Shown here: one piece after another, positions 1 to 64,000 of the stretch | Numbering within the stretch: the first letter of the stretch is position 1 | Layout of the letters: every line of letters starts with the position of its first letter | NCBI GenBank assembly: GCA_963726265.1 | Contig: CAVSBQ010000002.1 | Span: forward strand, 128,001 to 192,000 | DNA: 64,000 bases | Source of the DNA: Candidatus Aenigmatarchaeota archaeon | GTDB taxonomy: Archaea > Aenigmatarchaeota > Aenigmatarchaeia > QMZP01 > QMZT01 | Reading direction: 5' to 3' | The notes under the pieces: generated by a model | Database searches by the model: none | Seen by the model: the letters and a program-made list of their open reading frames with translations, nothing else | Told to the model about the DNA's origin: nothing | Translations under genes and position numbers: made by a program

Positions 1-2
1 GA

Positions 3-167
3 ACCGAGCGCCTGAAGCAATTCTTCTACCACAAGCTCGTCTACGGCAAGGAGAACCAGGGCAAGCATCACTGCGTCGGCTGCGGCCGGTGCATAAAGGA
101 ATGCATGACGCGCATAGACATAACCGAGGAAATCGGAAATGTAAGGAAGGAATATGAAAGGTTCTGA
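3..167 (+). CDS. Group 3b (sulf)hydrogenase beta subunit, 3' partial
   Basis: Manual translation from base 3: TERLKQFFYHKL...HCVGCGRCIKEC...ERF*; 4Fe-4S CxxCxxCxxxC motif; overlaps start of gamma subunit. Confidence 0.85.
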   Translation, partial: TERLKQFFYHKLVYGKENQGKHHCVGCGRCIKECMTRIDITEEIGNVRKEYERF

Positions 168-984
168 AAGGAACGAGTATCTGCCGAGGCCGGCCGAAAT
201 AACAGGCGTCGAAGACGAAGCATGCGACACGAAAACCTTCAGGCTCAAGTTTAAGACAGGCGGAGCGCTTGACTTCTCGCCGGGCCAGTTCGTGCAGGTC
301 TCGGTTTTCGGCGCGGGCGAGATACCCCTGTCCATTTCCTCGTCGCCGTTCGAGAAAGGCTATTTCGAGATAAGCGTGCGCAGGTTCGGAGCTGTGACCG
401 AGGCGCTGTTCGGCCTGAAGAAAGGCGGCATCGTCGGCATCCGCGGCCCGTACGGCAAAGGCTATCCTGTCGAGAAGTTCATCGGCAAGGACATAGTCAT
501 CGCCGCCGGAGGCGTGGGCATCGCCGCCGTCAGCGCGGTCATAGAGCACATCATGCACAACAGAAAGGACTACGGCAAGGTGTGGCTGCTTTACGGCGCG
601 CACTGCCCGTCCAACGTGATGTTCAACAAGAGGATGAAGAAATGGTGCGCCAACGGCATAGAGGCGATGGTGACTGTTACGGACGTGAAAGGCGAAAAAT
701 GGAAAGGCGAAATCGGCTACGTGGAGCCGCTGCTGGAAAAACTCGGCGTGAGGGCGCACATCAGCATCTGCTGCGGCCCGCCAGGCATGATGAGGGACCT
801 ATACAACGAGTTCAAGAGGATTGGCATGGCCGACGAGAGCATGTATTTCTCGCTAGAGCGCATGATGCAGTGCGGCATAGGCAAGTGCGGCCACTGCAAC
901 ATAGGCAAGATATACGTATGCACCGACGGCCCTGTTTTCACCTACGCGCAACTGAAGGGCGTTACGGAGAACATCTGGGGATGA
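154..984 (+). CDS. Group 3b hydrogenase gamma subunit (FAD/NAD-binding, 2Fe-2S)
   Basis: PGQF, GPYG, AGGVG, CGPPGM and MQCGIGKCGHC...VCTDGPVF motifs; operon context. Confidence 0.9.
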   Translation: MKGSERNEYLPRPAEITGVEDEACDTKTFRLKFKTGGALDFSPGQFVQVSVFGAGEIPLSISSSPFEKGYFEISVRRFGAVTEALFGLKKGGIVGIRGPYGKGYPVEKFIGKDIVIAAGGVGIAAVSAVIEHIMHNRKDYGKVWLLYGAHCPSNVMFNKRMKKWCANGIEAMVTVTDVKGEKWKGEIGYVEPLLEKLGVRAHISICCGPPGMMRDLYNEFKRIGMADESMYFSLERMMQCGIGKCGHCNIGKIYVCTDGPVFTYAQLKGVTENIWG

Positions 985-985
985 C

Positions 986-1975
986 ATGACAAAGAAAAGC
1001 GTGAAAAAAAGGAAGCCTAAGAAAGCCGTGAAGGCTTTGAAAAAAGGCAGGGTTGTTAAGAAGAGCAGAGTTGTTGAAAGGCACGCAGCTGTCAAAAAGG
1101 TTGTAACTGTGAAAAAGGCTGCGCCAGTCAAAACTCCTGTCAAACACCCGCTCAAGCACGCGGCCAAACCCGCGGCGGGCGGCAAAAAGAAAGTCGCTTT
1201 CATAGGCATGACCTCGTGCAAGGGGTGCTTCTTCCAGTTCCTGCTGCTCGGCAGGCGGCTGGCGGACGTTTTCGAAAACGTGAACATAACGAACTTCTGG
1301 ATGCTCAAGGAATTCAACGACAAGGAAGGCGAATACGATGTCGTCTTCATGGACGGCGCGGTTTCGACCGAGCGCGAGCTGGAAGAGCTGAAAAAGGCGA
1401 GGGAGAAGGCACGCTTCCTCATTGCCTACGGGACGTGCGCATGCTGGGGAGGCATTCCCTCCATAAGGAATTATGCTTCCAAGGACTACAGGAAAATCGT
1501 CTACCCGACCGAAACGAAGCACAAGTCGAGGAGCGAGGTAACGCCCGTCGACAGGCACGCCAGGGTCGACTATTACATGCGCGGCTGCCCGGTGAACGAG
1601 GACGAGGTCTTCGCGCTCATCGCCGACCTGCTCAACAATAAACGGCCTCGTGAGAAGGATTATTGCGTGTGCGTGGAATGCAAGAAGCGCGGCATCAAAT
1701 GCCTGTTCAAGGACGGCGTCACGTGCTACGGGCCGGTCACATACGCCGGCTGCAACGCTCCCTGCCCGGCCGCCAGGACGCCGTGCGACGGCTGCCGCGG
1801 CCCGCTGCCCGACGGCAACCTCGGGGCGGAGATCGAACTGCTGAAGGAGAAAGGGGTGACCATGGACGACATCAGGATGGTTTTCACTAGGTATGCCGGC
1901 TCGGCTGAAAAGTTCAGGGAAACCGGAAACGGCCAGGCGGAGCAGGGCAATGCAGAAGGCAAAGCGGAGGAATGA
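986..1975 (+). CDS. Group 3b hydrogenase small (delta) subunit with Lys/Ala/Val-rich N-terminal extension
   Basis: TSCKGC, GTCACWGG, GCP, VCVEC, CYGPVTYAGC..PC..CDGCRG Fe-S motifs. Confidence 0.9.
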   Translation: MTKKSVKKRKPKKAVKALKKGRVVKKSRVVERHAAVKKVVTVKKAAPVKTPVKHPLKHAAKPAAGGKKKVAFIGMTSCKGCFFQFLLLGRRLADVFENVNITNFWMLKEFNDKEGEYDVVFMDGAVSTERELEELKKAREKARFLIAYGTCACWGGIPSIRNYASKDYRKIVYPTETKHKSRSEVTPVDRHARVDYYMRGCPVNEDEVFALIADLLNNKRPREKDYCVCVECKKRGIKCLFKDGVTCYGPVTYAGCNAPCPAARTPCDGCRGPLPDGNLGAEIELLKEKGVTMDDIRMVFTRYAGSAEKFRETGNGQAEQGNAEGKAEE

Positions 1976-3279
1976 TAATGAGCCATAAGGGTTTCACGCT
2001 CGAAGAGCTGACGAAACTGGAAGGCCATGCGAAGCTCAACGTGGATATGAAAGGCGGGAAGGTAAATAAGGTCTGGCTCGAGGTCTACGAGGCTTCGAGG
2101 TATTTCGAGGCCATGCTGCTCGGACGCGATTACAGGGAGGCGCCCAGCATAACGCAGAGGATATGCGGCATATGCTCGGTCGTCCACACGCTCACGTCGA
2201 TAAAGGCCGTGGAGGACGCGTTCGGCATAACGCCGTCGCAGCAGACGCTCGACCTGCGCAAGCTTCTCCTTTACGCGAGCACCATCCACAGCCACACCGC
2301 GCACCTGTTCTTCTTCGCGCTGCCCGATTATCTCGGCTTCAGCGACGTGATAGAGCTCTCGCAGAAGAAGCATGAGCACATCCACCTCGCGCTCGACCTG
2401 CAGCAATTGGCGAGCGACATCGTGAAACTCGTGGGCGGCCGCGCCCTCCACCCCGTCACCCCGGTCATAGGCGGCTTCACTTCCGTGCCGGACAAGGCGA
2501 AAATCGGGGCCATAAGGAAAAACCTGGAGGCGATGAAGAAGCTCGCGAAAAAGACCGCTGAAATCTTTGCGCCGCTGAAGCTGCCCGCGCTGGATATAAA
2601 GGCTCCGCAGCTCTGCCTGAAAAAAGCGAACGAATATGCGCTTTACGACGGCACCATAACCAGCAGCGACGGCTCGTTCTTCAGAGGCGGCGACTACAAG
2701 AAGCACATAAAGGAAACCATCAGGCCGTATTCGAATTCCAAGCATTCCAGCTTCCAGGGCGGCAGTTACATGACCGGCGCTTTGCCGCGCCTCAACAGCA
2801 ACTGGAGATACCTTTCCGACGACGCTGGATCAATCCTTGCCGCCGCCGGGAAGGCAGGCATGAAGCCTCCTATTTACAACCCCTTTGCCAACAACTTCGC
2901 GCAGGCGGTCGAGATGGTCCATTTCACGGACGAGGCGCTGCATCTTACTGAGAAATACGCGAAAGGCATGCGCGGCGAGAAATTCGAGGCGCTGCCGAAA
3001 AAGACGGACAGCGAAGGCGTGGGCGTCTGCGAAGCGCCGAGAGGCCTGCTGCTCCACAACTACGGCATAGGCAGCGACGGCAAGATAAGATACGCGAACG
3101 TCATCACACCGACCTCGCAGAACGCCGCGAGGATGGAAGACGACATAGCGGCATTCCTGCCGTCAATCCTGAAAAAGCCGGGAGCTGAGGTGAAGCTCCT
3201 CCTGGAGATGCTGATAAGGGCGTATGACCCGTGCTTCTCCTGCTCGAGCCATTTCCTCGAGCTGAAAATAAAGACCTGA
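1972..3279 (+). CDS. NiFe-hydrogenase large (alpha) subunit, group 3b
   Basis: L1 RICGICS, EAPRG, L2 DPCFSCSSH followed by a short cleavable tail. Confidence 0.95.
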   Translation: MIMSHKGFTLEELTKLEGHAKLNVDMKGGKVNKVWLEVYEASRYFEAMLLGRDYREAPSITQRICGICSVVHTLTSIKAVEDAFGITPSQQTLDLRKLLLYASTIHSHTAHLFFFALPDYLGFSDVIELSQKKHEHIHLALDLQQLASDIVKLVGGRALHPVTPVIGGFTSVPDKAKIGAIRKNLEAMKKLAKKTAEIFAPLKLPALDIKAPQLCLKKANEYALYDGTITSSDGSFFRGGDYKKHIKETIRPYSNSKHSSFQGGSYMTGALPRLNSNWRYLSDDAGSILAAAGKAGMKPPIYNPFANNFAQAVEMVHFTDEALHLTEKYAKGMRGEKFEALPKKTDSEGVGVCEAPRGLLLHNYGIGSDGKIRYANVITPTSQNAARMEDDIAAFLPSILKKPGAEVKLLLEMLIRAYDPCFSCSSHFLELKIKT

Positions 3280-3307
3280 CGCTCTATAGCCAGAAATCCC
3301 GGGCAAA

Positions 3308-3694
3308 TCACAGGGAGGCGAGCAGTTTCCCTGCCTCCCTCGCAGCCTCTGTTTTCTCCGAGCCGAAGGGCACGCCGATGATCCTGAACCTGCGCTTTTC
3401 GGCGGCCTCGAGAATCTTCAGCATCGAGCATAGGTCGAGGTCATGCGCCGTGACGCTCCTTGTCCTTGCGAACGCGTCCGCGCCGTCGAAGAGCCTGGCC
3501 TTCTTCAGGCCCTTCACGACGTCGATTATGACTATCTCCCCGGATTTTTCCATGTGGCTGCGGATATCGAACGGGTTGTCGCATTTCAGGATATCGAAAT
3601 TACCTGCTCTGCCGCCAAGCTCGCTGCATATTTCCAGCGCGAGCTTATCGCCTTCGCTTTCGCTTCCGAAGCACAGGGCCAGCTTTTTCATCAT
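3308..3694 (-). CDS. Hydrogenase maturation protease (divergent)
   Basis: CFGS...GD, IVIIDVV, TAHDL, IIGVP motifs; convergent with the large subunit gene. Confidence 0.75.
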   Translation of the reverse strand: MMKKLALCFGSESEGDKLALEICSELGGRAGNFDILKCDNPFDIRSHMEKSGEIVIIDVVKGLKKARLFDGADAFARTRSVTAHDLDLCSMLKILEAAEKRRFRIIGVPFGSEKTEAAREAGKLLASL

Positions 3695-3935
3695 CCACCT
3701 TCCTGCCTTTCCTTGCGATTCTCCTGCCTATCCTCTTCTTTATCTCATGACCCTTCCAGACGAAGTAGAAGCCCAGCAGCACGATGACGATGTAGGTCGC
3801 AAGTATGCTGGGCGACGGCGGTATGCTGAACAACGGCGTATAGAACAAGAGCAAAAGGTATGTTATGATTATCACCCCTGCCAGCCATGCCACAAACGGC
3901 AGGAGCACCTTCGAATCAACGGTTTTGTCGGCCAT
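3645..3935 (-). CDS. Small two-TM membrane protein
   Basis: Two hydrophobic segments, host-like codon usage; 3' end uncertain (overlaps next gene). Confidence 0.6.
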   Translation of the reverse strand: MADKTVDSKVLLPFVAWLAGVIIITYLLLLFYTPLFSIPPSPSILATYIVIVLLGFYFVWKGHEIKKRIGRRIARKGRKVDDEKAGPVLRKRKRRR

Positions 3936-3956
3936 AACAATACGTTGGCTTATTGC

Positions 3957-5447
3957 CTAATCAATATCGATCTGTGCCCTCTGGAGGCGGCCCGAATAGT
4001 CGATGAACACGGTCTTGATTTCAGTGAACTCCTTTATCGCCTCTGTCCCGGCTTCGCGGCCTCCGTTGCCAGTGCCTTTCACCCCGCCGAAGGGCAGATG
4101 CACTTCGGCGCCGATGGTCGGCGCGTTTATGTAGACTATCCCCGATTCGGCGAGCCTCATTGCCTTCATGGCCTTGTTTATGTTTTTCGTGTAAATGGAC
4201 CATGAAAGGCCGTAATTTACCGAGTTCGCAATTCTTATCGCGTCATCGAAATTCCTCGCCTCGATTATGGCAAGCACCGGGCCGAATATCTCCTCGCGGG
4301 CGATGGTCATGTCCTGCGTAACGTGAGCGAAGACGGTCGGGGCGATGAAGAAGCCTTTTTTATGTTCGCTTCCGTTCAGCCTGTGGCCGCCGCAGAGGAG
4401 CTTCGCTCCCTCTTTCTTTCCCCTGTCGATGTAGCCCAGGATTTTCGTCATCTGCCTCGCGTTTATTATCGGCCCGACCTGCGCTCCTTTCAATCCGCTG
4501 CCGACCTTCAGCTTCGCGGTTCTTTTCAGCAGCCTCTCGGTGAATTTTTTCGCGACCGGCTTTTCGAGAATTATCCTGGACGTCGCCGTGCATCTCTGGC
4601 CGGCGGTCCCGAACGCGCCCCAGAGCGCGCCGTCTACCGCGAGGTCGATGTCCGCGTCGGCAAGGACGATCTGCGGGTTCTTGCCGCCCATCTCCAGCTC
4701 TACGGAGTTCAGCTTCTTCGCCCCCTCGACGTAAAGGCGAGTTCCCACGTCCGTCGAGCCTGTGAAGGAAAGGTGATTTATGCCCTTGTGCTTCGCTATC
4801 GCGTCGCCTGCCGCCTCGCCGGAGCCAGTAACCATGTTCAGCACGCCCGCAGGGACGCCTGCCTCTTCCAGGATTTTCACGAGCTCAATCCCGCACGCTG
4901 GCGCGTCGCTGGACGGCTTGAAGACGATGGTGTTCCCGCACACGAGAGCGGCAGGGATTTTCCAAGCAGGTATCGCGATGGGAAAATTCCACGGCGTTAT
5001 CAGGCCGACGACGCCCTTCGGCTCGCGTATGAACATCGCGAACTTGTCCTGAAGTTCGGAGGTCGTCGTCTCGCCGAGAAGGCGACGCCCTTCGGCTGCG
5101 ACGTACTTGGTTATGTCAATAGCCTCCTGCACTTCCCCCCGCGCCTCCTCAAGGCTCTTGCCGTTCTCCTTCGTGAGCAGAACGGCAAGCGTTCCTTTCC
5201 GCTGCTCCATGAGATGCGCGGCCCTGAAAAGGATTTCGCCCTTCTTCGGCGCCGGGAAAAACTTCCATTTTTCGAACGCGGCGCGCGCGACCTGCGCGGC
5301 CAGCTCCACGTCTTTCTCGTTCCCGGCCTGGCATATGAAAAGCGCCTCGCCGTTAGCCGGATTTATTTTTTTGAAAGTTTTCCCTGAAGATGATTTAACC
5401 CATTTCCCGTTTATGTAATTAAGATAAATTTTGACCATTCGCACCAC
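3957..5447 (-). CDS. NAD(P)-dependent aldehyde dehydrogenase
   Basis: ITPWNFP, FTGS, LEMGGKN, GQRCT, EEIFGP, PFGG motifs. Confidence 0.95.
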   Translation of the reverse strand: MVRMVKIYLNYINGKWVKSSSGKTFKKINPANGEALFICQAGNEKDVELAAQVARAAFEKWKFFPAPKKGEILFRAAHLMEQRKGTLAVLLTKENGKSLEEARGEVQEAIDITKYVAAEGRRLLGETTTSELQDKFAMFIREPKGVVGLITPWNFPIAIPAWKIPAALVCGNTIVFKPSSDAPACGIELVKILEEAGVPAGVLNMVTGSGEAAGDAIAKHKGINHLSFTGSTDVGTRLYVEGAKKLNSVELEMGGKNPQIVLADADIDLAVDGALWGAFGTAGQRCTATSRIILEKPVAKKFTERLLKRTAKLKVGSGLKGAQVGPIINARQMTKILGYIDRGKKEGAKLLCGGHRLNGSEHKKGFFIAPTVFAHVTQDMTIAREEIFGPVLAIIEARNFDDAIRIANSVNYGLSWSIYTKNINKAMKAMRLAESGIVYINAPTIGAEVHLPFGGVKGTGNGGREAGTEAIKEFTEIKTVFIDYSGRLQRAQIDID

Positions 5448-5571
5448 CTCACACCATTCGCCGCATAGCCTGCAAAAACTATACCTGCAAATAGTTTGGT
5501 TTGGTAAATAAAAAAGGAAAGGTCCGGAAATTTTCCGGCACCTGTTTTCCGCTTGAAATGATTGAGGTGGA

Positions 5572-6612
5572 TCAGTACATCTGTATGCCGAGGTCCCTGG
5601 AGAACATCTTGTCCACTTTCTTCGTCTCCTCGGTCTTGCTGCCCAGTATGTAAGGCGAGCTGACGCCGGTTATGATGGTTATGACCTGAAGCTTTCCTTT
5701 GTATTCCGGCAGGACGCGCGCTCCCCACATGACCGTCGCGTCGGGATTCATCTTCTTCGAAACGGTTTCTCCTATCAGGCTCACTTCATCGAGCGTGAGG
5801 TCCTCGCCTCCGATTATCTGTATCAGGGCGCCGGTCGCTCCTTCGTAGTCGACATCGAGCAGCGGGTGGTTGAGGGCTATGTCTATCGCTTCCTTCGCCC
5901 TGTTCTTCGTGTCCGATATGCCGACGCCGATGGTCGCGACTCCGCCGGAATGCATGATCGCCTTCACATCGGCGTAGTCCAGGTTGACAAGCGACGGCTG
6001 CGATATCGTCTCTGTCACGCCCTTTATCATGGTCGCTATGAGGTTGTCCGCGACCGCGAATGCGTCGCCTAGCGGCTTGGTGCCCGCGAGCTCGAGCAGC
6101 TTCTGATTCTCGATGACGATTACGGTGTCGCATGCGTCCCTCAGGTGCAGCAGGCCGTCCTCGGCCTTCTTTATCCTGGCGCCTTCCATCTTGAACGGCA
6201 GCGTCACTGGTGCGATGACAATCGCGCCGAGCTCCTTCGCCATCTTCGCTATCGCAGGAGCGGCTCCTGTCCCGGTGCCTCCGCCCAGGCCGCACGAGAT
6301 GAACAGCAGGTCGCATCCTTTCAGAATGTCCTTAATCTGCTCCTTCGATTCTTCGGCTGCTTTTCTTCCCACGTCGGGGAAGCCGCCCGCGCCCATGCCC
6401 TTTGTCGTCTCCCTGCCTATGAGCAGCTTCTTGTGCGCCTTGGTAACCGTTAGATGCTTGGCATCCGTGTTGATGCCGACCGTGACTGCGCCCTTTATGT
6501 CCATGCCGGTGAGGCGCGTTATCGTGTTGCAGCCGCCTCCGCCGCATCCAAAAACCATTATCTTTGCCTGATACGCGTCAAAACCCTCCAATGCATCCGG
6601 ACACATACTCAC
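5572..6612 (-). CDS. ftsZ: Cell division protein FtsZ (FtsZ2-like)
   Basis: GCGGGGCN, GLGGGTGTG, ISQPSLVNLDYAD. Confidence 0.95.
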   Translation of the reverse strand: MSMCPDALEGFDAYQAKIMVFGCGGGGCNTITRLTGMDIKGAVTVGINTDAKHLTVTKAHKKLLIGRETTKGMGAGGFPDVGRKAAEESKEQIKDILKGCDLLFISCGLGGGTGTGAAPAIAKMAKELGAIVIAPVTLPFKMEGARIKKAEDGLLHLRDACDTVIVIENQKLLELAGTKPLGDAFAVADNLIATMIKGVTETISQPSLVNLDYADVKAIMHSGGVATIGVGISDTKNRAKEAIDIALNHPLLDVDYEGATGALIQIIGGEDLTLDEVSLIGETVSKKMNPDATVMWGARVLPEYKGKLQVITIITGVSSPYILGSKTEETKKVDKMFSRDLGIQMY

Positions 6613-6737
6613 ACCCCCAATAAACCATTCGCCGATAAAACTAACATACTATATTTATCTATTTGTCTATCTACGTATTTAAAAATATTTGTATAGCACG
6701 CAGAAAACTTTAAAAAGCATGAAAGTATTAAATTACC

Positions 6738-6956
6738 ATGCCTGCAGAAGAATTAAGACAGGAAAAAGTGGAAAAACCGGAGACGATGACGACAACGATA
6801 GAGGTCGAAAAAGACCTGTTTCTCAGGTTCAAGGCGTTCTGCGTCCTCAACGAGATGACGATCTCCGGCGAGATAGAGAAGCTGCTGAGGAAGCGAGTCG
6901 AGCAGATGGCCAACAAGAGCGAGTCGACGATAGTCACTAAAGAAGCAAAAGAGTAA
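6738..6956 (+). CDS. Ribbon-helix-helix (CopG/Arc-like) DNA-binding protein
   Basis: TTTIEVEKDLFLRFKAFCVLNEMTISGEIEKLLR strand-helix-helix pattern; divergent from ftsZ. Confidence 0.7.
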   Translation: MPAEELRQEKVEKPETMTTTIEVEKDLFLRFKAFCVLNEMTISGEIEKLLRKRVEQMANKSESTIVTKEAKE

Positions 6957-7004
6957 TCTGATTCAGCAAACATTTACTTTTCTTTTATTTGCAGGTATCC
7001 AAAT

Positions 7005-7745
7005 ATGAAATATGGGAGAATGAGGCTTAATCGCTACCAGTTAAAAAGTATTGAAAACTTAACTAAAGATGGCAAATCTCTGCAGCACATATCAAATATC
7101 ACCGGCATAAAAAAGACGACTATTTACTACCACACCCGAAAACTCAAAGGAAAAAGTATACAGATGCCTATCATAAGATTCGATTCGGATGAAAAGCTGG
7201 GAGAAGCCATCGGTATATTTACAGGCGACGGTAGTTTATATTTTGAGCCAGGAAGATATCACTATCAGGTTAGGGTGCATTTCGGTATAAAAAACCTGAA
7301 TTATTTGAATCATGTTAAAGATTTATTTGATGCGTCATTTGGTAAAAAATTTCTTATAAAAATGGATGGCCCTAGAAAATTTGTTTTACAGATATATTCA
7401 AAGGAAATATTTGCTTTTTTCCATGATTTTCTCGATTTCGAAAGCCGAGATAAATCAAAAAGTGTGAGTTTGAAAGAGAAATTTTTGAAAAACGAGGTCT
7501 TTGCCAAAGGTTTTCTAAGAGGTTTGCTTGACACGGATGGTACGATATCGAAAACCAAGAACGGTATAAAAATAGCCTTTTATACTTCCTCTCACAAACT
7601 AGCTCAACAGATATCGTTTTTATTGAAAATGTTTGAAATAAGACATGGTATAACATCATCCAGAAAAGGCCAATATAATGTTTATATATTGAAAAAGGAT
7701 AACAATAGAATCGTCAAACTACTAAAACCATTTAAGGGCCGGTAG
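7005..7745 (+). CDS. Free-standing double-motif LAGLIDADG endonuclease with N-terminal HTH
   Basis: HTH SLQHISNITGIKKTTIYYH; motif 1 EAIGIFTGDG; motif 2 FLRGLLDTDG; no intein splicing motifs; AT-rich. Confidence 0.85.
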   Translation: MKYGRMRLNRYQLKSIENLTKDGKSLQHISNITGIKKTTIYYHTRKLKGKSIQMPIIRFDSDEKLGEAIGIFTGDGSLYFEPGRYHYQVRVHFGIKNLNYLNHVKDLFDASFGKKFLIKMDGPRKFVLQIYSKEIFAFFHDFLDFESRDKSKSVSLKEKFLKNEVFAKGFLRGLLDTDGTISKTKNGIKIAFYTSSHKLAQQISFLLKMFEIRHGITSSRKGQYNVYILKKDNNRIVKLLKPFKGR

Positions 7746-7845
7746 ATCAGCGGTAGATCGCCACCTTGGCATGGTGGAGAAACCTTGTTTCTGCAGAAAG
7801 GAAACATGGTTCCATAAGCCTCGGGTTCAAATCCCGACCGGTCCA
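7736..7845 (+). tRNA. tRNA-Ala(GGC) with 38-nt intron at 45/46 (7780-7817)
   Basis: Acceptor GGGCCGG/CCGGTCC+A; anticodon arm CCACC-TTGGCAT-GGTGG; T arm TCGGG-TTCAAAT-CCCGA; BHB with helix GTGG/CCAT, bulges AG|A and AA|G, inner helix AACC/GGTT. Confidence 0.92.
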
Positions 7846-7916
7846 TTGCTATTTTTTCATCTGGGATGAAATAGAATAAACAATAAAAAAAAGATTGAAC
7901 TCAAATGCCCAAAGCC

Positions 7917-7967
7917 TTAGCAGCATGAGCAACCGGAACTTGCCTTCTTGGACTTTTTCTTGACCAT
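7917..7967 (-). CDS. Putative 16-aa micro-protein MVKKKSKKASSGCSCC
   Basis: ATG...TAA, TTTTTAAG box 21 nt upstream, oligo-T tract downstream; not in ORF track. Confidence 0.4.
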   Translation of the reverse strand: MVKKKSKKASSGCSCC

Positions 7968-8035
7968 GAAAATATTGCGCGTGAGCGTCTTAAAAAGATT
8001 GCCTTCGGATTCCGAACTTACGGTCTACCTGCTGT

Positions 8036-10216
8036 CTACCTGCCGAAGCTTCCAAGCAGGGAAATCACGGCTTCGACCGCGGAGTTGAGCATCCCGAGCA
8101 GCTTCTCCAGAAAGTTCTTCTCGCTGAATTCGATGGTTGCGGTGGTCGTGTGGGGATTGCCGGCGACGTCGTAGCAGCTGATTTCAAGCGGGTATTCGCC
8201 AGGCGCGAGCGCGAAACCGACTTCTTTCTTGCCGAAAACTTCGTCGAATGCCTGCTTAGCGTCTCCGATAGTGATGGTTACATTTTTAATGGCGGATTTC
8301 TTCACGTAGAGCGTGAGCTTCGCTTCTCCTTCGGCGTAATCCGTATCGTAATAGATGAGCGGCTCGTCGTAAACCTCGATTACCCTCGTTTCCGAAAGGT
8401 TCAGGCCGGCTGCGGCAATCTCGAACCTGACCGCCTTCGAACCTGCTGAGGCGAAAGAAACGGGGAGCGAGACGAAATAGCGGTTCTTAAGCATGAAGTT
8501 CGCCAGGTTATCCGTGCCGTCGACGTTAAGGTTGAAATGCACACTCTCCTCGGCCGCGCCTTTGTTGACGATGTAGGCGGACACGTTCTTCCGCTCGCCC
8601 GCCTTCAGGTATGCGGGCGCGGTGACGTTTTCCATGAATATTCTAAGGTCTGATTTGACCGTAAACGGAAGCGTGAGGACTTCTCCTTCGGAAGTGTATA
8701 CCACAACATCGTTCACGCCCGTCGCTCCAGGCACGAAAGAGAAGACGGTCTGGAAATCGCCGGAGGCGTCGAATTCCTCTTTCAGGTCGCCCGCCAGGAT
8801 GCCAAGCTTCGCCTGGCCGCCTGCTCCCGCGACTGATATATAAACCTTTTGCTCGTTGCCGAGCATCACGACGTCGGAATAGAGCCGCGCGGACAGCTTC
8901 TGTCCGCTGCGCGCGCTGTACTGGGTATTGACCGTCGCGTCGACCGTCTTGAACGTGAGAGACCTCGAGTTCAGGGTGAGCGGGCAGGTGAACAGCAGGT
9001 TCTTCGGCAGGTCGGGATTGATTTTTATTTCCCAGTAGATCTGCTCCTTTTCGCCCGGCCTCAGGATGACCTTCTTTTCCTTGTCCTCGACCTCGACGAC
9101 GGCGTAATCGCCCGAGCATGGCTCGAGCACAAGCCGGCCGACTATGAATTCGCCTGGCACCAGGGTTAGGGCCACGATGCCTGCGTCGCCTTTCCTGAAC
9201 CCGCCGCTGGAGATGGTGAGGTTATAATCCGCCTCTTTTTCGACATCGGAAAATGAAAGCGTGGAAATGTTTATCTTGTCGACGGTGAATCTCGGCTTTT
9301 CGGTCATGCCGTAGCCGTAGGCGACGACGCTGTTGCCGAACCTGTTGTCCGTGTTCTCGCCGAACTTTATGTGCGCTGCATCGATGTAGCCTATCTCAAG
9401 CCACAGCGGGTCCACTGGAACCCATTTGCCGAGATACGCTTCGGCATACGCATGGCTCTCCCAGCCGCGCTCGCCGTAGGAATAGCCAGACACGAACTTC
9501 GCCGGTATGCCTATCGAACGCGCGAAGGCGATGAACAGCGTCGTGTATTCCGCGCACACGCCCTTCCTTCCCTCGAGGATGGACAGCGCGTCAAGCCGTT
9601 TCCCCGCGTAGGCAAGGTCGTAGTTGAGGTGGTCGTGGACCCATATCGCGAGCTTCGCCACCTTCTCGAAGTCGTCCTTAGAGTCCTGCGTTATCTCCTG
9701 CGCGAGGCTGCGGATTCCGGCGTCCGACGACTGGATGCGCTCCGTGGGCTGCAGGTAAATTTCCACGTCGTCAGGTATGGCATACGATCCGGGCAGGTAA
9801 ACCAGATGATTAGCCCTGGATTTCACGGTGCTCGGAATGCTGTAGGAAAAGGCGTTGCCGGGGTTGTCCTTCTCTATGAATCCCGTCTCGGTCCCGAACT
9901 CGTCCTTCACCTTTTCGACGTTTATGCTGACGTCCTGCCTTTCGTCGTCCTGCGGGATCTCGAGGCTTATCTCGAACCTGGTCGGGTTGCCGTTTATGCT
10001 CACGGTGCCTTCCTGCAGGATGCTGAGCATGAGCTCGTTGACGCCGGCGGGGTTGCGCAGGACGTTGTCCTCTATGCCCTTCGCTTCCGCACGAGGAACC
10101 GCAAACCAGAAAACTGAAAAAACGGAAAGAAATAGAAGCAGAAAAACCAGCGGTCTGGGACTCCGCCACATGCCACTCATCCCTTGTCCTTCTTTTCGTC
10201 CCTTCTGCTGACCCAT
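8036..10216 (-). CDS. Secreted transglutaminase-like domain protein
   Basis: Signal peptide; GVCAEY, HAYAE, VPVDP catalytic-triad motifs; beta-rich C-terminal domains; true start may be slightly downstream. Confidence 0.8.
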   Translation of the reverse strand: MGQQKGRKEGQGMSGMWRSPRPLVFLLLFLSVFSVFWFAVPRAEAKGIEDNVLRNPAGVNELMLSILQEGTVSINGNPTRFEISLEIPQDDERQDVSINVEKVKDEFGTETGFIEKDNPGNAFSYSIPSTVKSRANHLVYLPGSYAIPDDVEIYLQPTERIQSSDAGIRSLAQEITQDSKDDFEKVAKLAIWVHDHLNYDLAYAGKRLDALSILEGRKGVCAEYTTLFIAFARSIGIPAKFVSGYSYGERGWESHAYAEAYLGKWVPVDPLWLEIGYIDAAHIKFGENTDNRFGNSVVAYGYGMTEKPRFTVDKINISTLSFSDVEKEADYNLTISSGGFRKGDAGIVALTLVPGEFIVGRLVLEPCSGDYAVVEVEDKEKKVILRPGEKEQIYWEIKINPDLPKNLLFTCPLTLNSRSLTFKTVDATVNTQYSARSGQKLSARLYSDVVMLGNEQKVYISVAGAGGQAKLGILAGDLKEEFDASGDFQTVFSFVPGATGVNDVVVYTSEGEVLTLPFTVKSDLRIFMENVTAPAYLKAGERKNVSAYIVNKGAAEESVHFNLNVDGTDNLANFMLKNRYFVSLPVSFASAGSKAVRFEIAAAGLNLSETRVIEVYDEPLIYYDTDYAEGEAKLTLYVKKSAIKNVTITIGDAKQAFDEVFGKKEVGFALAPGEYPLEISCYDVAGNPHTTTATIEFSEKNFLEKLLGMLNSAVEAVISLLGSFGR

Positions 10217-10920
10217 ATCTCATCGAACATTTCTTCCTGGCGGGCGGTGACTTTCTTCTGCTGCTCCAGGTGGACGAGGGGCACGAAGTTGTTGACCACG
10301 TTCTCGCGGTCCCAGGTGCCGACCAGCTCGGAGAATTCGACTTCCTTCTTCCTGACCCTCGACAGCAGGGAATTTATCCTCGAGTAAAGGTTCTTTATCC
10401 TCTCGTTTATGTTCTCGCCCGAGATTTCTATGTCATTCCTCAGCTTCTCGCTCCTGAACTCCCTTCTCTCGTGCGCGTTCATGACCTTCCTAAGCGCCTT
10501 CACGAGTTCGCCTATGACCACGCCTCGAACAGGCTCCCTCCTGGGCGGGATGGTGAGCGGGTTTATCTGGAACTGCTCGCCGTCGCTTACAACCGCCTGC
10601 TGGAATTCCTCCTGCATCTGCTGCTCCGCCTCGCCGGTCACCTGCTCCTTGAAGGCGCGGAGATAGTCGGATTTCATCTTGAGCAGTATGGCCGCCACCA
10701 TGATATACTTGGCGGGCATGCGGAAGTCCATCTCCTTCATTTTGTGCAGGTAAACCAGAAAGCCTTCGGAAAGCTTGCAAACGTCGAGGTCCCATGGGTT
10801 CAGGCCCTCCCATGCGACAATCTCGTATATGATCTGTTCCCACGTGTAATCTGACCTGATGAAATCCAGAATCTTGTTTTCGTCAAGCATTGTAATCAAC
10901 ATGCGAAACCCGCTTTTCAC
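10177..10920 (-). CDS. scpA: Segregation and condensation protein A (kleisin)
   Basis: LNPWDLDV, AAILLKMKS, FVPLVHL, QEEMFDEI. Confidence 0.88.
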   Translation of the reverse strand: MKSGFRMLITMLDENKILDFIRSDYTWEQIIYEIVAWEGLNPWDLDVCKLSEGFLVYLHKMKEMDFRMPAKYIMVAAILLKMKSDYLRAFKEQVTGEAEQQMQEEFQQAVVSDGEQFQINPLTIPPRREPVRGVVIGELVKALRKVMNAHERREFRSEKLRNDIEISGENINERIKNLYSRINSLLSRVRKKEVEFSELVGTWDRENVVNNFVPLVHLEQQKKVTARQEEMFDEIWVSRRDEKKDKG

Positions 10921-10976
10921 GGGCTCCTCATGTTTATTATTAATATTACAGCATGCTTATTAAGATTGGATTCCGT

Positions 10977-11330
10977 TTATAATCGCTTTTCCGCGAGCTC
11001 GTAAATTCTTACGTTTTTTATCCTTCCTTCCTTTTTGAAACCCGAGAATTCTTTATTATCATTCAACTGCTCAGGTTTTCTTAGAAGATAGAATCTTATG
11101 TCCTTTGGCTTGTCTAAGATAATCATCGCAATATGTGCCTTTTTATTTTTCTCTATATCCTGCACCACATACTTTAATGCGGCCTGAAAGCCCCTTCTGA
11201 GGGGGTCATTTACCCTGATTTTTGTTTTGCTTAGTTCCATGTCTAATATTTCGAGCCAAATTATAAAAGTCCTCTCACGTCCTAATTGCGCTAATCGCGC
11301 CAAACCTATAAAAACCTGGACGGACAACAT
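10977..11330 (-). CDS. Hypothetical protein, AT-rich
   Basis: Open frame filling the intergenic gap; start uncertain. Confidence 0.4.
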   Translation of the reverse strand: MLSVQVFIGLARLAQLGRERTFIIWLEILDMELSKTKIRVNDPLRRGFQAALKYVVQDIEKNKKAHIAMIILDKPKDIRFYLLRKPEQLNDNKEFSGFKKEGRIKNVRIYELAEKRL

Positions 11331-11357
11331 TAAAGATAACAGTTTCTGGGGTGTGCT

Positions 11358-11753
11358 ATGGCAAAGGCTGCGAGAAAGGTTTCGAAAGCTTCAAGGGCTT
11401 CGAAGGTTTCGAAAGTTTCAAAATCAGCTAGCTCAGCGGGCGCTGGGACGGGAAAGCTCACGAAGGACGGTATCCTGAAAGTCCTGAGGAACGTGATCGA
11501 CCCTGAAATAGGGCTGAACATCGTCGACCTGGGCTTCATATACGGCGTCGACGTGAAGGGAGCGAACGTGCGCATTCGAATGACGCTCACCAATCCCGGT
11601 TGTCCCATGCACTCGATGTTCACCCACGAAGTCGAGGCAGCGCTGAAGATGGCGTTCGATAAAGTGAACGTGGACGTGGAGCTGGTTTTCGACCCTCCGT
11701 GGTCGCCTGAGAAGATGAGCAAGGATGCAAGAAAAAAGCTCGGCATTAAGTAA
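11358..11753 (+). CDS. DUF59/SufT-PaaD-like metal-sulfur cluster assembly factor
   Basis: VIDPEIGLNIVDLGFIY, TLTNPGCP, FDPPWS; low-complexity K/S/A N-tail. Confidence 0.9.
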   Translation: MAKAARKVSKASRASKVSKVSKSASSAGAGTGKLTKDGILKVLRNVIDPEIGLNIVDLGFIYGVDVKGANVRIRMTLTNPGCPMHSMFTHEVEAALKMAFDKVNVDVELVFDPPWSPEKMSKDARKKLGIK

Positions 11754-12477
11754 GAAAGTCGAAAGCATAATACTCGGCAGAACGAAGGACAGGCTTGTCG
11801 ACGTCGTATACAGGGCTGACAACGCCGACGACTTCGCCGGCATCGCGCGCGACAAGCTCAATTATTTTTACGAGAACCTGCTCTTCTCCGCGCTCGACCT
11901 GGGCGTGAAAAAGGGGCAGGCGCTTGATTTAGGAACGCAGTTCGGCCTGTGCGCGCTCGCGCTCGCCAGGCAGGATTACGCCTTCGGTATCACCAGCATG
12001 CAGGACAGCGTGAAGCTCGTTGCGCTTGCGAGGCGGTTCGCCGAGAAGGACATGGTCGAGGAAAAAATCAGATGGCTCGTGGGAAGGCAGGATGCGCTGC
12101 CCTTCGATGACCACACGTTCGACCTGGTCATAAGCGGCTTCGACATGCACCACTGGGAAAACCCCGTCGCCGCGTTCAACGAGATAGAGCGCGTGACCAA
12201 GACGAACGGCGCAATCCTCATCGCCGACCTGCGGCGCGACGCCTTCAGCGCCATGGCGCCGATTGTGAAGGCGATATCCATGCTCGCGAAGAAGGGAAGG
12301 CTTTACGATGAGATGAAGCATTCCTTCCGAGCTTCGTACAGCAGGAGCGAGGTGGCCGAGCTGCTTGGCAACTCGGGTTTAAAGAACTGCGAGACGTCGA
12401 AGGACGCCCAGTTCGTTTACGTGACGAGAAGACGGGAAAGCAAGAAACACGTGGTGGTGGAGTTTTCCCGGCAGTAA
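11725..12477 (+). CDS. Class I SAM-dependent methyltransferase
   Basis: ALDLGT, LPFDDHTFDLVIS, MHHW...EIERVTK. Confidence 0.85.
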   Translation: MQEKSSALSKKVESIILGRTKDRLVDVVYRADNADDFAGIARDKLNYFYENLLFSALDLGVKKGQALDLGTQFGLCALALARQDYAFGITSMQDSVKLVALARRFAEKDMVEEKIRWLVGRQDALPFDDHTFDLVISGFDMHHWENPVAAFNEIERVTKTNGAILIADLRRDAFSAMAPIVKAISMLAKKGRLYDEMKHSFRASYSRSEVAELLGNSGLKNCETSKDAQFVYVTRRRESKKHVVVEFSRQ

Positions 12478-12557
12478 AGCTTAAAAGTCCTCATACGATA
12501 TATTACATCATCATACTTTTCAGAAATCGCGCAAATCCGCGCAAAAGGTGCTGCTGT

Positions 12558-13763
12558 ATGGAATTTCCTTCGATAAGAGACGTCGACGTTGAGGGGAAGA
12601 CCGTAATCATGAGGGTCGACTATAACCTTCCCCTGGACGAAAACGGCAGGGTTACGGACCACACCCGGATAAGCACGACGCTGAAGACTCTTTATTACAT
12701 AATAAACAACGGCGGCAAGGTCGTTCTAATTTCGCATCTCGGCAGGCCGAAGGCCAGAGAGGCGCACCTGAAAATGAACGTCGTCGCCGAGAGGCTTTCC
12801 GACATTATCGGCGTTCCCGTGAAGAAGATGGACCACTGCGACGGAGCGGAGGTCGAGGCATGCATAAGGAAGATGCAGCCTGGCGACGTCGTGATTCTCG
12901 AGAACGTCAGGTTCCACCCGGAGGAAACGGAAAAGAACGAGGCTGCCAGAGAAGCCTTCGCTAAACGCCTCGCAAAGCTCGGCGACATCTACGTAAACGA
13001 AGCGTTTGCCGCGTCCCACCGCAACCACGCTTCGATAACCGGCATACCCAAGTTCATACCGGGCTACTGCGGCCTGAGCTTCCTCAGGGAAGTCAACATG
13101 ATAAACAGCATAGTGAAGAACCCCGAAAAACCCTATGTCGCGATAATAGGCGGCGCCAAGGAGGACAAGATGCTGTGCATCGAGAGCCTGCTGCCGAAAG
13201 TCGACCGCATACTCATGGGTGGCGTGATAGGCAACACCTTCCTTAAAGCGAAGGGGTATGAGATAGGCGACTCGAAATACAACGAAGCGCTTGTCGAGAA
13301 GGCGAAGCTCGTGCTGGAAAAGGCGAAGGGTAAGATAATGCTCCCGGAAGACGTGATGGTCGACAACAGCGGCGAGGCGGAGCCATTCCCCGTGTCCGAG
13401 GTCAGGAAGGGGATGAAGATAATGGACATCGGACCGGAGACGATAGTCAACTACAAGAACATCCTCAGGCCCGCGAAAACGGTCGTGTGGACAGGCCCGA
13501 TGGGCGTGTTCGAGAAGAAGCCGTTCGAGAAAGGAACGCTCTACATCGCGACCTTCATCTCGGGCCTCGACGCCAAGACGCTCGTCGGCGGCGGGGACAG
13601 CATATCCGCCATGAAGAAGCTCAACCTGATGGAGAGGATGACGCACATCTCGACGGGCGGCGGCGCTTTCGCGGATTTCATAACGAAAGACGCTTTCCCC
13701 GGAATCGAGGCGGTGAAGGCGTCGTACAGGCATCATATTAATCTTCTGGAAATGAAGGGATAA
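12558..13763 (+). CDS. pgk: Phosphoglycerate kinase
   Basis: RVDYNLP, SHLGRP, LENVRF, GGAK, DIGP, GGGDS, STGGGA. Confidence 0.95.
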   Translation: MEFPSIRDVDVEGKTVIMRVDYNLPLDENGRVTDHTRISTTLKTLYYIINNGGKVVLISHLGRPKAREAHLKMNVVAERLSDIIGVPVKKMDHCDGAEVEACIRKMQPGDVVILENVRFHPEETEKNEAAREAFAKRLAKLGDIYVNEAFAASHRNHASITGIPKFIPGYCGLSFLREVNMINSIVKNPEKPYVAIIGGAKEDKMLCIESLLPKVDRILMGGVIGNTFLKAKGYEIGDSKYNEALVEKAKLVLEKAKGKIMLPEDVMVDNSGEAEPFPVSEVRKGMKIMDIGPETIVNYKNILRPAKTVVWTGPMGVFEKKPFEKGTLYIATFISGLDAKTLVGGGDSISAMKKLNLMERMTHISTGGGAFADFITKDAFPGIEAVKASYRHHINLLEMKG

Positions 13764-13795
13764 TTTCAGTTATATGTTATATGGGAGTGTGGATT

Positions 13796-14848
13796 ATGAC
13801 TGTCAAGGTCGCTGTCAACGGGCCCGGAAGAATCGGGCGCAATTTCATCTGGTCATGGGCGGAGAGGAAAAAAGCGGGCAAAACAAACCTCGAGCTTGTC
13901 GCGGTGAACGGCGTGCGCGGCGTGGAGGATGACAAAGGCGTCGAATTCTTCGCCGAGCTGCTGAAATTCGATTCGACGCACGGCCACCATTTCGAGGAGC
14001 TGCGCTGCGGACGAGAAGCGGATGGAACGCCATGGGTGGAAGTCGAGGGCCATAAGGTTCATCTTTACAACAACCGCGGCGACCTTTCCACGCTGCCGTG
14101 GAAGAAGCATGATGTCGACGTCGTCATAGAATCGACCGGCCTCTTCAGGAAGCGCAAGGAAGTTGAAGGCCACATCAAGGCTGGCGCGCGCAAGGTGATA
14201 ATCTCCGCGCCAGGCAAGGATGGCATCGACACTTCCATCGTGCTGGGGGTGACGGACAAAATCCCCGAGCACGAGACGATAATAGACTGCGCATCCTGCA
14301 CTACCAACGCCATCGCGTCAGTCACCAAAATCGTGAATGACAACTGGGGCATAGAAAGAGGGTATGTCATAACCGTCCATGCCCCGACGGAGGACCAGAG
14401 CATCTTCGATGGCAGCCACAAGGATATCCGCAGGGCGCGCTCGCTCATCAACAACATAATCCCGACCTCGACTGGCGCGGCCAAAGCGGTCGCGAAAATC
14501 ATCCCCGAACTGAAGGGAAAGATGGACGCCGTTTCCATGCGCGTTCCCGGAGCGATGACGGGCTCGATAGTCGGGCTCATTGCGGACGTCAGAAAGGAAA
14601 CCAGCAGGGAAGATGTCAACAGGATTATAGAAAAGGAATGCGGCGGGCCGCTGAAAGGTGTTCTCGCATGCACGGACAAGGAAATCGTTTCGTCCTACAT
14701 AATCGGCCGCAAGGAATCTGGAATCGTCGACCTGCCGCTCACCAACGTCATCGACAAGAGGCAGATAGTGGTCTGGTCCTGGTATGACAACGAGCGCGGC
14801 TACGCGAACAGGCTCGTCGACGTCGCGGAGATGTTCGGGAAGAAATAA
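13796..14848 (+). CDS. gap: Glyceraldehyde-3-phosphate dehydrogenase, class I (bacterial type)
   Basis: NGPGRIGR, ESTG, ASCTTN, IIPTSTGAAKA, WYDNE; upstream in-frame start at 13781 possible. Confidence 0.95.
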   Translation: MTVKVAVNGPGRIGRNFIWSWAERKKAGKTNLELVAVNGVRGVEDDKGVEFFAELLKFDSTHGHHFEELRCGREADGTPWVEVEGHKVHLYNNRGDLSTLPWKKHDVDVVIESTGLFRKRKEVEGHIKAGARKVIISAPGKDGIDTSIVLGVTDKIPEHETIIDCASCTTNAIASVTKIVNDNWGIERGYVITVHAPTEDQSIFDGSHKDIRRARSLINNIIPTSTGAAKAVAKIIPELKGKMDAVSMRVPGAMTGSIVGLIADVRKETSREDVNRIIEKECGGPLKGVLACTDKEIVSSYIIGRKESGIVDLPLTNVIDKRQIVVWSWYDNERGYANRLVDVAEMFGKK

Positions 14849-14865
14849 GCGAGGAAGTGATAAGC

Positions 14866-14952
14866 ATGAGCAAAACAAACAAGAAACTTGATGCGAAGCG
14901 TCTGTCAAGGCGGAATAAGTATCCGATGCAGCATAAGGGCGGGAAAGCATAA
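14866..14952 (+). CDS. Putative 28-aa basic micro-protein MSKTNKKLDAKRLSRRNKYPMQHKGGKA
   Basis: ATG 17 nt after the gap stop with purine-rich GAGGAAGTGA upstream; not in ORF track. Confidence 0.35.
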   Translation: MSKTNKKLDAKRLSRRNKYPMQHKGGKA

Positions 14953-15081
14953 CCATCTCCAAGCTTGGCTTTTCTTCTTCGGTCATGGTTGTTTCATTCG
15001 GGTTATTAAGTTCTGCCTCTGTTTTTCAGAAACAAACGAAAGGCTTTTTAGTAGGAAAAGCAAGAGATAGAAGAGATAGCT

Positions 15082-15963
15082 ATGATTACTGTTGACAGCT
15101 CGGTTCTGAAAGAGGTCTACAAGGAACGCCCCATGTGGAGCCATAAAGGCGACTTCGGCAAGCTGCTCATCATCGGCGGCTCGAAGATTTACACCGGCTC
15201 GCCCGCGCTCGTGGCGTATGGCGCGATGGCCGCGCTGCATGCGGGAGCCGACCTGGTCATGGTCGCCGCGCCGTCGAGGCCGGCGGACATAGCCGCGAAG
15301 TTCTCGCCCAACCTCATAACCGAGCCTTTCGAGGGCGATTTTTTCACGTCCAAGCACGTCAAGCGCGCGCTGGAACTCGCGAAGAAACACGACGCGGTCG
15401 CGATAGGCCCGGGCCTGGGAACGGAGAAGGAGACGCACAGGTTCGTGGTGAAGTTCCTGGAAGGCGTCAGGAAGCCCTGCGTCGTCGACGCGGACGCGCT
15501 CAAGGCGCTGCAGAAGAAAAAGCTGCTTGACAAGTTCCTGCTCACCCCGCACCTCTACGAGTTCTATTACATGACCGGCGAAAAGCCGAAGAACGACGTC
15601 CTCGGCAGGGCGGAAACCGTGAAAAAATACGCCAGGAAAACGGGTTCGACCATCCTGCTGAAGGGGGCGATAGACATAATCTCCGACGGGAAGCAGACGG
15701 CGATGAACAGGACGGGCAACCCCTACATGACGGTCGGCGGAACGGGCGACGTTTTGACCGGCATCTGCGGGGCGCTGCTCGCGCAGAAAGTCCCGCCGTT
15801 CAGGGCGGCGTGCGCGGCTGCTTACATGAACGGCAGGGCAGGCGACCTCGCCGCAAAGGAGAAACGCCCGCTCGTCGCGACGGACGTGATAGGGAAAATC
15901 CCCGAAGTCCTGAAGGACGTGCTGCCGGAGCCGGAGCACGACAAACAAGAGAAAATGGCATAA
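15082..15963 (+). CDS. nnrD: ADP-dependent NAD(P)H-hydrate dehydratase (YjeF C-terminal family)
   Basis: SHKGDFG, GPGLG, VDADAL, LTPH, GGTGDVL. Confidence 0.9.
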   Translation: MITVDSSVLKEVYKERPMWSHKGDFGKLLIIGGSKIYTGSPALVAYGAMAALHAGADLVMVAAPSRPADIAAKFSPNLITEPFEGDFFTSKHVKRALELAKKHDAVAIGPGLGTEKETHRFVVKFLEGVRKPCVVDADALKALQKKKLLDKFLLTPHLYEFYYMTGEKPKNDVLGRAETVKKYARKTGSTILLKGAIDIISDGKQTAMNRTGNPYMTVGGTGDVLTGICGALLAQKVPPFRAACAAAYMNGRAGDLAAKEKRPLVATDVIGKIPEVLKDVLPEPEHDKQEKMA

Positions 15964-16000
15964 ATGTTTTAAATTCTGAAAGCAATTCCCTTCTGATAGC

Positions 16001-16582
16001 ATGGCAAAGGTTATAGGCATCGTCGGCTCGCCGAGGGACGGGAACACGAAATTCCTCGTTTCCCTCGCTCTCAAGGAATGCGAAAAGCTGGGGCTGGAGA
16101 CCGAACTGGTCCACATCGGCAGGATGAAAATCGCGCCGTGCAGCGACTGCGACAGGTGCAGGAAGGAAGGCAGGTGCGTCATAAACGACGACTTCCAGCA
16201 TGCTGCGGGCAAGCTCGAGCACGCGGACGGCATCATAATCGGCTCGCCAGTCTACTTCGGCTGCGTTTCCGCGCAGCTGAAAGCGTTCATGGACAGGACG
16301 CGCTACCTGAGGAGAAGCGAAAAGCTCGCGGACAAGGTCGGCGGAGCCATCGCCATCGGCGGCTCGCGCCAGGGCGGGCAGGAACTCGTCATCCGCCAGA
16401 TACACAACTTCTATCTCATCCACGGCATGCTCGTCGTAGGCGACGAAAAGACGCGGCATTTCGGAGGGACGGGTTACGGGAATGCAAAGGACGCGGCGCA
16501 AAACGACGAGGACGGCAAGGAAACTTCGAGAAACCTGGGCAGGCACGTGGGTCAGGTCGTGCTGAAACTGGCAAAAGAATGA
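16001..16582 (+). CDS. Iron-sulfur flavoprotein (flavodoxin family)
   Basis: GSPRDGNT, CSDCDRC...C, GSPVYFG, GGQE. Confidence 0.88.
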   Translation: MAKVIGIVGSPRDGNTKFLVSLALKECEKLGLETELVHIGRMKIAPCSDCDRCRKEGRCVINDDFQHAAGKLEHADGIIIGSPVYFGCVSAQLKAFMDRTRYLRRSEKLADKVGGAIAIGGSRQGGQELVIRQIHNFYLIHGMLVVGDEKTRHFGGTGYGNAKDAAQNDEDGKETSRNLGRHVGQVVLKLAKE

Positions 16583-16602
16583 AAGGCTGAAAATCAGACC
16601 AA

Positions 16603-16755
16603 TCAGATCCACATGCTGAGCCTGAACCTGCCGAGCTTGTCTTCTATCTTCCACAGCTGCTTGCACTTGGGGCAGTTCACGCTCTTCTCATTGCCTGCGT
16701 TGAAATCGTATTCGAAGCTGTGGCCGCATGACGAACAACGAAAGTCTTCTCTCAT
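16603..16755 (-). CDS. Small zinc-ribbon protein
   Basis: CSSC...CPKC; start taken at internal ATG. Confidence 0.6.
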   Translation of the reverse strand: MREDFRCSSCGHSFEYDFNAGNEKSVNCPKCKQLWKIEDKLGRFRLSMWI

Positions 16756-16825
16756 GAATTCACCCTGAAATAATTTAGCTTTCGGATATTTTAAGGCTTG
16801 CTTTTGTTTTTTGCATTTTGCCGGC

Positions 16826-17053
16826 TCACTGCGCACCGGTATCGGCGTGGAACCTTCCCTCGGGTATCAGCGCCCTGGATACCAGGAAACCCGCAATCAC
16901 GAGGGCGACCAGAACCACGAGGCCCAGCACAGGGCTCGCCGCGTTCTGCGTGTCATTGATAAGGTTGCCGGTGATGTTGCTTGTAATCGCTACGCCGAGG
17001 ACCAGGAACATGACGACCGCTGCCAGCAGTATGCCCGCTCTTTCCACGTTCAT
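16826..17053 (-). CDS. Small two-TM membrane protein
   Basis: Two hydrophobic helices flanking ITGN; start taken at internal ATG. Confidence 0.55.
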   Translation of the reverse strand: MNVERAGILLAAVVMFLVLGVAITSNITGNLINDTQNAASPVLGLVVLVALVIAGFLVSRALIPEGRFHADTGAQ

Positions 17054-17159
17054 GCTTGTTTGTTGGCAGTTAGATTTATTAGCATTTATTAGCATTTTGC
17101 GGCGCGCGGCATGCGGCATGACACGCTCCTGTTTTAAAACTTTCGCGTAAATTATTCCC

Positions 17160-17642
17160 ATGACAAATAATTTTCTGCCTCCCAAATACGGCGAATCTAT
17201 GATCTTTTATACGTGCCGCAAGTTAGGTGACCCGTTAGATGCTCAGGAAGTGTTCAAATTAATGGATGTGCACCTGAGAAAAGCGAGCCTGCCATCCGGC
17301 AACAGGAATTACCTTTTATGGGAAGGATATCATGGCAGAAACGACCCGGAAGGCATGATATCCGTCGAGGTCAACAAGTATTACATAACCGTAAGCTGGA
17401 CGAACATAATCCCGAGGGAGATAGTAGAAGGCATAAAATTTATTTATCCCATTTATCCTGACGAACCCCCGATAAGAGCAGAAACGTTGTTTTTGAAAAC
17501 GGACAAACTTTTCTGGAACGACAATGAGATGGCGCCGCTGTGCAAGCAACCTGAACTGGAAAACCACACACGCAAATACGTAAAGCCACAGGCGCTCCCG
17601 AAGGGCAAGGGGCAAATTCTGGTCAATGAAGATTTAATTTAA
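17160..17642 (+). CDS. Hypothetical protein
   Basis: 160-aa open frame filling the gap before ileS. Confidence 0.5.
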   Translation: MTNNFLPPKYGESMIFYTCRKLGDPLDAQEVFKLMDVHLRKASLPSGNRNYLLWEGYHGRNDPEGMISVEVNKYYITVSWTNIIPREIVEGIKFIYPIYPDEPPIRAETLFLKTDKLFWNDNEMAPLCKQPELENHTRKYVKPQALPKGKGQILVNEDLI

Positions 17643-17681
17643 ATCATACCTATATAACAATATTTAATACGTTTTCAGACG

Positions 17682-20600
17682 ATGCTTATGGAGAAATACG
17701 AGCCGCGCAGACTTCAGGAGGAGATTCTGGAATTCTGGGCAGAAAATAAAATCCCCGACCAGATCGTCCGCTTCGACCCGAAGACGCTGGGCCCGGGCAG
17801 GACGAAGTTCTATCTACTCGACGGCCCGCCCTACGTGAACGGCGTCCCGCATGTCGGCCACGTGAAAACCACGACGACGAAGGACATATGGTCGAAATTC
17901 AGGATGATGCAGGGCCACCAGAGCTGGTGGCAGCCGGGCTTCGACTGTGGAGGCCTGCCCATCGAACACGCGGTCGAGAAGAAGCTCGGCGTGAAATCGA
18001 AGAAGGACATAACCGAAAGGATAGGCATAGACAAATTCATCGATGAATGCAAGGCCATGGCCGAAGGCAACAAAAACGTATGGCTAAGCACGTACAAGCA
18101 GCTGGGCGCCTGGCGCGGCTGGCTCGAGCCCTACATGACTTACAAGAATTATTATCTCGAAAGCGGCTGGTGGACGGTCAAGAAGATGTGGGAGAAAGGC
18201 ATGCTCGTCGAAGGCGAGAAGCCGGTGTTCTGGTGCCCGAGGTGCGAGACCACGCTATCCGGCTATGAGGTCACGGATTCCTACACCGACGTCACGGACG
18301 ACTCGCTCTACGTCAAATTCCCCCTGCTGGGCCAGGAGCACACCTTCCTCATCATCTGGACCACGACGCCGTGGACGCTTCCAGGGAACGTCGCCATCGC
18401 GGTCCATCCGGACGAGACTTATGTAAAGGCCAAGGTGAGAGGCGAATTTTACATCCTTGCGGAGAAGCGGCTGAAGGACGTGTTCAAGGAGCTGGAAATA
18501 GGGCATTATGAAGTGGTGGAGAAATTCAAGGGCAAGACGCTCGCCGGAATGAAATACGAGCCCGTGCTGCACATCCCCGTTCAGGAATCGCTGTCCAAGA
18601 ACCCGGCAGCGCATCAGGTCATTCTTTCCATTCCCCTTTTCAAGAAAGGCGTTTCAGGCAAGCTTCTAGCAAAGGCTTCTGTAAAAACGGATGAGACGAC
18701 GGAGAACGTCGAGGACTTCGTGACCATGGACGCTGGAAGCGGATGCGTGCACACCGCTCCGGGCCACGGAGAGACCGACTTCCGCATGGGCGAGCATTAC
18801 AACCTTCCCAGCCCGTCGCCGGTCGACGACGAGGGCAAGCTCACGCAGGACGCCGGGCCTTTCGCCGGCTTGTTCGTCAAGGACGCGGACCGCAAAATAA
18901 TAGAATACCTCGAGGAGCGCGGCCATCTCCTCAAGGTCGTCAAGATAACGCACTCGTATCCCTTGTGCTGGAGGTGCAAGACGCCGCTTATCTACCGCCT
19001 GAGTAAACAGTGGTTCCTCTCCGTGGACACGATAAAGGAGAAGATGCTCAAGGACAACAAGAGCGTGAAGTGGCTTCCGGGCTTCGCCGGCGAGCGCTTC
19101 CACAACTGGCTTGAGAACGCGAATGACTGGGCCGTTTCCGTGCAGCGCTTCTGGGGCATACCCTTGCCCATATGGATATGCGAAGCATGCGGCAGCAAGG
19201 ACATCATCGGCTCGCGCAAGGAGCTGAAGGAGAAGGCGATGGAAAGGATTGACGAGGACGTCGACCTGCACAAGAATTCTGTTGACAAGATTCATCTTAA
19301 ATGCCAGCAGTGCGGAAAACGCATGACGCGCGTGGCGGACACCATGAACGTCTGGTTCGACTCCGGCATCTCGCCGTGGGCGTCCCTCGGCTACCCGTTC
19401 AAGAACAAGCAGCTGTTCGAGACGCTCTGGCCGGTCGACATGATATGCGAGTCGCAGGACCAGATAAGGGGATGGTTCTACTCGCTCATGTTCTGCGGGG
19501 TCGCCGCTTTCGACAGGAAGCCCTACGAGGCGGTGAGCATGACGGGCTGGACACTCGACGAGAAAGGCGAGAAGATGTCCAAATCGCTGGGCAACGTAGT
19601 CTACGCCGAGGATGCGTTAAAGGCGGTCGAGGCCGATGTCCTGCGCCTTTATTATTGCTGGTCCGTCGCTCCCTGGGACACGCAGCTTTTCTCGTTGAAG
19701 ATCGCGAAGGAGTTGCGACGCGTGTTGGACGTCCTCTGGAACACGAGCGTCTTCGCCGAAAGCTATGCCGACCCGGAGCTTGCCAAGGAGAAGGTGAACC
19801 TGAAGAAACTCGATATCGAAGACAGATGGATAATCTCCCGCCTGAATTCGCTGATAAAGAGCACGACAGACGACCTCGAGAACTTCAGGCTGCATTACGT
19901 AGGCAAGAATTTCGAGGCATTCATACTCAACGACTTCTCGCGCTGGTACATCAAGCTGGTGCGCGACCGCCTGTCGCCGTGGCACGAAGGCGCAGACAAG
20001 CGAAGCGCGCAGTTCACCGTGCTTTACGTGCTCGAAAATCTCGCAAGGCTCATGGCGCCAGTCACGCCGTTCATCACCGAGAAGATTTACAGGAAGCTTT
20101 TCTTTTCCAAGGGCAGGCCCGTGTCCGTCCATCTCTGCTCGTGGCCTAAAGCGGACGACGGCCTGGTGGACACGGAACTGGAGACGGCGATGGAGTTCGC
20201 GAAGGCGGCGATAGAAGCCGCGAATGCGCTGCGCCAGAAGCTTGAAATAAAGCTCAAGTGGCCAGTGACCGAGCTTTTCGTGAGGGCGAAGGACGAGCTC
20301 ACGGAGAAAGCGCTCGTCAGCATGGAGCCTGTCCTGAAGAGCATGGCAAACGCAGAAAAGGTCACGTTCGTGAAAAGCATCGGCCATAAGGAGCACAAAG
20401 AAGGCGGGAAAACGCTCGCCTTCGAATACGGGGAGATCGCGCTCGGCGAAGTCCTCGAGGACAAGGCGTTCGCTCGAGAACTCATGAGGACGATACAGGT
20501 TGCGAGGAAGAAGGACGGCCTGAACGTGAAGGAAAGGATAGAGCTCTGGGTCGAGGCTGAAGGCAAGACGGAGAAGATGTTCGAGCAGAGCAGGGACATG

Positions 20601-20732
20601 ATAGCGAAGGAAGTCGGCGCGGCAAAAGTCCATCACGGCCTTCCGCACAAGGTCGGGATAAAGGGCACGCTGGACTTCGAGGGGAAGAAAGTCAGGGTTT
20701 ATTTTGAGAAGGCGGAGAAAAGCGTAAAATAA
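17682..20732 (+). CDS. ileS: Isoleucine--tRNA ligase
   Basis: DGPPY, HVGH, WTTTPWT, HTAPGHG, DQIRGWF, KMSKS. Confidence 0.95.
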   Translation: MLMEKYEPRRLQEEILEFWAENKIPDQIVRFDPKTLGPGRTKFYLLDGPPYVNGVPHVGHVKTTTTKDIWSKFRMMQGHQSWWQPGFDCGGLPIEHAVEKKLGVKSKKDITERIGIDKFIDECKAMAEGNKNVWLSTYKQLGAWRGWLEPYMTYKNYYLESGWWTVKKMWEKGMLVEGEKPVFWCPRCETTLSGYEVTDSYTDVTDDSLYVKFPLLGQEHTFLIIWTTTPWTLPGNVAIAVHPDETYVKAKVRGEFYILAEKRLKDVFKELEIGHYEVVEKFKGKTLAGMKYEPVLHIPVQESLSKNPAAHQVILSIPLFKKGVSGKLLAKASVKTDETTENVEDFVTMDAGSGCVHTAPGHGETDFRMGEHYNLPSPSPVDDEGKLTQDAGPFAGLFVKDADRKIIEYLEERGHLLKVVKITHSYPLCWRCKTPLIYRLSKQWFLSVDTIKEKMLKDNKSVKWLPGFAGERFHNWLENANDWAVSVQRFWGIPLPIWICEACGSKDIIGSRKELKEKAMERIDEDVDLHKNSVDKIHLKCQQCGKRMTRVADTMNVWFDSGISPWASLGYPFKNKQLFETLWPVDMICESQDQIRGWFYSLMFCGVAAFDRKPYEAVSMTGWTLDEKGEKMSKSLGNVVYAEDALKAVEADVLRLYYCWSVAPWDTQLFSLKIAKELRRVLDVLWNTSVFAESYADPELAKEKVNLKKLDIEDRWIISRLNSLIKSTTDDLENFRLHYVGKNFEAFILNDFSRWYIKLVRDRLSPWHEGADKRSAQFTVLYVLENLARLMAPVTPFITEKIYRKLFFSKGRPVSVHLCSWPKADDGLVDTELETAMEFAKAAIEAANALRQKLEIKLKWPVTELFVRAKDELTEKALVSMEPVLKSMANAEKVTFVKSIGHKEHKEGGKTLAFEYGEIALGEVLEDKAFARELMRTIQVARKKDGLNVKERIELWVEAEGKTEKMFEQSRDMIAKEVGAAKVHHGLPHKVGIKGTLDFEGKKVRVYFEKAEKSVK

Positions 20733-20740
20733 ACCGAAAA

Positions 20741-20995
20741 TCAAGGAATTTCCACTTTAAAGTTATTGACACCAAAAAACTTGTTAACCTCAGCTTCATA
20801 CATCTCTTTAGTCAACGTGTACGTGGTTTTACATACCGGGCATGGTATTTTTAACGCACCGGGAGGGAACATAAGAATAACTTCAAGTAGGCTTTTGTTT
20901 CTGTAGAAAAGATGTTCCTGAGAATATTGTTTACAACCATCCTCTATTATAAAATGTTCGCGATCATCAGATATTGAAAACATCAGTTTTCCCAT
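20741..20995 (-). CDS. Hypothetical protein with CPVC motif, AT-rich
   Basis: Open frame with atypical codon usage. Confidence 0.5.
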   Translation of the reverse strand: MGKLMFSISDDREHFIIEDGCKQYSQEHLFYRNKSLLEVILMFPPGALKIPCPVCKTTYTLTKEMYEAEVNKFFGVNNFKVEIP

Positions 20996-21092
20996 ATAAA
21001 AACAGTCAAAGTAAGTTTTAAAAACCTTAAGCTCAGTCCTCTAAACTATTTTAACCTTTTTGTCAATAATATATCAAGGACGTGCATAAAAC

Positions 21093-21329
21093 ATGGGAGC
21101 GAAAGCGGTCATCTGGCCCGTAATCGTGTTTCTGATATTCGTCGGTCTTTACGCTCTCGGCATCGTTCCGGGCTACTGGACGCTGATGATAGCCGTCATA
21201 TTCATAGTGGTCGGGTTCGTCGTGGGCTTCCTGCTGCTCGGCTCCGGCCAGGAAAGCATGTGGATGGGCGTTCCCATGCTAATCCTGGGCATAATCCTGC
21301 TAATCTTGGTCTATTTTTTTCCCAGGTAG
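21093..21329 (+). CDS. Small membrane protein (about three TM segments)
   Basis: Highly hydrophobic, host-like codon usage. Confidence 0.65.
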   Translation: MGAKAVIWPVIVFLIFVGLYALGIVPGYWTLMIAVIFIVVGFVVGFLLLGSGQESMWMGVPMLILGIILLILVYFFPR

Positions 21330-21380
21330 TCTTCCCGGGGCAGCAGTTAATTTGCCTCCTGAAAAGCTTTTAAAACCCCG

Positions 21381-22445
21381 GTGGCAACAAGGTTTATGCT
21401 GCCAGAAAAAATCATAGGCAAACCGGACACGAAAAAAATAAGGGCATGGATGAGCGCGAAGGGCAGGAAAGTCCTCGCATACCACAGGGACGCGGACGGC
21501 GTCTGCTCTGCCGCTCTGTTCCTCAAGTTCTTTCCGGATTTCAGCACGCTCCCCAGGGAAGGCCCGATAATCGACGACAAATTATTCAGGGAGCTCGCGG
21601 CGAAAAGGCCGGACGTCCTCGTTTTCCTGGACATACCCGTGGACCAGGAATGGAAGAAAATCCTGAAGCTGAGGACCAAGCTGCCGAAGCTGAAGATAAT
21701 GATACTCGACCACCACATCCCCGTGAGGGACATGAATTCCGACGGCGTCATCCACATAAATCCGATGTTCTGCGGGGACGTCTACATCCCTGCTTCGTGC
21801 GTCGTCTATAGCCTGCTCCAGCAAATGGGCTTCAAGATCGAGCAGTTCATGTGGATATCGCTCATAGGCATAATAGGCGACTACGGCATGAAGGACTGCG
21901 ACTGGATGTTCAACGAATACAGGAAAGCCGGCATGGAGCCTCCGTGCGAATTGCTTTTCCGCGCGTCGGACATAATCTCATCCGCCATAACGCTCAAGGG
22001 AGTCGAGGGCGCGGAAAAATCGCTGAAGCTCATCGTCCAGAGCGCCCGCTTCGATGAGCTGAAAAGGTCATACCAGCTGAACAGGTGGAACACCGTCGTG
22101 CAGGCGGAGGTCAGGAAAATAGTCACGGACTTCGAGAAAAACAGGGAAACGGTTCCGGGCAAAAGGCTGATATTCTACGAGTTGCACAGCAAAATGAACA
22201 TCACCTCGATAATAGCGACCATCACCGCCGAGAAGCATCCGGACGACATAATCATAATAAGGAAAAGGTCCGGTGACAACTGGAAGATTTCGCTGCGCTA
22301 CCAGGCGGGCAGCATAAGCGTGGGCGACCTGGCGAAGTTCGCTTCTGACGGCATCGGCTCGGGCGGAGGCCATGTTAAATCTGCCGGGGCGCTGGTCAAC
22401 GACTGGAACGGGTTCAGGAAAAGGGTCTTCGAATACGTCGGCTGA
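21381..22445 (+). CDS. DHH/DHHA1 family phosphoesterase (RecJ-like)
   Basis: YHRDADG, FLD, LDHH, SGGGH..SAG; start may be ATG at 21396. Confidence 0.88.
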   Translation: MATRFMLPEKIIGKPDTKKIRAWMSAKGRKVLAYHRDADGVCSAALFLKFFPDFSTLPREGPIIDDKLFRELAAKRPDVLVFLDIPVDQEWKKILKLRTKLPKLKIMILDHHIPVRDMNSDGVIHINPMFCGDVYIPASCVVYSLLQQMGFKIEQFMWISLIGIIGDYGMKDCDWMFNEYRKAGMEPPCELLFRASDIISSAITLKGVEGAEKSLKLIVQSARFDELKRSYQLNRWNTVVQAEVRKIVTDFEKNRETVPGKRLIFYELHSKMNITSIIATITAEKHPDDIIIIRKRSGDNWKISLRYQAGSISVGDLAKFASDGIGSGGGHVKSAGALVNDWNGFRKRVFEYVG

Positions 22446-22638
22446 ACCCGAAACGCGGCGAGGGGAATGCGAATTTTCTGCCCAATATTTATATGAATAT
22501 ACTATTCCATGCTGCCCAGGCCGTACCCACCCCCCTTCCCGGAACATTAACCGTTTGTTGGAACGACCTGAAAATCAACTAATTTTTTACACGGATGTCC
22601 TATTTGATCAGTCCAAATACAGCCGTGCACAAGCGGCG

Positions 22639-23466
22639 TCACTCGCCCGCTTTTATGAACTTGATGTTCGCGTAGCCTTCGAAGGCGTCGTGGCTTCCGG
22701 GGTAGTCGCCGGTCGTGCTGTCGACTATGATGTAGAATGAGTTAACGCTCTTGCCGCTTTCCAGCGTGTTCTGGAGCGTTTCGCAGTCTTCGTGCGTGTC
22801 TCCGAAGACGACGAAGTTGAACTCCTTCTCGCTGAAATAGGGCGTGTATTTCTCGAGTATGGTCTTGTAGAGCTTCAGGAACGAGTCAAGGTCCTGCTCG
22901 ATATGAAGGATGACGAAGACATGGCCTTTATCCGGGTTGTAGACCTCGACTATGCTCGCGTCGAGGCCGACCGCCTCGTACATGCTGCTCAGCAGGACCG
23001 AAAAGTCGTCGCAGTCGCCTCCCATGGCCTCCCAGGTTTCGAGCGGCTCGGCTATGTAGTCGTCCTTCCTAGGATCGGAAACGTAGCGTATGTTGTTGGA
23101 AATCTCGTTGTAGATGCCGAAGACCTTGGTGGCCGGGGCGTTGGGCACGGCATACTTTACGACCGATTTCACCGCCAGGTTGCGGACCGCGGTGATGTTG
23201 ACTTTGGAAGAGAACGTCTCGTCTTCGTCCATGCTCACGTTCCAGAAACATCTCCACTGTTTACGAAAAGCGACGGGCTCCTTGCAGTAGCACGAATTCT
23301 CGGTCACGTAGGCGACTTCCCCCTTTTCCGAGCACAGCCTTTCGCATTGCTGGTCAGCCGTGAGCGTCGCGCCTATGAACGTGTCCTCTATGAACTTCAG
23401 CTCAAAGGCCAGGCCGGCAAGAAGGACGGCAATAATGGCGACGAGAATCACCTTCTGCGCGTCCAT
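22639..23466 (-). CDS. Membrane-anchored transglutaminase-like protein
   Basis: N-terminal TM, YVSDP, GDCDD, GHVF, IVDST. Confidence 0.75.
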   Translation of the reverse strand: MDAQKVILVAIIAVLLAGLAFELKFIEDTFIGATLTADQQCERLCSEKGEVAYVTENSCYCKEPVAFRKQWRCFWNVSMDEDETFSSKVNITAVRNLAVKSVVKYAVPNAPATKVFGIYNEISNNIRYVSDPRKDDYIAEPLETWEAMGGDCDDFSVLLSSMYEAVGLDASIVEVYNPDKGHVFVILHIEQDLDSFLKLYKTILEKYTPYFSEKEFNFVVFGDTHEDCETLQNTLESGKSVNSFYIIVDSTTGDYPGSHDAFEGYANIKFIKAGE

Positions 23467-23538
23467 ATTAAATATTGAACAGGCCTTTTATAAAAAACGG
23501 GACCAAATACAAATAAAAACACAGAAAACAAAACCAAA

Positions 23539-24645
23539 GTGATTCTCATGAAGGCATACGTTGCGGCCAACATCTGCGGGGTTTTCGCGTTCGACGAAAG
23601 GGGAAAAACAATTGCCAAAAAACTGTTCCCGAAAAACCCGGAAGCGATAGCCGAAAGGCTAGCCAAGGCGAGGAGTGGCGAAGTCATAGAAGAAGAACGC
23701 GCGGTCATCGATGAACTGAGGGAAGCCGGCTGCCACGAAATCGTGTGGGACAAGGTCGCGCAAATCGACGGGCTTAAAACCAGTTGCGAACTGGAGAACA
23801 AGGGCAAGGAATTCGCAGGCGACTTCCGTAAGCTCGCGCTTGAAAGCGGGTGGACGGAAAGCCAGGCCGAACTGAACGCGCTCATGACCAAGGTCAGCAT
23901 AATCCTTTCGGGCAAGAAAATCAAGGCCGTCAGCAAGGACAGGGTCATAATCCAGGTCATCGGCGTCGTGGACGAGCTTGACGCCGACCTCAACTCGCTT
24001 TACGAGCGCCTGCGCGAATGGTATGGCCTGCACTTCCCGGAGCTGGGACGCGAGGTGAAGGCGCACGAGAAGTTCGCGGAGCTTATCCAAAAATACGGTG
24101 GAAGGGAACGCATGAAAGGCAGCGAATTCGCTAAACTCGCATCCCGCTCGGTTGGCATGGATTTCAGCGAAGACGATGCGGAAAGTGTCATGGTTTTTTC
24201 AAAATCGGTTCTTGAAATGACGAAAGCGAAAGACAGGCTTTCGAAATACCTCGAAGGCGTGTGCAGGGAAACGATGCCCAATCTTTCGGCCATCGCCGGC
24301 CCGCTGCTCGCATCGCGCCTGGTCGCCCAGGCGGGCGGGCTCGAGAAAATCGCGAAGATGCCCAGTTCGACGATACAGCTGCTCGGCGCAGAAAAAGCGC
24401 TGTTCCGCCACCTGAGGGGCGAAGGAAGGGCGCCGAAATACGGCGTGCTCTTCGGTCACCCGCTCATCCAGCAGGCACCGAAGCATCTCAGAGGCAAGGT
24501 CGCAAGGCTCATATCGGCGAAGCTCAGCCTCGCGGCCAAGATGGATTTCTATTCCAAGAGGGACGACAGCAGGCAGATGAAAGAGGACATGGAAAGGAAA
24601 GTGGCAGGCCTCATTAAAGGTTCCAGCGGAGATGCAGACCAATGA
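23539..24645 (+). CDS. nop5: Box C/D RNP protein Nop5 (aNop56/58)
   Basis: REWYGLHFPEL, PSSTIQLLGAEKALF, PKYG. Confidence 0.93.
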   Translation: MILMKAYVAANICGVFAFDERGKTIAKKLFPKNPEAIAERLAKARSGEVIEEERAVIDELREAGCHEIVWDKVAQIDGLKTSCELENKGKEFAGDFRKLALESGWTESQAELNALMTKVSIILSGKKIKAVSKDRVIIQVIGVVDELDADLNSLYERLREWYGLHFPELGREVKAHEKFAELIQKYGGRERMKGSEFAKLASRSVGMDFSEDDAESVMVFSKSVLEMTKAKDRLSKYLEGVCRETMPNLSAIAGPLLASRLVAQAGGLEKIAKMPSSTIQLLGAEKALFRHLRGEGRAPKYGVLFGHPLIQQAPKHLRGKVARLISAKLSLAAKMDFYSKRDDSRQMKEDMERKVAGLIKGSSGDADQ

Positions 24646-25655
24646 AGGTTAGAAAAAAGGATGAACACGTTGACCTGGAAAAAAGGGTCTTCGACGTGAA
24701 GAACGAACGTATGCCCAAAGGGGCATGGTGGTGGTGGTTCTGGCTCTTCTTCTTCGACAACCCGAAGGACCCCTCGAAACCCCGCCAGCTCATGATATTG
24801 TGGTCCGCCAAGAACGCGAATAAAATCAAATGCAACAACCTCGATATAAATGCGAAGCTCCCGCTCGACAGGGAAAACCTTGACGGCGCCGTTGCTGCGT
24901 GGTATTTCGACGGTGAGCGGATGCATCACAACTTCCTTCTCGAGCAGTGCAACATAAAGGTCAGCGACAAATGCCTGATATCCGAATCCGGAACACCGAC
25001 TTCATTCTCCATCGACGGGAAGAGAAGCGTGGTCAGAATAGGCGATAAATTCGAGTTCATCGCGGACGAGAAGGGCAGGCACGATTTCAGCAAAGCCAGA
25101 TACCACATGAAGAATTTCGTGGGAATGAAAGGATACTCGATAATGAAGATCAACCACACGGACCTCATGGGAAAGGTCAACGGCGAGAAAATAAACGGGA
25201 CCGCCTACTTTCAGAGAGTCTTCTTGAACGCACCGGCGATACCATGGTACTGGGGCATATTCCATTTCGACGGGGGAGCCGTTATGTCGTACACCAACCA
25301 GCTAATCCTCGGGAAATCCATAAAGAAGAACATCTCGCTGTTCGACGGTGAACGGATGCACGAGTTTGACATGATGAAAGTGAAAAGGTCCGGAGGGGCG
25401 CTGCCGACGTTCAGGGTCACCGGAGAGAACGAGCACGAGAGAATAGGATTCTCCGTCGTCTCCTACGCTCATTCCTCGTGGACTTTCCGCAAGAAATCCC
25501 GGGGCGTCATCCCGAACAAGCTCGTTTACAACGAGTATCCGGCCACCATAACCGATCTCGAGATCGAGAACAAGGCGACCGGAGCGAAGACCACGTCAAA
25601 AGAACTCGGCAGGGCCGTTGGAAACGCAGAGCACACGACAGGCATGCTTTTCTAG
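24642..25655 (+). CDS. Hypothetical beta-rich protein (possibly AttH/tocopherol-cyclase-like fold)
   Basis: WWWWFW, GTAYFQRV, PWYWG aromatic motifs; overlaps nop5 stop. Confidence 0.6.
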   Translation: MKVRKKDEHVDLEKRVFDVKNERMPKGAWWWWFWLFFFDNPKDPSKPRQLMILWSAKNANKIKCNNLDINAKLPLDRENLDGAVAAWYFDGERMHHNFLLEQCNIKVSDKCLISESGTPTSFSIDGKRSVVRIGDKFEFIADEKGRHDFSKARYHMKNFVGMKGYSIMKINHTDLMGKVNGEKINGTAYFQRVFLNAPAIPWYWGIFHFDGGAVMSYTNQLILGKSIKKNISLFDGERMHEFDMMKVKRSGGALPTFRVTGENEHERIGFSVVSYAHSSWTFRKKSRGVIPNKLVYNEYPATITDLEIENKATGAKTTSKELGRAVGNAEHTTGMLF

Positions 25656-25676
25656 CACACACATCAGCGCATCATA

Positions 25677-26330
25677 TTACCTTCTTTTCATAACCAGGAA
25701 CATGTGGTCCTTCTCGAACGGGTCGAGCCTGACCTTTTCTAGGATTTTGAAGTGCTTCTCCAGCTTCTCGATTTCCTGCTTGTAGACGTCTTCGGGCCGC
25801 TTGACGACGTCGATAGAGCGCGCCTTTATAGCAATCATCGCGAAGCCATCCGGCTTGAGGAAGCGTTCTGCATTGCGTATCATGATGGGGCTCTGGTCGT
25901 CGGAAGCGACGTCTTCGAACACGACGTCGACTTTCTCTATCCAGCCATACTCTTCGGGCTTGCGCGCGTCGCCGACGATTGGAACGATGTTGCCGCGCTT
26001 CTCCGCGACGGGATTGAGGTCGCGCACGCAGCGCTCCGAAATCTCGACGCCGTAGATTATCCCCTCAGGGCCGATGATGTCCGAGAAGAACGTCGAGGTC
26101 TGGCCGCTCGCTATGCCGAGGTAAAGGACCTTTGCTTTTGCAGCAAGCGGGAAATTCTTGAGGCCGTTCGCTATCGCGGCCGCGGGTTTCGAGCGGAAAG
26201 GATTCCATTCCCTGAACTCCTGGCCTTTCACGTTTACGAGGGTCTTACAATAGGTCTTGTCGCCGGGCAGGAGGTTCTTGGTGAAAATGTGCTTCCCTTG
26301 TTTCCACACGCCTGGGAAAAGCTGGTCCAT
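25677..26330 (-). CDS. flpA: Fibrillarin rRNA/tRNA 2'-O-methyltransferase
   Basis: REWNPFRSKPAA, VLYLGIASG, DARKP, AIKARSID, LDPFEKDH. Confidence 0.93.
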   Translation of the reverse strand: MDQLFPGVWKQGKHIFTKNLLPGDKTYCKTLVNVKGQEFREWNPFRSKPAAAIANGLKNFPLAAKAKVLYLGIASGQTSTFFSDIIGPEGIIYGVEISERCVRDLNPVAEKRGNIVPIVGDARKPEEYGWIEKVDVVFEDVASDDQSPIMIRNAERFLKPDGFAMIAIKARSIDVVKRPEDVYKQEIEKLEKHFKILEKVRLDPFEKDHMFLVMKRR

Positions 26331-26365
26331 GAAATGTTATTTCTGAAAGCCGGCTTAAAAATCCT

Positions 26366-27238
26366 TTATTTCTTTTTGCCGGGGAAGAACTTGTAACTAA
26401 GCAAAACCTGCACGAGCTTCGCCGCCAGCGCGTCTGGCGCTTTGTTGCATTTGTTAGGGCAGAGCTCGACGACGTCGAAGCCGACGATGTTCTTCCTGCG
26501 CGCGACTTCTTTCAGCAGCGCCGTGACTTCATACCAGCCGAGGCCGCCGGGCTCGGGCGTCCCTGTCGAGGGCATGATGCCCGTATCGAAGACGTCGAGG
26601 TCAATGGTTATGTAAACATTATCGGAAAGCGCGGCCACGGCCTTGTTTATCCAGTCCGTTTTGCCGTGAATCTCATGCGCGTAGAACATTTTGTCCTGCT
26701 TCGCGCTTGCGAGCTCGGACGAGTCCATGCTGCGTATGCCGACGGAAACGACGTTTTTGACATATTTCTTGGCCCAGCCAATGGTGCACGCATGGCTAAG
26801 CCTGTTGCCCTCGTATTCGTCGCGCCTGTCGCTGTGCGCGTCGAGGTGAAGCAGGCTCATGTTCCTGAATTTCTCTGAATGAGCATGGATGGGACCGATC
26901 GCGACGGAATGCTCGCCGCCGAGCGTGACCACGAATTTCCCGCCGGAGAGAAGCTGTTTTGTTCTTGCGTAAGTTTTCCTTACCATATCTTCCGAAGTCG
27001 CCGCTTTTATCGGCTTGTCCGTGAAGATGCCTTTCGTGTAGACTTCCGAGCGCGTCTCAGTCTCGTAATATTCGAGATTTATGGTTGCCGCGATTAGGGC
27101 AGCCGGACCCTTGTCCGTGCCTTTTATCCAAGTGCCCGTCTTGTCGAACGGGACGGGGAGAATCACTATCCTGGATTTAGAATACCCTGAGAATTCGGGA
27201 GGCAGTTTCAGAAAATTGTGGGAGATTTCGTATTTCAT
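26366..27238 (-). CDS. speB: Agmatinase
   Basis: GGEHS, DAHSD, DLDVFD, GTPEPGG. Confidence 0.92.
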   Translation of the reverse strand: MKYEISHNFLKLPPEFSGYSKSRIVILPVPFDKTGTWIKGTDKGPAALIAATINLEYYETETRSEVYTKGIFTDKPIKAATSEDMVRKTYARTKQLLSGGKFVVTLGGEHSVAIGPIHAHSEKFRNMSLLHLDAHSDRRDEYEGNRLSHACTIGWAKKYVKNVVSVGIRSMDSSELASAKQDKMFYAHEIHGKTDWINKAVAALSDNVYITIDLDVFDTGIMPSTGTPEPGGLGWYEVTALLKEVARRKNIVGFDVVELCPNKCNKAPDALAAKLVQVLLSYKFFPGKKK

Positions 27239-27262
27239 ATTTCCCTTTGGATAAAAAACTTT

Positions 27263-27832
27263 TTATTGTTCAGGCACGACCGTCGTAATCGGCGGCACGA
27301 AGACCGCTGCGCATATCACGCTCGTCCACAGCCCGTCTTTGTGACCTTCCGCCGACTGGGAGATGTGCATTGTCTTGAAGATGTGGCCGCTCGCCTTGTA
27401 CTGCTGCCTTCTCTCGTCCCATGCCTTGTCCGCGTCGAAAGGCACGCCGAGTGTCGTCGCGAGCATCGTTGCAGCGAGGTCTTCGGCATATTCGCCCGAA
27501 ACCTTGCCGGTTTCTCCGTGGGCATGGTGCTCTGAGAGATAACCGTAGTGGTCCCTGTTCTTGGGAACGGCCAGCCCTATAGCTACCGAAACGAGCCTGT
27601 TGGGCTCATTGGTGTCGTTTCTCGCCATCACGCAGAACACTACCTGCCCCGGGTTGAGGTGCTTCAGGCCCTCTTCCTTCGTGACTATTTCGCACTTCGG
27701 CGGCAGGATGCTTGAAACGTTCACGATGTTGAAAGGAGCTATGCCCGCGTGCCTCAAAGCCATCTCGAAAGAAGCGAGCTTGTCTTTATGGACGCCGACA
27801 CCCTTCACGAAAAAAATCTTCGCGGGAATCAT
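27263..27832 (-). CDS. pdaD: Pyruvoyl-dependent arginine decarboxylase
   Basis: SFEMAL..AGIAPFNIVNVSSILP with SS self-cleavage site, GYLSEH. Confidence 0.9.
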   Translation of the reverse strand: MIPAKIFFVKGVGVHKDKLASFEMALRHAGIAPFNIVNVSSILPPKCEIVTKEEGLKHLNPGQVVFCVMARNDTNEPNRLVSVAIGLAVPKNRDHYGYLSEHHAHGETGKVSGEYAEDLAATMLATTLGVPFDADKAWDERRQQYKASGHIFKTMHISQSAEGHKDGLWTSVICAAVFVPPITTVVPEQ

Positions 27833-27957
27833 TAGATAAAAATAATTACACGCGGACTTAAAAAGTTTTTTGCCGTCACGCCTGCGGCGGCATTAAAACC
27901 CGGACAGGAAACGCGGCATGGCAAAGCTTAACTATTGTTTCGCACCAAATCAGAATC

Positions 27958-28584
27958 ATGGAAGAGCTGCTGATCATACTCCAGAGGTTCGTGATAACCT
28001 TCGTCCTTTCGGTCCTGTTCGGGCTGCAGAGGCAGAGGGCGCATAAACCGGTGGGCTTCGGCACGTTCACCTTCGTCGCAATAGGATCGTGCGGGCTGGC
28101 GATAACTGCGCTCAACCTTTATCCGGACAACCCCCTGAGCCTGCTGGGAGCGATCGTGACCGGCATAGGCTTCCTGGGAGCGGGTGCGCTGATAAAGACG
28201 AGCGACAAGATATTCGGCTTCACGAGCGCGTCGGCGGTCTGGCTTTTCGCGATATTCGGCCTTATCATCGGCGTAGGCGAATACCTGACGGGAATCATAA
28301 TTTACATTATGATATGGATAGTGATAATCATAGACACGCAGCTCAAGAAGAAGGGCATTGGCCACTATCAGCGCAAGCTGACCATCACGACCAACAGGCT
28401 AATCGACGAGAAGGAGATAGAGAAGGAGCTCGGCCCCAATTTCAAGAAGATGGTCGTCAAGGTCGACAAGAAGAACAACAAGCTGTGCGTGAGCTACCTC
28501 GTCGAGGGGACGAAGGACCAGGTCAGGGAAATCCCCGAGCGGCTTGCGAAGGACGAATGGCTGGAGTATTTTGAAATCGAGTGA
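27958..28584 (+). CDS. MgtC/SapB family membrane protein
   Basis: GFGTF, IVTGIGFLGAG, GFTSASAVW. Confidence 0.85.
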   Translation: MEELLIILQRFVITFVLSVLFGLQRQRAHKPVGFGTFTFVAIGSCGLAITALNLYPDNPLSLLGAIVTGIGFLGAGALIKTSDKIFGFTSASAVWLFAIFGLIIGVGEYLTGIIIYIMIWIVIIIDTQLKKKGIGHYQRKLTITTNRLIDEKEIEKELGPNFKKMVVKVDKKNNKLCVSYLVEGTKDQVREIPERLAKDEWLEYFEIE

Positions 28585-28673
28585 AACGCGACCGTGTATC
28601 GGACAGAACTATTTTGAAAATAATGCGCCGCTTTTCGGTTAAGTTTTTATGCGGGCCGGGACAAATATAAAAC

Positions 28674-29612
28674 ATGATACTCATAGCCGTGCTTATTTTC
28701 ATCATCGCCCTCGCCGTGCTGATGATAGCATCCAAGTGGGTCATCGACTCTGCCATAGCGATATCCGAATATACGGGAATATCGCAGCTCGCGATAGGCT
28801 TCATCCTCATAGCCTTCTCGGTCTCCATGCCCGATTTCATGGTATCCGTCTCCGCGACGCTCATGCAGAAGGCGCCCATGGCCATCGGAGACGCGCTCGG
28901 CTCGACCATAGCGAACATATGCCTCGTGCTCGGCGTGGTGACCCTGATGAGGAAGGTGCGTGTCGAACGCCTGCACACGCTTGAAAGCGCAGAGCTGCTG
29001 CTTTTGATAAGCATCGTGCCGGCCGTGATACTTTCGAAAGGGGTCGTAGGCCCGATAGAGGGCATAATCCTCCTGGTGGTTTTCGTTATCTACTGCTTCT
29101 TCATCTTCAAGGACAAGTTCAGCCTCAATATAAGGGATGGCGTTTCGAAAAAGGAATGGAGGAACGCCGGCCTGTTGTTCTTGTTCGGCATGATTCTTGT
29201 CGTGGCAAGCTCGAGTTACGTCGTTTCGTCCGGCGCCGAGATAGCGGCCTTCGTGGGCATCTCCGAAGCCGTGATAGGCCTCACGCTCATATCATTCGGC
29301 ACGACGCTGCCTGAATTCGCGCTGGATTTCACGGCGATAAGGAAGGGGCAGTGCGCCCTGGCCATAGGCGACATCCTCGGCAGCAGCGTGGTCAACCTCA
29401 CGCTCATACTGGGGACCATCCTGCTGATGTCGCCGATAGGGGGCATGGTGCTGGTGGGCTACACCATACCGCTCGCCTTCATCATCATCGCGAACACCTT
29501 CCTGTTCTACAGCATGGTGAAGCACGAGGGCATCGGCCACAAGCAGGGCATAATCTTCATACTGCTCTACATAATTTTCATAATGGTAATGCTCACAAGC
29601 AGAATCGTGTAA
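28674..29612 (+). CDS. Sodium/calcium exchanger family antiporter
   Basis: Alpha repeats SVSMPD...GDALGS and GTTLPE...GDILGS. Confidence 0.88.
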   Translation: MILIAVLIFIIALAVLMIASKWVIDSAIAISEYTGISQLAIGFILIAFSVSMPDFMVSVSATLMQKAPMAIGDALGSTIANICLVLGVVTLMRKVRVERLHTLESAELLLLISIVPAVILSKGVVGPIEGIILLVVFVIYCFFIFKDKFSLNIRDGVSKKEWRNAGLLFLFGMILVVASSSYVVSSGAEIAAFVGISEAVIGLTLISFGTTLPEFALDFTAIRKGQCALAIGDILGSSVVNLTLILGTILLMSPIGGMVLVGYTIPLAFIIIANTFLFYSMVKHEGIGHKQGIIFILLYIIFIMVMLTSRIV

Positions 29613-29654
29613 ACCGGGCAGATGCCGGCAAGCCGCGGGGCAAATGATTTTCTT

Positions 29655-30728
29655 CTATAGCTTCTTCGCGGATGCGAAATACCAGTTTACGCAGTAGGAA
29701 GGTATGAAAGAGGGGAAGAACTTGACGTCAGTGAAGTGCTTGTTCAGGATCCTGGCCACCATCTTGTAGGTCTGCTGGTCAACCTGCGGCCCGCACTGCA
29801 GGGTCACCATGCCGCCGCTGTTGAGGGCATCCTTTATCTTTCTGAACAGGCGGGAGAGGTAGACCTCCCTGTCGATCTTTATGAACGCCTCGGGATGCAG
29901 CGTGAGGTCGTAAATTATCGCATCGAAGCCCTTGTTTTTGCCCAGGAACTTGTAGGCGTCGTCTATGACGACCTTGACACGCGGGCTTTTGTAGGCGTTC
30001 TTGCAGATTTTCTTGAGAAACTTCTTGGAAACTTCTATGACTTCCTTGTCTATGTCGACGAGAATGATTTTATTGGCGCCGTGGTGCAGCAGCTCGTCCG
30101 CGACCCCGCCGTCGCCGCCGCCGAGTATCAGGATCTTGTCCATGGGTATTTTTTCCGCGACTATGGGCGAAACGAGATTGTGGTTATAGATGTAGGCGTC
30201 GTTCTCGGCGATCTGCAGGTCCTTGTCGAGCAGCAGTATGCGGCCGAAATTGTCGTTCTCTATGACGTCTATCTGCTGGTATTTGGAGCGCTTGCTGTGC
30301 AGCAGCTTCTTTATGTGGTAGCGCACGTCGAAGCCGACCGCGGAAAAACCGGTTATCCAGTCCGCGTGCTTTATCTCGAGCGGATTGCCCCTGTACACGT
30401 GGCCGACCCTGACCGTCTTGGGCTTGAGGCTTTTCTTGAGATATTCCAGAAGGGCGAGCGGCTTCTCGGGGCCTGGCGAACAGGTAAAGATGTCGATGGA
30501 CGCGTGCCTTGCCTCCGGATACGTGTGTATCGCTATGTGCGACTCGCTGATTATCGCTAGCGCTGTGACGCCTGAGGGGTTGAACTTGTGGGAATGTATG
30601 CTGACCAAGGAAAGCCCGGCTTTTGTTATGCCGTCGCTCAGGATTTTCTCAATCTTTTCCTTGTCGTCGAGAACATCCTTAGAACAGTATATAAACTCGG
30701 CGATGATATGATGGCCAGTCGGTCTCAT
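29655..30728 (-). CDS. Fused S-adenosylmethionine decarboxylase / spermidine synthase (SpeD-SpeE)
   Basis: N-terminal ISESHIAIHTYPE, DIFTC; C-terminal SKYQQI, LILGGGDGG, VDID. Confidence 0.9.
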   Translation of the reverse strand: MRPTGHHIIAEFIYCSKDVLDDKEKIEKILSDGITKAGLSLVSIHSHKFNPSGVTALAIISESHIAIHTYPEARHASIDIFTCSPGPEKPLALLEYLKKSLKPKTVRVGHVYRGNPLEIKHADWITGFSAVGFDVRYHIKKLLHSKRSKYQQIDVIENDNFGRILLLDKDLQIAENDAYIYNHNLVSPIVAEKIPMDKILILGGGDGGVADELLHHGANKIILVDIDKEVIEVSKKFLKKICKNAYKSPRVKVVIDDAYKFLGKNKGFDAIIYDLTLHPEAFIKIDREVYLSRLFRKIKDALNSGGMVTLQCGPQVDQQTYKMVARILNKHFTDVKFFPSFIPSYCVNWYFASAKKL

Positions 30729-30991
30729 ACATATTAAATGCGCATCTGATATAAAAATTAATTATTTTTTTCTCATATCTCCTGCCGCATTTTTCTGAAA
30801 GACTGTCTTAAAATCTCCGGAAAAACGCGCGGAAAACGCAAGCCGGTTTTGAGGAGAGCTTTATCTGGCCGTTTGATGGCTTTTTGGGAAATTTTATGGG
30901 CGCTGCATATCGATTTAAAGCTTTATATATTAACTAATATATAATATATTATTAATTAACCAAGTGACTTTTAATTCAGCCCCACGTTTAG

Positions 30992-35512
<4,521 letters not shown>

Positions 35513-35552
35513 CACAATAAAGATATTAAAGTTTTGACAGCATTTTATAATC

Positions 35553-36323
35553 ATGACAGGACCTGATAATCCTGATTATTTAACTGACGATGAAAATGAT
35601 CCGGATGTTTTGAAAAGTTTATCAGAATTGAAGCGTGACCTCAGAAGACTCAAATGGACCGCTGGTGCTTCATTGCTTCTCGTGGCTGGTAGCGGGTTTT
35701 ATTTTTTCAACAGACTTGAAAACAAACTCGACAACCTCACAAATAAAATGTTAAGTGAAATCAATATACTGGAAGACGCAGTGCAAATGTTTGCAGATAA
35801 ATCAAACGGGTCATTTGTTGGAATGAAAAAAGCGGTTCTTGATGTGAAAAAAGCGGCAAGAGAAACCATAGACGGGCTCGACAGGACCGAAAGATATGTT
35901 GGTTCGTTCACTTACAGTATTTACAGTAAACTGTACGGGTTTGAGCAGAATCCTGCAAAGTGGGCCATCCTGGGAATTCCGGCAGGTTCGCAGCTGAAGC
36001 ATGACCGTGTTTTAACCCCGGTTGAAAGCGATACGTTCGATTTCACTCAGCCCATTCAGCCAGTAACAGAAGGCAACCCTTACCTGACGGGAATACGTGT
36101 CGGGAAAGGCTGGTACTGGGCCGAAGCCGGCAAGCCGATAAATGTAAAACTCTTGGGGGATGAGATGCGGGCACTGGAAAACGGCTTCGAAATTCCATAT
36201 CAGGTAGCTTGCGTCCAGGCCGGGCCCGGAGGCCAGGAAAAGATAGTCGCTTCTTACAAAGGCGGTTTCGTAAGCAGCGGCAATGCTCCATGGAGGGCTG
36301 CGAATTCCGTGGCGGAATTATAG
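35553..36323 (+). CDS. Hypothetical single-TM coiled-coil protein
   Basis: TM near residue 35-52 followed by heptad-like region; AT-rich 5' half. Confidence 0.6.
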   Translation: MTGPDNPDYLTDDENDPDVLKSLSELKRDLRRLKWTAGASLLLVAGSGFYFFNRLENKLDNLTNKMLSEINILEDAVQMFADKSNGSFVGMKKAVLDVKKAARETIDGLDRTERYVGSFTYSIYSKLYGFEQNPAKWAILGIPAGSQLKHDRVLTPVESDTFDFTQPIQPVTEGNPYLTGIRVGKGWYWAEAGKPINVKLLGDEMRALENGFEIPYQVACVQAGPGGQEKIVASYKGGFVSSGNAPWRAANSVAEL

Positions 36324-36410
36324 ATGCAGTTTTGCCGCTTTGCAGCAGCCGTTTAAACATTTACCATCTTTTTAAGCCTCCGAAATAAACCCTATATTGT
36401 GGTGGGGGGC

Positions 36411-38924
36411 ATGGAGGTCAGCAAGGAATTCCTACTTTTAGATATAGACCACATAATGATAGACGGCAGGCCCGTCATCCGCCTGTGGGGCAGGGCCAGC
36501 GACGGGAAGACGATTCTAGCGAATGACCGCGCTTTCAGGCCATATTTTTATCTCGAGCTCGATGAGAAGACGGACAGGAAATTCGACATGAAGGGCTTCA
36601 TGGAGAAGCTCGACGCACTGGAGGAGCTGAAGAGCGCGGTGGAGAAAATCGAAACCGTGGAAAAAAATCTGTTAGGCGAGCCGAGGCATTTTCTCAAGAT
36701 AAGCATGAGCTCGCCCGCAAGCATAAACGAGCTGAGGTTCGTGGTCGAGCGCTGGCAGGGCATAAAGAAGGCGTATGAATACGACATCCCCTTCTACAGG
36801 CGCTATCTCATAGACAAAGGTTTATCGCCGGCTGGCTGGGTTTCGGTTACCGGCGAGATGAAGAAAGGCGGCTCTGGCGCGCATGTGCATGAGGAAATCG
36901 AAATCGGCGACGTAAACCCCAGCGGCGGCGCGGGCCACACGAGCCCCAAGGTTCTCAAGGCCGTCGCGCTTGACATCGAGGTCTACGGCGACGAGGTCAT
37001 AATGGTCTCGCTATTCGGGGAAGGAGTGAAGAAAATCCTTACGTATGGCTGGAAAGAGCCCATAAACGGCAGGCTGCTCGAGGCGACGGAAATCATGAAG
37101 GACGAGCGAGGCATGCTGATGCGCCTGATAGAGGTGCTGAAGGAGCTCGACCCCGACATCATCGTCACCTACAACGGCGACATGTTCGACTTCACCAAGC
37201 TCAAGGAAAGGGCGAACCTGCATAACATTCCGCTGGACATCGGAAGGAATGGCAGACCGCTCGAATTCGTGCGGCGAGGCCGGGTATTCTGCGCTTTCAT
37301 CTCTGGAAGGGCGCATGTCGACCTCTACACGTTCATCAACAACATCTTGGGCGATTCGCTGCAATCAGAGACGCTCACGCTGGATATGGTCTCGAACGAG
37401 CTGCTCGGCTTCGGCAAGGAGCCGCTCGACTGGAAGGAGATAGAGAAGCTCTGGAAGGAGAAGAAGAACCTTAAGGCCGTCGCGGAATACTGCCTGAAAG
37501 ACTCGGAGCTGACCATGAAGCTCGCTGAACGCCTTCTTCCGCAGGTCTTCGAAATCTCGCGGCTCGTCGGCCAGACCGTTTTCGACACGTCCAGAATGAG
37601 CTACTCGCAGCTGGTCGAGTGGCTGCTGATAAGGAACGCCTTCAAGAAAGGCGAAGTCGTTCTTAACAGGCCGGACTACGACGAGATAAAGAAGAGGAAA
37701 GAGGCGTCGCCCTACACCGGCGGCTACGTGCTCATGCCCGAGTCCGGCATACACGAGAACATCGCGCTGTTCGACTTCGCGAGCCTGTACCCGACAACCA
37801 TCATCACCCACAACATCTCGCCCGAGACGCTCGACAGGGACGGCGAAGGCAAGGCTAAGAACGTCGTCCCTGAGAGCGACCACTACTTCTCGCTGGAAAA
37901 GAAGGGCTTCATCCCGGGCATCATAAAGGCGCTCGTGGAGAAAAGGAGCGAGATAAAGAAGGAGATGAGCACAGCCGAACCCGGTTCTTCTCGTTATCGT
38001 GACCTCTACAACAGGCAGTATGCCATGAAAATAATCGCGAACGCGAGCTACGGCTACTACGCCTACGCGGGCTCGCGCTGGTATTCGAGGATATGCGCGA
38101 TGTCTATCGCCGCATTCGGCCGCTACTACATACAGAAAGTCATAAGCTTCGCCAAGGAGAGAGGCTTCGACGTTATCTACGGCGACACGGATTCGCTGTT
38201 CATCGCGGACTGCAGCGAGGCGAAGGCGAAGAAATTCACGGACGCCGTCAACAGCATGCTGCCCGGCGTGATGGAGCTCGACCTGGACGGGCTTTACGAA
38301 TCCGGCATTTTCGTGCCCGCCAAGAGCGGGGCTACCGCGAAGAAGCGCTATGCGCTGCTCGGCAGGGACGGCAAGATAACGATACGCGGGCTCGAGAAAG
38401 TCCGCCGCGACTGGTGCAAGATAGCGAAGGACACGCAGGAAAGCGTGCTGCTCGCCATACTCAAGGACAGGGACGAGAAAAAGGCGGTGGAGATAGTCAG
38501 GGATATAGTAGGCAGGATAAACAAGGGCGACATCGACGTCAAGGACCTGGTGATATACACGCAGATAACCAGGCCGCTGGACAAATACGAGCAGATAGGC
38601 CCGCACGTCGCTGCCGCCAGGAAATACGTGAAACACGGCCAGCCGGTCAGGGAGGGCTCGATAATAGGCTACATAATAACGAGGGGCGACGGCTCGATAT
38701 CGAACCGCGCCGAGCCTTTCGAATATGCAGAGAACTACGACCCCGATTATTACATAAACAACCAGATAATGCCCGCGGCCATGCGCATTCTCTACGGCCT
38801 TGGATTTTCGGAAGACGACGTGCTGGGCAGCGACGACAAGAGCCAGCGCTCGCTGGACGGGTTCATGAAGAAGGCCGCCAGGAAGAAACTGCGCAAAAAC
38901 TTCGAGAAGTTCAAAGCGGGATAA
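36411..38924 (+). CDS. polB: Family B DNA polymerase
   Basis: Exo motifs LDIE, YNGDMFD, YCLKD; polymerase motifs DFASLYP, KIIANASYGYY, YGDTDS, KKRY. Confidence 0.96.
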   Translation: MEVSKEFLLLDIDHIMIDGRPVIRLWGRASDGKTILANDRAFRPYFYLELDEKTDRKFDMKGFMEKLDALEELKSAVEKIETVEKNLLGEPRHFLKISMSSPASINELRFVVERWQGIKKAYEYDIPFYRRYLIDKGLSPAGWVSVTGEMKKGGSGAHVHEEIEIGDVNPSGGAGHTSPKVLKAVALDIEVYGDEVIMVSLFGEGVKKILTYGWKEPINGRLLEATEIMKDERGMLMRLIEVLKELDPDIIVTYNGDMFDFTKLKERANLHNIPLDIGRNGRPLEFVRRGRVFCAFISGRAHVDLYTFINNILGDSLQSETLTLDMVSNELLGFGKEPLDWKEIEKLWKEKKNLKAVAEYCLKDSELTMKLAERLLPQVFEISRLVGQTVFDTSRMSYSQLVEWLLIRNAFKKGEVVLNRPDYDEIKKRKEASPYTGGYVLMPESGIHENIALFDFASLYPTTIITHNISPETLDRDGEGKAKNVVPESDHYFSLEKKGFIPGIIKALVEKRSEIKKEMSTAEPGSSRYRDLYNRQYAMKIIANASYGYYAYAGSRWYSRICAMSIAAFGRYYIQKVISFAKERGFDVIYGDTDSLFIADCSEAKAKKFTDAVNSMLPGVMELDLDGLYESGIFVPAKSGATAKKRYALLGRDGKITIRGLEKVRRDWCKIAKDTQESVLLAILKDRDEKKAVEIVRDIVGRINKGDIDVKDLVIYTQITRPLDKYEQIGPHVAAARKYVKHGQPVREGSIIGYIITRGDGSISNRAEPFEYAENYDPDYYINNQIMPAAMRILYGLGFSEDDVLGSDDKSQRSLDGFMKKAARKKLRKNFEKFKAG

Positions 38925-38933
38925 ACGGCCGGC

Positions 38934-39374
38934 TTACAGCTTTTTCTCCATCACGAATCTCGTTCTCCTGTAAGCCATCTTTTCGTAGAGCTTCAGCGCG
39001 GGAACGTTGGTTTCCGTGACCTTGAGCTCCATCCTGCCGATATGCTTCGCTTTCATGTAATTTTCCGCATAAGACAGCAGCTGCTCCGCGAGGCCGCTCT
39101 GCCTGTGGCTTTCCTTTATGAAGAGCTGGTGCAGGAAGCCGTACCTGCCGCTGTAGCCGCTCGAGCAGCCGAACCAGATGTAGCCGATGACTTCGCCATG
39201 CCTTTCGAGAACGCGTATCCACTCAGGGTATCTGGCGGCGCAGGCGAGCAGGCGCCTCCTGAACTTCGCCTCGTCCAGCTCTTTGCCGGGAAAGCTCGCG
39301 CCCATGCTCTGCCTTTTGAATTCAATGATATGGGGCAGGTCTTCCCTCCTGAACTCCCTTTGCGTTATTTTCAT
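38934..39374 (-). CDS. GNAT family N-acetyltransferase
   Basis: LFIKESHRQSGLA, NVPALKLYEK. Confidence 0.85.
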   Translation of the reverse strand: MKITQREFRREDLPHIIEFKRQSMGASFPGKELDEAKFRRRLLACAARYPEWIRVLERHGEVIGYIWFGCSSGYSGRYGFLHQLFIKESHRQSGLAEQLLSYAENYMKAKHIGRMELKVTETNVPALKLYEKMAYRRTRFVMEKKL

Positions 39375-39441
39375 GCTTCCGCCCGCGCAAACCGCAGAAT
39401 ATAATATTTATTAAAGGATAAGAATTATATTTATTAAAACT

Positions 39442-39570
39442 GCCGATGTGGCTCAGTGGCTAGAGCACCGCGCTCATATCTTTTTGAGTTATGAGATTCG
39501 AGACATTGGTTGAAGCCGTGTCTGTGAGAGGGAAACGCGGGGGTCGTGGGTTCAATTCCCACCATCGGCA
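39442..39570 (+). tRNA. tRNA-Met(CAT), probably elongator, with ~56-nt anticodon-loop intron (39479-39534)
   Basis: Acceptor GCCGATG/CATCGGC+A; D stem GCTC/GAGC; anticodon stem CCGCG/CGCGG; T arm GTGGG-TTCAATT-CCCAC; BHB imperfect, so junction may shift by 1 nt. Confidence 0.88.
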
Positions 39571-39631
39571 TGGAAGCGAAGGACGCGCGCATGGCGCGCG
39601 TCGTCATATCAGGATGTCAGGGTGATCTTAG

Positions 39632-40519
39632 ATGGTGAAGAAAAAGAAAGAGACGAGGGAGAAGGGCTACGAATCGCTGAAGGACAAGACCGGGCCCATC
39701 AGGAAGGAAAAGATAGACAAGGTCATACAGATGCAGGAAAAGAAGAGGATTGACGCGGTGACGCAGAAGAAGAAAGGCATACCCATAGCGTATGCCGCAC
39801 TGATAGTCATCGTCATCGCCGCGCTCGGCGCGGTCCTGCTTTTCGCGGTGCCGAGGTTCAACACCGCGCCCGTTAAGGCGGGGGACATGGTGCAGATAAT
39901 ATACGTCCTGAAGCTCCAGGACGGCTCTGTCTTCGAGACGGGCAACTTCTCGTTCAGGGTGAATTCGAGCGAAGTCATACAAGGCGTTGACGAGGCGATG
40001 ATAGGCATGAGAGTCGGCGACAAGAAAACAATCACCGTCACTCCGGACAAGGCGTATGGCTACTATGATGAAAGTAAAATTATGGATGTTCCTCTTGTCA
40101 ACGAGAGAAACATTACAATGGACATAGACATAGATGCTTTTAATGCATCTTTTGGTGAAATGCCAATTCTCAATAAAACCTACTATATAGAGGGCATGGA
40201 ATGGGACCTGAGAGTGATAGATATACAGAACAGCACAGTTAAACTTGAAGATGAAGTCCAGAATGGCACGACATTTGACATGAAAAACTACGCAGGTGAA
40301 ATTTACGCAAAGGGAACTGTTAACATAGAAGGTAATAAACTGATAATGACGACTCATCCTATAAAAGGAGGCATAATTTACGCCCCAACTTTATATGGTT
40401 ACGAAGCCGGCAAAATAGTTGACTTCAACGAAACACATATGAATCTTGACTTCAACAACCCGCTTGCGAGCAAGACGCTGACCTTCGAGATAACGCTGCT
40501 CAGCATGATTTCTTACTGA
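39632..40519 (+). CDS. Membrane-anchored FKBP-type peptidyl-prolyl isomerase with long insert-in-flap
   Basis: VIQGVDEAMIGMRVGDKK, PDKAYG, LDFNNPLASKTLTFEI. Confidence 0.85.
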   Translation: MVKKKKETREKGYESLKDKTGPIRKEKIDKVIQMQEKKRIDAVTQKKKGIPIAYAALIVIVIAALGAVLLFAVPRFNTAPVKAGDMVQIIYVLKLQDGSVFETGNFSFRVNSSEVIQGVDEAMIGMRVGDKKTITVTPDKAYGYYDESKIMDVPLVNERNITMDIDIDAFNASFGEMPILNKTYYIEGMEWDLRVIDIQNSTVKLEDEVQNGTTFDMKNYAGEIYAKGTVNIEGNKLIMTTHPIKGGIIYAPTLYGYEAGKIVDFNETHMNLDFNNPLASKTLTFEITLLSMISY

Positions 40520-40611
40520 AGCAGCGCTTCTTTTTATTTTTTCCTTTCTTTTGTTTGTTTTTAATTGAATATTTAAATAATTCTGTTTTATACTCACTTA
40601 TGAGTTAAAAA

Positions 40612-41526
40612 ATGGATTTTGGGCATGGAATTATTTACAGCCCTAAAACTGATAAATTTCATTACGTGGGAAATTTAGACGAATTGAAACTTAATGCACC
40701 ATTGACTGTTGTTGTTGAATTGCTCTATGACTGCAATTTATCATGTGGTTTTTGCATGAAATTGGATGATGTTAAAAGAATACCATCTTACGATGAAAGC
40801 GCATCTTATCTGGATAAACTTTCCTTTAATGACCATCCTATACGTACAGTAATATCGGGAGGAGAACCATTTCTCAGAAAGGATATTGAAAGGGTATTGC
40901 AACATGGGCATTCGAAAGGGCACATTCAAAATTTAGCTACCAATGGAATTCTTGTGAACCCCAATAAATCTTTGGTTGAATGTGTTAATGTTTTTGAAGT
41001 TGGGTTAGATGGTAATACATCTGAAACGTACAAGTCTGTCAGAGGTAGCGATGGATATGATGCAGTTGTTGCCAACATACAAAAGTTAACCGATTTGGGC
41101 GCAAACGTCAGGGTTACCTACTTATTGACAAAGAAAAATGCATCTTCCGCGAAGGAAATGCCTGAGCTATGCTCTAGGCTGGGTGTTTCAAAACTAAGGT
41201 TACAAAGATTTATTAGATATGGAAGAGGTGCAAAAAATTATCAGGAATTTGAGCTCAGTGACGAGGAATTACACAGGGTAGTTGAAGAAACCAAGGACGA
41301 TGCCAGCCGCTTTGGAATTGAATTACGAACTCCGCCAGCCAAACAGTACTATTATGGTGTTATTTTTATTACACCTCAAGGGGATATTATGTACAGAAAC
41401 GGAAGCGGAGATGAAGATAGTACACGTAGATTAGGTAACTTGAAAGAAACAGATTTGTCCGAAGTTTGGACGCCTGAAATGTCTGATGCGCATAAGAAGA
41501 TTATCTTTTTTCCAGATATGTTGTAG
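40612..41526 (+). CDS. Radical SAM protein, AT-rich
   Basis: CNLSCGFC, SGGEP, ATNG, GLDG. Confidence 0.88.
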   Translation: MDFGHGIIYSPKTDKFHYVGNLDELKLNAPLTVVVELLYDCNLSCGFCMKLDDVKRIPSYDESASYLDKLSFNDHPIRTVISGGEPFLRKDIERVLQHGHSKGHIQNLATNGILVNPNKSLVECVNVFEVGLDGNTSETYKSVRGSDGYDAVVANIQKLTDLGANVRVTYLLTKKNASSAKEMPELCSRLGVSKLRLQRFIRYGRGAKNYQEFELSDEELHRVVEETKDDASRFGIELRTPPAKQYYYGVIFITPQGDIMYRNGSGDEDSTRRLGNLKETDLSEVWTPEMSDAHKKIIFFPDML

Positions 41527-41553
41527 ATTTATAAGACCTTAAATCAAGGTCGT

Positions 41554-41748
41554 TTACTTCTTGAACTTGCCTATCTTGTCAATCATGTCAACGTGCGTCA
41601 GAAACAGCGAGCGGCAGCAGTATCTCTCGAGGCCAAGCGAGTCTAGGACCGTCTTCGGCGCGGTTCCGTCATGGACTTCCTTCTGGAACTTCTCCCACAA
41701 ATGGCCCACGGGCTTGCCGCAGGTCATGCAACGGATTGGTATTATCAT
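41554..41748 (-). CDS. rpo10: RNA polymerase subunit Rpo10 (N)
   Basis: [12 protein letters not shown]...RYCCR. Confidence 0.95.
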
Positions 41749-41812
41749 GCGCATCACGAAGCTGCATTGCAAATCTTGGTGTCTTTATTTAACGCAAAGG
41801 GGCTTTAAAAGC

Positions 41813-41950
41813 TTATCCCCCGACACCCTCGTTCAAGAAATCCTTTACTTTCTTCCTCGTCTTTTCGGGCATCTTTATGATATCGGCCGTCTCCTTCGTC
41901 CTATTTATCTCGAGCATGTCTATGTTCCTCATTTTTTCCTTTAAGCCCAT
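41813..41950 (-). CDS. Small hypothetical protein (45 aa)
   Basis: Manual translation MGLKEKMRNIDMLEINRTKETADIIKMPEKTRKKVKDFLNEGVGG; host-like codons. Confidence 0.5.
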   Translation of the reverse strand: MGLKEKMRNIDMLEINRTKETADIIKMPEKTRKKVKDFLNEGVGG

Positions 41951-42002
41951 GAAAAAGACCTCTATATTTAATATAACTAACCAGATATAATAATACCCGG
42001 AT

Positions 42003-42171
42003 GGGGCCGTAGTGTAGTTAAACCCTTTTGCGCAGGTAAACGCGCAAAAGCGTTTACGGAAAACGTAAAGGGTTCTGCAATGGCCTAGTCAACCTCGAGC
42101 TTTTGAGCTTGACGCCATGATCATTCCAGCTTGGGGTGCTGGCGACCTGGGTTCAAATCCCAGCGGCCCCA
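42003..42171 (+). tRNA. tRNA-Pro(GGG) with two D-loop introns (42020-42080 and 42087-42119)
   Basis: Acceptor GGGGCCG/CGGCCCC+A; CCAGC-TTGGGGT-GCTGG; two BHBs (GTAG/CTGC and TGGC/GCCA helices with 3-nt bulges). Confidence 0.92.
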
Positions 42172-42207
42172 TCGAACCTTTTTTCGGACGCTTTTTCCAA
42201 AATGGCT

Positions 42208-42990
42208 TTAGCTCATCCTGACTATGCGGCCCGTCTTCTTAGCATACTTGAAAACAAAGTAGTATAGCGGCAGCGATAAAAGCACGTAAGCGAAAGCCGT
42301 TACGATGCTTATGCCCAGAAGCGCGCCGCTGGCCGCGCCGCTGCTTATCATTAAGCGGACGTTTTCAAAAACCGCCGTAAAGGGCATGGCCCATACCAGG
42401 GGCTGGATAACGGGCGGGTATATGGTCACCGGAAAGAACGGCGCGGAGAGCAGAAGAAAAAGCTGGTGCGTAGTCCACCCCAGGAAACCGTATTCTATGC
42501 CAGCTAAAAATATGATTGCGGCCACCATTATGGCGAGCCCTATCGATGCCATCAACGTTATCAGCGACAGCAGGAGTATGGGATAGAAATTCGCGGTTAT
42601 CAGGGTCAGGCCGAAGCCGTAGTAGGCCAGGCTCAGCATTATCGCTATCACCAGCAAGGCCACAACGGTCGATGATATTATCCTGGCGAACAGGTATTCG
42701 AATTCCGATAAGCCTGTTATCATTATCTGCTTCATGGAGCCGCTCCACGAATCCTCGTTCATCTGCATGTTAACGGTCGACTGCGCAAGGTATGCGAAGG
42801 TCCAGAATATGTTAACGACGAACACTACCAGGCCGGCTTCGAGTGCCATGTCTTTCACGAAATTCGAGAAAAGCCCCCACAGTATGACAGTCGTTATAGG
42901 GAAGTAAAGGAACTCGGCCAGTCTGCCTTTCGCGTTCGCGAAAATCTTGAAATCAAGATAGACCAGCGCCATGACCTTGTACATTTTCAT
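42208..42990 (-). CDS. ABC-2 type permease
   Basis: About six TM segments, SAPFFPV..YP; coupled to ATPase gene. Confidence 0.85.
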   Translation of the reverse strand: MKMYKVMALVYLDFKIFANAKGRLAEFLYFPITTVILWGLFSNFVKDMALEAGLVVFVVNIFWTFAYLAQSTVNMQMNEDSWSGSMKQIMITGLSEFEYLFARIISSTVVALLVIAIMLSLAYYGFGLTLITANFYPILLLSLITLMASIGLAIMVAAIIFLAGIEYGFLGWTTHQLFLLLSAPFFPVTIYPPVIQPLVWAMPFTAVFENVRLMISSGAASGALLGISIVTAFAYVLLSLPLYYFVFKYAKKTGRIVRMS

Positions 42991-43910
42991 GCTTCCGCCT
43001 CGCTCATTATTTTTACGAAATAATCATCCAGCGTCGGCTTCCGGGTTTCGACATACTTTGCCTTCAGGCCGCGGGACTCGAGCAACGAAAGGATTTCGCT
43101 CATGTTCTGGTCGTTGCTGACGGCTTTTGCTATCTTGTTGCCTTTTATCCTGAAGCCGTTTTTGAGCAGGAACTGCCTGTCTTTGATTTCCGCCAGGGTA
43201 ATTATGACCTCATACGTATCGAATTTTTTGCTTTTAACGTCTTTGATGCTGCCGATATCGACGATCTTGCCTTTGTTTATGAACGCGATGCGGTCAGCGA
43301 GTTCCTCGACCTCGTTCATGTAGTGGCTCGTGAGCAGGACGGTTGTTTTGAATTTTTTGTTGATTCTTTTTATTTCTTTCCTCACTTTCATGGCTATTTC
43401 CGGGTCAAGCCCCAGCGTGGGCTCGTCCATGAGGATTACCTTTGGTTTGTTCAGGAGCGCCTTCACGAGGACCGTTCTCATCGTTTCGCCGGTGGAAAGC
43501 GTGTAAAAACGCCTGCCGAGAAGGTGCTCAATGCCGAACGCTCTTGTGAGTTCCTTGAGCCTTTTTTTCCTCTCATGCTTTTCGATGTTGTATATCATGC
43601 CGTAAAAGTTGAGGATGTTCCCGACCGTGAGGGCCCAGTGGAAGCGGGCGTCGCCTGCGACGAAGTTGGTGCTTTCCATCACCGTCCTGTCCTTCCTCGG
43701 GTCCCTGCCCAGCAGCCTGACGCTGCCGGCGTCGGGGTCGAGGATGTTCATTATTATGTTTAGCAGGGTTGTCTTGCCCGACCCGTTTGGCCCGAGCAGG
43801 CCGAATATCTCGCCCTCGCGTACGTCGAAGGACACGTCGCGCAACGCGTAGAATTTCCTGCCCTGGTCCTTGAACTTCTTCGACACGTGGTCGATTTCGA
43901 TGACGTTCAT
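42987..43910 (-). CDS. ABC transporter ATP-binding protein
   Basis: GPNGSGKTT, LSTGE, MDEPT, TSH. Confidence 0.93.
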   Translation of the reverse strand: MNVIEIDHVSKKFKDQGRKFYALRDVSFDVREGEIFGLLGPNGSGKTTLLNIIMNILDPDAGSVRLLGRDPRKDRTVMESTNFVAGDARFHWALTVGNILNFYGMIYNIEKHERKKRLKELTRAFGIEHLLGRRFYTLSTGETMRTVLVKALLNKPKVILMDEPTLGLDPEIAMKVRKEIKRINKKFKTTVLLTSHYMNEVEELADRIAFINKGKIVDIGSIKDVKSKKFDTYEVIITLAEIKDRQFLLKNGFRIKGNKIAKAVSNDQNMSEILSLLESRGLKAKYVETRKPTLDDYFVKIMSEAEA

Positions 43911-43954
43911 AATAAATTAAATAAATTGTTGCGGGATATGAGGCAACAAAGCGA

Positions 43955-45202
43955 TTATTTTTCGTTTACAGTTCTCCACTCTTCCGCCTTCGCCGGGCTC
44001 TCGAGTGCTTCCTTAAGCTTCGCGAGGCCTTCCTTTATGTCGGGCAGGTCGATGCCTGAATAAGCGAGGCGGATGAACTCGCGGTGCTCGCCGTCCATCG
44101 GCGTGCCGAAATGACGGCGGGTACAGAAGGAGACGCCGGTCGTCTCGAGGACGTATTTCCTGAAGTCCTCGACGTCGGTGAAGCCGAGGCTGCGCATCGC
44201 GTCAGTTACGTCGGGGAACAGGTAGAAGGTCGAATTCGGCTTGAAAATCTTCACGCCCTTGATGCGCTTGAGCAGCCTTACGGCGAGGTTCCTGCGCCTC
44301 TTCAGCGTCCTGAGGATTATGCCCGTCTCCTTCTCCGTCGCCTTCAGCGCCTCCAGAGCGCCCCACTGAATAAAATGATTGGAGCAGGACTCGTCGTTGA
44401 CGTTCAGCCGGTTCATCTGCTCTGTCATCCATTCCGGTCCGATGGCCGCGCCGAGCCTCCAGCCCGTCATGGCGAACTTCTTAGAGAACGTGTAAAGTAT
44501 CATCGTCCTCTCGAACATGCCGGGATAGGAAGCTATGCTCCTGCCCTTGCCGTTGTAGTTGATGTCGAAATACGCCTCGTCGCTGAGAACGAGAAGGTCG
44601 TGCCTTATGCAGAGCTTCGCCAGCTCCTCCATCTCCTCCGGATGCGATTCCGCTCCCATGGGATTATGGTAGTTGTTGAAAATCAGGATTTTGGTATTGG
44701 GCGTGATGAGGCTTTCGATTTGCGCCAGGTCGAGGCTGAAGCCCTTCGCATCCATGAGGAAGCCGTAAGGCTTCGGGACGCCTCCATGGAAACGTATCTG
44801 CGATTCGTAGATTGGGTAGCCCGGGTTCGGATAGAGCACCTCGTCTTCGGGGTTCATGAAGGCAAGGATGAACTTCATTATAACGGGCTTGCCGCCGGGC
44901 TGGATGGAAACGTTGTCTTTCGTCAGGCTGATGCCGCGCTGGTGGCCCATCACCTTGGCCAGCTCCTCCCTCAGCTCCGGGATGCCCGCGCACGGGCAGT
45001 AGCCCGTCTTGCCCTCCTTCATGGCCTTCGCGGTCGCCCTGATTATTTTTTTCGGCGTTTTTATGTTCATGTCACCGAGGTGGAACGGGTAAATCTTCCT
45101 GCCGCTGCACGCGAGCTCGTGTGCCTCGAGCGAGACCGAGAAAGCGGTCTCTGTCCCGAGCCTTGACATCCTTTCTGCAATCCTCACAGACATAAAAATC
45201 AT
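43955..45202 (-). CDS. Class I/II PLP-dependent aminotransferase
   Basis: HNPMG, SDEAY, FSKKFAMTGWRLG. Confidence 0.9.
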   Translation of the reverse strand: MIFMSVRIAERMSRLGTETAFSVSLEAHELACSGRKIYPFHLGDMNIKTPKKIIRATAKAMKEGKTGYCPCAGIPELREELAKVMGHQRGISLTKDNVSIQPGGKPVIMKFILAFMNPEDEVLYPNPGYPIYESQIRFHGGVPKPYGFLMDAKGFSLDLAQIESLITPNTKILIFNNYHNPMGAESHPEEMEELAKLCIRHDLLVLSDEAYFDINYNGKGRSIASYPGMFERTMILYTFSKKFAMTGWRLGAAIGPEWMTEQMNRLNVNDESCSNHFIQWGALEALKATEKETGIILRTLKRRRNLAVRLLKRIKGVKIFKPNSTFYLFPDVTDAMRSLGFTDVEDFRKYVLETTGVSFCTRRHFGTPMDGEHREFIRLAYSGIDLPDIKEGLAKLKEALESPAKAEEWRTVNEK

Positions 45203-45224
45203 CCTGATGGGCTGGCCTCGTCTT

Positions 45225-46166
45225 TCATCTTTTCTTCCTCTTGAGCACGTCCTCTATCGCCCTGATTATGTCCGCGCTCTTCAGGTTGAATTCGGCCATG
45301 AGCTGGTCTGGTTCGCCGGATTCGCCGAAGCGGTCGAGTACGCCGACGCGCCTCATGGGAACGGGGTAATGCTCGACCACGAACTCGGCTATGGCAGAAC
45401 CGAAGCCCGCGTTGACCTGGTGTTCCTCCGCCGTCACTATCGCTCCGGTCTCCTTCGCCGCATCGATTATCGCCTTCTCGTCCAGCGGCTTTATGGTGTG
45501 CATGTTGACGACGCGGACGTCGATGTTGCGCTTCTCCAGCTCCTTCGCGGCGACGAGTGCCTCGTAGACCATCGGCCCGCAGGCGAAGACCGTGACGTCG
45601 CTGCCGAACCTGAATGTCTCCGCCTTTCCGAATGTGAACGGCGTCTTTTCCGTCGTCAAAACAGGGACCTTTTCCCTTCCAAAGCGCAGTACCATGGGCC
45701 CGTTGATGGAAGCGGAAGCGAGCGTTGCCTTCTTCGTCTCCCAGTAATCCGTCGGGACAACGACCTTCATGTTCGGCAGGACCCGCGAGAGCGCGATCTC
45801 CTCGAGCGACTGGTGCGTCGCGCCGTCCGCTCCGACGGACACGCCGCCATGCGCGCTCGCTATCTTCACGTTGAATTCGCCGTAAGCGACCGTCGTCCTC
45901 ATCTGGTCCCAGGCGCGGCCAGTGCAGAACACGCCGTAAGTGCTAACATAAGGAATCTTGCCCACCGCAGCCAGGCCGGCAGCGATGCCCATCATGTCCT
46001 GCTCGGAAATCCCGACCTCGACGAAGCGCTCGGGGTATTTCTCCCAGAACCAGAGCGCGCGGGTCGAATCCGAAAGGTCGGCGCAGAGGACGACGACGTT
46101 CGGATTCGTCTTGCCCAGCTCGACCAGGCCGTGGCCGTAGCCGTTTCTCGTGGGAATCTTCTCCAC
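45225..46166 (-). CDS. Transketolase C-terminal subunit (true start probably 46251 via a frameshift)
   Basis: ADLSDST, GISEQ, DGATHQ, TIKPLD, EEH. Confidence 0.92.
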   Translation of the reverse strand: MEKIPTRNGYGHGLVELGKTNPNVVVLCADLSDSTRALWFWEKYPERFVEVGISEQDMMGIAAGLAAVGKIPYVSTYGVFCTGRAWDQMRTTVAYGEFNVKIASAHGGVSVGADGATHQSLEEIALSRVLPNMKVVVPTDYWETKKATLASASINGPMVLRFGREKVPVLTTEKTPFTFGKAETFRFGSDVTVFACGPMVYEALVAAKELEKRNIDVRVVNMHTIKPLDEKAIIDAAKETGAIVTAEEHQVNAGFGSAIAEFVVEHYPVPMRRVGVLDRFGESGEPDQLMAEFNLKSADIIRAIEDVLKRKKR

Positions 46167-46253
46167 CTTGTCGAAAATATTGGCTGCGAGATGAAGCTCG
46201 GCGTTAAGGCCTGATTTTCTGCTGATGCGTGCTCTGTTTTGTTCTCTTCATGT

Positions 46254-47078
46254 TTATTCGCTGTCCTCCAGCTCCTTCAGCGCCTTCGCGGCTTCTTCCT
46301 TGGTCGGCGCCTTGCCGTGCCATTCCGCCTTGTTCTCCATGAACGAAACGCCCTTGCCTTTCACCGTTCTCGCAAGTATGACCGTCGGCTTGCCCTTCGT
46401 CCGCTTCGCTTCATCGAACGCGCCGACCAGCGAGCCTAGGCTGTGGCCGTCGACTTCGATGGCATGCCATCCGAACGCCTTCCACTTGTCCGCGAGCGGC
46501 TCGACGCCCATCACGTCCTTCGTGAAGCCGTCTATCTGCAGCCCGTTGACGTCGACGATGCCGCATATGTTGTCGAGCTTGTAGTGCGCCGCTGACATGG
46601 CGGCCTCCCATATCTGGCCTTCCTGCAGTTCGCCGTCGCCCATCAGGCAGTAGACGCGCGGGTTCTTCCTGTCCATGCGCAGGCCGATCGCCATGCCGAC
46701 CGCGATGGAAAGCCCCTGGCCCAGCGAGCCCGACGAGGTTTCGAGGCATCCGAGCTTGAGCCTGTGCGGATGTCCCTGAAGGCGTGAGCCGAGCTTCCTG
46801 AGCGTGAGCAGTTCCTCGGGCGGGAAGTACCCGCTGCGTGCGAGGGTCGAATAAAGGACAGGGCATACGTGCCCTTTCGAAAGGATGAAACGATCGCGAC
46901 CGTCCCACTGCGGGTTTTTCGGGTCGTGGTTCATGACGCTGAAATAAAGCGAGACCATGATTTCAACAGACGATAGCGCTCCTCCGGGGTGGCCGCTGCC
47001 AGCCTCGGCCGTCATGCTTATTATGTCCTTCCTGACGCTGTTCGCGACCTTCATCATGTCCGGAACTGAATACTTCAT
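46254..47078 (-). CDS. Transketolase N-terminal subunit
   Basis: GSGHPG, LSKGH, GSLGQG, GDGELQEG, VDGH, WHG. Confidence 0.93.
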   Translation of the reverse strand: MKYSVPDMMKVANSVRKDIISMTAEAGSGHPGGALSSVEIMVSLYFSVMNHDPKNPQWDGRDRFILSKGHVCPVLYSTLARSGYFPPEELLTLRKLGSRLQGHPHRLKLGCLETSSGSLGQGLSIAVGMAIGLRMDRKNPRVYCLMGDGELQEGQIWEAAMSAAHYKLDNICGIVDVNGLQIDGFTKDVMGVEPLADKWKAFGWHAIEVDGHSLGSLVGAFDEAKRTKGKPTVILARTVKGKGVSFMENKAEWHGKAPTKEEAAKALKELEDSE

Positions 47079-47246
47079 AAGCGCACCGACGTTATCGGAG
47101 ATATAATCTTTGATTTCTGCAATTTAAGCTTTACGCTTTTGGCTTTTGCTCATTTCCTGGTTTGACTTTGCCGGCCTGTTTTCCTGCGCTTTTATTCGGG
47201 CCGCGACAAAAATAATAATATAGATGCAATTTATGGTGCAGTTTCC

Positions 47247-48287
47247 ATGACGCATACGAAGCCGGATTTTGCGAAAAGGCAGAAGAAGCTCAGGTCGATG
47301 ATGGAGAAGCAGAGGCTGCAGGCAATCCTGACCTCGGACGCGAACGACATCCTCTATTACACGGGCTATGCCGGCCTGAAGGACGACAAGCTGTTCATGC
47401 TTTTACACGCAGGAGGGAAGCCCGAGCTGGTCGTTTCCCCGCTGGAGAACGACGCGGGCACCAGATACCCGCACGTGACATACATAAGCGACACCAAAGA
47501 CTTCATCGCTCTGCTGAAAGGCTACAGGTCGCTGGGCTACAACGAGAAGTCGCTGAGCCTGCTGCTCTTCCAGGAGATGCAGAAGAGCCTGAAGGCAAGG
47601 CTTGAGCCCGTGGGCGGGATGCTTGAGGCGCCGCGGCTCGCGAAGGACGAATATGAGATCGCGCAGATAAAAAATGCAATCGGCATTACGGAAAAAGCCC
47701 TGAAGAAAGTCGGCGCTTCGCTTGGCGAAGGCGGGAAAAGCGAAAAACAGGTCGCCGATGCGATGGAGATGGAATTCATGAGGCGCGGCGTGAGCGAGGC
47801 TTTCGAGACCATTGTGTGCGCGGGAAAAAACACGGCGTTCGTCCACCACAGGCCGGAGGAGAAGAAAACGAAGGCTTCGGACGTTTTCCTAGTCGACACG
47901 GGCTGCCGCTTCAACGGCTACTGTTCCGACATCACTCGTATGTTTTTCGGGAAACTCGATTCCCGCCAGAGGAAAGTCTATGAAGACGTGAAATGGATCC
48001 ATGACGAGGTGATAGACAGGCTGCGCGCCGGCGTCGCCTGCAAGGAAATCGAGGAGCTGCACAGGCGCATGCTCGAGAAAAGGGGCTACAAGGTCGCACA
48101 CAGCTTCGGCCACGGCATCGGCCTTTCCGTGCACGAGCCCGCGGGCGACATCCTGGAGGAAAACGCCGTCGTCACGGTCGAGCCGGGCGTTTACATAAGG
48201 GGTTTCGGCGGCTTCAGGGTGGAGGACATGATAATAATCAAGAAAAAGGGGACAGAAATACTGTCCGAAGCGATACCTGTTCTGTAG
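47247..48287 (+). CDS. Xaa-Pro peptidase (M24 family)
   Basis: DTGC..YCSDITR, HSFGHGIG..HE, TVEPG, RVED. Confidence 0.9.
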   Translation: MTHTKPDFAKRQKKLRSMMEKQRLQAILTSDANDILYYTGYAGLKDDKLFMLLHAGGKPELVVSPLENDAGTRYPHVTYISDTKDFIALLKGYRSLGYNEKSLSLLLFQEMQKSLKARLEPVGGMLEAPRLAKDEYEIAQIKNAIGITEKALKKVGASLGEGGKSEKQVADAMEMEFMRRGVSEAFETIVCAGKNTAFVHHRPEEKKTKASDVFLVDTGCRFNGYCSDITRMFFGKLDSRQRKVYEDVKWIHDEVIDRLRAGVACKEIEELHRRMLEKRGYKVAHSFGHGIGLSVHEPAGDILEENAVVTVEPGVYIRGFGGFRVEDMIIIKKKGTEILSEAIPVL

Positions 48288-48318
48288 CCGTTACGCCAAA
48301 CGCTGGTTTTTTCGGGCC

Positions 48319-48618
48319 TTATTCGTCGGCTTCGGTGTTTTCCTTTCCGGATTCCTCGTCAGCAACAGGGAGCGATATGTGCTTTATTATTATCACGTCG
48401 CCTATGGATTCTATCATGGGGAACGGGATAATCACCCCTTTCTTGCTGCCCAGCATCTTGGAGATGTAGGACTCCTTCGCGGCGCGCACGACAAGCGAGC
48501 GTATCTTGAACCTTTTGAGGTCGCATTCGATGTCCTCGACCTTGCCGCAGAACATCCCCTTGTTCGTGAAAACGTCCTTGCCATATGTTTCCGAAATGCT
48601 GGCAACTTTTATCGCCAT
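48319..48618 (-). CDS. PRC-barrel domain protein (CdpB-like)
   Basis: YGKDVFTNKGMFCGKVEDI...GVIIPFPMIESIGDVIII. Confidence 0.85.
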   Translation of the reverse strand: MAIKVASISETYGKDVFTNKGMFCGKVEDIECDLKRFKIRSLVVRAAKESYISKMLGSKKGVIIPFPMIESIGDVIIIKHISLPVADEESGKENTEADE

Positions 48619-48737
48619 ATACCCACCTCTTTCGCTTTTTATGGAAAATTCAGTCTGATATCTAATTTACGGACAGTGTTTATAAAGTTTCCGAATTTAA
48701 GGCGCTGATATTTAAATCACGGCGTGCAAATTCAGCC

Positions 48738-49373
48738 ATGAGAAGGCTTTTTTCGCTCGATGCCGAAATCCTCGGCGAGGCGTGCGGCGTCTTCGCCGGC
48801 GACGGCGGCATCTACCATGCGGGCAGGAGCTACGCGCTCGAGGTAAGGTGCGCGCCTGACGACGCAGCGTATTACGAGGGCCATGTGAAGCCGCTCTTCG
48901 AGGAAGTCCTGAAGGCCAGGCTGAAAACGTGCAAAAGGTCATACCAGGGCGGCCATGCCGTATGCATCCGCTTCTGCGGGGCGCGGGCCATGAAAATTTT
49001 CCACGTCTTCCTCCAGTTCCCGCTCGGGAGGAAAGCGAACGCGCTACGCATGCCCAAGCTCGTCTTCAACAACCACGAATGCTGGAAAGCGTATGTGCGC
49101 GGCATGTTCGACTCGAGCGGCTCGCTATACCTCAGAAAAACTGCCGGAAAATACAGGAATCCCGTAATAGAAATTTCTTCGCCGTCCATCGCGCATCTGC
49201 TGCAGCTGAAGGAGATTCTGCGCGACATGGGCTTCGGCTTCTGGCTGGAAAAGGGGAACCGCAAGATACGTATCGCGGGCAGAAAGAACGTGGAAAGATT
49301 TTTTAAAGAGATAAACCCACATAATAATGCAAAACGGAAAAAGTTCGCTGAAATAATGCGGACGGGCAAATGA
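48738..49373 (+). CDS. Free-standing LAGLIDADG-family protein with degenerate second motif
   Basis: EACGVFAGDG and YVRGMFDSSG; host-like GC-rich codons; no intein motifs. Confidence 0.8.
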   Translation: MRRLFSLDAEILGEACGVFAGDGGIYHAGRSYALEVRCAPDDAAYYEGHVKPLFEEVLKARLKTCKRSYQGGHAVCIRFCGARAMKIFHVFLQFPLGRKANALRMPKLVFNNHECWKAYVRGMFDSSGSLYLRKTAGKYRNPVIEISSPSIAHLLQLKEILRDMGFGFWLEKGNRKIRIAGRKNVERFFKEINPHNNAKRKKFAEIMRTGK

Positions 49374-49385
49374 CGCAAAACAAAA

Positions 49386-49508
49386 GCTGAGATGGCCGAG
49401 TGGTTAAGGCGCAATAGCTTCCGGTGATTCGCGAGGGTTCCGGAAACTGCGCAAGGTTGCTAACCTTGTGTCCGAAAGGACGCGCAGGTTCGAATCCTGC
49501 TCTCAGCG
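49386..49508 (+). tRNA. tRNA-Ser(GCT) with 40-nt intron at 29/30 (49415-49454)
   Basis: Acceptor GCTGAGA/TCTCAGC+G; long variable arm GTCC-GAAA-GGAC; BHB helix GCGC/GCGC with bulges AA|T and AA|G; inner TTCCGG/CCGGAA. Confidence 0.92.
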
Positions 49509-49703
49509 TTACTTTTTACACCATACGCTGGTCTATAGGCGTATGAGTAATTGAGTGACGCACACACTCGTCATGTCGCCTGCCATTAATGCTTTTGTTT
49601 GATTCCCTGCCTTTTTGCATACAAAGCGTATCATGATTTAGCGTGGCGCTAATACTGGACTATTACCGATTTTGCCTTTGATGGGTAAAGGCAATAAAAC
49701 GCT

Positions 49704-49937
49704 TTATCTGGAAAGATAGTAGATTACGATTATCACGGCGATTATTATTAAAAAGATGGTCAGTCCGATTCCGATATTAATTCCATTATAACCAGCGTCT
49801 CTCAGCACTGACATGCCGGTTGAAGATCCCAGTTGAGCTATGGAGGATCCTCCAAAATAGAACAAAACAGCTCCTAACATCAACGCCACAAATATGGTTC
49901 CGGTTACCGTCACCCAGCTCATGAATTTTAATAGCAA
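49704..49937 (-). CDS. Small two-TM membrane protein (island)
   Basis: Two hydrophobic segments. Confidence 0.55.
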   Translation of the reverse strand: MLLKFMSWVTVTGTIFVALMLGAVLFYFGGSSIAQLGSSTGMSVLRDAGYNGINIGIGLTIFLIIIAVIIVIYYLSR

Positions 49938-49950
49938 AAATAGTTTTAAA

Positions 49951-50262
49951 TTACTTTGTATTGCTTAGAACCAGCGGTAAGCCCCTCTTCTTGAGCATTT
50001 CGATACGCTCTTCATGCGACAAAACCTTTGTTTTCCCCTGTTCCAAAACTTCTTTAATTTCTTTTTTGGTCCTGCCACATGCAGGGCAACTGGAATGGAC
50101 GTCTACTCTCTCCTCATGATAGACAGGTATTCGCTTCACCTTCCCGAAAGCCCGGGCGGCTTGAAAGCTGTAATAACTCTGCATTCTTGTCACGCTTATC
50201 TTCGCTTTACCGCAAAACGGACAGTCAACTTCTTCGTTAATCGAGACAGATAAATCGGTCAT
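49951..50262 (-). CDS. Zinc-finger protein (island)
   Basis: CPFC...CPAC; start at MTDLS, 1 nt after the upstream stop. Confidence 0.65.
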   Translation of the reverse strand: MTDLSVSINEEVDCPFCGKAKISVTRMQSYYSFQAARAFGKVKRIPVYHEERVDVHSSCPACGRTKKEIKEVLEQGKTKVLSHEERIEMLKKRGLPLVLSNTK

Positions 50263-50263
50263 G

Positions 50264-50434
50264 CTAAATTCCCATTCCAATTAATATGGCTCCAACGAAA
50301 ATCATAACTCCGCCCACAGGACCGGAGATAGTTATTGGAACCGGAATTTTCAAGACTGCTCTCACAGGTGGAACTACTCCAACGATTTCAATCAATATCC
50401 CCAACGCGAAAAGAGTGGCTCCAATAGTTCCCAT
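50264..50434 (-). CDS. 56-aa two-TM membrane protein (island)
   Basis: Manual translation MGTIGATLFALGILIEIVGVVPPVRAVLKIPVPITISGPVGGVMIFVGAILIGMGI; fills the gap between neighbours. Confidence 0.55.
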   Translation of the reverse strand: MGTIGATLFALGILIEIVGVVPPVRAVLKIPVPITISGPVGGVMIFVGAILIGMGI

Positions 50435-50438
50435 GTCA

Positions 50439-53419
50439 TCAATACTCCCTCAGCACCATCTCTTTCTGCCTCTCGTCGACATTCGGGAATGCGCCAAGTA
50501 TATGCTTCAGCTCTTCTTTCGTCACGCCATAAAGCTTCGCCACCATCACATCAAGTTGGGCGCGCGCGAGCGCGCGGTCGCTCTCGCTCGTCACCGGCTC
50601 GACACCAGTAAGCTTCTTGAGCTCGGCGAACTCGTCGGTCATGCAAACGAGCTGAGCCACTTTCCTGACTATGGCCTCAAATTCCTTCCCAGATGACAGG
50701 CGTGGAACGGGAGTTTCCAGGAAGTTGAACATTGTCACATTTGCGCTTACTTTCTGGCGCATGAAATAGTCAAATACAAAGCTATTCGTAACACCGCATA
50801 GGAAGCACAAATGTTTTAGGTCGGGCATTTTTACTATTGCAATAGAATGTCCGCACACATATCCGGGCGGAATTACCGCCGAGATGAACGTCCTGTAATT
50901 AGTTGAACTGGCAATCAAGCGATATGCCATCCAGTAGCCTTTATGATAAATCTTTTCCGGCTTTAGGTTGGCTTCTATATCCCTTTCCAATATTTTGTAT
51001 CTTGGCGTTGGTGCCTCCTTCCATTGATGGGTAAACTGCTCGATATTTTTACCTTCCAGCATGGGCACGCCGAACAGCCCATTCTTAAACAGGTGGCTGT
51101 CGTTGGTCATGTGGAAGCCGCTTTGCAGTTGGACGTTCCACGTTCCGGAAATATCCCTCCCGAGCGGTGGATGCCTGAGTAGCTTCTGAACGATTTCAAG
51201 GTCTTTCGGGCTTTTGATTTCGAGGACGCTCCATGATGTTGGCGAAGAGGAGCGCACGAAATCCACGTCCATGATAGTAGGGCTTTTGATTGCCCGCTCT
51301 AGGTCTTCCGGTGTGTGCAGGAAGAAGGCGCATGGGAAGGACTGCGTTTTGCCGCCTTTCTGGAATGACACCAAAGCGAATTTCCATCTTTGATCTATAT
51401 CAGGGAAGATAAACTTGCGATTTTCGAAGGAGTAAAGTTTCCTGAGCTGGCAATGTTCGAATAGCATAGTCCTCAAACCCTAGCACCGAGGTCGGTGTAT
51501 ATTCCGCTCGGCAGAACCAGCTCTGCTATGCCGCCGTTCTTGAGTAGCATGTGCGCTTTTTCTGTGAAGAGTTTGTAGAGGTCGAGGTCGCTCGAGACCT
51601 TCCGGCCTTCGCTCTCGGCGGACTGGAAATTGAAGTTTTCCCTGAAGTAATCGGAGAGCATGTCGTATTCATCGTTCTTGTGTTGCCAGCTTATCCTTAT
51701 AGATTTGCGCTTCAGAAGTTCCTCCATTTCCTTTTTCGCTTCCTGCGTTGGCAAACTCTTGAATCCCGGATAAAAACGCTCAAAGAACTCCTGCGAGTCC
51801 GGTTTTCATTTTTCCCACGGAGGGTTGCCGATGACGATGTCGAAGCCTCCCTGTTCATGTATTAGTGGGAAATCCTTTTCCATCCTTAAAGGCTCATGCT
51901 GCTTAAACATCCTTCTCATTTCGACGTCTACATTTCCAGAAACAAGCGAATTTCTTCTAATAATGTTAGGCCTAGGCAATTTCTTAGGCGTGCCTATAGC
52001 CCGCAGGAAAAGGTTCAGCTTCGTGAGCTCTACTGCCTTCTGGTCGATGTCAATCCCATAAAGGCATTTCTCGATAACATCATCAAGAAATCCGAAACCT
52101 GTCCGGCTATCAAATTCAGGACTTGCATCCGAATCGTCGCCGCCATTCTTGCGCTCGAACTCTTCAAACCACATCTTGAACTCTTCAAATGCTTGGACAA
52201 GGAACGTCCCGGAGCCGCACGCCGGGTCAATTACGCGTATTTTTAGCGCGTCGTCGGGCGTTCTGCATTTCTTGAGCCTCTCGCCAAGCGTTGAGCTGAT
52301 AAGATAATCCACTAAAAATTCGGGGGTATAATATATTCCTCCCTGCTTTCTGACGAACGCATCCTTCTCAATGCCTGTACGCTTCTCGGTCTGTGTTACT
52401 TTATAGGACAAATAGTTTTCGTAAGCATGGCCTAGTATGTCGGTTCCTATGGCTTCAAAACGATAGGTAAGCTTGGTTTTGTTGTGGACGTAAAAGGATT
52501 TCAATATTGGCACAAAATCGTCGTTCTTCAGACCGATTCCGTCTATTCTGTGCTCGTCGAATATCGTGCTGTCATATCTCTTCTTCATCGCCCGCCAGAA
52601 GTCGATTAGATATTCCTTGTAAAACTGAATGCGTTTGTCCGTACTTTCCCATTTCTCGATCACGTCCCTCAACCTGAACTCGTGGTTTGCGCTGTTGTCC
52701 TCCGCCATCCTGCAGAATATGATTCTGTCGAGAACGTGTTGGACACAGACGTCCAAGGATTTTTCTTCGTCCATGCTATCGTCCTCGAATAGGTCCAAGT
52801 TCTGCTCTTTCATGGCCTTCGAAAGCTTTTTCCTTATTTCAATCAGCTGGTCTGTGAGCAGGTCCTCAATGCTTTCGCTCTCTTTCCACTTCTTGTGCTT
52901 TTTAGCGTATTCATCCAGCGCAGGACCGCCGTTTTCCTTTGAGAAAAGCAGGAGCCATTTCATATATTCGGCGTTCTCAACACAGCCTCCAAGGTCGAAC
53001 TCGAACAATTCGGCATGTTCCGGCTCGTCATAATAATCAGAATTGAACACTCTCCACTTGGTAAAGTTTGTAAGCACTACCCATCGCATGCCTCCATTCT
53101 TGCCGTATTCCAGCGCCTGTTTTATGTGCTCGGGGTTGTGGAGATTGTCTGAAAACTTTTTTACCTCCATGTAAAACGAAGGCCTTATGTCGCCGGGCCG
53201 CTTGAAGGCGTAGTCCACCCTAGTTGTTTTTACGCCTGACCTGATTTTCTTTTGGGGCCTTACCTCTTTGCTAAGCCATTCCCAGCCCATAGCCTCAAAA
53301 AGATTCCTGATGAATTCTTCTGTGCGCTTTTCAGATTCAGTATTTTTATTTGGAAGCGAGTTATATTTCGCAAATAGTTTCCTAATTTCGATTTTTAAGG
53401 CTTCCTCTCTTTCTGGCAT
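50439..53419 (-). pseudogene. Type IIG/Eco57I-like fused restriction endonuclease / N6-adenine methyltransferase, disrupted
   Basis: VDY...MEVK nuclease, GIYYTP, DPACGSG, GNPPW; in-frame TGA at 51806-51808 and a 1-nt deletion near 51480. Confidence 0.85.
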
Positions 53420-53631
53420 GCATTTATTTTTTATTCATGACTTAAAATCCTTGCGTTTAAACTTATGCGCATTATGGGCGAGCCCTGCGAGTAAAATATT
53501 AATAAACGCGAATAGATGAGATGAAAATATTGCCGATAATAATTTGCAAAATGGGCTCAAACAAAAATCTTTATAAGCATAAACAGCAATATATAAACAG
53601 ACCTACAGCGCTACGTTTTGCGTCGCTGGCT

Positions 53632-53643
53632 TGCTCTCAGCGT
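53632..53643 (+). repeat. att-like direct repeat of the tRNA-Ser 3' end
   Basis: TGCTCTCAGCGT identical to 49498-49509. Confidence 0.75.
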
Positions 53644-53681
53644 AAAAGGCATTATGTGGCGCTAAGCTTGATTCTCAGATA

Positions 53682-55562
53682 TTAAATGCCGATAACGATG
53701 CAGTCGTTTAGTGTATAGATTTCGACGTCAATCTGCTCCAGCTCCTGGGTCTGGTTCGACACGACGGCATCGATACTCTTTACTTCCATCCTTATGTCGG
53801 TCGTGTAATTCCCGTTGTATACCGGATAGGGGCCTCCCTCCTGCCATGTATATGCTTTTGTTCCGTTGAGGGTCTCGATGGTGAAGTAGGCCATTTCAGG
53901 CGGGCCACGGACGTAGCCGACCAGCTTTACCGTGTAATATTCATTCCCGAATCTCATGTATCGGCCAGCGCCTATTTGAGAAAGTTCCACCGTGCAGCCG
54001 GTTTCGTTCTTGCATATCCCGCTTCTGCAGCCCAGTGGACATTGGTAGTCGTACGCGCTATAGCCATCCGGATTCGTGCTGTTGCAGTAAAATTCCTTGA
54101 GCCAGCAGTTGCTTCCGAAACATTCTCCGGCGAGAATCGGCTCCCCGACGACGAAGAAGCATACGTCCATTTCTCCTATTTCTTCGTCATTCATATCGAG
54201 GTATCCCTTCTTGTAATAATCCTTGCCGTTGTCGGTATCCTCGCAGACCTTTTCCGTCTGGTTCTGAAGAATGCATCTGGCGTCTTCGCACTCGTAACCC
54301 TGCGGGCAGTTCACAGTTTCCACCTTTATCTCGTTGTTTTCGCAGTATTTCTCCGTCAAGGTTCCATCTTCGTTGCAGTAGTCCGTGAGCGACTGCGTAC
54401 CGAACTCGACCGTGCCTTTTACGTAATAGTTCTTACCGCTGTCCGAGTCTGTGCAGATGCTCTGACCGCCGCAGTCGATCGCGCACGTGTCTTGGGACTC
54501 GCCGATGTCCAGGGTTATCTGCACGGACTGCCCTTCTCCGGAATAGCTGGCAAACTTCAGCGGCATGCCAGAAACTTTCAACGTGCTGCCCTTCCCCATC
54601 TCCTTGCTCACGCCGTCGAGCATTATCACGACCGTGTGAGTGTAAGGTGCGAAGCTCGAAAACTTGACCGTGTGCGCATTCCCGTAAAAAGTGAAATTGT
54701 ATTCCTCGTTCAGCTGCAGGGTTTTTTCGATCGACTCGCAGACGCCGTCTCCGCAGCCCGCACAATGAGATCTGTCGACTATGTCCTTGCCTCCGCCGAC
54801 GAAATTCTCCGGTACCTTGCATTCCTCGGCCGTCGTCCACTCATAAGTTTCGCAGCACTTCACCATCTGGTCTCCGTAACCGTACGATTCGCAGCAGACC
54901 TTCTCTTCATTTCCTGTAGTCTTGCACGCGCCGCTCTCGCAGCCGTTCGCACAGTATTCTTTCTTGCTTTCCTTGTTGCTGCAGCTGTCATACCAGTAAA
55001 CATGACCTTCATAACATTTGATTTCCGCGTGCTTGATGCAGCCTTCCTGGCCGGCTGCCGCCTTGCAGAAGCCGTTTTCGCAGCCGTTCTGGCAATACTC
55101 CTTCTTCTCCTCCTTGTGGCCGCAGGCATCGAACCAGTAGACGTGCTCGCCGTAGCATTTCGCCTCAGCGTGCGACTTGCAGTCCGTTATCGGCTCGCCG
55201 GGCTTGGAGATGGTCTTGTTCAGGCCGCCGCCGTATTTGACCGCGCATTCGATGTTCTTCGTCTCCCAGTCTACCCAGGCAATCGCTTTCAGGCCGCTGT
55301 CCGGGTCGTCGATGCTTATCCTGTAATATTCCTTTGCTGTCATATAGGGGTTGCCGCATTCCGCGCTGATGTTCTCAAGTATCTGGCCGCTCTGCTCGGC
55401 GGTGAAATGGGTGACCGTTATCTTCGCGTTGGGATACTGCTCCATGAACTGTTTGACCAGGGGATTCGCCATAGCGAGCGCCTCGGGGCTGATGTTAAGA
55501 CAACCGGACAAAAAAACAACACAAATCAAAAGAGAACCTAAAACCAAATTGATTTTTTTCAT
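53682..55562 (-). CDS. Secreted/lipoprotein Cys-rich repeat surface protein
   Basis: LSGC lipobox-like signal; two HAE.KCY..HVYW.D.C..KE.KKEYC repeats; two C.D.D.GK.YY.KG repeats. Confidence 0.8.
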   Translation of the reverse strand: MKKINLVLGSLLICVVFLSGCLNISPEALAMANPLVKQFMEQYPNAKITVTHFTAEQSGQILENISAECGNPYMTAKEYYRISIDDPDSGLKAIAWVDWETKNIECAVKYGGGLNKTISKPGEPITDCKSHAEAKCYGEHVYWFDACGHKEEKKEYCQNGCENGFCKAAAGQEGCIKHAEIKCYEGHVYWYDSCSNKESKKEYCANGCESGACKTTGNEEKVCCESYGYGDQMVKCCETYEWTTAEECKVPENFVGGGKDIVDRSHCAGCGDGVCESIEKTLQLNEEYNFTFYGNAHTVKFSSFAPYTHTVVIMLDGVSKEMGKGSTLKVSGMPLKFASYSGEGQSVQITLDIGESQDTCAIDCGGQSICTDSDSGKNYYVKGTVEFGTQSLTDYCNEDGTLTEKYCENNEIKVETVNCPQGYECEDARCILQNQTEKVCEDTDNGKDYYKKGYLDMNDEEIGEMDVCFFVVGEPILAGECFGSNCWLKEFYCNSTNPDGYSAYDYQCPLGCRSGICKNETGCTVELSQIGAGRYMRFGNEYYTVKLVGYVRGPPEMAYFTIETLNGTKAYTWQEGGPYPVYNGNYTTDIRMEVKSIDAVVSNQTQELEQIDVEIYTLNDCIVIGI

Positions 55563-55647
55563 ATTAAATAGTTTGTCAAATATGTTAATAAACGTCCCGC
55601 ACGCGCCTGTTTTTTATTTATTAGGTGGTTCAGTGGAAGTATATAAT

Positions 55648-56022
55648 ATGATAGACATCAACTTCAAGGGGTTGAGCACCGAAGCGACGATAGCAAAAGT
55701 GCTTATTCTCGTGGGTTTGTTGCTGAAGGTAGTTGGAGTGATAGTGATATTCGGCGGCATCGTGCCGGTAACGAATGTCAGCATGACCCTCGGAATAGCG
55801 CCTTTCACGTGGGTGCTGGCAGGAGCCCTGACGGCGTTTGGCCTGCTCGGAATAGCGGGCATAATAGTCCTTTGGAAAGGCATGAGCAAATTCAAGGCAA
55901 AGGATTATCAGGGAGTGGCCATATTCGCGCTCATAGCAGCATTCCTTCCGCCCATCGGCGCACCGGAACTCATAGGAGCAGTTCTTCTCCTGATAAGCCC
56001 TGAAATGAAAAAGGGAAAGTAA
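55648..56022 (+). CDS. Membrane protein
   Basis: Several TM segments; start taken at internal ATG of ORF 55351-56022. Confidence 0.65.
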   Translation: MIDINFKGLSTEATIAKVLILVGLLLKVVGVIVIFGGIVPVTNVSMTLGIAPFTWVLAGALTAFGLLGIAGIIVLWKGMSKFKAKDYQGVAIFALIAAFLPPIGAPELIGAVLLLISPEMKKGK

Positions 56023-56152
56023 AGGCTTAACAGGACCGGAAAATAAAGGATTTGTTTACTTCTTTTTATTGACTGATTTAGCCGCTGGACCGTAAACCAA
56101 AAACCCTTTTATTATATTCTAGTATATTATAGTAGAACATTTCGCTGGTCAT

Positions 56153-56264
56153 GCGCCGATAGTCTAGCCTGGTAGGACACGGGCTTCCCAAGCCTGTAAC
56201 CCGGGTTCAAAAGGCGAATGACGCGGATTTCATCCGCGTCCGTCTGAAGCTCCCGGTCGGCGCA
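56153..56264 (+). tRNA. tRNA-Gly(CCC) with 39-nt intron at 59/60 (56212-56250)
   Basis: Acceptor GCGCCGA/TCGGCGC+A; CGGGC-TTCCCAA-GCCTG; strict BHB with TTCA/TGAA helix, bulges AA|A and GC|T. Confidence 0.93.
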
Positions 56265-56272
56265 TCAGAAGC

Positions 56273-57199
56273 TCAGCCTCCGAGATAAGGCATGAGCCTG
56301 TTCTGCCTGGAGCCGTAACCTCTCATCGAGAGCAGGTTCTGCACATGCGCCGGCAGGCGCGCCCTGTCGATGGTGGGATCGTTCTCTACGGCGAATGAAT
56401 CGTATCTCTCCCCTCCGCCTCCGCAGCCGGATTCCTGTTCGGTGGCGAGTCTCCATTCCACGGCCTCGTTCTTCCTGATTTTCTGCTCCTCTATGCCCAT
56501 GTCACCTATCCTTTCCTCGCCGGTTTCCCTGTCTATTATCCAGTATTCCCAGTATCTCGCCTTCCCCGTGGCGGGGTCGATTTCGCCGTCCCTTTTCCCG
56601 TCTATCGAGGTCACGTAGGCGGTCCTGAACTTGTCATCATGTTTCGTTTCGACGCGCATGCCGTTGTAGGGCATGGCCTTTGTGGTGAGCTCGTAGACCG
56701 TCTCTTCCTTGCCGCTGCCCTCCATGAATACGCGCTGGTATGTCCACTGGTTATTGAAGAAGACGGGATCCTCGTATTTCACGTTCGTGACGTCCGGCCT
56801 GGCCGCAGCCAGCCGGGACTGCTCGTCTTTGTAGTCGACGTTTTCGGAAAAATTAAGAATTGCGTTGTCAATAAAACCCTCTTTCGTTTCCGGCGTTACC
56901 GAGCCCGCTGCCAAGAGATAGTCCACGACCTTCCTCTTGAAAACCTCCCGATAATCATTCAGCTCCTCGGCCTCTTCCTCCCATTCCACTTCATCTTCGT
57001 CCCTGCGGACGTAATCGGTTTTCTTCCTCTTTTTCTTCCTCGAGCCGAGCTCCTCTTTCAGCATCTCCACAAGAGCCTTGTTGAGTTCCATCGCGCGCGC
57101 TTTCGCCGGCGAAGCCTTGAATGCCAGCGCCTCTTGGAGGCTGAAACCTGAATCGGAAAAGTCATCGGACATGACATCAAGAAGCGATAATTTTCTCAT
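56273..57199 (-). CDS. Hypothetical protein with DUF4430-like (beta-grasp) domain
   Basis: TVYELT...YVTSIDG...YWEYWI...IRKNEAVEWR pattern; no signal peptide. Confidence 0.6.
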   Translation of the reverse strand: MRKLSLLDVMSDDFSDSGFSLQEALAFKASPAKARAMELNKALVEMLKEELGSRKKKRKKTDYVRRDEDEVEWEEEAEELNDYREVFKRKVVDYLLAAGSVTPETKEGFIDNAILNFSENVDYKDEQSRLAAARPDVTNVKYEDPVFFNNQWTYQRVFMEGSGKEETVYELTTKAMPYNGMRVETKHDDKFRTAYVTSIDGKRDGEIDPATGKARYWEYWIIDRETGEERIGDMGIEEQKIRKNEAVEWRLATEQESGCGGGGERYDSFAVENDPTIDRARLPAHVQNLLSMRGYGSRQNRLMPYLGG

Positions 57200-57303
57200 G
57201 CATTAAAAATGTTTCGCTGGTTTAAATGATTTGGTGCTGCCGGCGCAAATTTTCTTTTTATAATCGGACGCCAAAATTAAACCAGATAAAAAGGAGGTAA
57301 AAC

Positions 57304-57747
57304 ATGGCTGAATACGCGGGCGTATTGCACAGGATTCTGGCAGTGATAATAGACCACGTAATTCTGGGCATAGTGGCGCTTATCATAGCGATGCCGCTGG
57401 GCTTTTCCACGATGATGTTCTCGGTAGCCAGCGTTAACCCCATGGCCATGGCCGCGAACATGTTCTCGTGGATGGCGTTTGGAGTCGTCATATTCATAAT
57501 ATGGCTTCTCTACTTCCCCTACTTCGAGAGCAAGACGGGCCAGACTCTTGGCAAGAAAGTGATGGGCATAAAGGTCACGAAAGAGGACGGCAAGGCGCTG
57601 ACCTTCGGCGACGCGCTGATAAGGACTGTTCTGAGGATCATAGACGGCCTGGGCGGTTACGTGCTTGGACTGATAGTGATCCTGGTGTCGCAGAAGAAGC
57701 AGAGGATAGGCGACATGGCTGCCAAGACGATTGTGGTGAAGGCTTGA
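57304..57747 (+). CDS. RDD family membrane protein
   Basis: RILAVIID, GQTLGKK, QRIGDMAAKTIVV; AGGAGG RBS. Confidence 0.9.
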   Translation: MAEYAGVLHRILAVIIDHVILGIVALIIAMPLGFSTMMFSVASVNPMAMAANMFSWMAFGVVIFIIWLLYFPYFESKTGQTLGKKVMGIKVTKEDGKALTFGDALIRTVLRIIDGLGGYVLGLIVILVSQKKQRIGDMAAKTIVVKA

Positions 57748-57945
57748 TTTTTTGCCTTTTCCTTTAATTTTTATTTAGCATTAGCAGTGGTAATACTGTT
57801 TACTAAACAATATATTTAACTGGTTCTGTTCAATATATTATATTACAGGGGTTCGAAACCTGAAAACATAATCATCGAGTCTTGCTGAGGGCTTGGGGTA
57901 TTGGAGTGTCGGGGTAGCAGAGAAGATAGCAGAAAGGTGTTTTTT

Positions 57946-59802
57946 ATGCCGTTCAATCCGGACCTTCTTGAGAAAGAGGGCAGGAAAGTCGTGTTGCTTG
58001 GGAACGAAGCGATTGCGCGCGGCGCGATGGAGGCAGGCATGGGTTTGTGCGCCTGCTATCCGGGGACGCCGAGCTCCGAAGTCGGCATAGCGCTTTCTTC
58101 TGTCGCGAAGCAGGCCGGGTTCTATTTCGAGTGGAGCACGAACGAGAAAGTCGCGACGGAAGTGTGCATAGGGGCGGCATTCTCCGGCGTGCGCGCGCTT
58201 TCCGCCATGAAGCATTTCGGCCTCAACGTGGCGAGCGACTCGCTGCTGCCGATCGCATACACAGGCGTGCCGGGCGCGCTGGTCATAATGGTGGCGGACG
58301 ACCCGCTGGGCCACAGCTCAGCGCAGACCGAGCAGGATACCAGGTTTTATGGAAGGATGGGCAAAATCCCGACGCTGGAGCCGTCCGACACACAAGAAGC
58401 GAAAGACTACACGAAACTCGCTTTCGACATATCCGCCAAATACCAGCTGCCCGTGTTCCTGCGCACGACCACGATGGTTTCCCATTCCGTCGGGACGGTC
58501 AAGCTCGGGAAGATGCCTGCGGTGCGGAAGACGAAAGGGAGGTTTGTCAAGGACCTGGAAAGGTTCAACTGCATCCCGCCCAGGCTGCAGACGCTGCACC
58601 ATGCCCTCAACAAAAAGCTGGAGCAGATAGAAGTCGCCTACGAACATCTCAACCGGGCAGAAGGCGCGGGGACGACCGGGATTCTCACGAGCGGGGTTTC
58701 CTACCAGTACGCGAAGGAGCTTGGCTTGAAAGGAGTGAGGATAGGCAAGATAGGCATGACCTACCCGATATCGAGGAAATTCGTCCGGAACTTCATCCGC
58801 GGCCTGAAGAAGATCATAGTTCTTGAAGAGCTTGAACCAGTGGTCGAAAGCTTCGTGCGAATGCTGGCGAAGGACGTCAACCCGTCGCTCGAGATACACG
58901 GCAAGGATTTGCTGTCGAGGGTCGGCGAATACAATTCCGAGATTATCCTGAAGGCGATTGCGCCGATACTCAAAATAAAGAGCCCTGACTTCACCATGCA
59001 CGAGATGCACCTCAAGAAAGTAACGCTTCCTGTGAGGAAAGCGGTCCTCTGCCCGGGCTGCCCGCACAGGTCGACTTTCTACGCAGTGAAGAAGGTCATG
59101 GGCGAGCAGACCATATGGGGCGGCGACATCGGATGCTACGTCCTCGGCATACAGGAGCCTTTCAAGATGCAGGACTTCATAATCTCAATGGGCTCGAGCA
59201 TCGGCATCTCCCACGGCATACAGATGGTGAGCGACCAGAAAATCGCCCTGTTCATCGGCGACTCGACGTTCTTCCATGCCGGCCTTTCGGGCCTGGCGAA
59301 CACGAAAGCGCACGGCACGAAGCCGCTCGTGGTGATACTTGACAACGGCATCACGGCGATGACGGGCCACCAGCCGAACCCGGGCAGCGATTTCACGGGC
59401 ATGGGCGAGAAGAGGGAGCCGATGAAGATAGAAAATATTGTCAAGGCCTTCGGCATAGACAACATACGCATCGCGAATTCGTTCAGCCAGAAGGAGCTGC
59501 AGGACGCCATAAAGGAGCTGACATCGAAGGACGAGATAGGCGTGCTCATATCGCGCGGGCTGTGCAGGCTTTACATGCACCGCCTGCTGAAGAGGCAGGG
59601 CGGCGAGTTCACGAAGTTCCAGGTCGCGCCAGACAAGTGCAAGAAATGCCTGGCGTGCGTGCACCAGTTCGCGTGCCCGGCCATAATGCACGATGGCAAC
59701 AAGGTCTACATCAGGGAGGACATGTGCTGGGGCTGCGGGGTGTGCGCGCAGATATGCCCCACGGGAGCGATACTGCCGGCGCAGAGGGAGAAAAAAACCT
59801 GA
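57946..59802 (+). CDS. iorA: Indolepyruvate:ferredoxin oxidoreductase alpha subunit
   Basis: GNEAIARG, YPGTPSSE, CPGCPHR, GDIGC, GDSTF, C-terminal ferredoxin cysteines. Confidence 0.93.
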   Translation: MPFNPDLLEKEGRKVVLLGNEAIARGAMEAGMGLCACYPGTPSSEVGIALSSVAKQAGFYFEWSTNEKVATEVCIGAAFSGVRALSAMKHFGLNVASDSLLPIAYTGVPGALVIMVADDPLGHSSAQTEQDTRFYGRMGKIPTLEPSDTQEAKDYTKLAFDISAKYQLPVFLRTTTMVSHSVGTVKLGKMPAVRKTKGRFVKDLERFNCIPPRLQTLHHALNKKLEQIEVAYEHLNRAEGAGTTGILTSGVSYQYAKELGLKGVRIGKIGMTYPISRKFVRNFIRGLKKIIVLEELEPVVESFVRMLAKDVNPSLEIHGKDLLSRVGEYNSEIILKAIAPILKIKSPDFTMHEMHLKKVTLPVRKAVLCPGCPHRSTFYAVKKVMGEQTIWGGDIGCYVLGIQEPFKMQDFIISMGSSIGISHGIQMVSDQKIALFIGDSTFFHAGLSGLANTKAHGTKPLVVILDNGITAMTGHQPNPGSDFTGMGEKREPMKIENIVKAFGIDNIRIANSFSQKELQDAIKELTSKDEIGVLISRGLCRLYMHRLLKRQGGEFTKFQVAPDKCKKCLACVHQFACPAIMHDGNKVYIREDMCWGCGVCAQICPTGAILPAQREKKT

Positions 59803-59825
59803 GGGGAAAAGCGGGAAGTGATTGA

Positions 59826-60413
59826 ATGCTGTGCAACATGCTGATTACGGGCGTGGGAGGCGAGGGAGTCCTGGTCACGTCCGTCATTGTATCGAGGGCG
59901 GCTAATTTCGAAGGTTTCGAAGTCAGGGGAACGCAACTGCACGGCCTCGCCCAGAGGGGCGGCGCTATACCGGCGCACGTCAGGTTCGGCACAAAGGTCT
60001 ACTCGCCGCTCATACCGCGCGGCCAGGCGGACCTGATTTTCGCGCTTGAGCCGCTGGAGGCTGCGAGGTTCTGCTATTTCGCCAGCAGGGAGAGGACCAA
60101 TTTCCTTGTGGACACGTATCCCATGATGCCCGTCTACGCGAACCTCTTCGACCAGCCCTACCCGTCATACGAAAAAATAAAGGCCATGATAAAGCCGTTC
60201 GCCAGGAAGGACATTTTCATCGACGCCTCGAACATATGCTTCAGCAAGCTCGGGGAAGCGGTCTACGGCAACGTGATGATGCTTGGCGTCGCGCTTGCGA
60301 AGGGTATGCTGCCGCTGAAGAAGGAATCTATCATCCAGGCGATAAAGGCGACGATCAAGGAGCCGGAGAAAGACATGCAGGCCTTCAGGCTGGGGCTGGA
60401 CTACAGGGACTGA
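59826..60413 (+). CDS. iorB: Indolepyruvate:ferredoxin oxidoreductase beta subunit
   Basis: GVGGEG, HGLAQRGG, NVMMLG. Confidence 0.9.
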   Translation: MLCNMLITGVGGEGVLVTSVIVSRAANFEGFEVRGTQLHGLAQRGGAIPAHVRFGTKVYSPLIPRGQADLIFALEPLEAARFCYFASRERTNFLVDTYPMMPVYANLFDQPYPSYEKIKAMIKPFARKDIFIDASNICFSKLGEAVYGNVMMLGVALAKGMLPLKKESIIQAIKATIKEPEKDMQAFRLGLDYRD

Positions 60414-60458
60414 AGAATTTTTTTCTGAAAATACGGAAAAGGCAAATGCTTCTGGATT

Positions 60459-62783
60459 TTATTCCCTGAGGTAGCTCCATGCATGCAGCTTGTCGCTGTC
60501 CTCGACCCACCTGTCGCCGATGTCGTGCCTGTAATACATGTTGGGGATGAGGATGTTGCTTATCCTGTTGTAGACCTGGTTCTGGGCCTGCCTCATCGTC
60601 GAGCTCATGCCGACGGCGATGAGCACGACGCCGGAATGGCCGGTTATCAGCCACTCGCCGTTGACGAGCTTGACGTCCTCGATGTGGATGCCTTCCATGT
60701 TCGGCTTCTTGAAGACGACGACCGCATCCTTCGACGTCGTTTCAAACGCTTCAGTGTCGGTGAACGGGAACGGCGACGTCACGACGCGCACGCCGACCTG
60801 GAAGCCGCTCCTGACCTTCAGCTTCGTGCCGTTCCCCCTGGCGAGCTCGTGAAGGAACTGGCCTATGGGGGTAATCATGCTCTCCTGCTGTATGCTGATG
60901 GTCGGGTAGCCGAACCTCGACGTGAATTCGAGCGGGTACATGCCGTAGCTGTTGACTATGCAGTTGATGTCGATGTAGCCGACATACCCTTCCTCTTTCA
61001 GCTTCGGCTCCATCTTCTTGAGCGTCGCGTTGAAAATCTTGTTGGGCATGGACCAGAACATCGAGGTGTTGCCGCACCAGAAGGGCTTGCCGTTCCTTCT
61101 GACATACATTATATGGTTTTTCACCGTGGCGCAATAGACCTTCCCGGAATAAGCTATTTTTTTGACATCCCTCTTGTCTATCCACGAATCGAGTTTCCTC
61201 ACCCTTTCCAGGATTTCGTACTGGACGCCCGAGCAGTCGGCGAAATGGTCCTTTATCCATCGCTTCCCTTCGCGCTGCCTTTTCTTTATGATGCCGACTT
61301 TCCCGGTCTTCAGCAGGAGTTCCTGTATGCCGTCCGCCATGAGCTTCGAGCAGGTGTAGAATATCCTGAAGCCCTTCATCTGGGTGGCGTCGCCCAGCGC
61401 GAACCAGCGCAGGAAAATGTCAATCTGCCTCGGGCCCAGTTCCCTGACGAACGAAGGGACGTGCTTGTCATGAGCCTTGCCGAAGGCTTCGAGGTAGCTG
61501 TAAAGCTGTTTGTCATAAGCGTAGAATTCGCCGTCTCCCTTGGTGAAGCTGAAGGGAAGCGTTTTGAGCATTTCTTCTATCAACTCCGTTTTGCCGGCAG
61601 TCTTCTGGGCGATGCTTATCTTGCCGTAAGAGGCGGAGCCTTCCGCAAGCCAGATGCCCATGAAAGCAAGCCAGTCGTCCATTGGGATTTCCACATCGCC
61701 TGTCTGCTGGAAAACGACCTGTTTTCCGGAGTAATGGCCGACCGGAACCGACGGCAGGACAAAATACTGCTGCTCCTGGCCAACCCACGTGCCCGTCCTG
61801 GGTATGACCGACTGGCATTCCAGGTCGCGCGCCTTGACGAAGCCGAATTTTTCAGCCCTTTTCCTGGCATTCCATTGGCTGGCAACATACATGTTGTGGT
61901 CCGGTGTGACGGCGATGTCTAGGGTCTGATTCTGCACCGAAACCAGCTCCCTGTGGTGGCTGAAAGACACGATGACCTCAGGCCTGTGGAATTCTATCAC
62001 ATGACCCGAGGGGTTGAGCGTGCACAGCTCGTCATAATAATTCAGCTCCCTGAAGAATTTCCAGCCGTTCCTGGTGAGGACCTCGGTCTGGTCGTCATAG
62101 CATCCCATCTCGCCGGTCGATGGCCCGATGTTGCCGGGGAAGAGCTTCTTGTGCTCGAAATTGACGTTGATCGGATAGATGAATTCCTTGCCGTTGAAGA
62201 ACGCGCCTACAGCGACTTCGACGCCGGAAATCTTGCGCTGGAGCTGGAACACCTTGATGCGCTCGGACCATGCCTTCTTGTAGTGCTCGAGGACCTGGAT
62301 GACGTCCTTGCCGTCGTCCTCCTCGCCCACGAAGAGGAGCTGCTTGACGTTCTGCGCCTCGCCGCTCGGCTTTATCACGTATTTGCCGGGATGCTCCTGC
62401 ACGAAGTTTATGGCGTCGTCGAAAGAGGTGAAGTTCCAGCTCGGTATCGTCGTCACGCCGGCCTTCTTCAGCTCGTCCTGGCCGAAACCGCGATCATCTT
62501 CGAGCATGTCAGTGTACGGAGTCCCGCCGACGACGAGCTTGCCCTCCTGCCTGAGCTTCTGCGCCTTGGTCCCCTCGCCGAGGACGTCGTCGAAAACTAT
62601 GACATCCGCCCAGTCCACTTCCTTCTTCCAGTCGTCCGTCTTCGGCACGAAGCCGTCGGCGATTTCCTTCTCGCTGGGCGTCTCGATGAAATATTTGACC
62701 TCATGTCCCTCCTTCACGACCTGCCAAGCTATGTCGCCTATGAGGGCATCAATAGAGACAAAAAGAAATTTTTTCCTTTCCAT
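60459..62783 (-). CDS. PurD-like ATP-grasp ligase (phosphoribosylamine-glycine ligase family), intein-containing
   Basis: LEDDR.FG, VIKP, FEHKK, TGEMG, LEFTSRFGYP. Confidence 0.8.
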   Translation of the reverse strand: MERKKFLFVSIDALIGDIAWQVVKEGHEVKYFIETPSEKEIADGFVPKTDDWKKEVDWADVIVFDDVLGEGTKAQKLRQEGKLVVGGTPYTDMLEDDRGFGQDELKKAGVTTIPSWNFTSFDDAINFVQEHPGKYVIKPSGEAQNVKQLLFVGEEDDGKDVIQVLEHYKKAWSERIKVFQLQRKISGVEVAVGAFFNGKEFIYPINVNFEHKKLFPGNIGPSTGEMGCYDDQTEVLTRNGWKFFRELNYYDELCTLNPSGHVIEFHRPEVIVSFSHHRELVSVQNQTLDIAVTPDHNMYVASQWNARKRAEKFGFVKARDLECQSVIPRTGTWVGQEQQYFVLPSVPVGHYSGKQVVFQQTGDVEIPMDDWLAFMGIWLAEGSASYGKISIAQKTAGKTELIEEMLKTLPFSFTKGDGEFYAYDKQLYSYLEAFGKAHDKHVPSFVRELGPRQIDIFLRWFALGDATQMKGFRIFYTCSKLMADGIQELLLKTGKVGIIKKRQREGKRWIKDHFADCSGVQYEILERVRKLDSWIDKRDVKKIAYSGKVYCATVKNHIMYVRRNGKPFWCGNTSMFWSMPNKIFNATLKKMEPKLKEEGYVGYIDINCIVNSYGMYPLEFTSRFGYPTISIQQESMITPIGQFLHELARGNGTKLKVRSGFQVGVRVVTSPFPFTDTEAFETTSKDAVVVFKKPNMEGIHIEDVKLVNGEWLITGHSGVVLIAVGMSSTMRQAQNQVYNRISNILIPNMYYRHDIGDRWVEDSDKLHAWSYLRE
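61068..62102 (-). mobile_element. Intein (345 aa) with LAGLIDADG domain
   Basis: TGEMG|CYDDQTEVLT; VTPDH block B; FMGIWLAEG; VYCATV...FWCGN|T. Confidence 0.93.
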
Positions 62784-62990
62784 GTTTCCAGAAACTCGCC
62801 GGCAAATTAATTACAATTTATATTATGTATGAACACCTTTAAAAATGATGATGTTTTACGGATGTAAAATATTGCAAAAATGCTGTGGAACGGGCGGCTG
62901 GCCGGAAAAAACGACACGCTTTTATAGCAAAAAACGGAAAAGATAATCTGAATGCTTTCATAAGGCGATAAAAGCGCCGGAGGTGTCTTG

Positions 62991-64000
62991 ATGAAAAACC
63001 AGAAAAACAGGCTGCAGTTCCTCAAGGATGAGCTTGAAGGTTTGAAAAGGGAGAATCTTTTCACTACCCTGCCCGTGCTCAGCACGCCGCAGGGAGCGAG
63101 GGTGACAATAAACGGAAAAAAGGTCCTCACGCTTTCGACCAACAACTACCTGGGCTTCGCCAACCATCCGAGGCTGGCGGCGGCTGCGAAGAAGGCGATG
63201 GACAAGTGGGGCTTCGGCTGCGGCGCCGTAAGGCAAATTGCGGGCACGATGGAAATCCACAACGAGGCCGAGGAAATGCTGGCAAAATACAAGCATACCG
63301 AAGCATCGCTGATTTTCGTCGCAGGCATAGCCGCGAACCGCGGGACCATCCAGGTGCTCATGGGCGAAGGCGACGTCATAATAAGCGACGAGCTGAACCA
63401 TGGCAGCATAATCGACGGCGTGCGGCTTACGAAGGCGGACAAGAAGATTTACCTGCATCTTGACATGGCGGGTCTGGAGAAAGCCCTGAAAGAATCGCAG
63501 GGTGCCAGGCGCCGGCTAGTAGTCACAGATGGCGTGTTCAGCATGGACGGCGACATCGCACCGCTCGACCGGATAGTCGAACTCGCTGAGAAATACGACG
63601 CCATAACCATGGTCGATGACGCGCACGGCGACGGCGTGCTTGGAAAGGATGGGAGAGGCATAGTCGACCACTTCAACCTCCATGGCCGCGTCGACATAGA
63701 CATGGGCACGCTTTCCAAAGCCTTCGGATGCCTCGGAGGATATATAGCAGGCCGCCAGGAGCTGAGGGATTATCTCATCAACCGCGCCCGCTCGTTCATC
63801 TTCACCACGGCGCACCCGCCCTGCGTGACGGCCGCGATAATGGAAGCGCTCAGAATCGTGCAGGACGAGCCGCAGCATCTCAAGCGCCTTTGGGACAACA
63901 CGAAGTTCTTCAAGGAGGGCTTGCGAAACCTCGGCTTCAATATCGGGCGCAGCCAGACGCCGATCACGCCTGTCATAGTCGGCGAAAGCGCGACTGCGCA
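62991..64000 (+). CDS. Glycine C-acetyltransferase / 8-amino-7-oxononanoate synthase family, 3' truncated by window end
   Basis: Manual translation: NNYLG, SDELNHGSIIDG, DGVFSMDGD, DDAHG, GTLSKAFG; GGAGGTG RBS. Confidence 0.9.
   Translation, partial: MKNQKNRLQFLKDELEGLKRENLFTTLPVLSTPQGARVTINGKKVLTLSTNNYLGFANHPRLAAAAKKAMDKWGFGCGAVRQIAGTMEIHNEAEEMLAKYKHTEASLIFVAGIAANRGTIQVLMGEGDVIISDELNHGSIIDGVRLTKADKKIYLHLDMAGLEKALKESQGARRRLVVTDGVFSMDGDIAPLDRIVELAEKYDAITMVDDAHGDGVLGKDGRGIVDHFNLHGRVDIDMGTLSKAFGCLGGYIAGRQELRDYLINRARSFIFTTAHPPCVTAAIMEALRIVQDEPQHLKRLWDNTKFFKEGLRNLGFNIGRSQTPITPVIVGESATA

Follow-up and report, generated by a model that had tools for sequence, protein, structure and literature searches.

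The window analysed in this study is a 64,000-nucleotide stretch of the genome of a Candidatus Aenigmatarchaeota archaeon. Near its start lies ORF1, which encodes a LAGLIDADG protein and whose reading frame runs directly into a tRNA-Ala(GGC) gene on the same strand. The features of this locus are the following.

6957..7019, + strand: spacer before ORF1, lying in place of the usual tRNA-Ala upstream spacer (by synteny)
6983-6990, + strand: A/T box TTTTATTT within this spacer, a putative promoter element
7005..7745, + strand: ORF1, LAGLIDADG endonuclease gene, 246 aa, stop codon TAG at 7743-7745
7736..7845, + strand: tRNA-Ala(GGC) gene, Rfam RF00005, 55.5 bits, exon 1 at 7736-7779 and exon 2 at 7818-7845
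7780..7817, + strand: tRNA-Ala intron at position 45/46, 38 nt, with a relaxed bulge-helix-bulge (BHB)

The last codons of ORF1, AAG GGC CGG TAG, were read directly from the sequence at 7734-7745; ORF1 thus overlaps the tRNA gene by 10 nt, and its TAG stop codon is U8-A9-G10 of the tRNA. An overlap of exactly this kind had been claimed in a preliminary description of the locus, and both the codon reading and the span of the Rfam match agree with it. The tRNA gene has the anticodon loop TTGGCAT, which gives the GGC anticodon for Ala, and it does not encode CCA. That description had also placed a non-canonical intron at 45/46, which is borne out by the BHB geometry (central helix GUGG/CCAU, bulges AG|A and AA|G, inner helix AACC/GGUU) as well as by the intron-less alleles in G018, G039 and G048, from which the intron boundaries were set. 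A group I intron was rejected at this position, as the intron is 38 nt long and has BHB geometry, and no Rfam group I match at gathering score was found in the window. We also rejected the possibility that ORF1 itself sits inside a BHB intron of tRNA-Ala, because a protein gene (a 72-aa RHH-like gene ending at 6956) lies upstream, and a search for a 5' relic of tRNA-Ala upstream of ORF1 returned none; the best local match scored 8.5 against 10 in controls, and the spacer bears just a weak resemblance. The A/T box TTTTATTT in this spacer is probably now the promoter of ORF1.

The GC content of ORF1 is 0.33-0.38, compared with about 0.55 in the remaining window. The ATG at 7020 is probably its true start rather than 7005, because a stop codon follows the first ATG in the G003 orthologue. 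A Pfam profile search assigned the protein to LAGLIDADG_3 (PF14528; E 6.9e-16, 58.7 bits, cut-off 22.5), with weak helix-turn-helix (HTH) matches at residues 16-64, and the acidic residue is retained in both of its motifs, GIFTGDGS and GLLDTDGT. In the AlphaFold2 model (pLDDT 87), an N-terminus of three helices is followed by two alpha-beta-beta-alpha-beta-beta-alpha halves, in the order found in the LAGLIDADG DNA saddle. ORF1 hence has the motifs, the fold halves and the profile score above cut-off that define a single-chain two-motif LAGLIDADG protein, and it lies within neither an intein nor an intron. The GC content, Pfam matches and motifs are all in accord with the preliminary description, which had presented it as an AT-rich HTH plus LAGLIDADG frame with both acidic motifs intact and no intein or intron around it. 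Chains of I-DmoI were the top Foldseek matches of the model (E 1.5e-9, TM 0.76-0.78 by target length), and a sequence search of the PDB with ORF1 gave nothing at E 0.01 or better. WhiA chains also appeared among the fold matches, but more poorly than I-DmoI (rank 38, E 1.8e-7), and Pfam LAGLIDADG_WhiA matches were obtained as well, the NCBIfam WhiA model scoring far under its cut-off. A WhiA-like DNA-binding protein was rejected as the identity of ORF1, since both acidic residues are kept and the HTH-like domain is N-terminal, not C-terminal. ORF1 is probably a still active homing endonuclease.

The history of the locus was traced through four members of the genus, the genomes compared being metagenome-assembled. 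ORF1 is present at the syntenic site in G000 and G003, its only two known carriers, which are kin to each other, and was not found there in G002 and G004; synteny with the ORF-less loci of the latter two stops at the stop codon of the upstream gene, and in contigs of relatives the upstream gene is joined to the tRNA start without ORF1. Between G000 and G003, ORF1 is 93% identical, the spacer 96.8% and the intron-bearing tRNA 99.1%, against 81.8% for the flank; the 45/46 intron differs by 1 nt of 38, whereas the flanks differ by 18%. The dS of ORF1 (0.289) is lower than that of FtsZ (0.88) and of the RHH gene (0.68), and its dN/dS of 0.098 indicates purifying selection. ORF1 thus shows the presence and absence at a conserved site and the lower dS than its flanks that are expected of a mobile element. 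The gene would accordingly be younger than its flanks, although its low dS could be partly compositional at 33% GC, and spacer, ORF1 and intron-bearing tRNA look like one recently shared block.

As for the removal of such introns, the splicing endonuclease EndA of this genome is a 398-aa protein in which Pfam recognises a single N-terminal and a single catalytic domain; it aligns along its entire length with chain 4fz2_A (E 2e-108). We take this chain to be the ARMAN-2 epsilon2 enzyme. The assignment is in line with two papers (PMC3488258, PMC3239211). The Ala, iMet and Ser introns each contain a 4-bp central helix and two 3-nt bulges on opposite strands, at which cutting would yield the mature tRNA, and represent the relaxed form of the BHB because their outer helices are weak or absent. 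With an enzyme of this architecture, the host EndA is predicted to be able to cut non-canonical sites.

The tRNA-Ser(GCU) locus further along the window was said in the preliminary description to repeat the layout of ORF1 at 48738-49508. Its features are as follows.

48679-48687, + strand: TATA-like box TTTATAAAG upstream of ORF2
48697-48705, + strand: 9-nt relic of tRNA-Ser positions 19-27, TTAAGGCGC (repeat D19)
48710-48716, + strand: second A/T box, ATTTAAA, before ORF2
48738..49373, + strand: ORF2, LAGLIDADG protein, 211 aa, motifs GDGG and DSSG
49386..49508, + strand: tRNA-Ser(GCU) gene, Rfam 45.1 bits
49415-49454, + strand: BHB intron of tRNA-Ser(GCU), 40 nt, at the D-arm/anticodon-stem junction

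The resemblance holds insofar as a LAGLIDADG frame again lies 5' of an intron-bearing tRNA gene, but a 12-nt gap separates the end of ORF2 from the tRNA in place of an overlap, the GC content is host-like, the second motif reads DSSG, and the intron occupies another position. The central helix of its BHB is GCGC/GCGC with bulges AA|U and AA|G, parsed by hand with the same geometry as the scripted introns; because GCGCAA is repeated, the sequence alone does not fix the boundaries of the intron, and intron-less alleles exist in G004, G019 and G020. The arrangement of box, relic and box before ORF2 recurs in G002, G003, G004, G005, G009 and G010. The second acidic residue is lost (DSSG) in all four genus members, which leaves ORF2 short of the two-motif definition; its dS against the genus orthologues is about 1.0 and its dN/dS 0.18-0.23, and in the genus as a whole dN/dS is 0.06-0.27 at a dS of about 1, as in the flanking genes. 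By these values ORF2 is old; purifying selection was already acting on it before the genus split and has continued to do so despite the lost catalytic residue.

Frames of this kind are far from confined to the two loci. All three free-standing LAGLIDADG frames of this Micrarchaeota-like genome lie directly 5' of intron-bearing tRNAs, as do, 5' of tRNAs generally, 27 of the 54 free-standing LAGLIDADG ORFs of its relatives (22 by our detector plus 5 by eye) and 46 of 80 LAGLIDADG loci in a broad DPANN sample, while the same detector found 0/54 in the upstream mirror zone in the relatives. The corresponding base rate, for open frames of at least 150 aa ending directly 5' of a tRNA in this genome, is 58/2122 (2.7%). 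The enrichment next to tRNA genes for which the preliminary description had proposed to look is therefore strong. These counts come from a home-made tRNA detector, with intron and relic positions home-made or hand-parsed; Rfam confirmed the tRNA at 8 of the 20 loci submitted, and RF00005 was also run over five genomes. ARAGORN with default settings detected none of the three intron tRNAs next to the LAGLIDADG ORFs of this genome, and with the -i option it mis-assigns the non-canonical intron tRNAs. Roughly half of the LAGLIDADG frames have no detected tRNA beside them, and some of these are in rRNA introns; relatives of ORF1 from the same order were found in 16S and 23S rRNA introns. Our literature searches returned no description of tRNA-linked LAGLIDADG genes of such a kind, and ORF1 thus belongs to a large and apparently undescribed group of tRNA-abutting nuclease genes in DPANN.

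The sister families of this group that are linked to Asp, Gln, Ser and iMet tRNAs carry, upstream of the ORF, a relic of the 5' part of the tRNA that lacks the intron. The relics match at 22/22 nt (L016), 24/26 (L046), 13/13 (L013), 12/12 (L003 and L047) and 22/22 (L147), those of the Ser family being 9-10 nt long, and in cassettes of this type the small intron is about 6 nt or less from the break. The iMet break at 12/13 is common to two genomes, whose introns differ in position (7/8 and about 14/15); the iMet BHB consists of GCGG/CCGC with bulges GG|A and AA|U. In ORF3, the iMet-linked frame at G000:C2:418640-419224, both acidic residues are present (motifs GDGY and DSEG). We considered whether the upstream copy could be the true 5' exon and the ORF part of a very large tRNA intron, and rejected this because the copies run past the small-intron site intron-less; moreover, the upstream copies of Ser and Gln (L013) have no acceptor stem, and each gene downstream is complete and has a good BHB intron. 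Split or permuted tRNAs were ruled out on the same evidence. The pattern suggests instead that the ORF was inserted into the tRNA gene as a cassette, along with a substitute for the tRNA 5' part and a small intron.

Taken together, we consider it fairly likely that ORF1 is a selfish, probably active LAGLIDADG gene of the I-DmoI type with an added N-terminal HTH, lodged between a tRNA promoter and the tRNA body. The frames of this group would continue into the tRNA to the first stop codon offered by conserved tRNA sequence, here U8-A9-G10. ORF1 would be transcribed from the tRNA promoter as a 5' leader of the pre-tRNA, from which the tRNA may be freed by RNase P and the intron by the epsilon2-type EndA; a search for RNA runs that contain 6700-8000 returned none. 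The enzyme would cut ORF-less tRNA-Ala alleles, and repair would copy in the ORF plus the adjoining tRNA allele; homing is here read from the pattern alone. For the families with relics (Asp, Gln, Ser and iMet), we picture the cassette as having entered the tRNA gene itself, together with a replacement 5' part whose small BHB intron adjoins the break; the original promoter would then be followed by the intron-less relic. In these families the regenerated gene plausibly escapes being targeted owing to its intron, whereas we regard the 45/46 intron at ORF1 as a passenger of the block, with a hypothetical protective role.

A larger role for that intron was the core of the preliminary description: ORF1 would cut intron-less tRNA-Ala(GGC) at or near 45/46, the 38-nt BHB intron would break the site and so confer immunity, and both would spread together by collaborative homing, thereby seeding non-canonical tRNA introns. 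A free-standing nuclease tied to a tRNA is indeed what we find, and within the genus the two co-occur (45/46 intron in 2/2 carriers of ORF1 and 0/2 non-carriers, G002 and G004 having introns at 33/34 or 37/38 in their ORF-less loci), the 45/46 intron being nearly invariant between the carriers as given above; this co-occurrence is weak evidence, however, in genomes where introns abound in any case (22 of 35 ARAGORN calls). The relic-type cassettes of the sister families also speak for such a unit, through the closeness of intron and break and through the shared iMet break with its different introns, and so does the Ser family, where the ORFs of G009 and G010, with both acidic residues, have the intron, while those of G004, G005 and G013, which adjoin tRNA-Ser without the D-arm/anticodon-stem intron, are catalytically dead. 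For ORF1 itself the model fares worse. Intact relatives adjoin intron-less tRNA-Ala(GGC) in L122, with the identical U8-A9-G10 stop, and in L123, which means that the intron is not required in the ORF1 family; a further relative, L128, adjoins a tRNA-Ala(GGC) with a 37/38 intron only, and in the broad sample 16 of 43 class-A tRNAs measure 70-74 nt, which leaves no room for an intron, and their ORFs are intact. Conversely, G021, G029 and G050 have the 45/46 intron but no ORF, and the Ala locus has no relic. The correlation of ORF and intron at orthologous loci, also proposed as a check, is accordingly seen for Ala within the genus but not for tRNA-Ser, where the counts are 5 with ORF and intron, 2-3 with the ORF alone, 3 with the intron alone and 2 with neither. 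The small intron of tRNA-Ala is, on these comparisons, probably not needed to protect an ORF1-type gene from its enzyme, and we hold the unit of endonuclease and immunity intron to be doubtful, leaning towards unlikely, at this locus.

It is improbable, in our judgement, that the LAGLIDADG proteins are instead domesticated, i.e. kept by the host as factors that bind DNA or RNA and serve the adjacent tRNA gene, such as WhiA-like regulators or processing helpers. ORF2, with its lost residue, long purifying selection and host GC, fits domestication better than selfish spread, and the WhiA matches in fold and Pfam searches point the same way. ORF1, on the other hand, has both catalytic residues and a foreign GC content, is absent from 2/4 genus members and younger than its flanks, and resembles I-DmoI better than WhiA in fold; the LAGLIDADG families are moreover patchy, with a match in 37 of 61 genomes, and contain dead copies and pseudogenes (e.g. 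L009 and L021). A passive safe haven, in which nuclease genes gather by tRNAs without tRNA specificity since these flanks tolerate insertion and recombine often, is more improbable still: tRNA gene flanks are well-established hot spots of recombination and integration, but each protein subfamily keeps one tRNA identity across genera and phyla (Ala(GGC) for the ORF1 family; Ser(GCU), Gln, Asp and iMet for others), the junction is base-exact, with offsets in the broad sample peaking at -9 (9 loci) and -14 (14 loci), and strand and side are non-random, as the empty mirror zone indicates.

The favoured reading, of a selfish nuclease gene lodged at a tRNA, has partial parallels in several known systems. 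ORF1 has its fold, its two acidic motifs and an archaeal host in common with I-DmoI and I-Tsp061I, archaeal enzymes in rRNA BHB introns, but differs from the I-DmoI type in lying outside any intron, between promoter and tRNA, with a 10-nt tRNA overlap and an extra N-terminal HTH-like domain. Collaborative homing by F-CphI at psbA was reportedly described originally in papers of 2009. It concerns the free-standing F-CphI (PMC6083498) beside the intron-containing psbA of cyanophage S-PM2. As there, a free-standing nuclease adjoins a gene with an ORF-less intron, here in a block co-inherited within the genus; the intron at the ORF1 locus, however, is a protein-spliced BHB intron and not a self-splicing group I intron, and the nuclease family differs. 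Given the intact family members on intron-less tRNAs, intron immunity is not general.

The gene of SegB, among phage enzymes, is located in the tRNA gene cluster. Free-standing endonucleases of T4-like phages, including mobE, are described as carrying out intronless homing (PMC2790892). The Seg and Mob genes are likewise free-standing, and their enzymes cut close to where they are inserted, the flanks being co-converted, as ORF1 would; they are, in contrast, GIY-YIG or HNH genes of phages, whereas the ORF1 type is LAGLIDADG, lies on archaeal chromosomes and is fused base-exactly to the tRNA 5' end. When endonuclease genes insert into fungal mitochondrial genes, the stretch of the host gene that they displace is duplicated. 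The cassettes at Asp, Gln, Ser and iMet tRNAs similarly replace the displaced gene part and leave a dead copy, except that the host gene is a tRNA, the 5' part is the one replaced, and the regenerated copy has a BHB intron beside the break. A protective effect of tRNA introns and splits against tRNA-targeting integrative elements was reportedly proposed by Randau and Söll in 2008. With such elements our loci share the tRNA gene as target, the partial tRNA duplication and introns as possible disruptors of the site, but there is no integrase: a single nuclease gene of 0.6-1 kb is found, and the 5' part is duplicated, behind the original promoter.

The origins proposed for non-canonical archaeal tRNA introns include intron transposition and protection from integrating elements. 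We suggest, tentatively, the possibility that single-gene LAGLIDADG cassettes of Micrarchaeota-like archaea invade tRNA genes together with a replacement 5' part whose small BHB intron breaks the regenerated target, and that repair copies either the cassette or the intron alone, so that the nucleases would seed and move non-canonical introns and drive the extreme load of introns in these tRNA genes.

The tRNA-linked ORFs account for part of the trouble with gene calling and tRNA detection in DPANN genomes, and they offer new I-DmoI-like enzymes with predicted tRNA-gene targets. The loci constitute a concrete, testable system: each nuclease has its own tRNA, alleles that carry or lack the gene, and that carry or lack introns, occur in nature, and the relics locate the insertion point with a precision of a few bases. 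Should the nucleases indeed cut at the relic breaks, homing endonucleases would be linked directly to the gain of tRNA introns.

The tRNA-Ala locus carries an intact I-DmoI-like nuclease gene (ORF1) fused base-exactly to a tRNA gene; the nuclease gene is patchy in its distribution, constrained, and has recently been shared as a block. The features of this locus and of the other two loci with free-standing LAGLIDADG genes in the source genome (G000) are listed below, a relic being a copy of the 5' part of the tRNA upstream of the ORF.

7005..7745, + strand: ORF1, open frame of 246 aa
7736-7845: tRNA-Ala(GGC), Rfam tRNA match at 55.5 bits, anticodon loop reading GGC
7780-7817: intron of tRNA-Ala, 38 nt, position 45/46, boundaries taken from intron-less alleles of relatives
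48697-48705: tRNA-Ser relic
48738..49373, + strand: ORF2, ending 12 nt before tRNA-Ser(GCU)
49386-49508, + strand: tRNA-Ser(GCU), intron-bearing, 3' of ORF2
L003:1189..1773, outside the window: ORF3, overlapping a tRNA-iMet with a 22-nt intron at 7/8
G000:C2:418640-419303 (L003:1139-1865), outside the window: unit of ORF3 and tRNA-iMet

The final codons of ORF1, AAG GGC CGG TAG, were read directly in the sequence at 7734-7745, and the tRNA starts at 7736; the two genes therefore overlap by 10 nt and the stop codon is U8-A9-G10 of the tRNA, as the preliminary description had claimed. The conserved start is probably at 7020, since the orthologue in G003, a genome of the same genus, has a stop after the first ATG. 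The GC content of the ORF1 stretch is 33-38%, versus ~55% for the window. The product matches Pfam LAGLIDADG_3 at 6.9e-16, with weak N-terminal HTH matches, and has no sequence match to any PDB chain. An AlphaFold2 model computed with eight family members as input (mean pLDDT 87) consists of three N-terminal helices followed by two alpha-beta-beta-alpha-beta-beta-alpha halves; Foldseek places I-DmoI chains best (E 1.5e-9), followed by intein endonucleases, I-SceI, WhiA and I-Tsp061I. The acidic residue is kept in both motifs (GDG and DTDG), and the non-canonical 45/46 intron also stands as first described: by a geometry script its BHB has a central helix GUGG/CCAU, bulges AG|A and AA|G, an inner helix AACC/GGUU and a weak outer helix. 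The splicing endonuclease of the genome (398 aa) matches over its full length chain 4fz2_A (E 2e-108), which we take to be the three-unit ARMAN-2 enzyme of broad specificity. PMC3239211 and PMC3488258 agree with 4fz2_A being the ARMAN-2 enzyme.

Pfam LAGLIDADG_3 is found at four places in the 1.13-Mb genome, i.e. three free-standing frames and one intein-like insert, and each of the three free-standing genes is followed directly, on its own strand, by an intron-bearing tRNA. The layout claimed to recur at 48738-49508 holds insofar as ORF2 is a LAGLIDADG gene 5' of an intron-bearing tRNA, but it is separated from that tRNA by the 12-nt gap and, unlike ORF1 and ORF3, has normal GC and DSSG as its second motif. 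ORF3 encodes 194 aa, is AT-rich and has the motifs GDGY and DSEG; the BHB of its tRNA intron is neat, and upstream lies a 12-nt intron-less copy of the tRNA-iMet 5' end behind two TATA-like boxes. An 11-nt inverted repeat (TTATAAAATAT) stands on both sides of the entire unit. The 888-aa open frame with two LAGLIDADG_3 matches at G000:C2:846498-849989 (L001/L004) is presumably an intein-containing host protein. Elsewhere in the window, a tRNA with anticodon CAU (39442-39570) has a 58-nt intron at the canonical site and no adjoining nuclease gene; just 3' of it lies an island of 33-44% GC (40000-41500) holding a 304-aa frame (40612-41526) in which Cys motifs are abundant. ARAGORN reports a 75-nt tRNA-Gly(CCC) at 56152-56226, which is absent from the Rfam tRNA matches at gathering score, in the window and genome-wide.

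Within the genus, ORF1 is present in G000 and G003; no copy was detected at the corresponding position of G002 and G004, where a spacer of 63-110 nt lies between the upstream RHH-like gene and the tRNA, and it is this spacer that ORF1 replaces. Between G000 and G003, identity is 93% in ORF1, 96.8% in the spacer, 99.1% in the tRNA including its intron and 81.8% in the upstream flank, with no homology downstream. The dN/dS of ORF1 is 0.098, and its dS of 0.289, which the AT bias may lower somewhat, compares with 0.88 in FtsZ, which adjoins the block, and 0.68 in the RHH gene; the ORF1 block is thus functional and younger than the species split. In metagenome contigs of a different study, the upstream gene is connected to the start of the tRNA with no ORF1 between them, and a further metagenome run holds pieces of ORF1 at 97-98% identity. 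ORF2 shows dS ~1.0 and dN/dS 0.06-0.27 against its genus orthologues and host-like GC; on these comparisons it has long been resident and is maintained by selection although its acidic residue has been lost.

In the same order, LAGLIDADG matches were found in 37 of 61 genomes, which are incomplete metagenome bins. All open frames below 450 aa, together with ORF2 and ORF3, gave a sample of 54; frames above 700 aa, presumed to be inteins, were left out. Our home-made tRNA detector (T-arm plus 7/7 acceptor stem; co-oriented tRNA start -30 to +18 nt from the ORF end), whose calls, like the intron positions and relic break points, are our own parses, found a co-oriented tRNA at 22 of the 54 ORF ends and none (0/54) in the upstream mirror zone. 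Rfam confirmed the tRNA at 8 of 20 loci submitted, and reading by eye added five more (L012, L015, L047, L049 and L054), whose tRNAs have T-loop introns or multiple introns. Rfam family RF00005 detects just 16-29 tRNAs per genome in G000-G004, so that multiple introns, or introns at unusual positions, must conceal many tRNA genes of the genus. By eye, eight ORFs show a second layout, in which the ORF converges on the tRNA and ends within its 3' part (L025, L042, L048, L052, L028, L032, L055 and L024; in the broad sample L144, L156, L164, L166 and L169). The TGA stop of convergent ORFs often comes from the complement of the T-loop (GGATTTGAACC), and tRNA-iMet is the partner in L052, L028 and L024. 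At least nine of the examined ORFs lie in 16S or 23S rRNA introns; the classical intron-encoded arrangement is seen in L034, L041, L043, L044, L050, L062, L051 and L056 of the same order. 5S rRNA genes occur 0.3-1 kb from tRNA-linked ORFs in L010, L016, L015 and L032, the match in the last being 149 nt against a 120-position model.

A second, independent scan, with a single genome for each species, yielded 80 loci; they belong to Woese-, Nano-, Pace-, Micr-, Iain- and Aenigmarchaeota, to some Methanosarcinales and Hadarchaeota, and to a small number of CPR bacteria, and the co-oriented layout was found in 46 of them. The offset distribution has peaks at -9 (9 loci) and -14 (14 loci), placing the stops at tRNA positions 8-10 or 13-15. 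The enrichment of such ORFs directly 5' of tRNAs that the preliminary description had proposed to look for is therefore seen in both samples (22/54 and 46/80), against a base rate of 58/2122 for any frame of at least 150 aa ending so in the source genome. Loci of kin are not independent, yet the layout spans many tRNA identities and several phyla. Comparison of the loci shows one tRNA identity per protein subfamily: tRNA-Ala(GGC) is the partner of the ORF1 subfamily (HTH plus LAGLIDADG) in L122 (a Woesearchaeote), L123 (a member of the Nanoarchaeia) and L128, and the L122 junction is identical to that of ORF1 (K-G-S/R-stop at U8-A9-G10). In L124, a Woesearchaeota MAG, an ORF1-family frame reads through the entire tRNA gene including the T-arm before it stops.

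Several families carry a relic upstream of the ORF start.

Relics upstream of tRNA-linked ORFs
L016 / L132: tRNA-Asp, 22/22 nt
L046: tRNA-Gln, 24/26 nt
L013: tRNA-Gln, 13/13 nt
L147: tRNA-Gln, 22/22 nt
L003, L047: tRNA-iMet, 12/12 nt
Ser loci of G000, G002, G003, G004, G005, G009, G010: 9-10 nt (TTAAGGCGC)

Controls, in which the same tRNA was compared with the upstream regions of other loci, score 8.5 versus 22 for L016; those for Ser and Gln are blurred because the relic is common to family members. No relic was found in the region upstream of ORF1. By hand parse, the relics are intron-less; they continue beyond the small-intron position and break off a few nucleotides further on (~26-28 in Asp, Gln and Ser; 12/13 in iMet), and an A/T box and then the ORF follow 3' of the break. 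The relics of iMet, L147 and L199 retain a TATA-like box at ~-26 to -38, the position expected of a tRNA promoter. The simplest reading of these sequences is that a cassette, composed of the A/T box, the ORF and a substitute tRNA 5' part bearing a small intron, entered an intron-less tRNA gene behind its promoter. Two iMet loci have the break at 12/13 in common and differ in the introns near it (7/8 in G000, ~14/15 in G003). By eye, the tRNA-iMet of G003 (L047) has three introns and that of G004 (L052) four, and that of G000 one at a different site. In L105 (G055:C16), a tRNA-Ser(GCU) has a long 7/8 intron within which the acceptor 5' strand occurs again, and the DNA upstream is similar to the part of the Ser-family ORF that encodes the C-terminus, with no ORF there by HMM; this may be a decayed cassette.

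It had been proposed that the intron protects its tRNA allele from the nuclease. The expected correlation is seen at tRNA-Ala within the genus: among 12 tRNA-Ala(GGC) alleles, three of them intron-less, ORF1 occurs only together with the 45/46 intron (G000 and G003), and the ORF1-less members have introns at 33/34 (G002) and 37/38 (G004). It fails elsewhere, as G021, G029 and G050 have the 45/46 intron without any ORF, and no correlation was found among the compared tRNA-Ser(GCU) loci (intron present in 5 and absent in 2-3 with the ORF, versus 3 and 2 without). Of the Ser ORFs, the two that retain both acidic residues accompany the intron, and those beside a tRNA-Ser without it (G004, G005 and G013) are all predicted to be catalytically dead. 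As intact enzymes of the ORF1 subfamily sit on intron-less tRNA-Ala(GGC) in L122 and L123, and 16 of 43 co-oriented tRNAs in the broad sample are 70-74 nt long (GDG being kept in 42/43 of these ORFs, and the second motif in 43/43, as the search pattern required), the intron is not a general requirement; in this order, it may be of importance to cassettes of the relic type.

The archaeal group I introns reported by Nawrocki et al. 2018 (PMC6125680) are confined to rRNA genes, and 21 of 39 contain LAGLIDADG ORFs. In full-text literature, with subscription journals outside the coverage, we found no description of LAGLIDADG genes abutting archaeal tRNA genes. We infer that the ORF would be transcribed from the tRNA promoter, and that the tRNA would be released by RNase P and EndA. 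Since the stop codon is part of the tRNA, cutting by RNase P would yield a message lacking a stop, which, speculatively, might hold the nuclease level low. The nuclease would cut those alleles of the same tRNA locus that lack the ORF, and their repair would copy in the ORF plus the adjoining tRNA allele.

Follow-up and report, generated by a model that had tools for sequence, protein, structure and literature searches.

A degenerating LAGLIDADG gene upstream of tRNA-Ser(GCU) in Candidatus Aenigmatarchaeota: a homing-endonuclease cassette kept by purifying selection and a candidate regulator of itself

Homing endonucleases are expected to decay after fixation, and collaborative homing in phages pairs a free-standing endonuclease with an ORF-less intron. 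As the available part of one paper sets out, active LAGLIDADG enzymes carry an acidic residue at the end of each helix, such as D20 and E117 of I-DmoI (PMC3384342). The same part describes two self-regulating proteins: WhiA/DUF199, a LAGLIDADG fold that lacks the acidic residues and controls its own gene, and I-TevI, which acts as a repressor at its own promoter by way of a site similar to its homing site (PMC3384342). In fungal mitochondria, mORFs create gene hybrids, among them atp6 of Allomyces macrogynus and atp6, atp9, cox2, and nad3 of Glomus, according to the sections available of PMC3630166. All 39 archaeal group I introns treated in the accessible portion of PMC6125680 lie in rRNA genes. 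In the titles and abstract openings of the literature listed outside subscription journals, we found no description of endonuclease cassettes in archaeal tRNA genes.

Here, we analyzed a LAGLIDADG ORF that precedes tRNA-Ser(GCU) in a 1.13-Mb Candidatus Aenigmatarchaeota genome (G000; L and G numbers denote loci and genomes of relatives). The window is the whole stretch of 64,000 nucleotides that contains it, and its features are collected in Table 1. The initial annotation had reported an intact ORF with a degenerate second motif, host-like codon usage, and no HTH, ending 12 nt before a tRNA-Ser with a non-canonical 29/30 intron, and had placed it in a tRNA-linked LAGLIDADG family as an older copy that has since ameliorated to the host; our results bear out each of these points. 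Pfam matched the 211-aa product to LAGLIDADG_WhiA (PF14527; 1.1e-8, 35.5 bits, cut-off 23.2) and LAGLIDADG_3 (PF14528; 6.2e-5, 23.6 bits, cut-off 22.5), while no HTH family was detected at E <= 1, and the C terminus lies ~10 residues past the LAGLIDADG fold. The label "WhiA" on orthologous proteins from one source is automatic.

The AlphaFold model of the protein (pLDDT 89.1) predicts helices at residues 9-22 and 113-127, each followed by a pair of strands. Foldseek searches with this model gave 141 PDB matches at E <= 0.001 with LAGLIDADG enzymes leading, the top matches being I-Tsp061I, I-DmoI (many entries), I-AniI, the bI3 maturase, and WhiA. The match to I-Tsp061I (2dch) had a TM of 0.72/0.75 and an rmsd of 3.2 over 204 columns. 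A phmmer search against PDB sequences yielded 0 matches at E <= 1, and only the fold search succeeded. Pfam, the predicted model, and Foldseek together place the protein in the monomeric two-motif LAGLIDADG homing endonuclease fold. When the catalytic positions were mapped by motif and helix end instead of residue-level superposition, we found that motif 1 (GVFAGDG) retains its Asp, D22 (codon 48801-48803), and that motif 2 (GMFDSSG) has S127 (codon 49116-49118) where Asp or Glu is expected. Thus, only the first of the two LAGLIDADG helices keeps an acidic residue at its C-terminal end, and the protein lacks the acidic pair of active LAGLIDADG enzymes.

The GC3 of the ORF, 0.72, is close to the host median of 0.71, as opposed to 0.34 and 0.28 for the two other free-standing LAGLIDADG copies of the genome. 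Because all three free-standing ORFs end at or just before a tRNA gene on the same strand, their adjacency to tRNA genes is not due to chance. A fourth LAGLIDADG match in the genome sits within an 888-aa frame, and the other LAGLIDADG-tRNA pair of the window (7005..7745) shows weak, sub-threshold HTH matches.

Table 1. Features of the LAGLIDADG-tRNA-Ser(GCU) locus, in positions of the window.
Feature	Position	Strand	Basis or remark
TATA1 (TTTATAAAG), ancestral tRNA-Ser(GCU) promoter box	48679..48687	+	Common to ORF-less relatives
TAAGGCGC, remnant of the native tRNA 5' part (final 8 nt, ~tRNA 20-27), candidate half-operator	48698..48705	+	
TATA2 (TTTAAA), candidate ORF promoter box of the cassette	48711..48716	+	21 nt before ATG; putative function
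LAGLIDADG ORF, 211 aa, frame intact	48738..49373	+	Monomeric two-domain fold; stop TGA 49371-49373
BRE/TATA-like element in codons 186-196, candidate internal tRNA-Ser promoter	49293..49325	+	Synonymous-site conservation
12-nt spacer, ORF stop to tRNA	49374..49385	+	Derived state
Replacement 5' part of tRNA-Ser(GCU), positions 1-29, carried by the cassette	49386..49414	+	Compared with alleles lacking the ORF in this family
40-nt mini-intron at 29/30, relaxed bulge-helix-bulge, at the cassette seam	49415..49454	+	Minimum-energy fold
3' part of tRNA-Ser(GCU), positions 30-73, resident gene	49455..49508	+	Rfam and fold

The tRNA downstream of the ORF was called by Rfam at 49386-49508 with 45.1 bits (gathering score 29). 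Its anticodon loop, UUGCUAA, contains the anticodon GCU, and it is the single full tRNA-Ser(GCU) match in the genome. In the minimum-energy fold (z = -4.57), the GCGC at tRNA positions 24-27 is paired with a GCGC at the 3' end of the intron. The resulting central 4-bp helix is flanked by the 3-nt bulges AAU and AAG at the exon-intron borders, so that a bulge-helix-bulge is predicted, in a relaxed form that lacks the outer exon-exon helix. Archaeal bulge-helix-bulge motifs are usually cut after the second base of the bulge, and this rule was used to place the 40-nt intron. A group I intron at the tRNA-Ser locus was considered and rejected, as Rfam gave no such match there, tRNAs being its sole finds in the window.

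Homologous 29/30 introns are present at the ORF-bearing loci L003, L006, L008, L056-L059, L061, and L063-L067 and also at the ORF-less loci L032, L045, and L050. The intron is absent from the ORF-bearing loci L002, L004/L060, L005, L007, and L062, and the tRNA-Ser beside the orthologues of L002 (84 nt) and L007 (83 nt) is fully intron-free. The tRNA-Ser of this archaeal family can contain up to several odd introns; the multi-intron tRNAs of relatives were missed by Rfam even in E-value mode and were found by a T-arm/acceptor script and by eye. The stop codon of the ORF lies inside the 5' part of the tRNA in six of the seven relatives' genomes (L002-L005, L007, and L008) and upstream of it in one (L006), with the overlapping tails, e.g., ..IMLRWPSG-stop, ending in a D-loop TAA or an acceptor TGA. 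Because the ORF reads into the tRNA in those six genomes, the 12-nt gap seen in G000 is a derived state.

Comparison of the loci demonstrated that the ORF descends from a homing-endonuclease cassette, whose target was the tRNA-Ser(GCU) gene around position 27-29. The components of this cassette are a promoter box, the LAGLIDADG gene itself, a promoter-like element in the 3' end of the gene, and a replacement for tRNA positions 1-29, while the original 5' part of the tRNA was deleted save for its last 8 nt, TAAGGCGC. ORF-bearing loci are arranged as TATA1, a variable stretch (9-28 nt in the eight genome loci), TAAGGCGC, five arbitrary bases (N5), TTTAAA, ~21 nt, ATG, the ORF, and the complete tRNA. 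Relatives that lack the ORF but share the upstream PRC-barrel gene have TATA1 13-45 nt ahead of tRNA-Ser. The locus therefore shows what characterizes an mORF-type cassette: replacement tRNA 1-29 downstream, an 8-nt native remnant upstream, and empty sites in the same synteny. In the distant relatives L077, L078, and L080, which have both catalytic Asp residues (D,D), the whole original 5' part of the tRNA is found upstream, ending at about position 26-28. An alternative arrangement, in which the ORF would lie inside a giant intron, was rejected because the upstream exon is reduced to 8 nt. The cassette looks vertically inherited in this DPANN family. The ORF is better conserved than the adjacent aminopeptidase, with 55-77% versus 38-71% identity to G000 at the same loci.

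Alignment of 20 distinct orthologous upstream regions revealed only two invariant blocks, TAAGGCGC and a TTTAAA at a fixed distance of 5 nt from it, both present in 20 of 20, whereas the bases flanking TAAGGCGC vary. The upstream copy of TAAGGCGC is identical to the tRNA segment 49405-49412, and in L007, it was retained despite a change in the tRNA's own copy. The longer TTAAGGCGC occurs nine times in the genome and is followed by a TATA box solely at this locus, which led us to reject it as a general promoter motif. The conservation of TAAGGCGC could also reflect an unusual BRE-like promoter element or binding by another factor. TATA1 is retained in most ORF-bearing loci, is not recognizable in L008, and may by now act for the divergent gene 48319..48618 as well. 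TATA2 precedes the ATG by 21-23 nt at most loci, a spacing that would give a leaderless ORF mRNA; in L007, the box is just 7 nt from the ATG and fits a leaderless start poorly. All these promoters were called from motifs alone. A search of sequencing data sets with positions 48600-49560 of the window listed no RNA set containing the region, and the best DNA sets contained at most 0.28 of the sampled words.

A further promoter-like element is embedded in the 3' end of the ORF. The normalized synonymous-codon entropy dropped to 0.15-0.26 in codons 181-198, as compared to 0.58-0.90 in the preceding windows. The conserved codons read GAA AGA TTT TTT AAA GAR ATA nnn CCA CAT AAT. A single codon was used for F188, K190, P194, H195, and N196 in all 20 distinct coding sequences, and the same was true of E186, R187, F189, and I192 wherever the residue was present (17-19 of 20). 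Host tRNA promoters carry the same TTTAAA/TTTATA hexamers. In G000, 84 nt separate the candidate internal TATA box from the tRNA; a hand estimate for the overlapping forms gives ~58 nt, and the other tRNAs of the host have their boxes at 28-41 nt. Because this element is conserved at synonymous sites inside the ORF, an obligatory co-transcription of the ORF and tRNA-Ser is in doubt.

Among 60 related genomes searched, all of them, like the rest of the genomes compared, metagenome bins, seven contained an orthologue, none with an internal stop. Orthologues were also found at the same site on 14 full-length metagenome contigs, and 23 further orthologous proteins were collected. A scan of the genome contigs recovered five loci already known and no new one. 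No orthologue was found in the cassette-free family members G006, G008, G014, G018, G019, and G022; as these six live without it, the gene is not generally essential. Its presence is patchy within two genera (g6 and g7). Where the gene is present, selection retains it: dN/dS was 0.06-0.31 in the unsaturated pairs (many pairwise dS values were saturated), and every copy was intact at the 8 genome loci and at the 12 metagenome loci that were complete and non-redundant. Individually, the L002-L003 pair gave 0.059 (dS 0.58), comparisons within the genus gave 0.20-0.31, and those among L006-L008 gave 0.07-0.17. The initial annotation had named neutral evolution or frequent pseudogenisation in relatives among the outcomes that would count against its reading, and neither was seen.

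The catalytic residues have fared differently from the remaining sequence. Both Asp residues are kept in 9 of the 32 distinct full-length orthologues, including the L006 and L008 types; 16 have lost one, and 7, among them L007 (N,N), have lost both. Position 127 is the ninth most variable of 211, whereas its neighbors F124, D125, G128, and S129 belong to the 55 invariant residues, 20 of which are located in predicted β-strands. A tree from a quick search, with (D,D) outgroups as the root and 10 of 33 inner branches unsupported, implied at least six D-to-non-D changes at each motif. In the 14-row clade to which G000 belongs, the motif 2 Asp is absent throughout. These data show that the catalytic Asp was lost many times independently, while the remaining positions, among them polar residues of the predicted strands, remained under strong purifying selection. 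The idea that the intron is kept only while the enzyme cuts was not supported: L062 (D,D) has no 29/30 intron and L066 (N,N) has one.

We put at about even the chance that the protein is a domesticated, sequence-specific DNA-binding regulator of its own cassette. Of the functions offered by the initial annotation, a DNA-binding regulator fits best, given the invariant remnant of the old target at the ORF promoter, and the nickase and the maturase are not supported. Cutting would no longer be required of the protein, and the G000 form, with one site left, could at most nick. The likeliest binding site would be TAAGGCGC-N5-TTTAAA, in which the left half of the ancestral target is joined to the gene's own TATA box. 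Bound there, the protein would regulate the transcription of its own gene. Autorepression is the simplest form of such control and would stop transcription from the ORF promoter running across the embedded tRNA promoter. The cell would then need the protein to express its sole tRNA-Ser(GCU) gene, and we propose that this need explains why the protein is retained only together with the cassette.

Several other explanations for the retention of the protein can be weighed against these data. It might act as a maturase-like helper that binds pre-tRNA-Ser and guides the splicing endonuclease to the relaxed 29/30 motif. Cleavage-less LAGLIDADG maturases are established for group I introns (PMC3384342, in its available part), the bI3 maturase is among the top structural matches, and the family combines a tRNA-Ser with up to several odd introns and a 29/30 motif devoid of the outer helix. 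However, the ORF is equally conserved beside tRNAs without the 29/30 intron (L002, L004/L060, L005, L007, and L062), including the entirely intron-free ones of L002 and L007, and the ORF-less relatives L032, L045, and L050 presumably splice the homologous same-site intron without the protein. Moreover, a LAGLIDADG maturase is encoded in the cognate intron that needs it, and this ORF lies outside the intron. We therefore regard a role in splicing the neighboring pre-tRNA as improbable. A protein that is still selfish, using D22 as a nickase or a substitute residue, so that nick-induced repair copies the cassette into empty tRNA-Ser genes, also appears unlikely. It would account for the D22 kept in G000, for both Asp residues in 9 of 32 orthologues, and for the patchy presence within g6 and g7, which a homing cycle would give. 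Yet nicking cannot be the conserved function, given the seven orthologues that lack both Asp and are equally conserved. The G000 clade also has a dN/dS of 0.06-0.31 despite the absence of the motif 2 Asp throughout it; in addition, the composition is fully host-like and the divergence tracks that of the flanking genes.

The active-looking (D,D) relatives in related lineages raise another option, namely, that a dead enzyme sitting on the tRNA-Ser target protects that target against active relatives that share the enzyme's specificity, the intron-free tRNAs after L002 and L007 having restored a full target. Such selection would be weak because the attacking enzyme must first enter the cell, and immunity leaves unexplained the invariant remnant at the ORF promoter, which L007 retained though its tRNA copy changed; we consider it a poor candidate. 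Finally, the protein could be functionless and its frame open merely because the DNA holds the tRNA promoter and leader, as the frozen synonymous sites of codons 181-198 and the overlap of the ORF tail with the tRNA in most relatives would allow. This is highly improbable, as the frozen stretch covers only ~18 of 211 codons, synonymous sites elsewhere vary freely while the amino acids are conserved, and both the dN/dS of 0.06-0.31 and the 55 invariant residues point to selection on the protein.

A stronger version of the regulator reading, which we offer as a tentative and less probable one, is that an invader of an essential single-copy tRNA gene has turned into an obligatory cis-regulator, an archaeal, HTH-less counterpart of WhiA caught mid-transition, with the host "addicted" to a dead selfish gene. 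The old half-target fused to the gene's own TATA box would then be the operator, and the tRNA promoter would be buried in the coding sequence. What is new here is the domestication signature. The locus provides a graded natural series at one genomic site, with both catalytic residues, one lost, or both lost, all under purifying selection. The step from selfish nuclease to host regulator is directly testable with a few proteins and oligonucleotides, as the candidate DNA site adjoins the gene. More broadly, stand-alone LAGLIDADG cassettes remodel tRNA genes in ultra-small archaea by replacing tRNA ends, carrying promoters, and occupying mini-intron sites, and thus bear on the origin of odd archaeal tRNA introns.

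Among the known systems, I-Tsp061I and I-DmoI are the best structural matches and are likewise monomeric two-motif archaeal enzymes; they differ in being active and encoded inside rRNA introns, and the similarity is below phmmer detection. The arrangement resembles collaborative homing in that a free-standing endonuclease gene adjoins a gene whose presumed target site is split by a small intron, but in this lineage the intron does not follow the catalytic state (it is present at 5 of 6 distinct (D,D) loci versus 9 of 13 distinct non-(D,D) loci, in a small hand tally of related lineages). Like the bI3 and I-AniI maturases, as the available part of PMC3384342 presents them, the protein has been kept by selection for a non-cutting function after point changes in its catalytic motifs; unlike them, it has no group I intron, its ORF lies outside the intron, and its orthologues also stand beside intron-free tRNAs. 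With the mORFs, as far as the available text of PMC3630166 describes them, the cassette shares a free-standing LAGLIDADG gene in a conserved host gene, bringing a substitute gene end and stranding the native end beside it. In contrast to these mORFs, the host gene here is an archaeal tRNA whose 5' part was replaced, with a splicing-endonuclease mini-intron at the seam, the native end is cut to eight conserved bases, and the nuclease has been retained long after catalytic loss. I-TevI, in the account given by the accessible part of PMC3384342, differs from the present protein in being a GIY-YIG enzyme that is still active. WhiA, a top Pfam match and also a structural match, likewise combines, as that same part depicts it, a LAGLIDADG fold, lost acidic residues at the helix ends, and retention of the protein. 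The C-terminal HTH that WhiA uses is absent here, which sets the protein apart from the WhiA/DUF199 regulators. Unlike WhiA, it belongs to an archaeal lineage, it is still at its homing site, and its catalytic loss is in progress, with 9 of 32 orthologues keeping both Asp residues.

We found that the protein encoded by the 211-amino-acid ORF upstream of tRNA-Ser(GCU) matches both LAGLIDADG_WhiA and LAGLIDADG_3 of Pfam above cut-offs, and a domain search of the protein found no HTH. Of the catalytic aspartates that end the two LAGLIDADG motifs, the first is kept (D22), while motif 2 reads FDSSG (S127). The GC3 of the ORF (0.72) is similar to the host median (0.71). Thus, all elements described in the initial annotation were borne out: the ORF, the 12-nt gap, the intron at 29/30, the missing HTH, FDSSG, and host-like GC3. 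The anticodon loop of the tRNA reads UUGCUAA, which identifies it as tRNA-Ser(GCU), the only one in the host genome (1.13 Mb, four contigs). In the predicted pre-tRNA fold (z = -4.57), GCGC at tRNA positions 24-27 pairs with the GCGC that ends the insert, followed by 3-nt bulges on both strands. Because the fold lacks the outer helix, it corresponds to a relaxed bulge-helix-bulge motif.

Features of the window, which spans G000:C2:128001-192000, and of the host contig C2 (positions in window coordinates unless prefixed with G000:C2, the host contig)
Feature	Position	Strand	Description
LAGLIDADG ORF	48738..49373	+	211 aa, frame intact
tRNA-Ser(GCU)	49386-49508		12 nt downstream of ORF; Rfam tRNA match, 45.1 bits
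Intron in tRNA-Ser(GCU)	49415-49454		40 nt, site 29/30; from pre-tRNA fold
First LAGLIDADG-tRNA pair	7005-7845		ORF 7005..7745, 246 aa, AT-rich (GC3 0.34), weak N-terminal HTH
tRNA of first pair	7736-7845		~39-nt insert, placed near variable region by Rfam
Third LAGLIDADG-tRNA pair	G000:C2:418590-419303		Outside window; ORF C2:418641-419227, AT-rich (GC3 0.28)
Two LAGLIDADG_3 matches	G000:C2:847998-848489		Both within one 888-aa open frame
tRNA with insert	39442-39570		58-nt insert in anticodon loop; Rfam 59.9 bits
Low-GC stretch	40000-42000		GC 0.365-0.425 vs ~0.54 around
295-aa ORF	39632..40519		Assigned to low-GC stretch
304-aa ORF	40612..41526		CxxxCxxC-like motif; in low-GC stretch

ARAGORN without intron mode found one of the four tRNAs in the window. 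No LAGLIDADG gene was found near the tRNA with the 58-nt insert, and the low-GC stretch is a possible foreign island.

Each of the three free-standing LAGLIDADG ORFs of the host genome stops at, or a short way before, a tRNA gene on the same strand; a fourth match, within the 888-aa frame, probably belongs to an endonuclease carried by an intein of a host protein. In the first pair, motif 2 reads DTDG and the TAG stop codon forms bases 8-10 of the downstream tRNA; this pair appears to be a young cassette of the same type as the one at tRNA-Ser. The ORF of the third pair is flanked by a 12-nt copy of the 5' end of initiator tRNA-Met (at 418624) and by the complete tRNA, and the pair contains three copies of AGCGGGG. 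Of the 12 paralogue loci examined in relatives, six have an ORF extending into the 5' end of a same-strand tRNA (detected with a script or Rfam at L009, L014, L017, and L018, by eye at L012 and L019), and another five have one that meets or overlaps a convergent tRNA at its 3' end (with a script or Rfam at L010, L011, L013, and L015, by eye at L016). No tRNA was found at the remaining locus, L020, where the third-pair orthologue of a genome from the host's genus (G001) is directly followed by the downstream gene.

Orthologues of the 211-aa ORF were present in 7 of the 60 related genomes searched (L002-L008), covering five genera of the family at 54-71% identity. All seven lie directly upstream of tRNA-Ser(GCU), and none contains internal stops. 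In six of them, the stop codon is located inside the tRNA, either as TGA in the acceptor (L002-L004) or as TAA in the D-loop (L005, L007, and L008), and thus the 12-nt gap in the host is derived; the L006 ORF stops upstream of the tRNA. Six members of the family that share the upstream PRC-barrel gene but have no ORF show an empty site consisting of TTTATAAAG, 13-45 nt, and then the tRNA. The TTTATAAAG box is kept in the ORF-bearing loci, except that it is not recognisable in L008, and then come a short stretch of variable sequence (9-28 nt in the eight genome loci) and TAAGGCGC, the part of the tRNA immediately 5' of the 29/30 site. Five variable nucleotides, TTTAAA, ~21 nt, and the ATG follow. 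This remnant, together with the empty-site comparison, therefore places the entry of the element after about position 27-29 of the tRNA. With it came a replacement copy of tRNA positions 1-29, most of the original 5' part being deleted later. In distant relatives with both aspartates (metagenome loci L077, L078, and L080; 34-37% identity), the whole original 5' part is found upstream, ending at position 26-28. The seam of the cassette is where the mini-intron sits, and relatives with and without the ORF carry homologous introns at this site.

At L058, L059, L061, L063, L064, and L006/L068, the interval from the stop codon to tRNA-Ser contains an additional one or two partial copies of the first 7-11 nt of the tRNA, and an insert of ~30 nt follows tRNA position 7; in the ORF-less loci L045 and L050, the acceptor 5' strand is copied in the leader. 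Either repeated replacement of the 5' end or leader pairing for a 7/8 intron may lie behind these copies. At the metagenome locus L062, which has both aspartates and no 29/30 intron, tRNA-Ser is immediately followed by an NN scaffold joint, after which this tRNA starts again; possibly two alleles were joined at assembly.

As judged from its orthologues, the ORF is kept and not decaying. Nei-Gojobori dN/dS was 0.059 for L002-L003 (dS 0.58), 0.20-0.31 within the genus, 0.14-0.16 to L005, and 0.07-0.17 among L006-L008, while the comparison was saturated for all other pairs. At the same loci, identity to the host was 55-77% for the ORF versus 38-71% for the adjacent aminopeptidase, with a similar rank order, which points to vertical inheritance and to stronger constraint than on this housekeeping neighbour. 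A protein search yielded 23 further orthologues, and a metagenome scan yielded 14 full-length loci, all intact, plus two that run off contig ends. The sample consists of metagenome bins, and the analysis was entirely in silico.

Both aspartates are kept in 9 of 32 distinct full-length orthologues, one is lost in 16, and both are lost in 7 (N/N, S/R, K/R, H/R, and S/C forms). Position 127, occupied by D, R, S, N, A, G, H, or C, is the ninth most variable of 211, while its neighbours F124, D125, G128, and S129 are invariant. Four outgroups carrying both aspartates root a quick maximum-likelihood tree, in which 10 of 33 inner branches are unsupported; the tree places the intact form at the base and requires at least six changes from aspartate at each motif. 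The 14-row clade including the host has no aspartate at motif 2, and its dN/dS is still low. Of the 55 invariant residues, 20 fall in predicted beta-strands, including Y26, E35, R67, R78, Y131, R133, T135, Y139, N141, W169, E171, and R178. The AlphaFold model (pLDDT 89.1) matches I-Tsp061I, I-DmoI, I-AniI, bI3 maturase, and WhiA. According to excerpts of PMC3384342, catalysis by I-DmoI requires the acidic residues that end the helices, and WhiA lacks them. The aligned orthologues thus show the catalytic residues to be dispensable and the predicted strand surface to be conserved.

TAAGGCGC and TTTAAA are the only blocks that never vary across all 20 distinct upstream regions compared, and 5 nt always separate them. 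Nowhere else in the host genome does TTAAGGCGC adjoin a TATA box. The upstream copy of TAAGGCGC is unchanged in L007 although the tRNA's own copy has changed, and thus the remnant is conserved in its own right. At L073, a metagenome locus with a distant orthologue (49% identity), GGCGC-N5-TTTAAA also precedes the ATG; the tRNA-Ser there reads CTGCG at the matching place, and therefore the promoter-side motif is not a simple mirror of the local tRNA. LAGLIDADG targets consist of half-sites around a spacer. In its size and its place beside the variable spacer, TAAGGCGC would fit one such half-site; each LAGLIDADG domain reads one half-site, as stated in excerpts of PMC3384342.

A second conserved element is embedded in the coding sequence of the ORF. 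From 0.58-0.90 in the preceding windows, normalised synonymous-codon entropy drops to 0.15-0.26 across codons 181-198. F188, K190, P194, H195, and N196 use a single codon in all 20 distinct CDS, as do E186, R187, F189, and I192 wherever the residue is present (17-19 of 20). The frozen codons (GAA AGA TTT TTT AAA GAR ATA nnn CCA CAT AAT), kept despite a GC3 of 0.72 in the host, look like a purine-rich BRE plus TATA box, and the hexamers are those of host tRNA promoters. The element lies 84 nt upstream of the tRNA in the host (~58 nt, estimated by hand, in overlapping forms), and we read it as the cassette's own candidate promoter for the tRNA. On this reading, the tRNA could still be co-transcribed with the ORF but would not have to be.

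Sequence comparison thus shows a cassette origin, long retention, and two conserved DNA elements. We propose that the protein is retained because it binds DNA sequence-specifically, the candidate site being the old half-target fused to the protein's own TATA box (TTTAAA), and that it would control its own transcription, with autorepression as the simplest form. A possible basis for selection is that unchecked transcription from this box would run over the embedded candidate promoter of the sole tRNA-Ser(GCU). The same rationale would account for why the search of family members with an empty tRNA-Ser locus yielded no orthologue.

The initial annotation had suggested a maturase-like helper, but a cis-maturase for the tRNA-Ser intron is unlikely: ORFs are conserved at five loci without the 29/30 intron, including L002 and L007, whose tRNAs have no intron at all, and ORF-less relatives carry the same intron. 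A selfish life driven by nicking cannot explain the seven orthologues that lost both aspartates, and shielding of the target by the protein does not explain the promoter-side remnant. The frame could also have stayed open solely for the embedded promoter; this fails because synonymous sites are free to vary outside codons 181-198.

Cassettes in which an endonuclease brings replacement gene ends are already known, as is the domestication of LAGLIDADG proteins. What is new is a tRNA-resident archaeal lineage that shows nuclease domestication in graded form, alongside a candidate operator and an embedded candidate tRNA promoter; titles and abstract openings in openly available literature yielded no description of endonuclease cassettes in archaeal tRNA genes. 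The tRNA-Ser cassette has the same architecture as the "gene hybrids" of fungal mitochondrial mORFs, as presented in excerpts of PMC3630166, and excerpts of PMC3384342 provide precedents for autoregulation by homing-endonuclease proteins in I-TevI and WhiA.
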